Source: Leucoraja erinacea (lineage: Eukaryota). Taken from it: DNA of 57,745 nt. Position 1 is the first letter of the stretch. The number at the start of each line of letters is the position of its first letter. Below are positions 1-57,745 of this stretch, one piece after another. Made by a program: the position numbers and the translations under genes. The stretch covers positions 1-57,745 of the forward strand of contig NW_026575268.1 of the NCBI RefSeq assembly GCF_028641065.1, read 5' to 3'. Below the pieces are notes generated by a model that searched no databases, was not told the DNA's origin, and saw only the letters and a list, made by a program, of their open reading frames with translations.

Positions 1-1
1 C

Positions 2-271
<270 letters not shown>

Positions 272-304
272 ATAACTACCCCCTTTATTCCAACACAAAA
301 TAAA

Positions 305-345
305 GGCTCTTCTAAGAGCCACCAACAACCTCACAGAAAGAGCAG
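305..345 (+). promoter_or_regulatory. Histone 3' stem-loop and HDE of H4
   Basis: GGCTCTTCTAAGAGCC at 305-320, then ACCAA, then AAAGAGCAG at 337-345. Confidence 0.95.
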
Positions 346-369
346 TGATTAGGGAATTATAGAGTAGAA

Positions 370-668
370 GCAGATTGAAATGTGTTTTATTAAACTAGTT
401 ATTCCACCACTGAACATAACAGTTTTTAACTTTATCACCGCGGTCATTAGAATGCAAAGCCGACAGTAAAAGATCATACACAAGGCGATGTCGGTTTCCC
501 TTTTACCGATATACCTCATGATTAATGCAGCAACAGGAGGGTCGACTCCAAACCGTTCCCCGGGTAACAGCCGCTTATTTCCAGTCACGAGCTGAGCTGA
601 ATTCCGTCTGCACCGGGATCCGGTCTGTAAATCCGCGCTGCATATTCAGTCATCATTTAAGCGAGAAG
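370..668 (+). repeat. Conserved ~300-bp H4 3'-flank/spacer block (paralogues at 4870-5165 and 41600-41905, both minus)
   Basis: Near-identical blocks such as GGGATCCGGTCTGTAAATCCGCG and CCTCATGATTAATGCAGCAACAGGAGGGTC in all three copies. Confidence 0.9.
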
Positions 669-897
669 TTACACAACCTCACAGATGGAGCAGTGACCAC
701 GAGATCTGATTAATTATAATTTGTTATAGGTTAACTGGGGCCGATGAGATTTGCAACTAATTATATTGCATCCTGCAGCAGTCAATGTGTTCCCGTAAAT
801 GAACATTTTGTTATATTGGTGATCGGTTGTACTGTTGTGGAGTGGTGTCAAAACACCGGTCTGGTGTCGAACAGTCTGGGTGGCAATAGGTCATGAT

Positions 898-1650
898 TTG
901 GTGGCCGATTGGGAAAGGGGGAGATGCAGCGAGACCTGGGTGTCATGGTACACCAGTCATTGAAGGTAGGCATGCAGGTGCAGCAGGCAGTAAAGAAAGC
1001 GAATGGTATGTTAGCTTTCATTGCAAAAGGAATTGAGTATAGGAGCAGGGAGGTTCTACTGCAGTTGTACTGGGTCTTGGTGAGACCACACCTGGAGTAT
1101 TGCGTACAGTTTTGGTCTCCAAATCTGAGGAAGGACATTATTGCCATAGAGCGAGTGCAGAGACGGTTCACCAGACTGATTCCTGGGATGGCAGGACTGT
1201 CTTATGAGGAAAGACTGGATAGACTTGGTTTATACTCTCTCGAATTTAGGAGATTCGGAGGGGATCTTATAGAAACTTACAAAATTCTTAAGGGGTTGGA
1301 CAGGCTAGATGCAGGAAGATTGTTCCCGATGTTAGGGAAGTCCAGGACAAGGGGTCACAGCTTAAGGATAAGGGGAAAATCCTTTAAAACCGAGATGTGA
1401 AGAACTTTTTTCACACAGAGAGTGGTGAATCTCTGGAACTCTCTGCCACAGAGGGTAGTTGAGGCCAGTTCATTGGCTATATTTAAGAGGGAGTTAGATT
1501 TGGCCCTTGTGGCTAAGGGAATCAGGGGGTATGGAGAGAAGGCAGGTACGGGATACTGAGTTGGATGATCAGCCATGATCATATTGAATGGCGGTGCCGG
1601 CTCGAAGGGCCGAATGGCCTACTCCTGCACCTAATTTCTATGTTTCTATG
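898..1650 (+). mobile_element. CR1 LINE, 5'-truncated 3' fragment
   Basis: ORF2 C-terminus (LVRPHLEYCVQFWSP), CR1 3' UTR, (TTTCTATG)n tail. Confidence 0.93.
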
Positions 1651-2094
1651 AAGAAAGGCGTTGCTACATGGAGACACGCTGATTCGTGTCGGCGAAATGT
1701 CGCCTATTCCTTCCCTCGACAAATGCTGTTTGATCGGTTGTTATTTCACGTAATTGGAGTCGTCACACAAATGAAACTAGATTAAATTTTCCCGCTGCGG
1801 ATTGATAAATTTTCCTTCATTCGACCTTTCTGAAATTCCCCAGCGCCCCACTCACTGCACCCCGTTGTGAGAGAGCTCCGTGTATCTGACGGAGAGAATG
1901 CGGACTGTGTAGAAACCCGGATAGAAGCGGCGCGCTTTGTGTGGGGAAGATGTTGGCTTTATTCATGGCAACTGGAGGGTCGTAACGTGGAATGTGTGTT
2001 AGTCCGGGTGTTTCACACGACAGCGGATAAACAGAACGGAAATACCCCGCGCCCACCCCAGCCGGTATTCAGCCCTTCGACAGACACGGTGGGT

Positions 2095-2110
2095 GGATCT
2101 GAAAAGAGCC
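2095..2110 (-). promoter_or_regulatory. Damaged histone stem-loop of the H2A pseudogene
   Basis: GGCTCTTTTCAGATCC (one stem mismatch) followed by ACCCA. Confidence 0.85.
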
Positions 2111-2145
2111 GTTGGGTCGTTAGATTGACGTTTCGCTGATTTGTT

Positions 2146-2540
2146 TGCTCTTACTGCCAGAGGTTGCGCTGCTTTTCTTGGGCCTGGATATTAGGCAGCA
2201 CCAAAGATCATAGCAGCACCCGCCTCGAGCAATGGTCACGTCTCCCAGCTGCTTGTGGAGCTCCTAGTCGTTGCGGACGGCCAGCTGCAGATGTCTGGGG
2301 ATGATGCGGGTCTTCTTGTTGTCCCGGGCCACGTTGCCGGCCAGCTCGACGGTTTCAGCCGTCAAATATTCGAGCAGAGCAGCCAGACAGACCGGGGCTC
2401 CGGCACCCACCCGCTCACCATAGTTGCCTTTTCTCTAGGAGCCTGTGAACACGGCCCACCGGGAATTGCAGTCCAGCTCGGGACGAGCGTGACTTAGGCT
2501 TGGTCTTGGCTTTGCCTCCGGTTTTCCCTCGTCCAGTCAA
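2146..2540 (-). pseudogene. H2A: Histone H2A pseudogene
   Basis: TTG in place of ATG, then [34 protein letters not shown]; frameshifts; transposon footprint carrying TGA; deletion near the C-terminus; 3' end approximate. Confidence 0.93.
2194..2219. mobile_element. Excision footprint of P-like DNA transposon in H2A pseudogene CDS
   Basis: GGCAGCAC-CAAAGATCAT-AGCAGCAC: 8-bp duplication (7/8) around a remnant of the TIR CAAAGATCTTATAG. Confidence 0.75.
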
Positions 2541-2568
2541 TTTCCCCAAACTTCTGCGGAAAGAGAAT

Positions 2569-2606
2569 GTGGAAATGAAAGATTCTATAGGATCTTTGGT
2601 GGAAAT
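2569..2606. mobile_element. Excision footprint of P-like DNA transposon in H2A pseudogene 5' UTR/promoter
   Basis: GTGGAAAT-GAAAGATT-CTATAGGATCTTTG-GTGGAAAT: perfect 8-bp TSD around left and right TIR remnants. Confidence 0.85.
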
Positions 2607-3033
2607 TCTCCTGCACTGGCCCTGCTTGTAGCTTCTAGAGAGGAATGTGGTGGGGCGCTTACCATTGGTGGCGCAGCGCTTCATCTCATTGGTAATATGA
2701 AATAGGCCAATCGTAGAGCTGCCTCGTTCTCCAATGACCAGACGCCAATAGGAAAACAACCGTCGCTCCACAAAAGAACTGACATTTGAAAAGCCCGCCC
2801 AAAAATAACATATATTTTCAGCAATACCTTAGACATTAAGAAATTAATTACACATTTGTGTGTGATAATGGATCCCCGCATCCACAGTTATTCTATGCTG
2901 ACCCACCTACAAAACACACCGAGTGTGAATTAGTTTCATGGTGAGAGACTCCTAGGAATGCATTCTTACTATTTTAAACCGCAAACCTATGGGAACATGA
3001 TCGCTCTTTGCATAAACGACATTAGAGTATTGA

Positions 3034-3090
3034 CGGTAGACAAAAATGCTGGAGCAACTCAGCGGGTGAGGCAGCATCTATGGAGCGAAT
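3034..3090 (-). mobile_element. Penelope-derived terminal repeat fragment
   Basis: GCTGGAGCAACTCAGCGGGTGAGGCAGCATCTATGGAGCGAA matches the pLTR at 9400-9441. Confidence 0.75.
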
Positions 3091-3965
3091 AAAACTATGT
3101 TCGGATCAACTATTGACGATCAATTGTCTAATGACTCTCGGAGCCGTCGCAGCAATGTTTCTCGAATAGAAACCGGGACTCACACGTTCAAAACAACAGA
3201 ATGCAGTCACTAAAAGTCAGTCACTTCACAACTAAAACAGCAGCAGCAACAAACACACAAACATCTTGTTTACGTTAATTCAATCTGAAGGGATGGATCA
3301 CTGAGAGAAGTGTATGAAGATTGAGACAAACTAACGAGAAAGGCGAGGGTGAAGTTTCTGTTTCAATGAGGTGGGCAGGAATGTACTCGCATCTTGATTA
3401 TACCGGGTTTGGACGGCTAATTTGATCAAATTAAACAGAATGAGAACTATCGCCTGCGAATGAAATATCGAACCAGTTGCATCAATGCGGTGTCCAAATA
3501 TCAACACAACACTTTCAGTGAGACGGTGCGTGAGCAGAGCCATTAGGATTTCCGTTAGCAGCGTCAGCGCTGTGTGGGTCGTTACTTGTAGTTGGAGTAT
3601 GTGGTCGCCGCCTTTGTCCCTCCAACCGGCCTCATCATTATGGAGATGGTGTAACTCAGTGTCTGTGGAAGGACTGATCAGCGACTGAGGGGCGCGCGTG
3701 GAAAGTGCGTAATAAAGGCGTTTGTTGTCCTTGAACCCGGAGCGCGTGAGAAAAGGGGGCGCAGAGCGAACAGGGGCTGGTCGTGTACACACCATTATGA
3801 GCCGTGTTGGCATTTACATCGAAACCAGTTACACTTGAATGACTGAAGTCAGACTCCACTCCGCAGCAGTCTCTGCGGCATCAATTCAGATAAAACCCCG
3901 CAGAAAGATAACATTGATGTAAAAGGACATTATAAAGCCACAGCTCTTTCTTCTGCCGGATTAGT

Positions 3966-4426
<461 letters not shown>

Positions 4427-4869
4427 TCAACAGTGGGAGCACAGTGTGAAATACAGGGACTGAATGACGGAGCCGGCTCTGGGACCCGCTTTTGTAGCGT
4501 TGCTCTGGGACCCGCTGAGCGTTGGTGAAGGGCCGGCCCACCAACCACAGCCTCTGAATGGATGGAGCAGAGATGTCACTCACGGTGTCCCATCCCTGCG
4601 AGTGGCTGCAGGTTTGTCAGCACCAGGCGGCTGTTTCAGAAGGTCTGAGGCGAGGGGAGGAGGCGATACAGAGATGTGTGACCTGCGGGTGGGGTGGGGG
4701 AAGCTCAGCCAACCAGAGAGCACACACTCTATGAGTGTTATTGGTTGAGGATACATTTTCAAATTGCCCGCCAATTTCGGAGCAGCCGGTAAACGAGGCC
4801 AGTCTTTTGTCTTATAATTCTGAATTCATTCAGATTCTGTCAACATGACATCAAATTCCCTTAAATAAT

Positions 4870-5216
4870 TGACCGAATTTGCGGCGCGGATTTACAGACC
4901 GGATCCCGGTGCAGAGGGAATTTGTCTCTGCCCGTGACTGGAAATAAACAACTGTTACCCGGGGAACGGTTTGGAGTTGACCCTCCTGTTGCTGCATTAA
5001 TCACGAGGTACATAGGTAAAAGGGAAACTGTCATCGCCTTGTGTATGATATTTTACTGTCGGCTGTCGAGATTCTTTGCATCGCTAATGAACGCGGGGAT
5101 CATGTTAAACACTTTTGTGTTCAGTGGTTGAACTAAAGGTTTTATTAAAATACATCGCAATCTGTATCCACTTTCATCCCGGGTCTCTGCTCTCTGTGGT
5201 TGGCCACAAGAGCCTT
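4870..5216 (-). repeat. H4 3'-flank block with degenerate stem-loop remnant (unit A)
   Basis: Aligns to 41615-41970; AAGAGCC half-stem retained at about 5208-5214. Confidence 0.85.
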
Positions 5217-5224
5217 ACAAGAGC

Positions 5225-5320
5225 GTCTGAAGAAGGGTCTCGACCCGAAACGTCACCCATTCCATCTTTCCAGAGATGCCGCCTGTCCTGCTGAGTTTAG
5301 CTTTTTGTGACTATCTTCAG
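5225..5320 (+). mobile_element. Penelope-derived repeat with minimal hammerhead motif
   Basis: CTGAAGA-A-GGGTCTCGACCC-GAAAC-GTC at 5227-5254. Confidence 0.75.
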
Positions 5321-5327
5321 AGACTAT

Positions 5328-5387
5328 CATCCACGGCAGTTACGCTTGGCGTGCTCAGTGTCGGTGACCGCATCCCTAATCATATAC
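5328..5387 (-). pseudogene. H4: Histone H4 coding relic (~60 bp)
   Basis: CATCCACGGCAGT-TACGCTTGGCGTGCTCAGTGTCGGTGACCGCATCCCTAATCA aligns to H4 at 42053-42115 ([18 protein letters not shown] region). Confidence 0.85.
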
Positions 5388-5500
5388 AGAGAGAGGGGGG
5401 TGGGAAGAGAGGGACAGCGAGTTAGGAGGATGAGTCCCGGGTTAATTGTAATGATTTCCGCCTCGCACTTAGCCTGGTCCCGGGATCGCTTGAGTTTAGA

Positions 5501-5542
5501 TCAGCTCTTTTCCGATAGAAGTGGGTGGCTCTTAAAAGAGCC
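5501..5542 (-). promoter_or_regulatory. Stem-loop and HDE of H1 (unit A)
   Basis: GGCTCTTTTAAGAGCC at 5527-5542, then ACCCA; AAAAGAGCTGA downstream. Confidence 0.95.
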
Positions 5543-5578
5543 GTTGGGTTCTGGTCTTTACAGACAGTGCTTTTTATT

Positions 5579-6253
5579 TCACTTTTTGGTCGCTGCCTTC
5601 TTGGATTTCGCCTTCACCTGGCGTTTTACCGGCTTCTTTGCTGCCTTTTGGGGGGTTTTCGTCGCCGCCTTCTTGGGCGATGCTTTCTTCGCCGCCGTTA
5701 GTTTAGCCGCTGGTTTCTTGGCCACAACTTTCTTAGTGGAAACTTTCTTGACCGCTGGTTTCTTGGCCCCAACTTTCTTGACCGCTGGTTTCTTGGCCCC
5801 AACTTTCTTGACCGCTGGTTTCTTGGGAGTAGATTTTTTTGCCAGTGATTTCTTGGTCGGGGATTTCTTGGTCGTGGTTTTCTTGCTCTTGGATGTCTTG
5901 GCTGCTGAAACCTTCGCTTTCTTTACTGATTTCACGGCCGCTTCTCCCTTGCCGGTCTTGAAGGAGCCCTTGTTCTGGACCAGTAAACCGTTTACTAATC
6001 TCCTCTTGATGCACATCCTGATCAGGTGGCCGTACTTGTCCACATCGACGCTGTTGGCGGCCAGACCCTTCTTTATCGCAAATAAAGACAACCCTCTGCG
6101 ATCGCGACAATCCGCCACAAGCTTGTCGATCTGTTCGCCCAGCTTGAGACCGGCTGCCTTGCTCCGGGCGGGCGCCTTCTTCTTCTTGGGAGCCTTAGTT
6201 TGAGCGGTGGGGACGGCTTGAGGAGCCGCTTCAGCGGCTGCGGTCTCCGTCAT
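5579..6253 (-). CDS. H1: Linker histone H1 (224 aa), wing motif shortened
   Basis: MTETAAAEAAP start; globular domain; K/A/P-rich tail with SPTK and SPKK; true ATG at 6253, not the longer ORF start. Confidence 0.93.
   Translation of the reverse strand: MTETAAAEAAPQAVPTAQTKAPKKKKAPARSKAAGLKLGEQIDKLVADCRDRRGLSLFAIKKGLAANSVDVDKYGHLIRMCIKRRLVNGLLVQNKGSFKTGKGEAAVKSVKKAKVSAAKTSKSKKTTTKKSPTKKSLAKKSTPKKPAVKKVGAKKPAVKKVGAKKPAVKKVSTKKVVAKKPAAKLTAAKKASPKKAATKTPQKAAKKPVKRQVKAKSKKAATKK
5738..5826 (-). repeat. 30-bp coding tandem repeat (KKPAVKKVGA x3) in H1 tail
   Basis: AACTTTCTTGACCGCTGGTTTCTTGG repeated three times at 30-bp spacing. Confidence 0.9.
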
Positions 6254-6396
6254 ATCGGCAACTATGCACAAGCTCTCTCTGACACTCAGAACTGAGTGAG
6301 AAATGAAGCAAGTGGCGGCGGCACTGAGCAACTTAAAGGCAGCGAGCGGACGGGGCGGAGACATCCTGCTGTCAACTCCCGGCCCTTCCGCCTCCC

Positions 6397-6403
6397 TGTG
6401 TTT
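6397..6403 (-). promoter_or_regulatory. H1 AC box (AAACACA), unit A
   Basis: AAACACA followed by a GC box (GGAGGCGG) upstream of H1. Confidence 0.85.
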
Positions 6404-6750
6404 CTCTGTCTTCAAAAATCATGTAATTCCAATTAAAATCGGACAGTTCGGAGAGCTAAACTGGCCTCGGTACATCTCTGAGACCGGAATGCTTATTGTC
6501 GAGTAAGTCTGATACGAATTAAAGGCAGCGGTTTCCATTTAGCCCCGTTTCACTGATGCACTGAGCGCGTTATCTGTCAACATCACTGACATGCTCGCTG
6601 CGTTTCGACAGAAATATCCAAACCAACGTAAACTTTGCAGTTAATTCCCACTTCAGGACTGAGCTGGGAAGTGGGGCGATTACCTGCCACTGATATATTT
6701 ACACTTTTCACCAGTGGGGCTGGGAAATCCGTCCAAGTGTTCGGACCCAC

Positions 6751-6757
6751 AAACACA
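6751..6757 (-). promoter_or_regulatory. H1 upstream TG box (TGTGTTT), unit A
   Basis: 354 bp upstream of the AC box; conserved in unit B. Confidence 0.7.
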
Positions 6758-8300
6758 GTGACATCAGCCTGAGCCGCCCGCCCCTTTAAACGCCGCCGCT
6801 CATCCGAGTCTCTGATCCCTGGATTCGAATTCGTCTCGTCTCTTTCTTACATGAGCGACCCTGTATTTTTAAACAGTCCAACACCGGACACAAACTCCAG
6901 TTGTGGTTTCAACAACTCACTGTATGTCTGAAATGTAATGTATTTACTTTTTTATTTAACGGATAGTATTATGGTCACTGTCTCCCCACCGACTCTTCAG
7001 TCACTTGCTCTGCCTAATCTCCCAATAGGAGACCCAGGATCGCCTCTCTGTCAAGCCCTTCCACATATTGTTTGCAAAATCTTTCCTGGAATTCCACCCC
7101 TTCCATAGCCTCGAATCTATGGCAGTCCCAGTCCCAGAAGTTTAAATCACCTACCAGTATAACCCTGTTATACTTGCAGCTTTCTGCAACCCCCCTCCCC
7201 TACATCAGGTAACCCGTTAAGTTCACTAATTCACTAATTCTTTCTGCGTCTGCTTGCGAATTGTTGCAAATCAGGCAGCAGGGCCCTAAGATCTCTGTGA
7301 ACCTCGGGCCTTTGTCATCTCAGTATTTGGAGTTGGTTTATTATTGTCACCTAGCAATATGCTGTGAGTCGTTTTATTTTGTATATAATGCAGGCACATC
7401 GTACAGTCACAAAATACATGAGTACAAAAAGGAAACAAAGTGCAAGGGGCCACAACGAGGTGGATTGGAAGATTGGATTCATATGAAAGGTCTGTTCAAT
7501 TGTCTGATAACAGCGAGCGAATAGCTAATCTTGAATCTGGTGGTATGTGCTTTCAAACTGTCATATGATCGCCTGACAGCAGAGGAGAGGAGATAGAATG
7601 ACCAAGTTGTGAGTGGTTGTTGGATTATGTTGGTTGCTTTCCCGAGGCAGGGTGCAGTGTAGATTAAGTTGATGGAGCAGACTGGTTTGTGTTGGACTGG
7701 ACTGTTTCCACAACTCTCTGCATTCTATTGAGATCCTGGACAGACCTGCAATCTATGATGCTTCTGGATAAATGATTTCTATGGTGGTGCACCAGCAGAA
7801 ATTGCCAGTCATTGGAGAGCCCCTAGATTTATTTGGTATTCTTTGAAGTAGAGGCGTTGGTGTGGCGCTTATCGTAGAATCAATGTATTTGTACCAGAAC
7901 AAATAGTTGGTGATATGTTTGCAGAACATGCTTCTTTTCCCCCCCAAATTTGATAATTATGTATTCAGATGTACAGATTCATACATCCAATAAACAGAGC
8001 CTTTGGCCCACCACATCAATGCTGACCTTTTGACCCATCTATATTAATCCCATTTGCTTGCATTGGGACTTCATCTTCTGTGTCTTGCCTATATATCTGT
8101 ATGTCCAAATGTGTCTTACACATGATGACTGTATCCAATTCCACCACCTTCTCTGTCATATGATTCAGATATCAACCAATCCCTGTGTAACAAAAATACC
8201 CCTCCCATTCCCTTTAAATTTCCTTATGCTTCACATCAAACCAATCCCCTCATGTTTTTAAAATACTGACCATAAGAAAACAATATTGATTATTTACACT

Positions 8301-9350
8301 TCCATATAATAATTACAGCACGGAAACAGGCCATCTCGGCCCTTCTAGTCCGTGCCGAAAACTTACTCTCACCTTGTCCCATCTATCTGCACTCAGACCA
8401 TATCCCTCCATTCCTTTCCTGTCCATATATCTATCCAATTTATTTTTAAATGATAAAAACAAACCTGCCTTCACCACTTCCTCTGGAAGGTCATTCCACA
8501 CCGCTACCACTCTCTGAGCAAAGACGTTCCCCGTCATGTTACCCCTAAACTTCTGTCCCTTAATTCTCAAATCATGTCCTCTTGTTTGAATCTTCCCTAC
8601 TTTCAATGGAAAAAGCTTATCCAAGTCAAATCTGTGTGTCCCTTTCATAATTTTAAATACCTCTATAAAGTCCCCCCTTAACCTTCTGCGCTCCAAAGAA
8701 AAAAGACCTAACTTGTTCAACCTTTCTCTGTAACTTAGTTGCTGAAACCCAGGCAACATTCTAGTAAATCTCCTCTGTACCCTCTCTATTTTGTTGACAT
8801 CTTTCCTATAATTGGGCGACCAAAATTGTATACCATATTGCAGAATTGGTCTCACCAATGCCATGTACAATGTTAACATTACATCCCAACTTTTATACTC
8901 AATGCTCTGATTTATAAAAGCTAGCACACCAAAAGCTTTATTTCCCACCCTATCTACATGAGATTCCACCTTCAGGGAACTATGCACAGTTATTCCTAGA
9001 TCCCTCTGTTTAACTGCATTCCTCAATTCGCTACCATTTACCATGTACGTCCTATTTTGATTTGGCCTGCCAAGATGTAGCACCTCACAATTATCAGCAT
9101 TAAACTCCATCTGCCACCTTTCAGCCCATTCTTCCAAATGGCCCAAATCTCTCTCTGTAGACTTTGAAAATCTACTTCATTATCCACAACACCACCTATC
9201 TTAGTATCATCTGCATGCTTCCTAATCCAATTTACCACACCATCATTCAGATCATTGATGTACATGACAAGCAACAGTGGACCCAACACAGATCCCTGAG
9301 GCACCCCACAAGTCACTGGCCTCCAACCTGACAAACAGCCATCCACCATT
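8301..9350 (-). mobile_element. CR1 LINE 3' part (same subfamily as 50057-54436)
   Basis: ORF2 pieces [10 protein letters not shown]...KHADDTKIGG and LVRPILQYGIQFWSP; CR1 3' end. Confidence 0.92.
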
Positions 9351-9351
9351 G

Positions 9352-10632
9352 TTTAAGAGGGAACTGCAGATGCTGGAGAATCGAAGGTTACACAAAAAAG
9401 CTGGAGAAACTCAGCGGGTGCAGCAGCATCTATGGAGCGAAGGAGATAGGCAACGTTTCGGGCCGAAACCCTTCTTCAGACTGATCGGGGGCGGGGGCGG
9501 GGGTGGGTGGGGACAAGAAAGGGAAAAGGAGGAGTAGCCAGAAGGCTGGGGGATGGGAGGAGACAGCAGGGGGGCTAAGGAAGGGGAGGAGACAGCAAGG
9601 ACTAACAAAATTGAGAGAATTCGATGTTCATGCCCCCGGGGTGCAGACTCCCCAAACGGAATATGAGGTGCTGTTCCTCCAATTTCCGGTGCTGCTCGCT
9701 GTGGCCATGGAGGAGACCCAGGACAGAGAGGTCGGAGGCGGAGTGGGAGGGGGAGTTGAAGTGCTGAGCCACCGGGAGCTTGGTTATTGCGGAGCTTGGT
9801 TATTGCGGACCGAGCGGAGGTGTTCGGCGAAACGATCGCCCAACCTCCGCTTGGTGACATACAAAAAGTAATCCTCCGTCAGTTTCGCCACCTCCAACGT
9901 GACCCCACAACTCGCCACATCTTCCCATCTCCCCCCATATCTGCCTTCCGCAAAGACCGCTCCCTCCATAACTCCCTTGTCAATTCTTCCCTTCCCTCTC
10001 GGTCCACCCCCTCCCCGGGCACTTTCCCTTGCAACCGCAAGAGATGCAACACTTGTCCCTTTACCTCCCCCCTCGACTCCGTTCAAGGACCCAAGCAATC
10101 GTTCCAGGTGCGACAGAGGTTTACCTGCATCTCTTCCAACCTCATCTATTGCGTCCGCTGCTCTAGATGTCAGCAGATCTATATCGGTGAGACCAAGCGG
10201 AGGTTGGGCGATCGTTTCGCCGAACACCTCCGCTCGGTCCGCAATAACCAAGCTGACCTCCCGGTGGCTCAGCACTTCAACTCCCCCTCCCACTCCGCCT
10301 CCGACCTCTCTGTCCTGGGTCTCCTCCATGGCCACAGCGAGCAGCACCGGAAATTGGAGGAACAGCACCTCATATTCCGTTTGGGGAGTCTGCACCCCGG
10401 GGGCATGAACATCGAATTCTCCCAATTTTGTTAGTCCTTGCTGTCTCCTCCCCTTCCTTAGCCCCCCTGCTGTCTCCTCCCATCCCCCAGCCTTCTGGCT
10501 ACTCCTCCTTTCCCCTTTCTTGTCCCCTCCCACCCCCGCCCCCGATCAGTCTGAAGAAGGGTTTCGGCCCGAAACGTTGCCTATCTCCTTCGCTCCATAG
10601 ATGCTGCTGCACCCGCTGAGTTTCTCCAGCAT
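9352..10632 (+). mobile_element. 5'-truncated Penelope-like element with inverted terminal repeat
   Basis: GIY-YIG endonuclease (NLIYCVRCSRCQQIYIGETKR...EQHLIFRL..GMN) ending at 10434; about 9404-9856 is an inverted copy of about 10188-10630. Confidence 0.92.
10551..10578 (+). ncRNA. Minimal hammerhead ribozyme motif in Penelope pLTR (inverted copy at about 9453-9480)
   Basis: CTGAAGA core, stem II GGG/CCC, GAAAC-GTT with palindromic ACGT stem III, as known for Penelope-like elements. Confidence 0.7.
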
Positions 10633-11768
10633 CCAACTGGGGGTGAGTGTGAGGGGTTGGTGATCGGCAGGCAGCACAGCCTTGATGGCTGTCTCTAGAT
10701 TGTCCCTGTCGAAGCGGCCATAGAAGTGATTAAGCTCCTCAAGGAAGGAGGCGTCGCTGGATGTGGGGGTGGTGTTGGAGGGTCTGTAGTCCGTGATGGC
10801 CTGGATGCCTTGCCACATGCGTCGGGGGTCGGAGTTGTTGTTGAAGTGCTCCTCAATCCTGAGCTTATGGCAGTGCTTGGCCTTCCTGATGCCCCTCTTC
10901 AGGTTAGCCCTGGGTGAACTGTAGGCTCGAGCATCGCCTGTCCTGAAAGCGGTGTCCCGTGCTTTCAGCAGTAGCCTGACCTCGCTGTTCATCCATGGCT
11001 TCTGATTCGGGTATATGGTCACCTGTTTGAGGGAGGTGACACTATTGATGGTGGAGTTTATAAAGTCCAGAACAGAGGATGTGTAGGAATCAATGTCCGT
11101 GTGGGAGTCAAGGGTGGCCTCGGCTGCAAACGCCTTCTAGTCAGTGTTTCCAAAACACTGCTGAAGTGTGAAGTCCGCTTCCTCTGACCAGACTTTAACT
11201 GTCCTCACAGTTGGTTTAACCCGTCTGATGAGTGGGGAGTACTTAGGGAGCAGGAACTATGAGACGTGATCAGACTGACCAAGGTGGGGGAGGGGGATGG
11301 CTTTGTAAGCTTCAGCCATGTTGGTGTAGACTTTGTCCAGTGTCTTGTCTACTCTAGTGGGGAAGGATACATGTTGGTGGAATTTGGGGAGTACAGTTTT
11401 CAGGTTGGAGTGATTGAAGTCACCCGCAACAATGAAGGCTGCCTCAGGGTTGTGAGTCTGTTGTTTGCTAATGGCAGTATGCAGCTCTTTCATTGCAAGT
11501 TTGGCATTAGCATCAGGAGGGATATAGGCTGCAGTCACAACAGTGGAGGTGAACTCTCTGGGCAGATAGAACGGTCTGCATCTAACCAGGAGGAACTCAA
11601 GGTTAGCTGAGCAGTGACTCTCGATGATGGTGGAGTCCGTGCACCATGCTTTATTTACATAAATGCACAGGCCCCCACCTCTGGTCTTACCGGAGTCTGA
11701 TGTCCTGTCCGCTCAGAGTAAATGACGCCCCGATAGCTAGATGGCGCTGTCAGGAACGTCAGTGTTGA
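10633..11768 (-). mobile_element. Rex1/Babar LINE internal fragment (EN and linker)
   Basis: YIPPDANAKLA, FIVAGDFNH, LGQSDH, YPNQKPWMN; near-identical to 46304-47150 over the shared part. Confidence 0.9.
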
Positions 11769-12279
11769 GCCAATACACCCCTATAAGTATTGCTACACCT
11801 TTCCCACTTCTCAGTTCGACCCAAATAGCCTCCCTAGACGAGCCCTCTAATCTATCCTGCCAAAGCACTGCTGTAATATCTTCCCTGACAAGCAATGCAA
11901 CACCTCCACCTCTTCTTCCAATCCTATCACACCTGAAGCAACAAAATCCTGGAATATTTAGTTTCCAATCACAGCCCTCCTGCAACCATGTTTCACTGAT
12001 CGCCACAACATCATACTTCCAGGTGTCAATCCAGGCTCTAAGCTCATCCACCTTTCTTACAATGCTCCTAGCATTAAAATATACACATTTAAGAAACCCA
12101 CTGCCTCTTATTCTCTGTTCATTATCTTTTTCTTCATTCTCCCCTACATTTTGGGTCCGAGTGCTTCCCTTCTCTGCCTCCTGCCTCACACTCTGTCTAC
12201 TAGCTTTCCCTATTTGAGTCCCTCCCCCCAACCGTTTAAAGTCTCCCCAGTGGCCTTTGCAAATCTCCCCACCAGGATC
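11769..12279 (-). mobile_element. CR1 LINE fragment (ORF1 end to EN start)
   Basis: FLKCVYFNARSI...YDVVAISETWL. Confidence 0.9.
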
Positions 12280-12409
12280 TCTTTCATTAATTTTTCGCTG
12301 ATCTTTTTCATTGCTACTGCCTTGGAAACAAGATTTTATGTTGTTCAAGTATCCGTCTTGAGAAAACAGTTTCTATTTTGCTTCCCCAGTTGCAGATTTT
12401 ACACCAAAA

Positions 12410-12957
12410 TGTCTCCATGAAGCCAGGAAACAATATGAGAGTCATGTTTTTTAACTTCTCCAGTGACTTTACCACCATCCGGCCTGCACTGCTAGGCAGC
12501 AAACTGACGATGATATGGGTGGATGCTCCATTAGTGTCCTGGCTCACCAACTACCTGACTGGATGACCACAATGTCAGGCTACAGAATTGTGTCTCGGAC
12601 ATGATAGTGAGCAACACGAGGGGCTCACATGGGACAGTCCTCTCTCCCTTCCTGTTCAACATCTACACCACGGACTTCAGATATAACTCGGACTCTACAA
12701 TTGTGGGCAGCATTAGTGAGGAGAGGGAAGCTGAATACAGAGGTGTTTTCAACAACTTTGTTGGGTGGTGTGGATTAACTCACCCAATTTTCTAGCAAAC
12801 GGTGGTAGCCAGTGACAACTTCTTCGCTGTTGTGTGTTGGGGCAGCAGGGCGAAGGCCGCAGACGCCAACAGGATTAACAAACTCATCAGGAAGGCTAGC
12901 TCCGACCTGGGGGCAGAGTTGGATTCATAAGAGGTCGTCTTGGAGGGGAGGATGCTG
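12410..12957 (+). mobile_element. Old Rex1-type LINE RT and 3' fragments
   Basis: RVMFFNFSSDFTTI, TVLSPFLFNIYT, RINKLIRKA; degenerate. Confidence 0.7.
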
Positions 12958-14372
12958 CAAACAAATGTAGGTCCCTTGCAGTCAGAAACAGGTGAATTGA
13001 TCATGAGGAACAAGGACATGGCAGACCAATTGAATAATTACTTTGGTTCTATCGTCACTAAGGAAGACATAAATAATCTGCCGGAAATAGCAGGGGACCA
13101 CGGGTCAAATGAGATGGAGGAACTGAGTGAAATCCAGGTTAGCCGGGAAGTGGTGTTAGGTAAATTGAATGGATTAAAGGCTGATAAATCCCCAGGGCCA
13201 GATAGGCCGCATCCCAGAGTACTTAAAGAAGTAGCCCCAGAAATAGTGGATGCATTAGTGATAATTTTGCAAAACTCTTTAGATTCTGGAATAGTTCCTG
13301 AGGATTGGAGGTTAGCTAACGTAACCCCACTTTTAAAAAAGGGAAGGAGCAAATGGAAAACGGGGAATTACCAGTTAGTCTAACATCGGTAGTGGGGAAA
13401 CTGCTAGCGTCAGTTATTAAAGATGGGAGAGCAGCACATTTGGAAAGTGGTGAAATCAATGGACAAAGTCAGCATGGATTTACGAAAGGTAAATCATGTC
13501 TGACGAATCTTTCGAGGATGTAACTAGTAGAGTGGATAAGGGAGAACCAGTGGATGTGTTATATCTGGACTTTCAAAAGGCTTTCGACAAGGTCCCACAT
13601 AAGAGATTAGTATACAAACTTAAAGCACACGGTATTTCGAGTTCTGTTTTGATGTGGATAGAGAACTGGCTGGCAGACAGGAAGCAAAGAGTAGGAGTAA
13701 ACGGGTCCTTTTCAGAATGGCAGGCAGTGACTTGTGAGGTACCGCAAGGCTCAGTGCTGGGAACCCAGCTATTTACAATATATATTAATGATTTGGACGA
13801 GGGAATTGAATGCAACATCACCAAGTTTGCGGATGACCCGAAGCTGGGGGGCAGTGTTAGCTGTGCGGAGGATGCTAGGAGGCTGCAAGGTGACTTGGAT
13901 AGGCTGGGTGAGTGGGCAAATGCATGGCAGATGCAGTATGATGTGGATAAATGTGAGGTTATCCACGTTGGTGGCAAAACAGGAAAGTAAACATTATCTG
14001 AATGGTGGCCGATTAGGATAAGGGGAGATGCAACGAGACCTGGGTGTCATGGTACACCAGTCATTGAAAGTAGGCATGCAGGTGCAGCAGGCAGTGAAGA
14101 AAGTGAATGGTATGGTAGCATTCATAGCAAAACGCTTTGAGTATAGGAGTAGGGAGGTTCAACTGCAGTTGTACAGGGTCTTGGTGAGACCACACCTGGA
14201 GTATTGCATACAGTTTTGGTCTCCTAATTTGAGGAAAGACATTCTTGCCATAGAGGGAGTGCAGAGAAGGTTTGCCAGACTGATTCCTGGGCTGCCAGGA
14301 ATTTTATATGAAGAAAGACTGGATAGACTCGGCATGTACTCGCTAGAATTTAGAAGATTGAGGGGGGATCTT
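12958..14372 (+). mobile_element. CR1 LINE ORF2 fragment, frameshifted
   Basis: KSPGPD, LDFQKAFDKVPH, KFADDPKLGG. Confidence 0.92.
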
Positions 14373-14755
14373 CTAGTTCAAGTTCAAGTGAGTTTTTATG
14401 TCATGTGTCCCTGATAGGACAATGAAATTCTTGCTTTGCTTCAGCACAAGAGAACATAGTAGGCATTGATTACAAAACACATGATTAAATATACTGATGA
14501 ACTGCAAATAACAGATAATGGGTTATTAATGTTGAGTTTTGTCTGAGCCAGGTTTAATAGCCTGATGGCTGTGGGGAAGTAGCTATTCCTGAACCTGATC
14601 GTTGCAGTCTTCAATCTCCTGTACCTTCTACCTGAAGGTAGCAGGGAGATGAGTGTGTGGCCAGGATGATGTCGGTCTTTGATGATACTTCCAGCCTTTT
14701 TCAGGCAGCGACTTCGATAAATCCCCTCAATGGAAGGAAGGTCAGAGCCGATGCA
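14373..14755 (-). mobile_element. Rex1/Babar LINE 3' end
   Basis: HPGHTLISLLPSGRRYR...FPTAIRLLN; stem-loop 3' end and (CTTGAA)n tail. Confidence 0.85.
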
Positions 14756-15404
14756 GATTCTATGGAGCGAATACAACTATTGACGAGATCCGCTTGACCC
14801 CACCACGCCGAGCACCCTCTTAATTAACCCCTTTGTCCTCCTCCATTGAGTTCTAAATTTTACGGTTCTTCTCACAGTCCTGGTGTCGCTGTTACGTTCC
14901 CGTCCTCTGCACTGACACGGAAACTTTATCTTCTTATTCCCTCTCAGCTTGTCTCTGTCTCCAAATATTTCACCCACAACGTTACATATAGAGCAGACTA
15001 ATATGAACAAGGTACTGCTGTTGATGTGGTTTAATTGCTGTGGTGAACATGATGTATTAACTGTAACCTCCTGTGTTGTAAGTCCCCTGAAATCTCTTCT
15101 TATCAAGATCACTACAAGTTCTCGGTCCTTTCACTGAACCAACTTTTACACCTAAGTGAGGATTTGACCCCGGTTTATGAATAATAACCTGTCCATAACC
15201 TAATCCCCTTTGCATAAAAATCCAACCGCTGTTATGTTCCATGAATCGTATTTGTTTCGAATGGTTACCAGGTGAAATTAATGGGAGGTTACATTCCCAG
15301 AAACTCCTATCAGATAATTAATTCACTCGCAGTCTGTATTGTAAATGGATCGGGAGCAAGTGAAGGGTGCAGTGGCTAAACCACATTCACATATTTATAA
15401 TGTA

Positions 15405-16200
15405 CTAGACTAAGTGGGACCAGTTGGGCTGGTCACCCAAAGCAATATTCCAGCTCACCACCAATTCCAATATTGCTCGCCAGTGGGGGGGGGGGATTTC
15501 TGTTGCACTAGTATGGGTGTTGTGGGCTGAAGTATGTTGTTTCCAGAGGGCTAGTATTGACATTGTGGGCCGAATGGATTCTTGGGCTGGCAGCTCAGTC
15601 ACTGAGGCCTGGCAGTACAGTCACTCGGACCTGCCAGGCTGGCAGCTGAGAAACTGCCAGAAATTCTGCCCAAAACAGGTGAGACTGTGAGACAGAAGGG
15701 GGAGAGGGTGGACTGAATAGATTATTGGGCTGGCAGTTCAGTCACTTATGGCTGGTGGGCTGGCATTTCACATACTCACGACTCGTGGGCTGGCAGTTCA
15801 CTTACTCATGGCTTGTGGGCTTGCAGTGCAGTCACTAACGACTGGTACGCTGGCAGTTCATTCAGTCACCCCTCTTCCCTTCATCCACCCGCTCTGCTCC
15901 TTGCCATTCCCCTTCCCCCCACACATTCAGTCCATCTCCCTACAACCTCCCCCCATGCACTCTTAGTGGATCTCCCACAGAGCAGCCATTCCTGCCTATT
16001 AGGTTCCCATTGTGATGAAGAACACGCAGGCATGAAAAGTTGAAATTGTTTATTAAAGTTTAAATTGTGAATTACTCTTAAAATATAAGAACAATTAAAG
16101 ATGAGAATGATTGTTATTTCTTGTTGTGTTCTGCTGCCCACTGCCCACTGATGGCTATTTGCTGTTGATTAAAACAAGGGACAATTTTAATATAGAGAGA
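15405..16200 (-). mobile_element. Non-autonomous Helitron (copy 1)
   Basis: A|TCTCTCTATATTAAAA 5' end at 16200; GTCCCACTTAGTCTAG|T 3' end; body shared with copies at 19978 and 22186. Confidence 0.6.
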
Positions 16201-17099
16201 TTGAGCGGTTGTAATTTGTTGTAATTCTCAATCCTCTGGACTCACTGAAGATTTTGCCCAAAACATATTTTTGAGGCGAGGCTGTCGGGGTGGGGTGGGG
16301 GGTGGCTTCTTCTTTCCTGTTGTGTGCACAGCCTAAAGTTGTAGGACAACTTGTCCTATTTGATCTTCTGTTTGTGCATGTCGAGTTGATTGCATTATCG
16401 AAACAGGGCGGACCAGGTGAAGGTTGCAATCTTCCACCCCGGGGGTGGCAAACGTCCTGCAGCCGAGGAGAGGGGAACGGCTTCAGGCGGGGGCTCTCGT
16501 GGGCTGATGAGGGAGGAGGTGTCCTGCAGCAAGGGATGAGGGCGGCTTCAGGAGGGGGAGCATCCTATAGCCAGGTGGAGAGCAACGTCTTGAGATGGGG
16601 ATGCTAGTGGGGTGGGGGGCAGTGAGTGACCCACTCATGGCCTCTGGACTCACTGCCTTGGGACTAACTCATGGTCTCTGGACTGACTGACCAACTCATG
16701 GCCTCTGGACTTTCAGACTGAACCACAGCTTGTGGGCTGACTTATGCCCGACCTCTGGAGTCCGACTTTTGTAAACTGAAAACTGTAACATCCACATTGA
16801 AGAACAGCTTCTTCCTGACAGCCATCAGGCTAATAGATAACGAAATACTATATTATTTGTACTATATGTTATGTGTCGATTACACACACAATCTCCACTT
16901 CACACACACACACTTGTTCACACAAACACGCTGTTTTCGGAGAGAAACTTTGAGTCGATGTTAGTGTTGCTGCATTAATTGTTCTGTAGGTGAGAGGGAA
17001 ACGGAGTTGGTTTCGAGGATCTCTTACTGTAGGTCGCTGCCAATGTTCTGAGGAATATCTGCGTAAATGTATCTTCCCGCATCAGCCAACCGCTGTTTC

Positions 17100-17368
17100 T
17101 CCCAATTCTCCCAATTTTGTTAGTTCTTGCTGTCTCCTCCCCTTCCTCAGCCCCCCTGCTGTCTCCTCCCATCCCCCAGCCTTCGGGCTCCTCCTCCTTT
17201 TCCCTTTCTTGTCCCCGCCCACCCCCGCCCCCGTCAAGTCTGAAGAAGGGTTTCGGCCCGAAACGTTGCCTATTTCCTTCGCTCCATAGATACTGCTGCA
17301 CCCGCTGAGTTTCTCCAGCTTTTTTGTGTAACCTGCGATTCTCCAGCATCTGCAGTTCCCTCTTAAAC
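17100..17368 (+). mobile_element. Penelope pLTR fragment with hammerhead motif
   Basis: Matches 10414-10630 and, in reverse, 9352-9620; CTGAAGA...GAAACGTT at about 17240-17267. Confidence 0.88.
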
Positions 17369-17377
17369 GCTGTTTCA

Positions 17378-17662
17378 TGTTTAGTTTTGAGGTACAACGC
17401 GGAAACTGACCCTTCGGACCAGCGAGTCCGCATCGACTAGCGATCCTCACACAAGAATATTATCCTACAAATGATAAGTGTTTGAAAAACATATATTTTT
17501 AAACATTTATATCAAACCATTAACCTACAACCCTGGACGTTTTTTGAGTGTGGGAGGAAACGGGGAGAACGTACAAATTGTGTACAGGGAAGCGCCCGTA
17601 GTCGGGATCGAACCAGGGTCTCTGGCGCTGTAAGGCAGTTGGTCTACCGCTCCGCCACCGTG
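17378..17662 (-). mobile_element. tRNA-derived V-SINE (HE1-like)
   Basis: A box TGGCGGAGCGG, B box GGTTCGATCCC, V-domain TTTGTACGTTCTCCCCG, CR1-like tail. Confidence 0.8.
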
Positions 17663-17761
17663 TAGACAACTCAATGTGCAGTCGGTTTTCGACAACGACA
17701 AGGAACACTTGTCCCGCACTAAACATAATCGATGATCAGCCCTTCCACAGACATGGTGAGT

Positions 17762-17777
17762 GGCTCTGAAAAGAGCC
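17762..17777 (-). promoter_or_regulatory. Histone 3' stem-loop of H2A
   Basis: GGCTCTTTTCAGAGCC then ACTCA; weak HDE GGAAGGGCTGA. Confidence 0.95.
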
Positions 17778-17806
17778 TTTGGGTCACTATGTTGAGTTTC
17801 TCTCGC

Positions 17807-18220
<414 letters not shown>

Positions 18221-18239
18221 TTATCACAGACTCGCCTTT

Positions 18240-18348
18240 CTTATACCGGTTTGAGGAATCCAGAGAACCGCTGGTGATTGGTGAAAAAGGACATGATCTC
18301 ATTGGTGTGAAGAATGACCCAATCACAGAACTGTTTTATCTACCAATC
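18240..18348 (-). promoter_or_regulatory. H2A promoter (TATA and four CCAAT boxes)
   Basis: TATAAG at 18240-18245; ATTGG/CCAAT at about 18277, 18301, 18319, 18343. Confidence 0.8.
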
Positions 18349-18899
18349 AAAACCCACAACAGAAAAGCGCTGAAAATAACTGCCAGTCCCTCCAAAACTC
18401 GAACTTTGAAATAGCCGCCAAACTATAAATCTGTATGTCAATACAATTTGCTACATCACATAATCATTGCTTTTTTGATTATCATTTTTAATGTAAGTGC
18501 ATTGCGTTAAGATGTTAATTATACTGCTGCGAGTAAGAATTTCATTGTTCCGTTCACGGTACATATGACAATTAAATACTCTTGATTGTTGCCCACCTTG
18601 AACCCCGGGCAATACAGCACAACACATTTAATTTACGATTTATTCGGGCCGGTAACCGATTACAAAAAATGATCCTCGGCATCAATTAGCGATCGGTCAC
18701 TATGTAAACGGTCTCGGATTATCGACTGGTTCATTTTCACAAAAATCGGAATATGGGCGACTGTGAAATGTTCCTCTTTGAAAGACTGGACGAATTGCCG
18801 AGTAGAAATGCAATTCAGTACACTTACAGAGATGAAGACAATAAAACAGCAACTACAGCACTAATCGGCTGGCCGTGGGCACAACATATGATGACTGGG

Positions 18900-18997
18900 T
18901 AGACAAAAATGCTGGAGAAATTCAGCGGGTGAAGCAGCATCTGTGGAGCGAAGGAAATAGGCAACGTTTCGGGTCGAAACCTCTCTTCTGACTGACT
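18900..18997 (-). mobile_element. Short Penelope-derived insertion with 13-bp TSD
   Basis: Flanked by TATGATGACTGGG at 18887-18899 and 18998-19010; degenerate hammerhead-like core. Confidence 0.8.
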
Positions 18998-19203
18998 TAT
19001 GATGACTGGGACAAGCTGACGCGAGTTTTACTTGTTTGATGGACAGGAACGCAACATGGATACCGGGAATATCCCGCGTATACGGAACATTTAATCACTA
19101 AACAGAATGTGAAATAATTCGCCAAACAAAAAATATCCTGAAACAATTCTGCTGCGATTCAATGTCGAAACATCAGTACAACTCTTTTTACGAAAATGTG
19201 GGT

Positions 19204-19219
19204 GGCTCTTAAAAGAGCC
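19204..19219 (-). promoter_or_regulatory. Histone 3' stem-loop of H2B
   Basis: GGCTCTTTTAAGAGCC then ACCCA; HDE AAAAGAGTTG at 19179-19188. Confidence 0.95.
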
Positions 19220-19257
19220 GTTGGGTTTTGGGTTTTTTTTTCAACATGTGTGGATCT

Positions 19258-19680
19258 TTATTTGGAACTGGTGTACTTGGTCACCGCCTTTGTCCCTTCC
19301 GACACGGCGTGCTTGGCCAGCTCCCCGGGAAGAAGCAGGCGCACGGCGGTCTGAATCTCTCGGGAGCTGATGGTCGCCCGCTTGTTATAATGCGCCAGGC
19401 GGGAAGCCTCGCCCGCGATACGCTCGAAAATATCGTTGACGAACGAGTTCATGATGCCCATGGCCTTGGAGGAGATGCCGGTATCCGGGTGAACCTGCTT
19501 CATCACTTTGTAGATGTAGATGGAGTAACTCTCCTTCCTCGACCTCCTGCGCTTCTTGCCCCCTTTGCCTGCGGATTTAGGCAAAGCTTTCTTTGCGCCC
19601 TTCTTGGCGGCTGTTTCCTTCTTGGCCGATGTTTTCGGCAAAGATCCTACAGCATCTTTGGTTTTCGGCGGATCAGGCAT
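19258..19680 (-). CDS. H2B: Histone H2B with extended N-terminal tail (140 aa)
   Basis: ATG at 19680: [31 protein letters not shown]...[12 protein letters not shown]...KYTSSK; intact histone fold. Confidence 0.97.
19631..19668. mobile_element. In-frame excision footprint of P-like DNA transposon inside the H2B CDS
   Basis: GTTTTCGG-CAAAGATCCTACAGC-ATCTTTG-GTTTTCGG: perfect 8-bp TSD, 15-nt left TIR remnant (13/15), 7-nt right remnant; net +30 bp. Confidence 0.9.
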
Positions 19681-19732
19681 TTCCTCGGTGGATTTCAAAC
19701 ACGGAAGTGACCAGCTCGGAGTCGGAGCGCGG

Positions 19733-19884
19733 ATTATATAGGCAGCGACGTCACCCTATGCTAATGAGGGATGGAGCAGGAGCGGATCGTCATTGGGTGG
19801 TCGGAGACATGAATCACACTTCGCTATAAACCTTCTGATTGGATATCTGCGGTGAAACATTGCAATCCCTCGCTCCCCCAATCA
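19733..19884 (-). promoter_or_regulatory. H2B promoter (TATA, CRE-like site, octamer variant, CCAAT boxes)
   Basis: TATATAAT 19733-19740; TGACGTC 19747-19753; ATTAGCAT in CTCATTAGCATAG 19758-19765; CCAAT at about 19792, 19838, 19879. Confidence 0.8.
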
Positions 19885-19977
19885 GAAGCCGCTTCCACTG
19901 CCCCGTTCGCGTCACACCAAGCTCCAGTATCTTTGGCGTGACACTACATTTACATGGATAGGAAAGGTTATAGGGAT

Positions 19978-20330
19978 ACTGGACGAAGTGGGACCCGTTG
20001 GGTCCCATGTTCACACGGGAGGGCTGGTCCCCAAACGCAATATTCCACCTCTCCACCAATTCCAATATTGGTGGCCAGTGGCGAGGGGGCTTTCTGGAAC
20101 GCTAGTATGGGTGTTTTGGTCCGAAAGGACTGGTTACCAGAGGGCTAGTATGGACATTGTGGGCCGAATGTGTTCTTGGGCCAGCAGCTCAGTCACTCAG
20201 GCCTGGTGGGCTTGCAACTCAGGCCTGGTGGGCTGGCAGCTCAGTCACTCAGGTCTGGTAGACTGACAGCTCAGTCACTCAGGCCTGGTGGGAAACTGCC
20301 AGAAATTCTGCCAAAAACAGGTGAGAGACT
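19978..20330 (-). mobile_element. Helitron 3' fragment (copy 2)
   Basis: GGGACCC-GTT-GGGTCCC hairpin near the end; 30-bp GGGCTGGCAGCTCAGTCACTCAGGCCTGGT repeats. Confidence 0.6.
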
Positions 20331-20399
20331 CTGAGCAGGGGCATTCTTTTCCGTTGCTGGTTGCTCAAGTTGCCAAACCAGGCAACATGCTCTCTACTG

Positions 20400-20725
20400 T
20401 ACACCTTTAGAAGTTTGAGAGAGTCCTCTGTCACATACCGACTCTCCGTAATATTCTCAGGAAGTAGAGGCGCTGATGTGCTTTCTTTATTATTTCATCA
20501 GTGTGCTGGGACCAGGAAAGATCTTCGGAAATATGCACGCCCACGAATTTGAAGTTCCTGACCCTTTTCACCGATATAAATGGGATTGTGAGTCCCTATC
20601 CTACCCCTCCCTAAGTCCACAATCAGTTTGAGGATCCAATTGTAGACGGATGCGCAGAGACCCAGATCTGAGAGCTTGGTAACCAGCCTGGAGGGGATGA
20701 TGGTATTAAATGCCAACTTTAGGCT
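20400..20725 (-). mobile_element. Degenerate Rex1-type LINE fragments
   Basis: AFNTIIPSRLVTKLSDLGL..NWIL; THNPIYI; HQRLYFLR. Confidence 0.7.
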
Positions 20726-20779
20726 GTGCACATCATATGCAGGAAGTTTGGTTTGGTGGGGAATGACAAATATAATTTA

Positions 20780-21530
20780 ACTCTGACAAATGTGAGGTGT
20801 TGCACACTGATATGCAAATCCAGGGTAGGACTTGCACAATAAATGGTGGAACCCTGGAGAATGTTGCAGAACAGAGATCTCGGATTACAGGTGCATGGTT
20901 TCTAGAACATCGTAAGATGGATGGTGTGGTGAAGGCTTTGTCATACTTGCCTTCAATGGGAAGGGTATTGAATACAAATATTTGGATATCATGATGCAGC
21001 TTTGTATTGGTGAGACTACACCTGGAATAGTGTATGTAGTTCTAGTTGCTCAGCTGTAGCAGAATGCCATTATGCTGGAAATGGTGCAGAAGAGGTTTAC
21101 CAAGATGTTTCGGGGACTTGTGTGTTTGAATTATAAGGAGAGGCTGGATAGGCAAGGATTGATTTGGGAGCATAGGAGGTCGAGGAGTGACCTAAATAAA
21201 GTGTGAAAAATCATGGATATTGAACATTCAGTTTATTTTCCCCAGGATAAAGGATTCTAAAACAAGAATCATTGGCCCAAGGTGAGAGAGAGAGAGATTT
21301 AAAAGGGACATCAGGGCAACATTTTAACTGAGAGTAGTTCATATCTGGAATGAGCTGCTGAGGAAACAGGTATAATTACAATGTTTAAAATATATTTTGA
21401 CCAATATTGGGATAGGAAGGGATTAGAAGCTGAGGGTCAAATGTGCGCAAGTGGAACTGACCCAGAATGCAGACATGATTGCCATGGCCAAGGCGGCCTG
21501 TTTCTGTGCTATAAAACTCTATGACTCATT
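20780..21530 (+). mobile_element. Old CR1 3' fragment
   Basis: Degenerate DKCEVLH, LVRLHLE and CR1-type 3' UTR. Confidence 0.7.
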
Positions 21531-21729
21531 AAATATAGAAATGTTCCACAGCTCAAAGGACAACAATTCATCTATCACCTGTGCACAACGCAGCATGTAG
21601 GTCTCTGTGCTGAATCCTCATGTTGATATCAGTCTGACCAAGTTTGCCTGCCATCTATCTTCCTTACTCTTTCAGTTGTATTGTCTGGCCCATTCAGAAT
21701 GTACCAGTCGACCAGACTACAGCAGATTA

Positions 21730-22010
21730 GGTGTGTTGGAAGGAACTGCAGATGCAGGTTTACATCAAAGATAGACACTAAATTTTGGAGCTACTAAGTA
21801 GGTCAGACAGCATGTCTGGAGAGAAAGGATGCGTGATGTTTCAGCTCATGACCCTTCTTCAGACTGAGTCAGGGGAAAGGGAGTCTGGAGATATCGTGGG
21901 GTAAAATTATAGTTCAAAGCAGACGATGATAAGGAAATGTAGAATGGTTCATTGTTAGCTAAGGTGACAAGGAATCATAAGGAAGGGGGAGGGATGGAGA
22001 GAGAGTTAGA
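21730..22010 (-). mobile_element. Degenerate Penelope-derived repeat
   Basis: GAAGGAACTGCAGATGC...GACCCTTCTTCAGACTG pLTR motifs. Confidence 0.65.
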
Positions 22011-22185
22011 ACTAAACCAAGGTAAGCACATTTGCTTATTTATCTCACGGGGACCTGCTGACTCCGACCTCGTACTCCCTCACTGTTTATGCTTCCCACA
22101 CACCAGATTGTTTCCCCCTCTAGCCGCTGCTCCCAATCCACTTTCACTGGTCATGTAGAAGAGTCAAGAGTGTTTTATTGTCATC

Positions 22186-23070
22186 CTAAGTGGGACCCGT
22201 TGGGTCCCATGTTCACATGGGAGGGCTGGTTCCCCAACGCAATATTCCACCTCTCCACCAATTCCAATATTGGTGGCCAGTGGGGAGGGGGCTTTCTGGA
22301 GCTCTAGTATGGGTGTTGTGGGCTGAAGGGACAGGTTTCCAGAAGGCTTGTATGGACATTGTGGGCCGAATGGATTCTTGGGCTGGCAGCTCAGTCACTC
22401 AGGCCTGGTGGGCTGGCAGCTCAGTTACTCAGGCCTGGTGGGCTGGCAGCTCATTCGCTCAGGTGTGTGCGTGTGCGTGTGCGTGTGTGTGTGTGTGTGC
22501 CATGGCTGGCAGTTCACTTCACTTACGGCTGGTGGGCTCACACACACACCCCAATCTCACACACGCCCTCCATCTCTCACACACACTCACACCCTCCATC
22601 ACTCACACACACACACACTCACACACAACATATATATGACAGTAAAACTCTCTTGAATCTACTCATGTGGTTGAGCGTGGCTTCCGGAATGACCGCAACC
22701 TCTCCACTGAGCAGGAAGTCTGGAGTGAGCGGGACTTCCGAAATGAGCGTGACCTTTGGAGCAAGCACAGTGCAGGCCAACAACTGAGTTGAAGCACGAT
22801 GCAGGCCAACAACTGAGTTCAAGCACAGAGCAGGCCAACAACTCATTTCATTTCCATTTCAAGCACAGTGCAAGGCCAACAACTCATTTCCTTTCCATTT
22901 TGAGCACAGTGCAAGGCCAACAACTCATTGCATTTCCATTTCGAGCACAGTGCAAGGCCAACAACTCATTTCATTTCCATTTCGAGCACAGCCAAACAAC
23001 CCATTTCATTTCCATTTCAAGTACAGTGCAGGCCAACAACTCATTTTGAGAATGTTAGTAATAGTATAGA
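22186..23070 (-). mobile_element. Non-autonomous Helitron (copy 3) with internal micro- and minisatellites
   Basis: 3' hairpin GGGACCC/GGGTCCC; A|TCTATACTATTACTAA 5' end at 23070; (GT)n and (CA)n tracts. Confidence 0.55.
22762..23046. repeat. ~41-bp minisatellite
   Basis: GCACAGTGCA(A)GGCCAACAACTCATTTCATTTCCATTTC repeated. Confidence 0.85.
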
Positions 23071-23322
23071 TGTCGCAGAAAGAACAATGAATTTCTTACT
23101 TGCTGCAGCACAACAGAATAACTATATAACTTTAGCTTGTGGAGCAGTTCTGTGTTTTTACATAACTGTATTAACACAAGTAGAACGAAAGTGCCTCCCC
23201 ACCTACATTTCAGACACTTGCCCTCTTTCACAAGAATAGTTTAAACTTTGCCCACCCCCTCTAAGCCTCATTCCTAGTCTATATCCAGAAACATAAAATC
23301 CACTTCACAGCCTTTGTTATTA

Positions 23323-23529
23323 CATAGAAACATAGAAATTAGGTGCAGGAGTAGGCCATTCGGCCCTTTGAGCCTGCACCGCCATTCAATATGATCATGG
23401 CTGATCATCCAACTTAGTATCCCGTACCTGCCTTCTCTCCATACCCCCTGATCCCTTTAGCCACAAGGGCCACATCTAACTCCTCTTAAATATAGCCAAT
23501 GAACTGGCCTCAACTACCCTCTGTGGCAG
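23323..23529 (-). mobile_element. Short CR1 3' end with TSD
   Basis: (CATAGAAA)n tail; flanked by AGCCTTTGTTATT and AGCCTTTGATATT. Confidence 0.88.
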
Positions 23530-25199
23530 AGCCTTTGATATTCTTGGAAACTTTCTCCATTCTTTCTGCATTTTGCTCTAATTCCCATTAAGATCACCCC
23601 CATATTTCAATGTTCCATTCATAAATCCTCAATACTTTCATCTTAGATAACTACGTGATGTTCCCCCTCATCAAAAACTCAACTACCTCTCCTCTCTTTC
23701 TCCTGCTCCATCTCGCCTATCGCACTGGTACCCTGGAACATTAAGCTACCAGCCCAACCCTCTATTAACTATATTTCTGCAGTGGCTGTAATATCCCAAT
23801 CCCATGTACTTATTCACGTCCTGTGTTCGACGATCTTATTTGTCCGGCCACATTTACTGAAATAAATGTGATTTAATCTTCCCTGGTATCGTGAGCAAAT
23901 CTGCCCGCCAGAATATTGGTCACCCTCCAGTTCAGGTGTAACCCGTCCCTCTTGTGCAGGTCACTGCTGCTGCAGAAAAGATCCCTATAATCCAATAATC
24001 TGACTCCCTGCTCCAACTTTTCAGTTATGCATTCATCAGTCCCATCTTCCTCTTCCTATCCTCACAGAATTTCCTTCTTTTCCCCTGACTATCAAGTATC
24101 CTATCACTGTCGCCTGACTGGTCTCATTCATCCCCACTGTGCCACAGAGCCAGTCCTAGTAGCACAGACCTGGATGTTGCTTTTTGTTGCAACATCACTG
24201 CTTTTCCCCACCCGACAGTTAAAATTACCCACGACTACAAACACATTGATTTCACATCCTTCCTCATTCAGCCTACATGTCTGGTCTCCTCATGCATGCT
24301 GACTATTGAGAGGCAGACAGTATAATCCCATCATAGTGATTGTCCATTTCTTATTCCCAAGTTTTAACCATAAAGTTCCATGAGTCGATCCCTCCAGGAT
24401 ATCCCAGCTCACACATCTTACCCGTGAGGCTCCTTTCATTCAAGTAAATGCAGTTAACCCCACCGGCCCTTCGCGAGATTCCCCTCCTGTCTCTGTCTAC
24501 TCATCCCACTGGATTTTACTGTCCCATTTTCTACATAGCCCACCTGATCAGAGTCACTGTGGATCCCAGCCCCCTGCATCACTAGATTAACTACTGAGTA
24601 GCCCTGGTGCACCTATCAGCGAACTTCACTCTGTTCCACCCACTGCCCTCCCCAGCCCTCTCTGCTGCTGAGACACATTTCTTTCTTCCTCTGTTCCAAT
24701 CAAGCATGTCAGAGTTAAAATGTCAGCCATTTCTCTTTCCACAGATGCTGTCTGACCTGCTGAGTTTTCCACCATGTCCTACATTTCTTCACATTGACAT
24801 CAGAGTTGCCGCTTCTCATCAACAGCACGGCCATGACACAAGTTCCCAGTGAGTCCCACTGCCAGCAGCCGTCGGGCACTAAAGCATTTGTCAACAACTG
24901 TACTCAATCCTGTCACTGACACAGTCTTGGGATAAACTTGCACGTCACACAGATGCCATGTTTTCACTCCTCAGATCAACCTGATTTGTCACACTATGCG
25001 CCAATGTGCAAATCAACCATCTTGGATGCACAAACATCATAAAATATTCAGATCTCGATAAAGCAGTGCGTAGAAGAGCTGAATTACTTTAGCTTCGGCA
25101 GTAAATCCGCACCGCATATGATTTATATAGAGGGGGGAGAATTAAAGTGGATTTAATATAAAGTTGAAAGAAACTGATTATTCAGAATAATAAGGAAAT

Positions 25200-25312
25200 G
25201 GGCGTAGAGGTAGATCGCTTGCAGCACCGGAGACCTGGGTTCGATCACGACTACGGGAGCTGTCTGTCGGAGTTTGTACCTTCTCCCCGTGGCCGTGTGG
25301 GATTTTTTCCGA
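25200..25312 (+). mobile_element. V-SINE (HE1-like) head fragment
   Basis: GAGACCTGGGTTCGATC B box and GGAGTTTGTACCTTCTCCCCGTG. Confidence 0.75.
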
Positions 25313-25730
25313 AAACTTTCCGAGAGAACTGAAAACGTTCAGCAGGTCAGGCAGCATTTTCTGGAGTTGTGAAGCGCAGAAACCGGTTCTTCGGCCCAAC
25401 GTCCATACTGAGCAAGGGCCTTTGTGAGGGTGTCACATTTGCCAACCTTTGGCCCTTAATTCTACTTGCCTCTATCGTCTCATCTGTCAGCTTGTCTCAT
25501 ACACCCACATCCCTTTCTGTTGAAAAATCTTGCCCCTCACGTGTCCCTTAACTCTGTCCCCTCTCACCTTAAACCTTTGCCTAATACTTTTAGATTCTGA
25601 AACCCTCGGACAAAGACTGTGTATCCACATTCCCTCCGACCCTCATGATTTGCTGTAACTTTGAGGTCAGCCCTTCAGTCTGCATAGTTTCTGGGGCAGC
25701 AGTCCTTGTGAAAGATTAAACAGTGTTAAT

Positions 25731-26820
25731 CAAAGATCTTATAGCGAAGCAAGATAGGCTACTCCTGCTAAATGCAATGGTTCTGTGACGTGTAGTACGC
25801 GTTGGAAATCAGGGGCCATTTTCCCACGAACTGTCTTAATCAGACCTCTGTCATGTCCTCACAATTCAGACCCGACTGCTTCTGTTTTCAAAAATGCAAT
25901 TGCAGAGCAGTTTGTGTGGGTCAGATTCAAATAGGAACTGTCAGTTCAAACTTCTTGTCAATCCCCACAATTTGATTCTACATAATTGCCATTTGACTGT
26001 AATGACGGAGAGGGGAAATCATTTCTGTTTTCACTGCAGGCTCACAAGCAGTGTTTGAGTTGATAATGCCAGGCTAGCAATGGAAGAGCTCGCAGGGTGA
26101 TTGACAGGGGGGGACTTTTTGTGCGTGAAAGCCTTGGATTCATAATTCTGTCGGTTCATAATTCTGTTTTCGGATTAAAGAATGGAAGATTTTAAACGTA
26201 GATAGGTGAAAATTATATAAATGAATAAAAGTCACACAAGCTGCCTCTTCTAATCCAATAATGAACTTTATTTCAGACTAGACAAGGGACATTGCATAAA
26301 TGTTAGTAATAAGGAGGGATTGTAAATAACTCTCTCTGGTGGTGGTGGAGTAGGGGTGAAGGGGGAAACTTTAATTCTTAGTCCCCTACCTGGTCGGCGA
26401 CTCCCAAACTCGCGGAGCTGGGGGCTCCGTCCGTCCCCCGCGGGCTCGCGCCGGTCTGGAGCTCGGACCCCGCCCGGCAACTCTACTCTCTGGCTGCGCG
26501 CTCCAAATCCAGCGACGCTCCGCGAATGTTGGAGTCGTCGGCCACCCGCAGGTAAGGCTCCGGAGCTTGCCGCACGGCGACCCGGTAAGGCATTGCACTC
26601 TCTCTCCCCGCTGCCCCCCAGCGCTGCGACGCCGCTGACCGCCGGACATTCGCGGAGCTGGAGCGTCCGGCTCCCCGCTGCGGGCCCGCGCTGGGATTTG
26701 GAGCGCCTCGCGGAGCAAGGGGTAGAGTTGCCGGGGTCGGAGCTACAACCGGAATCCGCCCATGAGCGTACCTCACGTTTGCGTGAGAGTAACCCATCTT
26801 GCTTCGCTATAAGATCTTTG
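25731..26820. mobile_element. Non-autonomous P-element-like TIR transposon (MITE copy 1)
   Basis: 34-bp TIRs CAAAGATCTTATAGCGAAGCAAGAT(A/G)GG(C/T)TACTC; 8-bp TSD GTGTTAAT at 25723-25730 and 26821-26828; superfamily assignment is inference. Confidence 0.92.
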
Positions 26821-27139
26821 GTGTTAATGATTCAGGCCAGAGATCCTTCATCAGATAACATTCTGTTTGGTTTCCAGATTGGTTATGTACCTGGCGAATG
26901 AGCCGTTGAAAATCAGGCACCAGGAACCCAAGAACTGTCTGAATCTCAGATCTCTGTCATGTCTCACAATTCAGACAACATGCTTCCGTTTTCCAAAAAT
27001 GGACAATTGCAGAGCGATAGAGTGCTACAGCCCAGAAATAGGAACTTCAGCCCTCTCTGTCCATCCCCACATCTTTGCCCATCTACATAAATCCCATCTG
27101 ACTGTGCCCTGGACGGAGAGGGGAATTCACATCGACTGT

Positions 27140-29605
27140 TATCACTGCAGTCTACGTTCCCCCGGACGCTAATGCCAGGCTAGCAATGGAAGAGCTGCAA
27201 GCTGCTATCAGCAAACATCTATCTGCTCACCCAGAGGGGGCATTTATTGTTGTGGGTGATTTCAACCACTCCGACCTTAAAACTGTACTCCCCAGGTTCC
27301 ATCAGCATGTTTCCTGCCCAACCAGAGGAAACAATGTTCTGGACTTAGTTTACACTAATATTACTGAAGCCTACAAAGCCCTCCCCCTCCCCCACCTTGG
27401 ACAGTCTGACCACCTCTCCCTGTTCCTGCTCCCCAAATACACACCTCTGATCAGACGTGTGAAACCTACCATGAGGACAGTGAAGGTTTGGCCTGAGGGG
27501 GCTGTCTCTGACTTACAGGAGCAGTTTCAGCAGACAGACTGGAGTCTCTTTGCTACTCAGTCCACCTTCAATTCACAAGTGGACATCAACTCGTACACCT
27601 CAACAGTTCTGGACTATATAAAATTCTGTACCGATAATGTCACTACCCACAAGGAGATAAAGACCTTCCCTAACCAGAAGCCGTGGATGAGCAGGGAGGT
27701 CAGACTCCTACTGAAGGCTCGCGATGCCGCTTTCAGATCTGGCGACGCTGAGGGATACAGCTCATCCAGGGCCAATCTGAAAATGGGAATTAGGATTGCT
27801 AAACTCAATCATAAACGGCGGATTGAGGAGCATTTCCACAACAACTCTGACCCCAGGCGCATGTGGCAAGGAATCAAATCCCTTGCCGATTACCAGAAAG
27901 TTAACACCCCTCCCCCAGACAACGCCACCCTGCCTGACGAGCTAAACCACTTCTATGCTCGCTTTGACCGGGACAACAAAACCCCAGCCATTAAAGTTGC
28001 TCCACCCCCGAATGAACAACCTCTCAGCCTCTCCACCTCTGCTGTACAAGATGCACTGAGCAAGGTGAATGAGCGCAAAGCTGCCGGCCCCGATGGCATC
28101 CCTGGCCGGGTGCTCAGGGCATGTGCTGGACAACTATCCCCAGTCCTCGCCGACATTTTCAATCTCTCACTGGCCCAGGGTGTTGTCCCCACTTGCCTCA
28201 AGACATCAACCATCGTGCCAGTGCCCAAACAGTCAGCTACAGGGAGTCTCAACGATTTCCGCCCAGTGGCACTCACCCCTGTCATTGCAAAGTGCTTTGA
28301 GCGGCTGATCTTGGCTCACCTCAAAGCCTGCCTCCCCCCCCCACTGGACCCCCACCAGTTTGCCTACCGGACCAACAGGTCTACAGAGGACGCCATATCG
28401 GCGGCCCTACACTCTGCCCTGACCCACCTGGACTACAACAACTCCTACATCAGGCTGCTGTTCATTGACTTCAGCTCTGCCTTTAACACCGTCATCCCCG
28501 CCAGCTTGATCACCAAACTCAGTGGACTTGGCATCTCCACCTCCCTCTGCAACTGGACACTGGACTTCCTCACTAACAGACCACAGTCTGTTAGGGTCAA
28601 TAACCTCACCTCCTCCACTATAACACTGAACACCGGAGTGCCACAGGGCTGTGTGCTCAGCCCTCTCCTCTCCTCCCTCTTCACCCACGACTGCATCCCA
28701 AAGTACGGATCCAACGCCATTATTAAGTTTGCTGACGATACCACGGTAGTAGGACTGATCAGCGACAACGATGAGTCAGCCTACAGGGAGGAGATCCAGC
28801 ACCTGACAGCCTGGTGTGCCAACAATAACCTCGTCCTCAACTCCAAGAAGACGAAGGAGATTATTGTTGACTTCAGGCAGACCAGAGGAGGCAGTCATAC
28901 CCCCATCCATATAAACGGGACTGAGGTGGAGCGCGTCTCCAGCTATAAATTCCTCGGAGTACATATCTCGGAGGATTTGTCCTGGTCCCTCAACACCTCC
29001 AAGCTGATCAAAAAGGCACAGCAGCGCCTTTACTTCCTGAGGAGGCTCAAGAAAGCCCACCTGTCCCCCCGGATCCTGACCAACTTTTACCGCTGTACCA
29101 TAGAGAGTATCCTGACCACCTGCTTCACGGTATGGTACAGCAGCTGCACTGCTGCGGACAGGAAGGCACTACAACGGGTGGTGAAAACCGCGCAGCACAT
29201 CATCGGTGCCCCGCTCCCTGCCATGGATGCCCTCCACCGAAAACGGTGTCTGAGACGGGCTGGGAAGATCATCAAAGACCCCTCACACCCCAACCATGGA
29301 CTGTTTGCCCTCCTCCCATCAGGGAGGCGGTACAGGAGCCTCAGATCACGTACTAGTAGGATGAGGAACAGCTTCTACAACAATACAATCACATTGCTGA
29401 ACTCGGAGTCCCGCCGATAGATTTCTCTGGTCCCTCCGTCCCCATTGTTTAATTATTCTGTATTTCTTGATTATTCTGTATCTTCTCTCTTTCTATTTTT
29501 TATTTTTTTTCCTTTATGTACAACTACTACGGACTGACGCAAAACTGCATTTTGTTGTACTCATACTTGTATTTGTGCGATGACATTAAAGTAGAATTGA
29601 ATTTA
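27140..29605 (+). mobile_element. Rex1/Babar LINE, 5'-truncated
   Basis: Begins in EN (TAVYVPPDANA); 3' tail GCATTTTGTT..TGACATTAAAG-(GAATT)n. Confidence 0.93.
27186..29420 (+). CDS. Rex1/Babar polyprotein, partial EN plus complete RT, uninterrupted 744 aa
   Basis: GDFNH, GQSDH, KAAGPDG, FIDFSSAFNT, GVPQGCVLSP, KFADD, LPSGRRYR. Confidence 0.9.
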   Translation: MEELQAAISKHLSAHPEGAFIVVGDFNHSDLKTVLPRFHQHVSCPTRGNNVLDLVYTNITEAYKALPLPHLGQSDHLSLFLLPKYTPLIRRVKPTMRTVKVWPEGAVSDLQEQFQQTDWSLFATQSTFNSQVDINSYTSTVLDYIKFCTDNVTTHKEIKTFPNQKPWMSREVRLLLKARDAAFRSGDAEGYSSSRANLKMGIRIAKLNHKRRIEEHFHNNSDPRRMWQGIKSLADYQKVNTPPPDNATLPDELNHFYARFDRDNKTPAIKVAPPPNEQPLSLSTSAVQDALSKVNERKAAGPDGIPGRVLRACAGQLSPVLADIFNLSLAQGVVPTCLKTSTIVPVPKQSATGSLNDFRPVALTPVIAKCFERLILAHLKACLPPPLDPHQFAYRTNRSTEDAISAALHSALTHLDYNNSYIRLLFIDFSSAFNTVIPASLITKLSGLGISTSLCNWTLDFLTNRPQSVRVNNLTSSTITLNTGVPQGCVLSPLLSSLFTHDCIPKYGSNAIIKFADDTTVVGLISDNDESAYREEIQHLTAWCANNNLVLNSKKTKEIIVDFRQTRGGSHTPIHINGTEVERVSSYKFLGVHISEDLSWSLNTSKLIKKAQQRLYFLRRLKKAHLSPRILTNFYRCTIESILTTCFTVWYSSCTAADRKALQRVVKTAQHIIGAPLPAMDALHRKRCLRRAGKIIKDPSHPNHGLFALLPSGRRYRSLRSRTSRMRNSFYNNTITLLNSESRR

Positions 29606-29653
29606 TAAAAAAAATTAAAAAAATAGGTCTTGCCTATTTAACTATCTGTCTAA

Positions 29654-29748
29654 GGTAGACAAAAAGCTGGAGAAACTCAGCGGGTGTGTCAGAATCTATG
29701 GAGCGAAGGAATGGGTGATGTTTTGGGTCGAGACCCTTCTTCAGACTG
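29654..29748 (-). mobile_element. Penelope-derived repeat fragment
   Basis: GCTGGAGAAACTCAGCGGG...GGGTCGAGACCCTTCTTCAGACTG. Confidence 0.75.
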
Positions 29749-30205
29749 CCTGTCTAAATGCCTCTTCAACGTGCAGACCGTGCCTGATTCCACAACCTCT
29801 CTGGTGCCATGATTCAAATGTCAACCTTTCCCTGTCTAGAAAACCTCTGCTCTCTTGTTTTTGACACACCTGGCATGGGAAATAGATTTTGATGTTCTAC
29901 CCTGTCATTGCCTCTCATTGGTTTATATACTTTTATCTGGTTAGTAATCAATCTCCTTCACTGCAGGGAAAACAAGACCAGCGGCTCCAATAATTCCTCA
30001 TAGATAAGGTTCTCCAGTCCATGCCAGATTGTGGGGAATGTCCTCTCTCCAGTACAACCACATCCTTTCTCGTGCCACAGATGGAGAAGAGAGGCAGAAT
30101 GGCACAAATACTCCAAATGTGGATTAACTAGTGTTTTGTAAAGTTGCTGCATAACATCCTATCCATTATATTCTATGCCATGACATAGGAAGGCAGGGAT
30201 GCCAT

Positions 30206-31120
30206 ATCAAGAGTCAAGAGAGTCAAGAGTCAATTTAATTGTCATTTGGACCCCTGGAGGTCCAAACGAAATGCCGTTTCTGCAGCCATACATTACACAC
30301 AAATAGACCCCAGACACAACATAATTACATTTAACATAAACATCCATCACATAACTGTGATGGAAGGCCAAAAAAACTTATCTCTCCACTGCACTCTCCC
30401 CCCCCGATGTCAGAGTCAAAGTCAAAGCCCCCGGCTGGCGATGGCGATTGTCCCGCGGCCATTGAAGCCACGCCGGGTGGTGCGAGGTCGCACACCGGGT
30501 CTTGGTGTTGGAGCCCCCGGTGTGTGCTCACAGAGTCCCGCGGCCGTTCCAGCCGCGCGGGGCAATGGTGTTAGGCCCCGCTCCAGGAGCTCTTCGACCC
30601 CGCAACTGGGGCGGGAGAATTCACCGTTGCAGGAGCCCCGAAAAGCAGTCTCCCTCCAGGGAGCCGCGCGGGGTCGTCCGAGCCGTCCGCAAACCCGCAG
30701 TAGCAGCCTCCGACTCAGCAGCAGCAGCGGCGGCGGCAGCAGCAGCGGCAGCAGCAGCGGCAGCGGCAGCGCTCCTCCATCGCTCCACCCGCTCCGGTCT
30801 CGGCCAGCTCCGCGACGGCAACGGTGTGTCGGCACCAGAGTCCCCGGCTTCTTCCCGTTGGAGGCCGCTCCTCGTTGCGGCCTCAACGACACCTGAGACC
30901 CGACGAGAAAAGGTCGGGTCTCCAGTGCAGGGAGAGATTCAAAAGTTTCCCCCCCCCCCTCCCATGGCACCCCCATACCCCCCAACACACACCCCAAACA
31001 TAAAATAACAAAAAACTACACAGAAACACAGACAAAAAATAACAAAAACGCGGACAGGCTGCAGAGGCCGCTGCTGGCCAGAGCCGCGCCGCCTACCGGA
31101 GAGGTAGGCGGCACGGCTCT
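30206..31120 (-). mobile_element. GC-rich structured non-autonomous retroelement with Rex-type 3' tail (copy 1), inserted in an old CR1
   Basis: Minus-strand end GCATTTCGTT..TGACAATTAAATTG-(ACTCTTG)n matches the Rex tail at 48616-48670; many hairpins; relatives at 37443 and 38547. Confidence 0.8.
30716..30770. repeat. (CAG/CGG)n trinucleotide repeat
   Basis: CAGCAGCAGCAGCGGCGGCGGCAGCAG...; much shorter in copy 2 at 37942-37959. Confidence 0.9.
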
Positions 31121-31470
31121 TCATCAGCCTATCTAATACATTGGAATTTTCAAGGAACTTTGGATTTTAACCCCTCGGTCTGTCTATGCATCAACATAAC
31201 TTAGCATCCTGCCAATGACCCATCTTTATTTTACATCCTAAAATGCATTTGTCAGGACTTCATTCCATCTGCCAATGCTCTACCCATGTTCCAACGGAAA
31301 TATATCAATGTCTGGGCTCAAACCTCTTGCAATTCCTCTCAATTACTTCACTGAAGAATGAAGGTTGGATTACTGAATTTACGGATGGTACAAAGTAGGA
31401 AGTACGTAGTGAAGGGGACGTGGGGATGATAAAATATGCCAGATCTCTGCCCATTTACCTGACACATATA

Positions 31471-34400
31471 TAATAATAATAATAACAATAATAATAACTT
31501 TATTTATAGAACACTTTAAAAACAACCTCTGTTGCAACAAAGTGCTGTACATGACTAATCATGGACAAAAAATTATTACACGACAATAAAAACATTAAAA
31601 GAGAGAGTAAAAAATAAAATTAAAAACATTAAAAGCACTAAAACAGGAGCAAAGTCTCAAGCAGGGTCAAAAGCCAAGGAATATAAATTTTAATACTGGT
31701 TTTGAAGATGGACAGTGAGGGAGCCTGTCTGATGTGCAACGGCAGAGTGTTCCATAGCGCCGGAGCAGCAACAGAGAAGGCTCTATCCCCTCTGAGCTTC
31801 CGCTTAGACCTCGGTACCTCCAGGAGCAGCTGATCAGCTGACCTGAGGCACCGGGCAGGAGCGTATGGATGAAGCAGCTCAGAGAGGTAAGGCGGGGCAA
31901 GCCCATTTAAAGATTTAAAAACAAATAAAATAATTTTAAAATGAACTAGAAAGTACACCGGGAGCTGGAGGTACACCATTGGAGGGAGGCCAGAATTGGC
32001 GTTATGTGCTCCCTCTTTCGAGTTCCAGTTAAAAGGCAAGCAGGAGCATTTTGAACCAACTGGAGACGAGCCAGGGAAGATCGAGCAACTCCAAAATAGA
32101 GTGCGTTACAGTAATCCAGCCTAGATGTGATAAAGGCATGGATTACTGTTTCAAAATGCTGCCGCTCAAGAATGGGCTTCACCTTTGCCAGCTGCCTTAG
32201 GTGAAAGAAGCTGGACTTTACCACCGCGCCTATTTGATGATCTAATTTAAAATCACTGTCCACCCTAAAACCCAGGTCCAAAACTGTTGGCTTCACATAC
32301 CGTGCCAGGGGACCGAAGTCAACAGGGGGAGGTTCACGGCAGCCATTGGGACTAAACAATATCACCTCTGTCTTCTTTTCATTAAATCCTAGAAAGTTTA
32401 GGGCCATCCAGGACTTAATGTCCTCAAGACAAGACAGAAGTGATTTGACAGAAAAGGCATCTTCCTACCTCAGCGGCATATATAGTTGGCCATCATCAGC
32501 ATAACAATGAAAAGAGATGCCATGCTTTCTAAGAATGGAACCCAGAGGAAGTAAGTACAGTGAGAAAAGCAGGGGCCCTAAAATTGAGCCCTGTGGAACC
32601 CCATATGACAGAGGAGCGGAGGAGGATTCAAAACCAGCAAGGCTTACACACATAGTTCTGTCTGCCAGATAAGACCTGAACCATCCCAGGGCACTGCCAC
32701 AAATGCCCACTAGATGCTGTAACCGAGATATTAAGATACCATGGTCCACTGTATCAAAGGCGGCAGATAGGTCCAGCAGGACAAGAACCACATAATCACC
32801 AGAATCATTAGCTAGGAGGATGTCATTAAAAACCCTTAGCAATGCTGACTCTGTGCTATGCATAGTTTTAAACCCAGACTGGAAAACCTCCCGAATATTA
32901 TGCTCGTCCAAGAAAAGTTTTAGCTGAGCATAAACAACTTTCTCCAGAATTTTAGAAATAAAAGGCAACTTGGAGATCGGTCTAAAATTGGCCAGAACAG
33001 TTTGATCCAGGCCAGGTTTCTTAAATAGTGGTTGCACTACTGCATGTTTAAAACTTACGGGGACAACCCCAGAACACAAGCTGCTGTTGATAATGGCAAG
33101 AACCGACTGCCCTATACTGGGGAAAACCTCTTTAAAAAGATGAGGAGGGACAGCATCACAAGGGGAACCCGATGGCTTAATATGGCTAACCACATCCTCT
33201 AAACACGACAATGTCACAGGCACTAATTTATCCAATACCACCAGGCATGGGACAGAAACAGAGGGGTCAGAGGCAGGAGCTGAAATGAGAGCCCTTATGG
33301 AAACAACCTTACTAATAAAAAAGTGCAGGAAGTCATTGCACATTTCAGACGATGCTTCCAGACAGACAGGCTGTGGGGCATTAAGGACAGAGTCGATGAT
33401 TTTAAATAGCACAGGTGGGTCGTGACGCTTAGACACAATAATGTTTGACAGGTATTCTCTTTTGGCCTCTTTAACAGTGTTCTGGTAATGACGCCAACAG
33501 TCCTTTAGGATTTGAAATGAAACCTGCAGCTTGTCCTTCTTCCACTTGCGTTCAGCTTTGCGACACTCCCGTCGAGCTGTACGAGTTACGTCACTGAACC
33601 AGGGCTCGGGTTTAGCTCTAGGCTGCAAAGTTTTTAATGGAGCCACAGAGTCCAGTATAGTTCTGCAGGAGGAGTGAAACCAAGAACTGATCTCCTCCGT
33701 ATCAAGAGAAGTGGAAGCGGAGGGGGCACAGAGCAGCTCGAAAGCAGCAGAGAACTGGCCAGCAGCTAAAGGGTTAAAAGTCCGACAGCACCGAGCAGGA
33801 GCGCCAGGTTTAACAGCAGCACAGGTGAAACTAACATCAAATAATACAGGCATATGATCAGAAACCACACTATCACAGATCTCCAAATGTAACAGACAAG
33901 CCATGAGAGAGAACAAGGTCTAGTGTATGTCCATGTTCGTGTGTGGGGCCAGACACACACTGCACAAAATTAAAAGAGTCAATAAGGCTTAAAAAGTCCT
34001 TCACCAACGGCTTATCAGGACAGCACACATGGATGTTAAAGTCCCCAACCATAAGGACACGATCATAGTTGGGCATAATCCCAGCCAGAAAACCAGAGAA
34101 GTCATTCACAAAGTCCTTATGATATTTGGGGGGTCGGTAGATGACAGCGCAAAGCACTGGGTCGGAACAACCCACCTCAAATAAAGTAGCTTCGAAGCTG
34201 GAGAACGAGGATGACATAGCGCACTGCTTACATTTAAAGTTATTTTTATAAATAGCCGCTGTTCCTCCTCCACGGCCCGACATCCGCGGCGAGTTGAAAT
34301 AAGAACAGCCAGCCGGTAAAAGTTCAATAAGAGCGCTGCACTCACCAGGACCGATCCAAGTCTCTGTCACAGAGGAAATCCAGGCCACGGGAGCAGAAGA

Positions 34401-35140
34401 AATCCCTCAGGATAAAAGTTTTGTTGCCAGTGATCTGGCGTTCACCAAACCAATCCTAGAAGGGGATGGACTCTGTAGGTCGGCGGGTCGGGGAGCCCGG
34501 AGCAGTGTCCGCAGGTTCCGGAGATTCACCCCGTGATGGCGGGGCCGAGGAGGGTAGGGGGGGCGAGGCCGGTCCCGCCGCAACCTCTGATCGTACGAAG
34601 GGGGGGAGGGGGAGAAAAGATCAACCCGCAGGAGCCGGCACACCTGGTGGTCCCCTCCGAGGCGGCGTGTCCGGCCAGTTCTCCGGGCTGCAGCAGGCAG
34701 ACAGCGCTCTGGATCTCCCGGGAGGAGATGGTCCGGTGGCAGCTGAAGAGCACCAGGTTGGAGACCCCGGAGGCAATGCCCACGAAGATGTCGCTGACAA
34801 AGGAGCTGCTGACGCCCATGGCCCCGGAGGAGAAGCCCACGTCCGGGCGCGCCCAATTTAAACCTCACCAGTTGACCGCTGCGTTTTTCACGGCGACGGC
34901 GACGCTTCCTTCGGGGCAAGGCCCAGTCCAGGTGAGTCGGGATTCCCGAGATTCCCGAAAGGAACGGGGGCAAGGTATTATGTCCGCGATAATCAAACGC
35001 ACCGACATTATGTTAAAGATCTAAGAGAGATTGACGATCGTACACCAGCAGAGACTTTAACTGTATAGTGCCAAGGGAAAACACCAAAAACAGTGAGAGC
35101 AACAGACGGGCAGCCACACACACCGGCGCCATCTTGAGGG
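31471..35140 (-). mobile_element. Near-full-length single-ORF L2 LINE (frameshifted) with captured H2B fragment
   Basis: 5' CAAGATGGCG; GLVNARSL, VTETW, GDFNIH, LDLSAAFDT, GVPQGSILGP, YADD, FITSRLDYCN, GDRAFSVAAP; L2 3' end TGTACAGCACTTTG...AAATAAAG-(TTA)n. Confidence 0.93.
34649..34849 (-). pseudogene. H2B: H2B histone-fold fragment embedded in the L2 N-terminal linker
   Basis: RPDVGFSSGAMGVSSSFVSDIF...[28 protein letters not shown] aligns without gaps to H2B HPDTG...VSEGT, 41/67 identical by manual count. Confidence 0.92.
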
Positions 35141-35740
35141 ACTATCTATAGTCTATATAGATCATTGTATCCTCCTTATGTACCCTTCACAAAGTACTTT
35201 CCTAACTCTCTTTATATTATCAGTAATTCAGTTATCAAAACTTTGGTTGTCAGAGAAGTCATTCACATTAATTGTAAGAAGTTTGGGCCTGGGCATTAAT
35301 CACTGTGACATACCACTAATGTCAGTGGGCAACCAGAGAAAGATTAATTCATGTCCACTCGCTTCTGTTCACACCCACGTTATCTCCCAATCTCTGAACT
35401 TTTATTTTCCACAATAACCTTTGATCTGGCATCTCATCAAATGCCTGCTGAGTACACCCACTGCTGCCTCATGAATGACAATACATGTTGCTTATCAAAG
35501 AATTGATGAAGTTGATCAAACGTGTACATGTATTGCCTTTCAGAAAACCTAGGAAACATTGTCCTCCTTCATTATCTTAAGGGGGGAAACCTTCTCCTAA
35601 TCTAAGCTTGGTTATTTAAAAAAAAAAACAAGGCACCCATCTACTCACCAGGCGCTTCTTGTACACCACTGGGATGAAGAGAAGATGACCCAATCACCTG
35701 TCAGTGTCAGCTCCAATATGGGGTTTGTAAACAATTCCCT

Positions 35741-37100
35741 TGGTTCTCAGAGACCAGCAGAGGAGGACGAAGGGCTTGATTAGGAAAGGAAAAATGGATT
35801 ATGAAAGAAAACTGGCAGGGAACATAAAAACTGACTGCAAAAGTTTTTATAGATATGTAAAAAGAAAGAGATTAGTTACAACAAATGTATGTCCCTTGCA
35901 GTCAGAAACAGGTGAGTTGATCATGGGGAACCAGGATATGGCGGACCAATTGAATAACTACTTTGGTTCCGTCTTCACTAAGGAAGACATAAATAATCTG
36001 CCGGAAATAGCAGGGGCCCTCGGGTCAAAGGAGTTGGAGGAATTGAGTGAAATCCAGGTTAGTCGGGAAGTGGTGTTGGGTAAATTGAATGGATTAAAGG
36101 CCGATAAATCCCCAGGGCCAGATAGGCTGCATCCCAGAGTACTTAAGGAAGTAGCTCCAGAAATAGTGGATGCATTAGTAATAATCTTTCAAAACTCTTT
36201 AGATTCTGGAGTAGTTCCAGAGGATTGGCGGGTAGCAAACGTAACCCCACGTTTTAAGAAGGGAGGGAGGGAGAAAACGGGGAATTACAGACCAGTTAGT
36301 CTAACATCGGTAGTGGGGAAACTGCTAGAGTCAGTTATTAAAGATGGGATAGCAACACATTTGGAAAGTGGTGAAATCATTGGACAAAGTCAGCATGGAT
36401 TTACGAAAGGTAAATCATGTCTGACGAATCTTATAGAATTTTTCGAGGATGTAACTAGTAGCGTGGATAGGGGAGAACCAGTGGATGTGGTGTATCTGGA
36501 CTTCCAGAAGGCTTTCAACAAGGTCCCACATAAGAGATTAGTATACAAACCTAAAGCACACGGCATTGGGAGTTCAGTATTGATGTGGATAGAGAACTGG
36601 CTGGCAAACAGGAAGCAAAGAGTAGGAGTAAACGGGTCCTTTTCACAATGGCAGGCAGTGACTAGTGGGGTACCGCAGGGCTCAGTACTGGGACCCCAGA
36701 TATTTACAATATATATTAATAATCTGGATGAGGGAATTGAAGGCAATATCTCCAAGTTTGCGGATGACACTAAGCTGGGGGGCAGTGTTAGGTGTGAGGA
36801 GGATGCTAGGAGACTGCAAGGTGACTTGGATAGGCTGGGTGAGTGGGCAAATGTTTGGCAGATGCAGTATATTGTGGATAAATGTGAGGTTATCCATTTT
36901 GGTGGCAAAAAACGGGAAAGCAGACTATTATCTAAATGGTGGCCGATTGGGAAAGGGGGAGATGCAGCGAGACCTGGGTGTCATGGTACACCAGTCATTG
37001 AAGGCAGGCATGCAGGTGCAGCAGCCATGATCATATTGAATGGCGGTGCAGGCTCGAAGGGCCGAATGGCCTACTCCTACACCTAATTTCTATGTTTCTA
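35741..37100 (+). mobile_element. CR1 LINE ORF2 fragment with internal deletion at about 37024
   Basis: 448-aa ORF with RT (KFADDTKLGG); jumps to the 3' UTR at a CAGC microhomology; TTTCTATG tail. Confidence 0.92.
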
Positions 37101-37442
37101 TTATTTTCCAACGATCAATAGATTTACGATCAGTTCCTGTGGATTGGAGGATAGCTAATGCTATGCCACTTTTCAAGAAAGGAGCGAGAGAGAAAACGGG
37201 GAATTACAGACCAGTTAGCCCGACTTTGGTGGTGTGAAAGATGCTGGAGTCAATTATTAAAGGTGTAATAATGGGGCATTTGGATAGCAGTAAAAGGATT
37301 AGTCCAAGTCAACATGGATTTATGATTTTACAATGCATTTAAGCCTCTCCCATTTTTATGAGATGCATTCCTGGAATATGTAGGAAGTTTATTGTAACCT
37401 AGTGCTACTTGCCTGAACAATGGATGATATATCACTTACAAG

Positions 37443-38135
37443 AAGATACAAGATACATTTAATTGTCATTTGGACCCCTTGAGGTCCAAACGAAATGCCG
37501 TTTCTGCAGCCATACATTACAAACACATAAACCCAAGACACAACATAATTTACATAAACATCCATCACATCGCTGTGATGGAAGGCCTAATAAACTTATC
37601 TCTCCACTGCACTCTCCCCCCCCCGATGTCAGAGTCAAAGTCAAAGCCCCCGGCTGGCGATGGCGATTGTCCCGCGGCCATTAAAGCCACGCCGGGTGGT
37701 GCGAGGTCGCACACCGGGTCTTGGTGTTAGAGCCCCTGTGTGCGTTCGCAGAGTCCCGCGGCCATTCCAAGCCGCGCGGGGCAGTGATGTTAGGCCCCGC
37801 TCCAGGAGCTCTTCAACCCCGCAACTCGGGCGGGGGAAGTCGCCGTTGCGAGAGCCCTGAAAAGCGGTCTCCCTCTAGGGAGCCGCGGGCTACCGGTGCC
37901 GCCATCCACAGACCTGCCGTTGCAGCCTCCGACTCTCCGGTAGCAGCAGCAGCAGCAGCGCTCCTCCACCGCTCCACCCGCTCCGGACTCGGCCAGCCCC
38001 GCGACGGCGACGGTGAGTCGTAGCACCAGAGTCCCCGGCTTCTTTCTGTTGGAGGCCGCTCCTCGTTGCGGCCCCAACGACAACGGAAACCCGACGAGAA
38101 AGATCGGGTCTCCAGTGCAGGGAGAGATTTAAAAA
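37443..38135 (-). mobile_element. GC-rich Rex-tailed retroelement (copy 2, 5'-truncated)
   Basis: Collinear with 30233-30945; (GTATCTT)n tail. Confidence 0.8.
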
Positions 38136-38274
38136 CTTAAATGCAATTGTTTTCAGTTGTGTGGAGAGACCTGTATATTGAAAATGCTTTTGGCCTCTAA
38201 TATGTCAATTTACCTTAAATGTAGAAGAGCTTATTAAAATCTTCTTACAAAGACCATTACTCTCACAAAGAGGT

Positions 38275-38450
38275 AAGGGAGGGAGAGATGGAAGGGAGGG
38301 AGAGAGGGAAGGGAGGGAGAGATCGAGAAGAGAGAGAGAGAGAGAGATCGAGAGAAGAGCGAGAGATCGAGAGGAGGGGAGAGAGGAGAAGAGAGAAGAG
38401 GGAGAAGGAGAGAGGGAGAAGGGGGGAGGGAGAAGGGGGAGAGGGAGAGT
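38275..38450. repeat. GA-rich polypurine tract
   Basis: (GA)n and GGA low-complexity sequence. Confidence 0.9.
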
Positions 38451-38546
38451 GGAACGATAGCACATTATAACGCGCAGCCGTCCCATTCCGACCAAAGATT
38501 ATAGAGCAGAGCTCCGCTGCCTTTGTCCCTCCAACCGGCCTCATCA

Positions 38547-40487
38547 ATACAATACAATACAATATTTATTACATGTCAATTGAACCTCAGTGAGGCTCAA
38601 ACGAAACTCCGTTTCCACAGCCATACAAACAAAGACAATTTCCTACAGACATACACACAATTCAATTTACAGAAACATCCATCACAGTGAACCTCCTCCT
38701 CACTGTGATGGAAGGCAAAGTCTTTTCTCTCCCCTGTTCTCCATTTTTCTCCCGATGTCGAAGCCCCAGGCGGGCGATGATAAGTCCCACGGCCATTTTA
38801 GGCCGTGCCGGGCGATGTACGGCCCCGCTCCCGGTCTAAATGTCACAAAGTTGGAGCCCCCGGCGGGCGCTGGAATATCCCGCGGCCATCAAGCCGCGCC
38901 GGGCGATGTACGGCCCCGTTCCAACCCCGCGACACGGGCTGGAGAAGTTGCGTTGCGGGAGCTCCGGAAAGCGGTCTCCACCCGGACCCGCGAGCTCCCG
39001 ATATCCCGACAGTCCACAGAAGCTGCATTGCTGGAGCCTCCGAGATCCAGAGTCGGGCCGCAGCAGCGAGTCACCACCGCTCCCCACGCTCCGAGGTCGG
39101 CCGGATGGTAAGTCCTCTGCTCCGCAGGTTCAAGCACAAGGCATTGGGGGTTCAGTATTGATGTGGATAGAGAACTGGCTGGCAAACAGGAAGCAAAGAG
39201 TAGGAGTAAACGGGTCCTTTTCACAATGGCAGGCAGTGACTAGTGGGGTACCCCAAGGCTCAGTACTGGGACCCCAGCTATTTACAATATATATTAATGA
39301 TCTGGATGAGGGAATTGAAGGCAATATCTCCAAGTTTGCAGATGACACTAAGCTGGGGGGCAGTGTTAGCTGTGAGGAGGATGCTAGGAGACTGCAGGGT
39401 GACTTGGATAGGCTGGGTGAGTGGGCAAATGTTTGGCAGATGCAGTATAATGTGGATAAATGTGAGGTTATCCATTTTGGTGGCAAAAATAGGAAAGCAG
39501 ACTATTATCTAAATGGTGGCCGATTGGGAAAGGGGGAGATGCAGCGAGACCTGGGTGTCATGGTACACCAGTCATTGAAGGTAGGCATGCAGGTGCAGCA
39601 GGCAGTAAAGAAAGCGAATGGTATGTTAGCTTTCATTGCAAAAGGATTTGAGTATAGGAGCAGAGAGGTTCTACTGCAGTTGTACAGGGTCTTGGTGAGA
39701 CCACACCTGGAGTATTGCGTACAGTTTTGGTCTCCAAATCTGAGGAAGGACATTATTGCCATAGAGGGAGTGCAGAGACGGTTCACCAGACTGCTCCTGG
39801 GATGTCAGGACTGTCTTATGAAGAAAGACTGGATAGACTTGGTTTATACTCTCTAGAATTTAGAAGATTGAGAGGGGATCTTATAGAAACTTACAAAATT
39901 CTTAAGGGGTTGGACAGGCTAGATGCAGGAAGATTGTTCCCGGTTAGGGAAGTCCAGGACAAGGGGTCACAGCTTAAGGATAAAGGGGAAATCCTTTAAA
40001 ACCGAGATGAGAAGAACTTTTTTCACGCAGAGAGTGGTGAATCTCTGGAACTCTCTGCCACAGAGGGTAGTTGAGGCCAGTTGATTGGCTATATTTAAGA
40101 GGGAGTTAGATGTGGCCCTTGTGGCTAAGGGGATCAGGGGGTATGGAGAGAAGGCAGGTACAGGATACTGAGTTGGATGATCAGACATGATCATATTGAA
40201 TGGCGGTGCAGGCTCGAAGGGCCGAATGGCCTACTCCTGCACCTAATTTCTATGCTTCTATGTTCCGGCTGGAGGCCGCTCCACGGTGCTCGGCCCCAAC
40301 TACAACGGAGACCCGACAGGGAAAAGGTCGGGTCTCCCGTGCAGGGAAGAGATTTGTTTTAAGTTTCCCCCTCCCCCCACATATACAGTTAAAAACACTA
40401 TTAAAAATACGAACTACATTTAACTAGACAAAAAATAAAAAAAAGACAGACAGGGTGTGGTCGACAGGTGAGTCGCGCCGCCCGCCG
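38547..40487 (-). mobile_element. GC-rich Rex-tailed retroelement (copy 3, divergent subfamily), interrupted by CR1
   Basis: (TATTG)n tail; ATCA duplication at 38543-38546 and 40488-40491; empty paralogous site CTCATCATTATGG at 3631-3643. Confidence 0.8.
39132..40262 (+). mobile_element. CR1 LINE 3' fragment nested in copy 3
   Basis: [26 protein letters not shown]; CR1 tail. Confidence 0.92.
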
Positions 40488-40822
40488 ATCATTATGGAGA
40501 TGGTGTAACTCAGTGTCTGTGGAAGGACTGATCAGCGACTGAGGTGCGCGCGTGGAAAGTGCGTAATAAAGGCGTTTGTTGTCCTTGAACCCGGAGCGCG
40601 TGAGAAAAGGGGGCGCAGAGCGAACAGGGGCTGGTCGTGTACACACCATTATGAGCCGTGTTGGCATTTACATCGAAACCAGTTACACTTGAATGACTGA
40701 AGTCAGACTCCACTCAGCAGCAGTCTCTGCGGCATCAATTCAGATAAAACCCCGCAGAAAGAAGAGAACATTGATGTAAAAGGACATTAGAAAGCCCCAG
40801 CTCTTTCTTCTGCCGGATTAGT

Positions 40823-40838
40823 GGCTCTTAAAAGAGCC
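40823..40838 (-). promoter_or_regulatory. Histone 3' stem-loop of H3 (unit B)
   Basis: GGCTCTTTTAAGAGCC; HDE GAAAGAGCTG at 40798-40807. Confidence 0.95.
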
Positions 40839-40864
40839 GTTTGTTGTTGGTGGAGAGGTGGAGT

Positions 40865-41281
<417 letters not shown>

Positions 41282-41950
41282 TCAACAGTGGGAGCACAGT
41301 GTGAAATACAGGGACTGAATGACGGAGCCGGCTCTGGGACCCGCTTTTAAAGCGTTGGTGAAGGGCCGGCCCACAGTCTCTGAATGGATGGAGCAGAGAT
41401 GTCACTCACGGTGTCCCATCCCTGCGAGTGGCTGCAGGTTTGTCAGCACCAGGCGGCTGTTTCAGAAGGTCTGAGGCCGGCCGGGTGGGGTGGGGGGAAG
41501 CTCGGCCAACCAGAGAGCACGGACTGCAGTATTATTGGTTGTGGGTTGAATTTCAAATTGAATTCAGTTTCTGTGAACTTAATATCAAATCCACTTTAAC
41601 TTCTCGCTTAAATCATGACTGAATATGCGGCGCGGATTTACAGACCGGATCCCTGTGCAGACGGAATTCAGCTCTGCTCGTGACTGGAAATAAGCGACTG
41701 TTACCCAGGGAACGGTTTGGAGTTGACCCTCCTGTTGCTGCATTAATCATGAGGTATATCGGTAAAAGGGAAACTGACATCGCCTTGTCTTGTTTATGAT
41801 CTTTTACTGTCGGCTTTGCATTCTAATGACCGCGGAGATAAAGTTAAAAACTGTTATGTTCAGTGGTGGAATAACCAGTTTAATAAAACACATTTCAATC
41901 TGCATCTACTCGAATGACCTAGACTCGGCTCTTTCTGTGAGGCTGTGGGC

Positions 41951-41966
41951 GGCTCTTAGAAGAGCC
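41951..41966 (-). promoter_or_regulatory. Histone 3' stem-loop of H4 (unit B)
   Basis: GGCTCTTCTAAGAGCC then GCCCA; HDE AGAAAGAGC. Confidence 0.95.
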
Positions 41967-41999
41967 TTTGTTTTGTGTTGGAATAAAGGGGGTAGTTAT

Positions 42000-42320
<321 letters not shown>

Positions 42321-43004
42321 TCACTCGAGTCGCTGCTCAGTGATAATCTAACTGGTGCTGTCTCTTTTTATACGCAGCGCCCCGACCTGCCCGAGATACG
42401 CAGAGAGTGAGAGGCGGGGAGAGGAGGAGACAAAGTGACAGACAGCTTCCTCTCATATTCCAGCTCCACGCCCCAGATTCCTGAAAACATTTTTCAAACG
42501 GTTTGCCCACAAACCACCCGAAATTTAGCGCTCCGGCCAAACTTTCAGACAGACATTCCGTGGTAAAAGTCAGTCAGTGATATTACCGCTGTCAAATTAA
42601 TTTGTCTCCTTCCGGTTCATCCCCGGAGCCCGTTCCCTCTGCCGATATCGCCCACCCCACAGCGTTCAGCAGCTTTTAACACGGTTGAGTTGGCAATATT
42701 ACTGAGTTGATGCATGGGCTCTGAGGCGGGGATTTTGTCAGTGTTATTGTCTCACTGACAAGGAAACGGCTTTGAACTCAGCTTGAAGCCAAACGTATGC
42801 CCAGTCCGAGTGAGGTTTAGCCCGGACATACCATTTAGTTGTATTCCATATACTGGATACCGGGGGGAGGGGTGGGGGGTGCAGCGAATGTCAGCGAGTT
42901 ACAAGGAACCCCCGGTAATTTAAACGAGTCCCCACTGGCACTGAGCTTGTCTTGGGACAGGGATCGCTTGAGTCTGGATCAGCTCTTTCCTGAGAGATGT
43001 GGGT

Positions 43005-43020
43005 GGCTCTGAGAAGAGCC
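43005..43020 (-). promoter_or_regulatory. Histone 3' stem-loop of H1 (unit B)
   Basis: GGCTCTTCTCAGAGCC then ACCCA; HDE GGAAAGAGCTGA at 42979-42990. Confidence 0.95.
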
Positions 43021-43056
43021 GTTGGGTTCAGGTGTTTACAATGTGCGCTTTATAAT

Positions 43057-43707
43057 TCACTTTTTGGTCATTGCCCTCTTGGGTTTCGCCGATTTGGTCT
43101 TCGCCTGGCCTTTTACCGGCTTCTTGGCCGCCTTCGCCTTTTTGACTAGGGCCTTTTTTTGTTTTTTCGGCGCCGCCTTCTTGGGCGATGATTTCTTCGC
43201 CGCCATTTGTTTAAGCGCTGGTTTCTTGGCCACAACTTTCTTGGCGGGAGGTTTCGATGATCTTTTGGTGGTAGATTTTTTTGCCAGTAATTTCTTGGTC
43301 GGGGTTTTCCTGGACGTTGATTTCTTGTTCTTGGATGTTTTGGCTGCAGGAACCGCTTTCTTTGCCGACTTCACGGCGCCTTCTCCCTGACCGGTCTTGA
43401 AAGAACCCGAGGCGCCCACGCCCTTGAGCTGAACCAGGGAACCGTTTGCTAATTTCCTCTTGATGCCCGTCTTGATCAGGTGGCGGCACTTCTCCACATC
43501 CACACCCTTGGCGGCCAGTCCCTTCTTTATCGCATAGAAAGACATCCCTCGGCGATCGTGGCAATCCGCCACAATGTTGTCGATCTGGTCGCCCAGCTTC
43601 GGACCGGCTGCCTTCTTCCGGGCGGGCGCTTTCTTCTTCTTGGGAGCCTTGGTTTGGGCGGCGGGGACGGCTTGAGGAGCCGCTTCAGCGGCTGCGGTCT
43701 CGGTCAT
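43057..43707 (-). CDS. H1: Linker histone H1 (216 aa)
   Basis: Globular domain with intact KGVGASGSFK wing; K/A-rich tail with TPTK and SPKK. Confidence 0.96.
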   Translation of the reverse strand: MTETAAAEAAPQAVPAAQTKAPKKKKAPARKKAAGPKLGDQIDNIVADCHDRRGMSFYAIKKGLAAKGVDVEKCRHLIKTGIKRKLANGSLVQLKGVGASGSFKTGQGEGAVKSAKKAVPAAKTSKNKKSTSRKTPTKKLLAKKSTTKRSSKPPAKKVVAKKPALKQMAAKKSSPKKAAPKKQKKALVKKAKAAKKPVKGQAKTKSAKPKRAMTKK

Positions 43708-43850
43708 GTCGGTGACTCAGCACAAACTCTCTCTGACACTCAGGACTGAGTGAGAAATGAAGCGAGAGGCGGCGGCACAGCGCAACTTAAAGGCAGCGAG
43801 CGGACGGGGCGGAGACATCCTGCTCTCAGATCACGGCCCCTGCGCCTCGC

Positions 43851-44210
43851 TGTGTTTCTCTGTCCTCAAAAACTCTCCGATTCCAATTAAAATCAGATAG
43901 CTCGGAGACCTAAATTACCTCGGTACATCTCTGAGACCGGAATGTTTATTGTCCAGTAGATTTGATAGGAATTAAAGGCAGCGCTTTCCATTTCGCCCGG
44001 TTTCACTGCTGCACTGAGGGCGTTCTCTGCCCCGATCGCTGACATGCTCGCTGCTTATCGTCAGAAATATCGAAACCAACGTAAACTATCCGGTTAATTC
44101 CAACTTCAGGACTGAGCTGGGAAGTGGGGCGATCGCGTGCCACTGATAGCTTTACATTTTTTACCAGTGGGGCTGGGAAATCCGGCAAAGTGTTCGGACC
44201 CACAAACACA
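43851..44210 (-). promoter_or_regulatory. H1 AC box (43851-43857) and upstream TG box (44204-44210), unit B
   Basis: AAACACA and TGTGTTT on the coding strand, 353 bp apart. Confidence 0.75.
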
Positions 44211-44667
44211 TTGACATCAGTCTGAGCCGCCCGCCCCTTCAACACACTCTCTGACACAATGTTCACATCTACACATTCACAGCTCAGACAGGTGGCCCGT
44301 TGCACAGTTCCCAGGGTGGAATTACCTCGACGATCGACCCGTGCTGTGGATTCTCGGGGGTTACGTGTAGTTTCCCAGCTCAGTAACTGTTAAACTCGCT
44401 GACTCCGCCGCTCCTCAGAGTCTCTGATCCCTGGAATCGGATTCGTCTCTTTCATACATGAGCGACCCTCTATTTTAAACAGTTCAACACCCGACACAGA
44501 CTCCAGTTGTGGTATCAATTCACTGTATGTCTGAAATATAATTTATTTACATGTTTTTTATTAAAACTGATATAATTATGGTCACTGGCTCCCCACTGAC
44601 ACTTCAGTCACTTGGTCTGCCTGATTTACCAATAGGAGGCCCAGTGTCGCCTCCTCTCTGTCAGGCC

Positions 44668-45602
44668 CAAAGATCTTATAGCGGAGCAAGATAGGCTACT
44701 GCTGCTAAATGCAATGGACTGACGTGTAGTACGCTATGGAGGGGATCATGGGCATTTTTCCACGCCCATTTTAGCAACCTGAGCCTACCTAACCCGACCC
44801 GACTCGCACTGTAATCAATGTTGCGGGGCAACAGTTTGTGTGGGTCAGATTCATAAATCTGTCAGTTCAAACTTCTTGTCAAGAATAAAATTTGATTCTG
44901 GTCATTGTCTTTTTTAATGTTTTTTAAATCATTTCTTTTTAAATGGCTCACAAGCAGTGTTTGAGTTGATTTTGTAGTAACCGGAACCGACCCGACTCGC
45001 AGGGTGATTGACAGGGGGGGACTTTTTGTGCGTGATTATAGGGTTAGATTCATGATTCAATTAGTTCATAATTCTGTTGATTCTTGTTAAGGAATAAAAT
45101 GTTTATAAACACACATACATGAAAATTATATAAATGTATATAACACACACAATTATATTTCTTCTAAACCAATAATGAACTTTATTTCAGACTAGACAAG
45201 GGACATTAAATAAGAAACATTGTAAATAAGAAACATTGTCTTGGGGCACTCTCTCTCCCCGCTGCCCCGGGCCCCGCACACTCTCTCCCCGCTGCCCCGG
45301 GCCCCGCACTCCTTCTCCCCTGCTGCCCCGCACTCTCTCTCCCCGCACTCCTTCTCCCCGCTGCCCCGGGCCCCGCACTCTCTCTCCCCGCTGCCCCGGG
45401 CCTTGCACTCCTTCTCCCCGCTGCGGATCCAATCTTTGGCCGGAAGCAAGAAGGCGGGAGCAAGAAAGCGGAGCAAAATGGCGGAACAAGATGGCGGAGT
45501 CAGCTTGCTAAAATGTGTCCTGTAATCACCCATGAAACCGCCCATGAGCGTACCTCACGTTTGCGTGAGAGTAACCTATCTTGCTTCGCTCTAAGATCTT
45601 TG
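44668..45602. mobile_element. Non-autonomous P-element-like TIR transposon (MITE copy 2)
   Basis: ~33-bp TIRs; 8-bp TSD GTCAGGCC at 44660-44667 and 45603-45610; empty paralogous site CTCTGTCAAGCCCTTCCACA at 7046-7065. Confidence 0.93.
45246..45423. repeat. ~30-bp GC-rich tandem repeat inside MITE copy 2
   Basis: GCACTCTCTCTCCCCGCTGCCCCGGGCCCC units; single unit in MITE copy 1 at about 26595. Confidence 0.9.
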
Positions 45603-46303
45603 GTCAGGCCCTTCCACATACACTGTATTACTTGAGAAATGGTTCCTGGAGGTATTTAACAAATTCCACCCCGTCCACATAGCCTCGAATCTATGGCAGA
45701 CCCAGTCAGTGTAATGGAAGTTGAAATCACCTACCTGTTATACATACAGCCTTCTGCAACCTCACTCCCTTACATCAGGTAACCTGTTAAGTTCACTAAT
45801 TCTGTCTGCGTCTGCATGCGAGAATCATGCACCAGAACCCCAAGATCTGTGTGAACCTCAGGCCTTTGTCATCTCTTGGTTTTTGGAGTAGATTTATTAT
45901 TGTCAAATGTAGCAATGTACAGTGACAAAGTTTATTTTGCATGTAATGCTGGGAGATCGTTCACTCATACAGTACATTAGTGCAAAAATAAAATTAAGTG
46001 CAAGGGGCCACACCGAGGTGAATTGGAAGATTGGAAACATATGAAAGGTGTCAACAGTCTGATAACAGCGGGCAAATAGCTGTTCTTGAATCTGTTGTTA
46101 CGTGATTTGAAACTGTCATATTTTCTACCTGACAGCAGAAGAGAGGAAATAGAATGACCAGGTTGTGAGTGGTTTTTGGATTATGTTGGGTGCTTTCCTG
46201 AGGTAGCATGAGCTGTAGAGCTGTAGATTAAGTTGATGGAGCAGGCTGGTTTGTGTTGGACTGGACCGTTTCAACAACTCTTTGCATTTTTTGCGATGCC
46301 GGA

Positions 46304-48670
46304 GCTGCATACTGCCATTAGCAAACAACAGATGCACAACCCCGAGGCAGCCTTCATTGTTGCGGGTGACTTCAATCACTCCAACCTGAAGACAGTACTC
46401 CCCAAATTCCACCAACATGTATCCTTCCCCACTAGAGTAGACAAGACACTGGACAAAGTCTACACCAACATGGCTGAAGCTTACAAAGCCATCCCCCTCC
46501 CCCACCTTGGTCAGTCTGATCACGTCTCATTGTTCCTGCTCCCTAAGTACTCCCCACTCATCAGACGGGTTAAACCAACTGTGAGGACAGTTAAAGTCTG
46601 GTCAGAGGAAGCGGACTTCACACTTCAGCAGTGTTTTGGAAACACTGACTGGAAGGCGTTTGCAGCCCAGGCCACCCTTGACTCTCACACGGACATTGAT
46701 TCCTACACATCCTCTGTTCTGGACTTTATAAACTCCACCATCAATAGTGTCACCTCCCTCAAACAGGTGACCATATACCCGAATCAGAAGCCATGGATGA
46801 ACAGCGAGGTCAGGCTACTGCTGAAAGCACGGGACACTGCTTTCAGGTCAGGCGATGCTCGAGCCTACAGTTCATCCAGGGCTAACCTGAAGAGGGGCAT
46901 CAGGAAGGCCAAGCACTGCCATAAGCTCAGGATTGAGGAGCACTTCAACAACAACTCCGACTCCCGACGTATGTGGCAAGGCATCCAGGCCATCACGGAC
47001 TACAGACCCTCCAACATCACCCCCACATCCAGCGACGCCTCCTTCCTTGAGGAGCTTAATCACTTCTATGGCCACTTCGACAGGGACAATCTAGAGACAG
47101 CCATCAAGGCTGTGCTATCTGCCGATCACCAACCCCTCACACTCACCCCCTACGACGTGTACGTGGCACTGAGTAGGACTAATGCACGTAAGGCTGCTGG
47201 CCCTGACGGCATCCCCGGGCCGTTGCTCAGGGCCTGTGCTGCGCAGCTGACAGACGTCTGGACTGACATCTTCAACCTGTCACTTGCCCAAGCAGTTGTC
47301 CCCACTTGCCTTAAAACCACCTCCATCGTGCCAGTGCCAAAACACTCCACTGCGGCAAGCCTCAACGACTTCCGCCCAGTTGCACTTACCCCCATCATCA
47401 CCAAGTGCTTCGAGAGGCTGGTCCTGGCACACCTCAAAAGCTGCTTACCCCCCACACTGGATCCCTATCAGTTTGCCTACCGCAAGAACAGGAGTACGGA
47501 GGATGCCATCTCAACGGCGCTTCACTCCGCCCTCTCCCACCTCGACAACAGAGACACTTACGTAAGAATGCTGTTCATCGATTACAGCTCAGCATTCAAC
47601 ACCATTATACCATCAAAACTGATCACCAAACTCGGTAACCTGGGCATCGACCCCTCCCTCTGCAACTGGATACTGGACTTTCTAACCAACAGACCCCAGT
47701 CTGTGAGGTTAGACAAGCACACCTCTTCAACCCTCACCCTGAAACACCGGCGTTCCACAGGGCTGTGTGCTGAGCCCCCTCCTCTACTCCCTCTTCACCT
47801 ATGACTGCACACCTGTACATGGTACTAACACCATCATCAAGTATGCAGATGATACAACGGTGATTGGCCTCATCAGCAACAACGATGAGCTGGCTTACAG
47901 GGAGGAGGTCCAGCACTTAGCAGCATGGTGCGCTGACAACAACCTGGCCCTTAACTCCAAGAAGACCAAGGAGCTCATTGTAGACTTCAGGAAGTCCAGA
48001 GGCGGCACGCACACCCCCATCCACATTAACGGGACGGAGGTGGAACGTGTTTCTAGCTTCAGGTTCCTGGGAGTCAACATCTCCGATGACCTCTCTTGGA
48101 CCCACAATACCTCTACTCTGATCAAGATGGCTCATCAGCGTCTCTTCTTCCTGAGGAGACTGAAGAAGGTCCATCTGTCTCCTCAGATCCTGGTGAACTT
48201 CTACCGCTGCACCATCGAGAGCATCCTTACCAACTGCATCACAGTATGGTATGGCAACTGCTCTGTCTCCGACCGGAAGGCATTGCAGGTGGTGAAAATT
48301 GCCCAACGCATCACCGGTTCCTCGCTCCCCTCCATTGAGTCTGTCCAAAGCAAGCGCTGTCTGCGGAGGGCGCTCAGCATCGCCAAGGACTGCTCTCACC
48401 CCAACCATGGACTGTTTACCCTCCTACCATCCGGGAGGCGCTACAGGTCTCTCCGTTGCCGAACCAGCAGGTCGAGGATCAGCTTCTTTCCGGCGGCTGT
48501 CACTCTACTCAACAACGTACCTACGTGACTGCCAATCACCCCCCCCCCCCCCGGACACTTATTATTATTTATTCAAATCGTTTGCTATGTCGCTCTTCCA
48601 GGGAGATGCTAAATGCATTTCGTTGTCTCTGTACTGTACACTGACAATGACAATTAAATTGAATCTGAAT
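46304..48670 (+). mobile_element. Rex1/Babar LINE, 5'-truncated, one frameshift at about 47745
   Basis: EN and RT ORFs 46233-47804 and 47767-48528 (KYADD); (GAATCT)n tail; possible CGGA TSD; empty site at about 7735-7745. Confidence 0.93.
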
Positions 48671-49279
48671 CGGACAGACCAGCAAGCTATGATGCTGCTG
48701 GATAAATGATTTCTATAGTGGTGCATAAGCAGAAATTGATAGTCACTGGAGAGCTGCTAAAATGCTTTGTTATTCTGAAGAAGTAGAGGCGCTGGTGTGG
48801 CACCTTAGCCCCAGTAACAATGTGGTTGTACCAGGACAAATAGTTGGTGATATGTTTGGAGAATCTGCTTCTTTTCCCCACCAAATATGATCATTTTATA
48901 TTCAGATGGACAGTCATCCAGCCAATAAATGGAGCCTTTGGCCCACCACATTAATGCTGATCTTTTTGCCCATGTATATTAATCCCATTTGCTAGCATTG
49001 GGACTTCATCTTTTATGCCTTACTTAGTTATCCATCTGTCTAAATGTCTCTTAAACACGGTGACTGTATCCGAGTCCACCTTCTCTGGCACATGATTCAG
49101 GCATCAATCAATCCCTGTGTAAACAAAACCTTCAGATTTCCTTTAAAATCCACGTGCCTTACCTCAAACCTGTACCCTCATGTTTTTGAAACACCGGCCA
49201 TGGGAAAACAATATTGACTATTTACCTATTGAACTATTTACCCTTCCATGTGTTTCATAACCTCATATACATACAGCCA

Positions 49280-50045
49280 TCAGGTTATTCCTCAGTCTCC
49301 TTCGCTGCAAGGACAACAAGACCAGCCTCTCCAAGCTCCCCCCATGGTTCAAGTCCTCCAGTCCAGGCAACATCCTGCTGAATTTCCTTTGTACTCTCTC
49401 CAGCAAAACCACATCCCTCCTGCAGTCTGGTGACATTTACTGTTCAGCCAAAATAAACCACTGTGCACTTGTCCAAGTTAAGTTCCATCTGCCATTCCTT
49501 GGGCCTCTGTCCCAGCTGATTTAAATCCTGTGGCAATCTTAGATAACCTTATTCACAGTCGACTGTACCACTAATTTATTATTCATCAACCAAGGCAATC
49601 GCATACTCATGCAAATCATGGACGTAGATGATAATCAACAGTGGATGCAGCACTGATCCCTGCAGCACACCACTGGTCATAGGCCAAACTCTAAAACAGC
49701 TCGACACAACCACGTCTATAGCCAGTTTTCTATTGATTGAATAGCTCACCCTGGATCCCTTATGGTGTAACTTCTGGACCTGTGTACCATACATGACCAT
49801 GTCAAAGGCCTTGATGAAGTCCACGTGGCAACATCTACTGCCCTTCCCTCGCCAATTTCCATGGTACCTTTTTCGAAAAACTCAGTCAAATTCTTGAGCC
49901 ATGATTTCTCATGCAAAGAACCATCATGACTGTTCCTCCTCAGTCCATGCCTTCCCAAGTGCAAGTGGATCCACTCATAATCCCCACCAGTAACTTTCCC
50001 ACCACTAACATTAGGCTCACTGGTCTGTAGTTCCCTGCCTTTCCC
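49280..50045 (-). mobile_element. Old degenerate CR1 RT fragment
   Basis: NLTEFFEK, DFIKAFD, SGVLQGSVLHP. Confidence 0.75.
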
Positions 50046-50056
50046 GAACTGTCTTT

Positions 50057-53000
50057 ATAACCATATAACAATTACAGCACGGAAACAGGCCATCTCGGCC
50101 CTACAAGTCCGTGTCGAACAATTATTTTCCCCTAGTCCCACCTGCCTGCACTCATACCATAACCCTCCATTCCCTTCTCATCCATATACCTATCCAATTT
50201 ATTTTTGAATGATACCAATGAACCTGCCTCCACCACTTCCACTGGAAGCTCATTCCACACCGCTACCACTCTCTGAGTAAAGAAGTTCCCCCTCATATTA
50301 TCCCTAAACTTCTGTCCCTTAATTCTGAAGTCATGTCCTCTTGTTTGAATCTTCCCTATTCTCAATGGGAAAAGCTTGTCCACATCAACTCTGTCTATCC
50401 CTCTCATCATTTTAAATACCTCTATCAAGTCCCCCCTTAACCTTCTGTGCTCCAGAGAATAAAGACCTAACTTATTCAACCTATCTCTGTAACTTAGTTG
50501 TTGAAACCCAGGCAACATTCTAGTAAATCTCCTCTGTACTCTCTCTATTTTGTTGACATCCATCCTATAATTGGGCGACCAAAATTGTACACCATACTCC
50601 AGATTTGGTCTCACCAATGCCTTGTACAATTTTAACATTACATCCCAGCTTCTATAATCAATGCTCTGATTTATAAAGGCTAGCATACCAAAAGCTTTCT
50701 TTACCACCCTATCTACATGAGATTCCACCTTCAGGGAACTATGCACAGTTATTCCTAGATCCCTCTGTTCAACTGTATTCTTCAATTCCCTACCATTTAC
50801 CATGTACGTCCTATTTTGATTTGTCCTGCCAAGGTGTAGCACCTCACATTTATCAGCATTAAACTCCATCTGCCATCTTTCAGCCCATTTTTCCAAATGG
50901 CCTAAATCACTCTGTAGACTTTGGAAATCCTCTTCATTATCCACAACACCCCCTATCTTGGTATCATCTGCATACTTACTAATCCAATTTACCACACCTT
51001 CATCCAGATCATTGATGTACATGACAAACAACAAAGGACCCAACACAGATCCCTGAGGCACCCCACTAGTCACCTGCCTCCAACCCGATAAACAGCCATC
51101 CACCATTACCCTCTGGCTTCTCCCATTCAGCCACTGTTGAATCCATCTTGCTACTCCTGCATTTATACCCAACAGTTGAACCTTCTTAACCAACCTTCCA
51201 TGAGGAACCTTGTCAAAGGCCTCATTAAAGTCCATATAGACAACACCCACTGCTTTACCCTCATCAATTTCCCTAGTAACCTCTTCAAAGAATTCAAGAA
51301 GTTTAGTCAATCATGAACTTCCAGGCACAAATCCATGTTGACTGTTCCTAATCAGACCATGTTTATCCAGATGCTTATATATATTATCTCTAAGTATCTT
51401 TTACATTAATTTGTCCACCACTGAAGTCAAACTAACAGGTCTATAATTGCTAGGTTTACTCTTAGAACCCTTATTAAACAATGGAACAACATGTGCAGTA
51501 CGCCAATCCTCGGGCACTATTCTCGTTTCTAATGACATTTGAAATATTTCTGTCATAGCCTCTGCTATTTCTACACTAACTTCCCTCAATGTCCTAGGGA
51601 ATATCCTGTCAGGACCTGGAGACTTATCCACTCTTATATTTTTCAAAAGTGTCAGTACTTCTTTTTCTTTGAATCTCATAGTATCCATAGCTACTCTACT
51701 TGTTTCCCTTACCTCACATAATTCAATATCCTTCTCCTTGGTGAATACCAAAGAAAAAAAATTGTTCAATATCTCCCCCATCTCTTTTGGCTCTGCAGAT
51801 AGCTGTCCACTCTGTCTCTCCAATGGACCAATTTTATCCCTCGTTATCCTTTTGCTATTAATATAGCTGTAGAAACCCTTTGGATTTACTTTCACCTTAC
51901 TTGCCAAAGCAACCTCATATCTTCTTTTAGCTTTTCTAATTTATTTCTTAAGATTCTTTTTACATTCCTTATACTCCTCAAGCACCTCATTTACTTCATG
52001 CTGCCTATAATTATTGTAGATCTCCCTCTTTTTCCGAACAAGATGTCCAATTTCCCTTGAAAACCAGGGCTCTTTCCAATTTTTACTGTTTCCTTTCAAC
52101 CGAACAGGAACATAAAGATTCTGTACTCTTAAAATTTCCCCTTTAAATGTCCTCCATTTCTCTTCTACATCTTTCCCATAAAACAAAATGTCCCAGTTCA
52201 CTCCTTTTAAATCATCTCGCATCTCATCAAAGTTAGCCTTTCTCCAATCAAAAATCTCAACCCTAGGTCCAGTTCTGACCCTCTCCATAATTATATTGAA
52301 ACTAATGGTATTGTGATCACTGGACCCGAAGTGCTCCCCAACGCATACCTCCGCCACCTGTCCCGTCTCATTTCCTAACAGGAGGTCCAGCACTGCCCCT
52401 CCTCTAGTAGGTACCTCTATGTATTGCTGCAAAAAACTATCCTGCACACATTTTACAAACTCCAAACCATCCAGCCCATTTACAGAATGTGTTTCCCAGT
52501 CTATGTGTGGAAAATTGAAATCTCCCACAATCACTACCTTGTGCTTACTACTAATATCTGCTATCTCCTTACATATTTGCTCTTCCAATTCTCGTTCCCC
52601 ATTTGGCGGTCTATAATACACCCCTATAAGTGTTGCTACACCTTTCCCACTTCTCAATTCCACCCAAATAGCCTCCCTAGATGAGCCCTCCAATCTATCC
52701 TGCCAAAGCACTGCTGTAATATCTTCCCTGACTAAGCAATGCAACACCTCCACCTCTTGCCCCTCCAATTCTATCACACCTGAAGCAACGAAATCCTGGA
52801 ATATTTAGTTTCCAATCACAGCCCTCCTGCAACCACGTTTCACTGATCGCCACAACATCATACTTCCAGGTGTCTATCCAGACTCTAAGCTCATCCACCT
52901 TTCTTACAATGCTCCTAGCATTAAAATATGCACATTTAAGAAACCCCCCCTATTCTCTCTTTATTTCTTTTTTTTTTTCTTTTCTTTCTCTTTGTGTCCG

Positions 53001-54436
53001 AGTGCTTCCCTTTTCTACTTCCTGCCTCCCATTCTGTCTACTAGCTTTCGCTATTTGAGTCCCTCGCCCCAACCATTCTAGTTTAAAGTCTCCCCAGTAG
53101 CCTTTGCAAATTTCCCCGCCAGGATATTGGTCCCCCTCGGGTTCAAGTGCAACCCATCCTTTCTGTACAGGTCCCACCTTCCCCAAAAGAAGTCCCAATG
53201 ATCCAGAAACTTGAATCCCTGCCCTCTGCACCAGTCTTTCAGCCACGCATTTATCCTCCACCTCGCTCCATTCCTACTCTCACTGTCGCGTGGCACAGGC
53301 AGTAATCCTGAGATTGTTACCTTTTTGGTCCTTTTCCTTAACTCTCCTCCCAACTCCCTAAATCCTCCCTTCAGGACCTCTTCCCTTTTTTTACCTATGT
53401 CATTGGTACCTATATGTACCACGACCTCAGGCTCCTCTCCCTCTGATTTAAGGATATCTTGGATGCGTTGAGACACGTCCGAGACCTTGGCACCAGGGAG
53501 GCAGACCACCATCCTGGTCTCCCGACTGCGTCCACAGAATCGCCTATCCGACCCCCTAACAATAGAGTCCCCAATTACTATTGCCCTCTTTTTTTCCCTA
53601 CCTTTTGGAGCAACAGGGCCGGTCTCTGTGCTGGAGGCCCGTCCGCTGTCACTACCCCCGGGTAGGCTGTCACCCCCATCCGTACTCAAACAGGAGTACT
53701 TATTTGTGAGGTGTACCGACATTGGAGTACTCACTCGTTCCTGCCTCTGCCCCTTGCCCTTCCTTAGCGTGACCCACATGTCTCTCTCCCGTGGTTTTGG
53801 AGTGACCACCTCCCTATAACTCCCCTCTATGACCTCCTCGCTCTCCCTGATCAGACAGAGGTCATCGAGCTGCTGCTCCAGGATCCTAATACGGTCCCTT
53901 AGGAGCCCCATCTTGCTGCACCTGGTGCAGATGTGGACGTCTGGAGGGCCATCCGACACCATGACCTCCCACATCTGACATCCAGAACAGTACACTGCTC
54001 TGACTGTCATTCTCCCGCCTTACCCTGGATCCGATACAAGTACAATACAATAGAAACTGCTGGGAGAAATCAGCAGGTATCTGACTCACAACAGCGTCTC
54101 CCTCGTGACCTTTAAACTGCACCTTTGTTATATAAACAAAAAGCACTGTACCTTTAGCCCACTGTACCTTTACTAAAGCAGTGCACCTTTAACCAGAAAG
54201 CACAAATGCTAACCTGAGGTTGCACCCAATCAGCTGCTTCTAGTCTGCTTCCACCAATCAGCGGCTTCCACCAGAACCCTCCCTATGGAGTGTGGAACTT
54301 TACGGATTTTGGTAAAAGTCCTGACAATCCTCCACACTCTCCAACGGTCCCGGGCCTCTGTGAAAACAAGCCCTGCGCCCGATTTAAGTACTCACCGCCC
54401 TGACCCTCCTCCACACTCTCCAACGGTCCCGGGCCT
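50057..54436 (-). mobile_element. Full-length CR1 LINE (5' UTR, ORF1, frameshifted ORF2, 3' tail)
   Basis: ORF2 pieces 52695-52898, 51941-52777, 51401-51907, 50132-51310 (KYADD); 29-bp direct repeat in the 5' UTR (54330 and 54409). Confidence 0.93.
53078..54010 (-). CDS. CR1 ORF1p: zinc finger, leucine zipper, SGNH/GDSL esterase
   Basis: CSGC...CTRC; heptad leucines; IVIGDSIVRG; HIGTND; DGLHLN. Confidence 0.92.
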   Translation of the reverse strand: MTVRAVYCSGCQMWEVMVSDGPPDVHICTRCSKMGLLRDRIRILEQQLDDLCLIRESEEVIEGSYREVVTPKPRERDMWVTLRKGKGQRQERVSTPMSVHLTNKYSCLSTDGGDSLPGGSDSGRASSTETGPVAPKGREKKRAIVIGDSIVRGSDRRFCGRSRETRMVVCLPGAKVSDVSQRIQDILKSEGEEPEVVVHIGTNDIGKKREEVLKGGFRELGGELRKRTKKVTISGLLPVPRDSESRNGARWRINAWLKDWCRGQGFKFLDHWDFFWGRWDLYRKDGLHLNPRGTNILAGKFAKATGETLN

Positions 54437-57400
54437 CATGACAAACAACAGTGGACCCAACACAGATCCCTGTGGCACCCCACTAGTCACCGGTCTCCAA
54501 CCTGACAAACAGCCATCCACCATTACTCTCTGGCGTCTCCCATTCAGCCACTGTTGAATCCATCTTGCTACTCCTGCATTTATACCGAAAAATTGAACCT
54601 TCTTAACCAACCTTCCTTGAGGAACCTTGTCAAAGGCCTCATTAAAGTCCATATAGACAACATCCACTGCTTTACCCTCATCAATTTCCATAGTAACCTC
54701 TTCAAAAAATTCAAGAAGATTAGTCAATCATGAACTTCCAGGCTCAAATCCATGTTGACTGTTCCTAATCAGACCCTGTTTATCCAGATGCTTATATATA
54801 TTATCTCTAAGTATCTTTTCGATTAATTTGCCCACCACTGAAGTCAAACTAACAGGTCTATAATTGCTAGGTTTACTCTTAGAACCCTTTTTAAACAATG
54901 GAACAACATGCGCAGTACGCCAATCCTCCGGCACTATACCCGTTTCTAATGACATTTGAAATATTTCTGTCAAAGCCTCTGCTATTTCTACACTAACTTC
55001 CCTCAATGTCCTAGGGAATATCCTGTCAGGACCTGGAGACTTATCCACTTTTATATTTTTCAAAAGTGTCAGTACTTCTTTTTCTTTGAATCTCATAATA
55101 TCCATAGCTACTCTACTTGTTTCCCTTACCTCACATAATTCAATATCCTTCTCCTTGGTGAATACCGAAGAGAATAAATTGTTCAATATCTCCCCCATCT
55201 CTTTTGGCTCTGCAGATAGCTGTCCACTCTGTCTCTCTAATGGACCAATTGTATCCCCTCGTTATCCTTTTGCTATTAATATAGCTGTAGAAACCCTTTG
55301 GATTTACTTTCACATTACTTGCCAAAGCAACCTCATATCTTCCTTTAGCTTTTCTAATTTCTTTCTTAATTCTTTTTACATTCTTTATACTGCTCAAGCA
55401 CCTCATTCACTCCATGCTGCCTATAATTATTGTAGATCTCTCTTTTTCCGAATCAAGTGTCCAATTTCACTTGAAAACCAGGGCTCTTTCCAATTTTTAC
55501 TATTTCCTTTCAACCGAACAGGGACATAAAGATTCTGTACTCTTAAAATTTCCCCTTTAAATGTCCTCCATTTCCCTTCTACATCCTTCCCATAAAACAA
55601 AATGTCCCAATTCACTCCTTTTAAATCATTTCGCATCTCATCAAAGTTAGCCTTTCTCCAATCAAAAATCTCAACCCTAGGTCCAGTTCTGACCCTCTCC
55701 ATAATTATATTGAATCTAATGGTATTGTGATCACTGGACCAGAAGTGCTCCCCAAGGCATACCTCCGCCACCTGACCCGTCTCATTTCCTAACAGGAGGT
55801 CCAGCACTGCCCCTTCTCTATTAGCTACCTCTATGTATTGCTGCAAAAAAACTATCCTGCACACATTTTACAAACTCCAAACCATCCAGCCTATTTACAG
55901 AATGTGTTTCCCAGTCTATGTGTGGAAAATTGAAATCTCCCACAATCACTACCTTGTGCTTACTACTAATATCTGCTATCTCCTTACATATTTGCTCTTC
56001 CAATTCTCGTTCCCCATTTATCGGTCTATAATACACCCCTACAAGTGTTGCTACACCCCCCCACTTCTCAGTTCCACCCAAATAGCCTCTCTAGACAAGG
56101 CCTCCAATCTATCCTGCCAAAGCACTGCTGTAATATCTTCCCTGACAAGCAAGGCAACACCTCCACCTCTTGCCCCTCCAATTCTCACACCTGAAGCAAC
56201 GAAATCCTGGAATATTTAGTTTCCAATCACAGCCCTCCTGCAACCATGTTTCACTGATCGCCACAATATCATACTTCCAGGTGTCAATCCAGGCTCTAAG
56301 CTCATCCACCTTTCTTACAATGCTCCTAGCATTAAAATATGCACATTTAAGAAACCCACCGCCTCTTATTCTCTGTTTATTTTATTTTTCTTCTTTCTCC
56401 CCTAGATTTTGGGTCCAAGTGCTTCCCTTCTCTGCCCCCTGCTTCACACACTGTCTGCTAGCTTTCTCAATTTGAGTCCCTCCCCCCAACTATTCTAGTT
56501 TAAAGTCTACCCAGTAGCCTTTGCAAATCTCCCGGCCAGGATATTGGTCCCCCTTGGGTTCAAGTGCAACCCGTCCTTTCTGTACAGGTCACACCTTCCC
56601 CAAAATAAGTCCCAATGATCCAGAAACTTGAATCCATACCCACTGCACCAGTCCTTCAGCCACGCATTTATCCTCCACCTCGCTCCATTCCTACTCTCAC
56701 TGTCGCGTGGCACAGGCAGTAATCCTGAGATTGTTACCTTTTTGGTCCTTTTCCTTAACTCTCCTCCCAACTCCCTAAATTCTCCCTTCAGGACCTTTTC
56801 TCTTTTTTTACCTATGTCATTGGTACCTATATGCACCACAACCTCAGGCTCCTCTCCCTCTGATTTCAGGATATCTTGGACGTGTTGAGACACATCCGAG
56901 ACCCTGGCACCAGGGAGGCTGGCTACCATCTGGGTCTCCTGACTGCGTCCACAGAATCGCCTATCCGACCCCCTAACTATAGAGTCCCCAATTACTATTA
57001 CCGTCCTCTTTTTTTCCCTACCTTTCTGAGCAACAGGGCCGGTCTCTGTGCCGGAGGCCCGGCCGCTGTCGCTACCCCCGGGCAGGCTGTCCCCCTCAAC
57101 CATACTCAAACAGGAGTACTTATTTTCAAGGTGTACAGACACTGGAGTACTCACTCGTCCCTGCCTCTGCCCCTTGCCCTTCCTAAGCGTGACCCACATG
57201 TCTGTCTCCCATGGTTTTGGAGTGACCACCTCCCTATAACTCCTCTCTATGACCTCCTCACTCTCCCTGACCAGACAGAGGTCATCGAGCTGCTGCTCCA
57301 GGATCCTAATATGGTCCCTTAGGAGCCCCATCTCGATGCACCTGGCGCAGATGTGGACATCTGGAAGGCTATCCGACTCCATGACCTCCCACATCTGACA

Positions 57401-57445
57401 TCCAGAACAGTAAACTGCCCTGGCCCTCATTCTTAAGTAAAGGCA
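54437..57445 (-). mobile_element. Second CR1 copy (3'-truncated in RT) directly abutting the first
   Basis: Collinear with 51020-54010; ORF2 broken. Confidence 0.92.
56507..57430 (-). CDS. CR1 ORF1p (second copy)
   Basis: MRARAVYCSGC...VIGDSIVRG...DGLHLN. Confidence 0.88.
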   Translation of the reverse strand: MRARAVYCSGCQMWEVMESDSLPDVHICARCIEMGLLRDHIRILEQQLDDLCLVRESEEVIERSYREVVTPKPWETDMWVTLRKGKGQRQGRVSTPVSVHLENKYSCLSMVEGDSLPGGSDSGRASGTETGPVAQKGREKKRTVIVIGDSIVRGSDRRFCGRSQETQMVASLPGARVSDVSQHVQDILKSEGEEPEVVVHIGTNDIGKKREKVLKGEFRELGGELRKRTKKVTISGLLPVPRDSESRNGARWRINAWLKDWCSGYGFKFLDHWDLFWGRCDLYRKDGLHLNPRGTNILAGRFAKATG

Positions 57446-57745
57446 CCACATTAGTCTTCCAGTACCTCAGCCTTGCCTAACAGTGATACAAATATCTCTG
57501 CAGATCCTCTGGATTTTCTTCCCTGGATTCACACAATGTTCAAAGATACCCTTGATCAGATCCCAGGGATTTACTCTTCTTTATGCAGTATAAGACCACC
57601 AGTGCCTCTTTCCAGATTGAACGTAGAACAGTACGGCTCCTTCAGCCCACAATGTTTGTGCCAAACATGATGCTGATTACACTGATTTCATCTGCCTGTA
57701 CATGATCCACACTTCTCTATTCCCTGCACATCCATGTGCCTATCT

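What the first reader, a model, noticed from the sequence alone, without database searches (positions are those of the whole stretch)
25723..26828. P-element-like transposon family that repeatedly visits a vertebrate histone cluster
Seen: five sites share the TIR CAAAGATCTTATAGC: MITEs at 25731-26820 and 44668-45602, and footprints at 2194, 2569 and 19631. The 8-bp TSDs all begin GT on one strand (GTGTTAAT, GTCAGGCC, GTGCTGCC, GTGGAAAT, GTTTTCGG). Established: P-superfamily elements have CA..TG termini and 7-8-bp TSDs; Drosophila P has 31-bp TIRs, a GTCCGGAC/GGCCAGAC-type target preference and favours promoters. P transposase makes a 17-nt staggered cut, so donor sites keep up to about 17 nt of each TIR; hAT excision leaves no TIR. 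Remnants here are 15+7, 8+14 and about 10+0 nt, all within 17. Inference: a P/THAP9-type transposase was mobile in this lineage; four of five hits lie in or upstream of histone genes.
Basis: partly seen in the sequence, partly recalled or inferred. Interest (0 to 1): 0.88.

Follow-up and report, generated by a model that had tools for sequence, protein, structure and literature searches.

The report
Transposon scars in histone genes
A recently mobile jumping-gene family in this fish-like vertebrate has left two full copies and three or four tiny scars in and around histone genes, and the scars suggest its enzyme cuts DNA with a long stagger, as the fruit-fly P element does.

Summary
Two non-coding elements (25731-26820, 44668-45602) have 34-nt inverted ends and exact 8-bp target duplications. 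Two 22-bp end-only remnants (2577-2598, 19639-19660) also have exact 8-bp duplications. A 10-bp remnant (2202-2211) has a 7/8 duplication. I add a probable fourth remnant (19917-19935).

Paralogues in the window show the unoccupied sites. Contigs of 4 of 4 public runs carry a precise empty site for the first element, so it is a recent or polymorphic insertion.

The P-type reading is partly supported.
- **For it:** the remnants look like Drosophila P excision junctions (duplication, end stub, end stub, duplication). The repeated 22-bp form is what two identical 3' tails of 15 nt or more would give by pairing at a 6-nt palindrome.
- **Against hAT chemistry:** hAT, Mutator and Transib cut by flank hairpins and leave no end letters.
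- **Against P membership:** no transposase was found. The ends (CAAAG, 8-bp duplication) meet the usual hAT hallmarks. GT-first targets are shared by hAT and P. Some contigs hold more than 17 nt per side.

My estimates: cuts like P about 0.65; member of the P superfamily about 0.55.

The scan noted such scars before on other DNA of this genome, which those notes call a skate. Two follow-ups there reached the same reading.

The parts
25731..26820 (+). Non-autonomous element 1 (1090 bp). It has 34-nt inverted ends at 25731-25764 and 26787-26820. It is absent at this site in public runs.
   Evidence: ends 94% complementary; the joint 25722->26821 skips 1098 letters, with 8 letters fitting either side, in 4 of 4 runs.
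25723..25730 (.). Left target duplication GTGTTAAT of element 1. The right copy is at 26821-26828.
   Evidence: The empty-site contigs keep one copy.
44668..45602 (+). Non-autonomous element 2 (935 bp), with 34-nt inverted ends. Inner inverted repeats lie about 80-100 nt from each end. Tandem copies of the inner-end motif lie at 45441-45492.
   Evidence: I1 91%, I2, I5, D4, D6.
44660..44667 (.). Left target duplication GTCAGGCC of element 2. The right copy is at 45603-45610. The paralogous unoccupied site GTCAAGCC is at 7050-7057.
19631..19668 (.). Scar in the H2B coding region: GTTTTCGG, then a 22-bp end stub (19639-19660), then GTTTTCGG. It adds 30 nt in frame, which is 10 residues in the N-terminal tail.
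   Evidence: translation is open from the ATG at 19680.
2569..2606 (.). Scar about 40-60 nt upstream of the H2A pseudogene start: GTGGAAAT, then a 22-bp end stub (2577-2598), then GTGGAAAT.
   Evidence: the intact H2A paralogue lacks these 30 nt and has GAGAAAAT once, at 18214.
2194..2219 (.). Scar in the 3' part of the H2A pseudogene: GGCAGCAC, then 10 nt (2202-2211), then AGCAGCAC.
   Evidence: the intact H2A lacks these 18 nt and has GGCAACAC once, at 17859.
19909..19943 (.). Probable fourth, older scar about 240 nt upstream of the H2B start: a 19-nt insert resembling the 22-bp stub, between GCGTCACA and GCGTGACA.
   Evidence: score 10 against a threshold of 8. 29 of 30 shuffles gave no hit and one gave 1.
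26904..27196 (+). LINE endonuclease-coding stretch just to the right of element 1. Blocks of the element's interior are about 93% like it.

Best explanation
These are copies and excision scars of one family of non-autonomous cut-and-paste DNA transposons. The family has 34-nt inverted ends, about 70 nt conserved at each end, and 8-bp target duplications that mostly begin GT.

The family moved recently, because the copy at 25731-26820 is missing, with a precise empty site, in other sequenced individuals.

My reading of excision is as follows. The transposase cuts one strand at the element's tip and the other strand about 15-17 nt inside the end. Each donor flank therefore keeps the outer part of the end as a 3' single-stranded tail, as with Drosophila P transposase. 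The two identical tails pair at a short palindrome inside them. Flaps are trimmed, gaps are filled, and the break is sealed. What remains is a stub made only of end letters between the two copies of the 8-bp target.

In the older variant of the end (C at position 9), positions 9-14 read CTATAG. Pairing there gives the 22-bp stub that is seen twice.

Shown here: the copies, the duplications, the unoccupied sites, the polymorphism, the make-up of the stubs, and the fit of the predicted length. Inferred: the long 3' stagger, and hence that the enzyme is of the P/THAP9 kind. Insertion near open, gene-proximal DNA (histone gene ends, a LINE 5' part) is suggested but not established.
For: - Copies, ends and duplications.
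- Blind structural scan: it finds only the two 22-mers. Of 20 shuffles, 19 gave none and one gave 1.
- Unoccupied paralogous sites.
- Polymorphism: an empty-site joint in 4 of 4 runs. X1 record 3 spans it with 1+1 other letters in 597 nt. In X16 the flank contigs stop exactly at 25730 and start exactly at 26821. The X16 joint depth (41.4) is below the flank depths (64.6 and 72.8), as a heterozygote would give.
- Family size: the termini 25736-25802 and 26741-26807 have summed contig depths near 1e5, against about 90 in the X1 flank. The tool warns that this is not a copy number.
- P chemistry: 17-nt 3' extensions, 8-bp duplications, and a preference for promoters, origins and nearby sites (passages of PMC7776569).
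- Drosophila P junction tables show duplication, up to 17 nt of tail, templated filler, up to 17 nt of tail, duplication (PMC2895639).
- Hairpin-type excision of hAT, Mutator and Transib frees the whole end. Its footprints are small flank-derived insertions and deletions (PMC5499845; PMC3499496; PMC3553969).
- Prediction from the tails. With C at position 9, a 6-nt palindrome at 9-14 gives a 22-bp product. If the mismatched letter 15 is kept, the product is 15+7. Site 19639 differs from that at 1 of 22 letters and site 2577 at 2 of 22.
- With today's end, pairing at letters 15-16 gives a 30-bp product. That equals the 15+15 joint 25745->26806 seen in X16.
- Contig joints carry fillers made of end-derived letters: 13 and 15 letters (table 5c).
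- The 34-nt ends are in the 27-32 nt range of insect P elements (PMC3698922).
- Unchecked earlier notes on this genome report a bounded THAP-transposase element and many similar stubs.
Against: - No transposase is linked to these ends. Pfam on 8 stop-free pieces of the two elements gave only one sub-threshold hit.
- The ends begin CAAAG, which fits YARNG. With 8-bp duplications these are the features used to call hAT.
- GT-first target motifs are listed for the hAT elements Hermes and hobo as well as for P.
- Repeated copies of an inner-end motif near one end recall hAT-type subterminal binding sites. That is my recollection, not a test.
- The zebrafish P-like element has 13-nt ends with no likeness to these. 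Both its ends and the fly P ends begin CAT, not CAA.
- Contig joints with 19, 20 or 22 nt of one end exceed 17.
- The C-at-9 variant is not listed among present-day copies (table 3 has no row at 25739).
- Repair synthesis from a sister copy followed by end joining could in principle give the same stubs for any cut-and-paste element.
- There are only three or four scars here, and two pairs of them sit in the same gene.
Confidence: 0.55

Rival explanations
1. The family is hAT. The transposase excises by flank hairpins. The end-only stubs arise secondarily, when repair copies a few letters of each end from the sister chromatid and the two nascent strands are joined at the same palindromes.
For: - The CAAAG (YARNG) ends and 8-bp duplications are the hAT hallmarks.
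- Hermes and hobo target motifs begin GT; 3 of 5 duplications here begin GTG.
- Inner-end motif repeats lie near one end.
- Joints with more than 17 nt per side exist.
- hAT is the commonest 8-bp-duplication superfamily in vertebrates (my recollection).
Against: - Reported hAT footprints in vertebrate and insect cells hold no end letters (passages only; the figures are not held).
- Repair synthesis usually runs far beyond 15 nt (synthesis then end joining gives incomplete copies, not stubs).
- All window stubs keep 15 nt or fewer per side.
- My searches found no account of such stubs for hAT.
Confidence: 0.25
2. The family belongs to another or an undescribed superfamily with 8-bp duplications, whose enzyme happens to make a long staggered cut.
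For: Cleavage chemistry is unknown for several superfamilies (my recollection). The end sequence matches neither of the two P ends that I saw.
Against: There is no positive evidence for it. P is the only kind I know of with such tails. Earlier notes place P-like transposases in this genome (unchecked).
Confidence: 0.12
3. The 22-bp unit is itself a mobile mini-element, copied to new sites with its own 8-bp duplication.
For: Two copies share 19 of 22 letters, the same 15+7 make-up and the C at position 9.
Against: 22 bp lacks the roughly 70 nt conserved at the ends of full copies, and it is too short to bring two ends together (inference). The tail-palindrome model explains the recurrence without mobility. 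Other lengths occur elsewhere (unchecked notes).
Confidence: 0.03

Closest known systems
Drosophila P element and its excision junctions (P{wa} assay)
   Same: - 8-bp duplications.
- Inverted ends of about 31 nt.
- A target motif whose 8-bp core begins GT.
- Insertion near promoters and nearby sites.
- Donor junctions made of duplication, up to 17 nt of each end, often end-templated filler, and duplication.
   Different: - The ends here begin CAA, not CAT, and have no sequence likeness.
- No transposase is known for them.
- The host is a vertebrate.
- The stagger is inferred, not measured.
Zebrafish Pdre2 / zfTHAP9
   Same: A vertebrate P-superfamily element with 8-bp duplications, internally deleted copies and inner inverted repeats.
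   Different: Its ends are 13 nt and unlike these. In the passages I read, the excision products were described as deletions; end-stub scars in the genome were not described. Its junction figures (S5-S7) are not held.
Non-autonomous hAT elements (for example those of Anolis; Tol2, TcBuster, Hermes)
   Same: 8-bp duplications, a YARNG terminal motif, and GT-first target motifs for Hermes and hobo.
   Different: Their excision goes through flank hairpins, and the footprints carry no end letters.
BuT5, the P-associated MITE of the Drosophila repleta group
   Same: A non-coding element of about 1 kb that shares only its termini with its P master. It has 8-9 bp duplications.
   Different: It has 3-nt ends plus 16-17 nt inner repeats, and its master element is known.

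Membership tests
P superfamily | The autonomous partner encodes a P/THAP9-type transposase (THAP domain plus RNase H fold with a GTP-binding insertion). | not testable with these tools
   No eukaryotic genome collection is on hand. Pfam on 8 pieces of the two elements gave only PF21789 at E 0.34, 11.4 bits against a cut-off of 24.
P superfamily | Target duplication of 7-9 bp, typically 8. | tested here: met
   Four sites are 8/8 and one is 7/8.
P superfamily | A long staggered cut (17 nt in Drosophila), so that donor sites keep the outer letters of the ends. | tested here: inconclusive
   The stubs keep 15+7, 7+15 and about 10 nt. The 22-bp and 30-bp products are predicted from tails of 15-16 nt or more. 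Contigs with 19-22 nt per side also exist. No cleavage was mapped.
P superfamily | Terminal inverted repeats (27-32 nt in insects, 13 nt in zebrafish) plus inner inverted repeats. | tested here: met
   The ends are 34 nt, 94% and 91% complementary. Inner inverted repeats of 16 and 13 nt lie about 80-100 nt from the ends in element 2 only.
hAT superfamily | 8-bp duplication and a YARNG terminal motif. | tested here: met
   The ends begin CAAAG and the duplications are 8 bp. The criterion is from PMC3014272.
hAT superfamily | Excision by hairpins on the flanks, so footprints hold no end letters. | tested here: not met
   Three or four duplication-flanked inserts are made of end letters. Secondary repair synthesis could blur this test.
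hAT superfamily | The partner encodes a transposase with BED and hAT-dimerisation domains. | not testable with these tools
   Same limits as for P. A stretch read by eye as hAT-like (25981-26073, minus strand) had no Pfam hit.
MITE (in the strict sense) | Short, homogeneous and high-copy. | tested here: inconclusive
   The copies are 1090 and 935 bp, and 74% alike over the left 570 nt. Only the termini and 26071-26338 have high summed depth. They look more like mixed deletion derivatives with filler.

The most novel reading that the evidence does not exclude
A P-type transposon family is active now, or was very recently, in a cartilaginous-fish-like vertebrate. Its genomic scars record a cut staggered by 15 nt or more. 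The scar length follows from a palindrome in the retained tails. The scars are fixed in histone genes and include an in-frame 10-residue insertion in an otherwise intact H2B. A bolder variant, at about 0.1, is that an enzyme with hAT-type ends has evolved P-like staggered cleavage.
Probability: 0.5. Interest if true: 0.75.

Novelty: new member of a known kind. Interest (0 to 1): 0.6.

Why it matters
Direct evidence for how P-type transposases cut comes from the fruit fly. For vertebrate relatives (THAP9, zebrafish Pdre2) the cut positions were not described in the passages I read.

A natural archive of scars would allow three things from sequence alone: reading the stagger, testing the target preference for gene starts, and dating activity.

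A polymorphic insertion suggests that a working enzyme may still exist in this lineage. That would be rare among vertebrates and could be useful as a tool.

The scars also show a route by which excision adds short in-frame peptides to conserved genes (H2B) or helps to disable them (the H2A pseudogene).

My searches of the held library found no account of P-type scars or active P elements in cartilaginous fishes.

Tried and rejected
- Pfam lead. One piece of element 1 (25758-25931, plus strand) hit a P-transposase domain, PF21789, at E 0.34. I rejected it. It is below the cut-off, it is one of 8 pieces, and it lies mostly in blocks that are LINE-derived.
- hAT C-terminal look-alike. I read one by eye on the minus strand of both elements. 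It had no Pfam hit.
- Older family copy. I considered that one starts at 25709. I rejected this because the right flank is the endonuclease part of a LINE.
- Rfam on 25600-27000 gave only a sub-threshold snoRNA hit, 16.1 bits against 39.
- End scans of metagenome and prokaryote contigs gave 0 hits.
- Mobile 22-bp unit. I judged this unlikely (see the rivals).
- GT-first targets as a P marker. Rejected.
- Naming the organism. Run names are coded. "Skate" comes only from earlier notes and I did not check it.
- Copy number. Depth sums are not counts.
- Papers. I saw only passages or listings of every paper cited. I did not read any paper whole. Figures are not held, and I did not ask for supplements. 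The junction figures of PMC10983969 (S5-S7) and of PMC3553969 (figure 2) could bear on whether vertebrate P or hAT enzymes leave end stubs.
Full report
**What is there.**
0.10 are expected, and none of 100 shuffles reached six. The exact 8-mer CAAAGATC occurs seven times on both strands, and all seven lie in the five claimed sites.

Two long copies exist. Element 1 is 25731-26820 and element 2 is 44668-45602. Each has 34-nt inverted ends, 94% and 91% complementary, and an exact 8-bp direct repeat on both sides: GTGTTAAT and GTCAGGCC.

The two copies are 74% alike over their left 570 nt and 96% alike over their last 69 nt. Between those parts they carry different GC-rich fillers. Neither has a convincing reading frame.

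**The remnants.**
- At 2577-2598 and at 19639-19660 there are 22-bp inserts made only of end letters. Each lies between exact 8-bp repeats, GTGGAAAT and GTTTTCGG.
- At 2202-2211 a 10-nt insert lies between GGCAGCAC and AGCAGCAC.
- A scan that knows nothing of this family looked for any 9-46 bp insert with 7-nt inverted arms between exact 8-bp repeats. It returns exactly the two 22-mers. Of 20 shuffles, 19 gave none and one gave one.
- A looser scan adds a probable fourth, older remnant at 19917-19935, between GCGTCACA and GCGTGACA. 29 of 30 shuffles gave nothing at that threshold.

**Unoccupied sites.**
The window holds paralogues that serve as controls.
- The region upstream of the second H1 (43800-46303) is 79-87% like the region upstream of the first H1 (6346-7740). 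There the target occurs once, as GTCAAGCC at 7050, with no element.
- The intact H2A (17807-18187) aligned to the H2A pseudogene lacks the extra 18 nt at 2202-2219 and the extra 30 nt at 2577-2606. It has each target once.

So these are true insertions with target duplication.

**Recent movement.**
I laid contigs of four public runs with four coded organism labels on 25200-27185. All four show a joint from 25722 to 26821 that skips 1098 letters, with 8 letters fitting either side. That is the site without the element and with one GTGTTAAT.
- In X1 a 597-nt contig spans it with one other letter on each side.
- In X5 a 795-nt contig spans it with 8 and 5 other letters, so the empty state is also found on a more diverged flank.
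- In X16 the flank contigs are identical to the window. They stop exactly at 25730 and start exactly at 26821. The empty joint has a lower depth (41.4) than the flanks (64.6 and 72.8). A heterozygote would look like this, but it is not proven.

Element 1 is therefore a presence/absence polymorphism, or at least a very young insertion.

The outer 70 nt at both ends, and 26071-26338, have summed contig depths three orders of magnitude above the single-copy flank. The tool warns that this is not a copy number.

**What the remnants say about the cut.**
- For hAT, Transib and Mutator-like elements, the flank attacks its own other strand. A hairpin forms on the flank, and the whole end leaves with the element (passages of PMC5499845).
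- Reported hAT footprints are a few flank-derived letters or deletions (PMC3499496). Tol2 in zebrafish excises precisely or with small insertions and deletions (PMC3553969).
- P transposase cuts the second strand 17 nt inside the end. Each donor flank keeps a 17-nt 3' tail of end sequence (PMC7776569).
- The junction tables of Chan and colleagues show duplication, up to 17 nt, filler often templated from the end itself, up to 17 nt, duplication. The same paper says that most wild-type products arise by partial repair synthesis followed by end joining, which keeps more (PMC2895639).

The window's remnants have exactly this anatomy and keep 15 nt or fewer per side.

**Why 22 bp twice.**
Both 22-mers share a C at end position 9, where the four full ends have T. 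They also share the same 15+7 make-up. I asked what two identical 3' tails would do.
- With C at position 9, positions 9-14 read CTATAG, a 6-nt palindrome. It is the longest self-complementary stretch in the first 17 letters.
- Pairing there, trimming the flaps and filling in gives a 22-bp product. If the mismatched letter 15 is kept, the product is exactly 15+7.
- The remnant at 19639 differs from that product at 1 of 22 letters. The remnant at 2577 differs at 2 of 22.
- With today's end (T at position 9), the longest palindrome is 8 nt at positions 3-10 and predicts a 12-bp product. Pairing at letters 15-16 predicts a 30-bp product, which equals 15+15.

A 15+15 joint (25745->26806) is present in X16. 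In X19 the same joint carries 13 letters of filler, and in X1 a 20+15 joint carries 15 letters. Both fillers contain runs of end-derived letters (table 5c).

Of the 15 joints listed in table 5, six join the first 13-21 nt of the left end to the last 15-20 nt of the right end. For four of these six the tool could not say what lies between.

These pairings need single-stranded tails that reach at least position 15-16. That is the P geometry. This step is inference.

**What speaks against filing it under P.**
- I could not find a transposase.
- The ends begin CAAAG, which fits YARNG. Together with 8-bp duplications, that is how hAT families are recognised (PMC3014272).
- The GT-first rule holds for 5 of 5 claimed sites (5 of 6 with the fourth remnant). 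It does not discriminate: the published motif cores are GTCCGGAC for P, GTGNNCAC for Hermes and GTTTAAAC for hobo (PMC2577343).
- Element 2 carries tandem copies of an inner-end motif. That is more like hAT subterminal sites, by my recollection.
- The zebrafish P-like element has 13-nt ends unlike these.
- Joints with 19, 20 or 22 nt of one end exist (tables 5 and 5c). Some may be 17 nt plus filler that happens to match, and repair synthesis gives such lengths with P too.
- The C-at-9 variant is not listed among present copies (table 3).

**Where it lands.**
- Three remnants lie within 100 nt of a histone coding region. Such territory is 9.0% of the window.
- With the fourth remnant, four of four lie within 250 nt; that territory is 13.1%.
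- If the events were independent this would be about 1 in 1000 or rarer by my arithmetic. But the remnants sit in pairs at two genes, so independence is doubtful.
- Element 2 lies 961 nt upstream of an H1 start. Element 1 lies at the 5' part of a LINE.
- The H2B remnant adds 30 nt in frame, and the reading frame stays open.
- A preference for gene-proximal DNA fits P but also several hAT elements (recollection).

**Earlier notes.**
The scan has seen this before on other DNA of the same genome. Notes report CAAAGATC stubs of 9-42 bp near TRIM gene starts, a long copy of the same element, a bounded element with a THAP transposase, and other stub families. Two follow-up agents concluded that these were P-type excision scars in a skate. 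These are unchecked AI notes. They agree with my reading, and I did not test them, except for those on this window.

**An unexplained feature.**
The interior of element 1 (about 25803-26090) is a sharp, collinear mosaic.
- In blocks totalling 205 alignment columns, 199 columns are identical to element 2.
- In blocks totalling 154 columns, 143 columns are identical to the LINE stretch that lies 84-376 nt to the right of the element. These include an exact 26-nt string at 26065 and 27171.
- Element 2 and that LINE stretch show no likeness to each other.
- The LINE-like blocks are much closer to this neighbouring copy than that copy is to the window's other LINE copies, which are 78% alike.
- No run held a close copy of 25803-25869 or 26004-26070. 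The tool warns that a hole proves nothing.

Template-switching, error-prone repair synthesis at this locus is one idea (compare). I did not test it.

**Verdict.**
The family is a real, recently mobile cut-and-paste transposon. That it works like P, with long 3' tails left at the donor site, is the best explanation at about 0.65. That it belongs to the P superfamily is likely but untested, at about 0.55. hAT with secondary repair synthesis is the main rival, at about 0.25.

So the decisive search for the autonomous partner could not be run.

Noticed in passing
window 25803-26090 versus 26904-27196 and 44740-45010: The interior of element 1 is a sharp, collinear mosaic. Blocks identical to element 2 (199 of 205 columns) alternate with blocks like the adjacent LINE endonuclease stretch (143 of 154 columns), including an exact 26-nt string at 26065 and 27171. 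Element 2 and that LINE stretch are unrelated to each other.
   Followed up: partly
window 19258-19680 (minus strand): The H2B reading frame stays open despite the 30-nt scar. The scar adds 10 residues to the N-terminal tail.
   Followed up: partly
window 2200-2540 (minus strand): The H2A copy is a pseudogene. It has a 1-nt frameshift relative to the intact H2A at 17807-18187, and it carries two scars.
   Followed up: partly
window 6346-7740 versus 43800-46303: The H1 gene and its upstream region are duplicated at 79-87% identity. Only the second copy carries the element.
   Followed up: yes
window 45246-45492: Element 2 holds a GC-rich tandem array of units of about 30 nt (45246-45424). It is followed by four or five tandem copies of the inner-end motif (45441-45492) and preceded by a stray 7-nt end fragment at 45432. 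Repeat pairs D2 and D3 suggest an internal duplication of about 195 nt.
   Followed up: no
window 26557-26752: A high-copy GC-rich repeat with its own consensus flanks in all four runs sits inside the filler of element 1. An inverted partial copy lies at 26391-26544.
   Followed up: no
window 38493-38525: A stretch begins like the element's end with 2 letters missing and ends CCTTTG, but it has no flanking direct repeat. It may be chance or a decayed fragment.
   Followed up: no
window 9787-10434 (plus strand): This reading frame looks, by recollection only, like the GIY-YIG endonuclease of a Penelope-like retroelement. The window also holds several LINE copies, and reading frames at 53078-54010 and 56507-57451 (minus strand) that recall esterase-type LINE first reading frames.
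   Followed up: no
window 25200-25333 and 25535-25601: The left flank of element 1 holds very high-depth repeats in all four runs.
   Followed up: no
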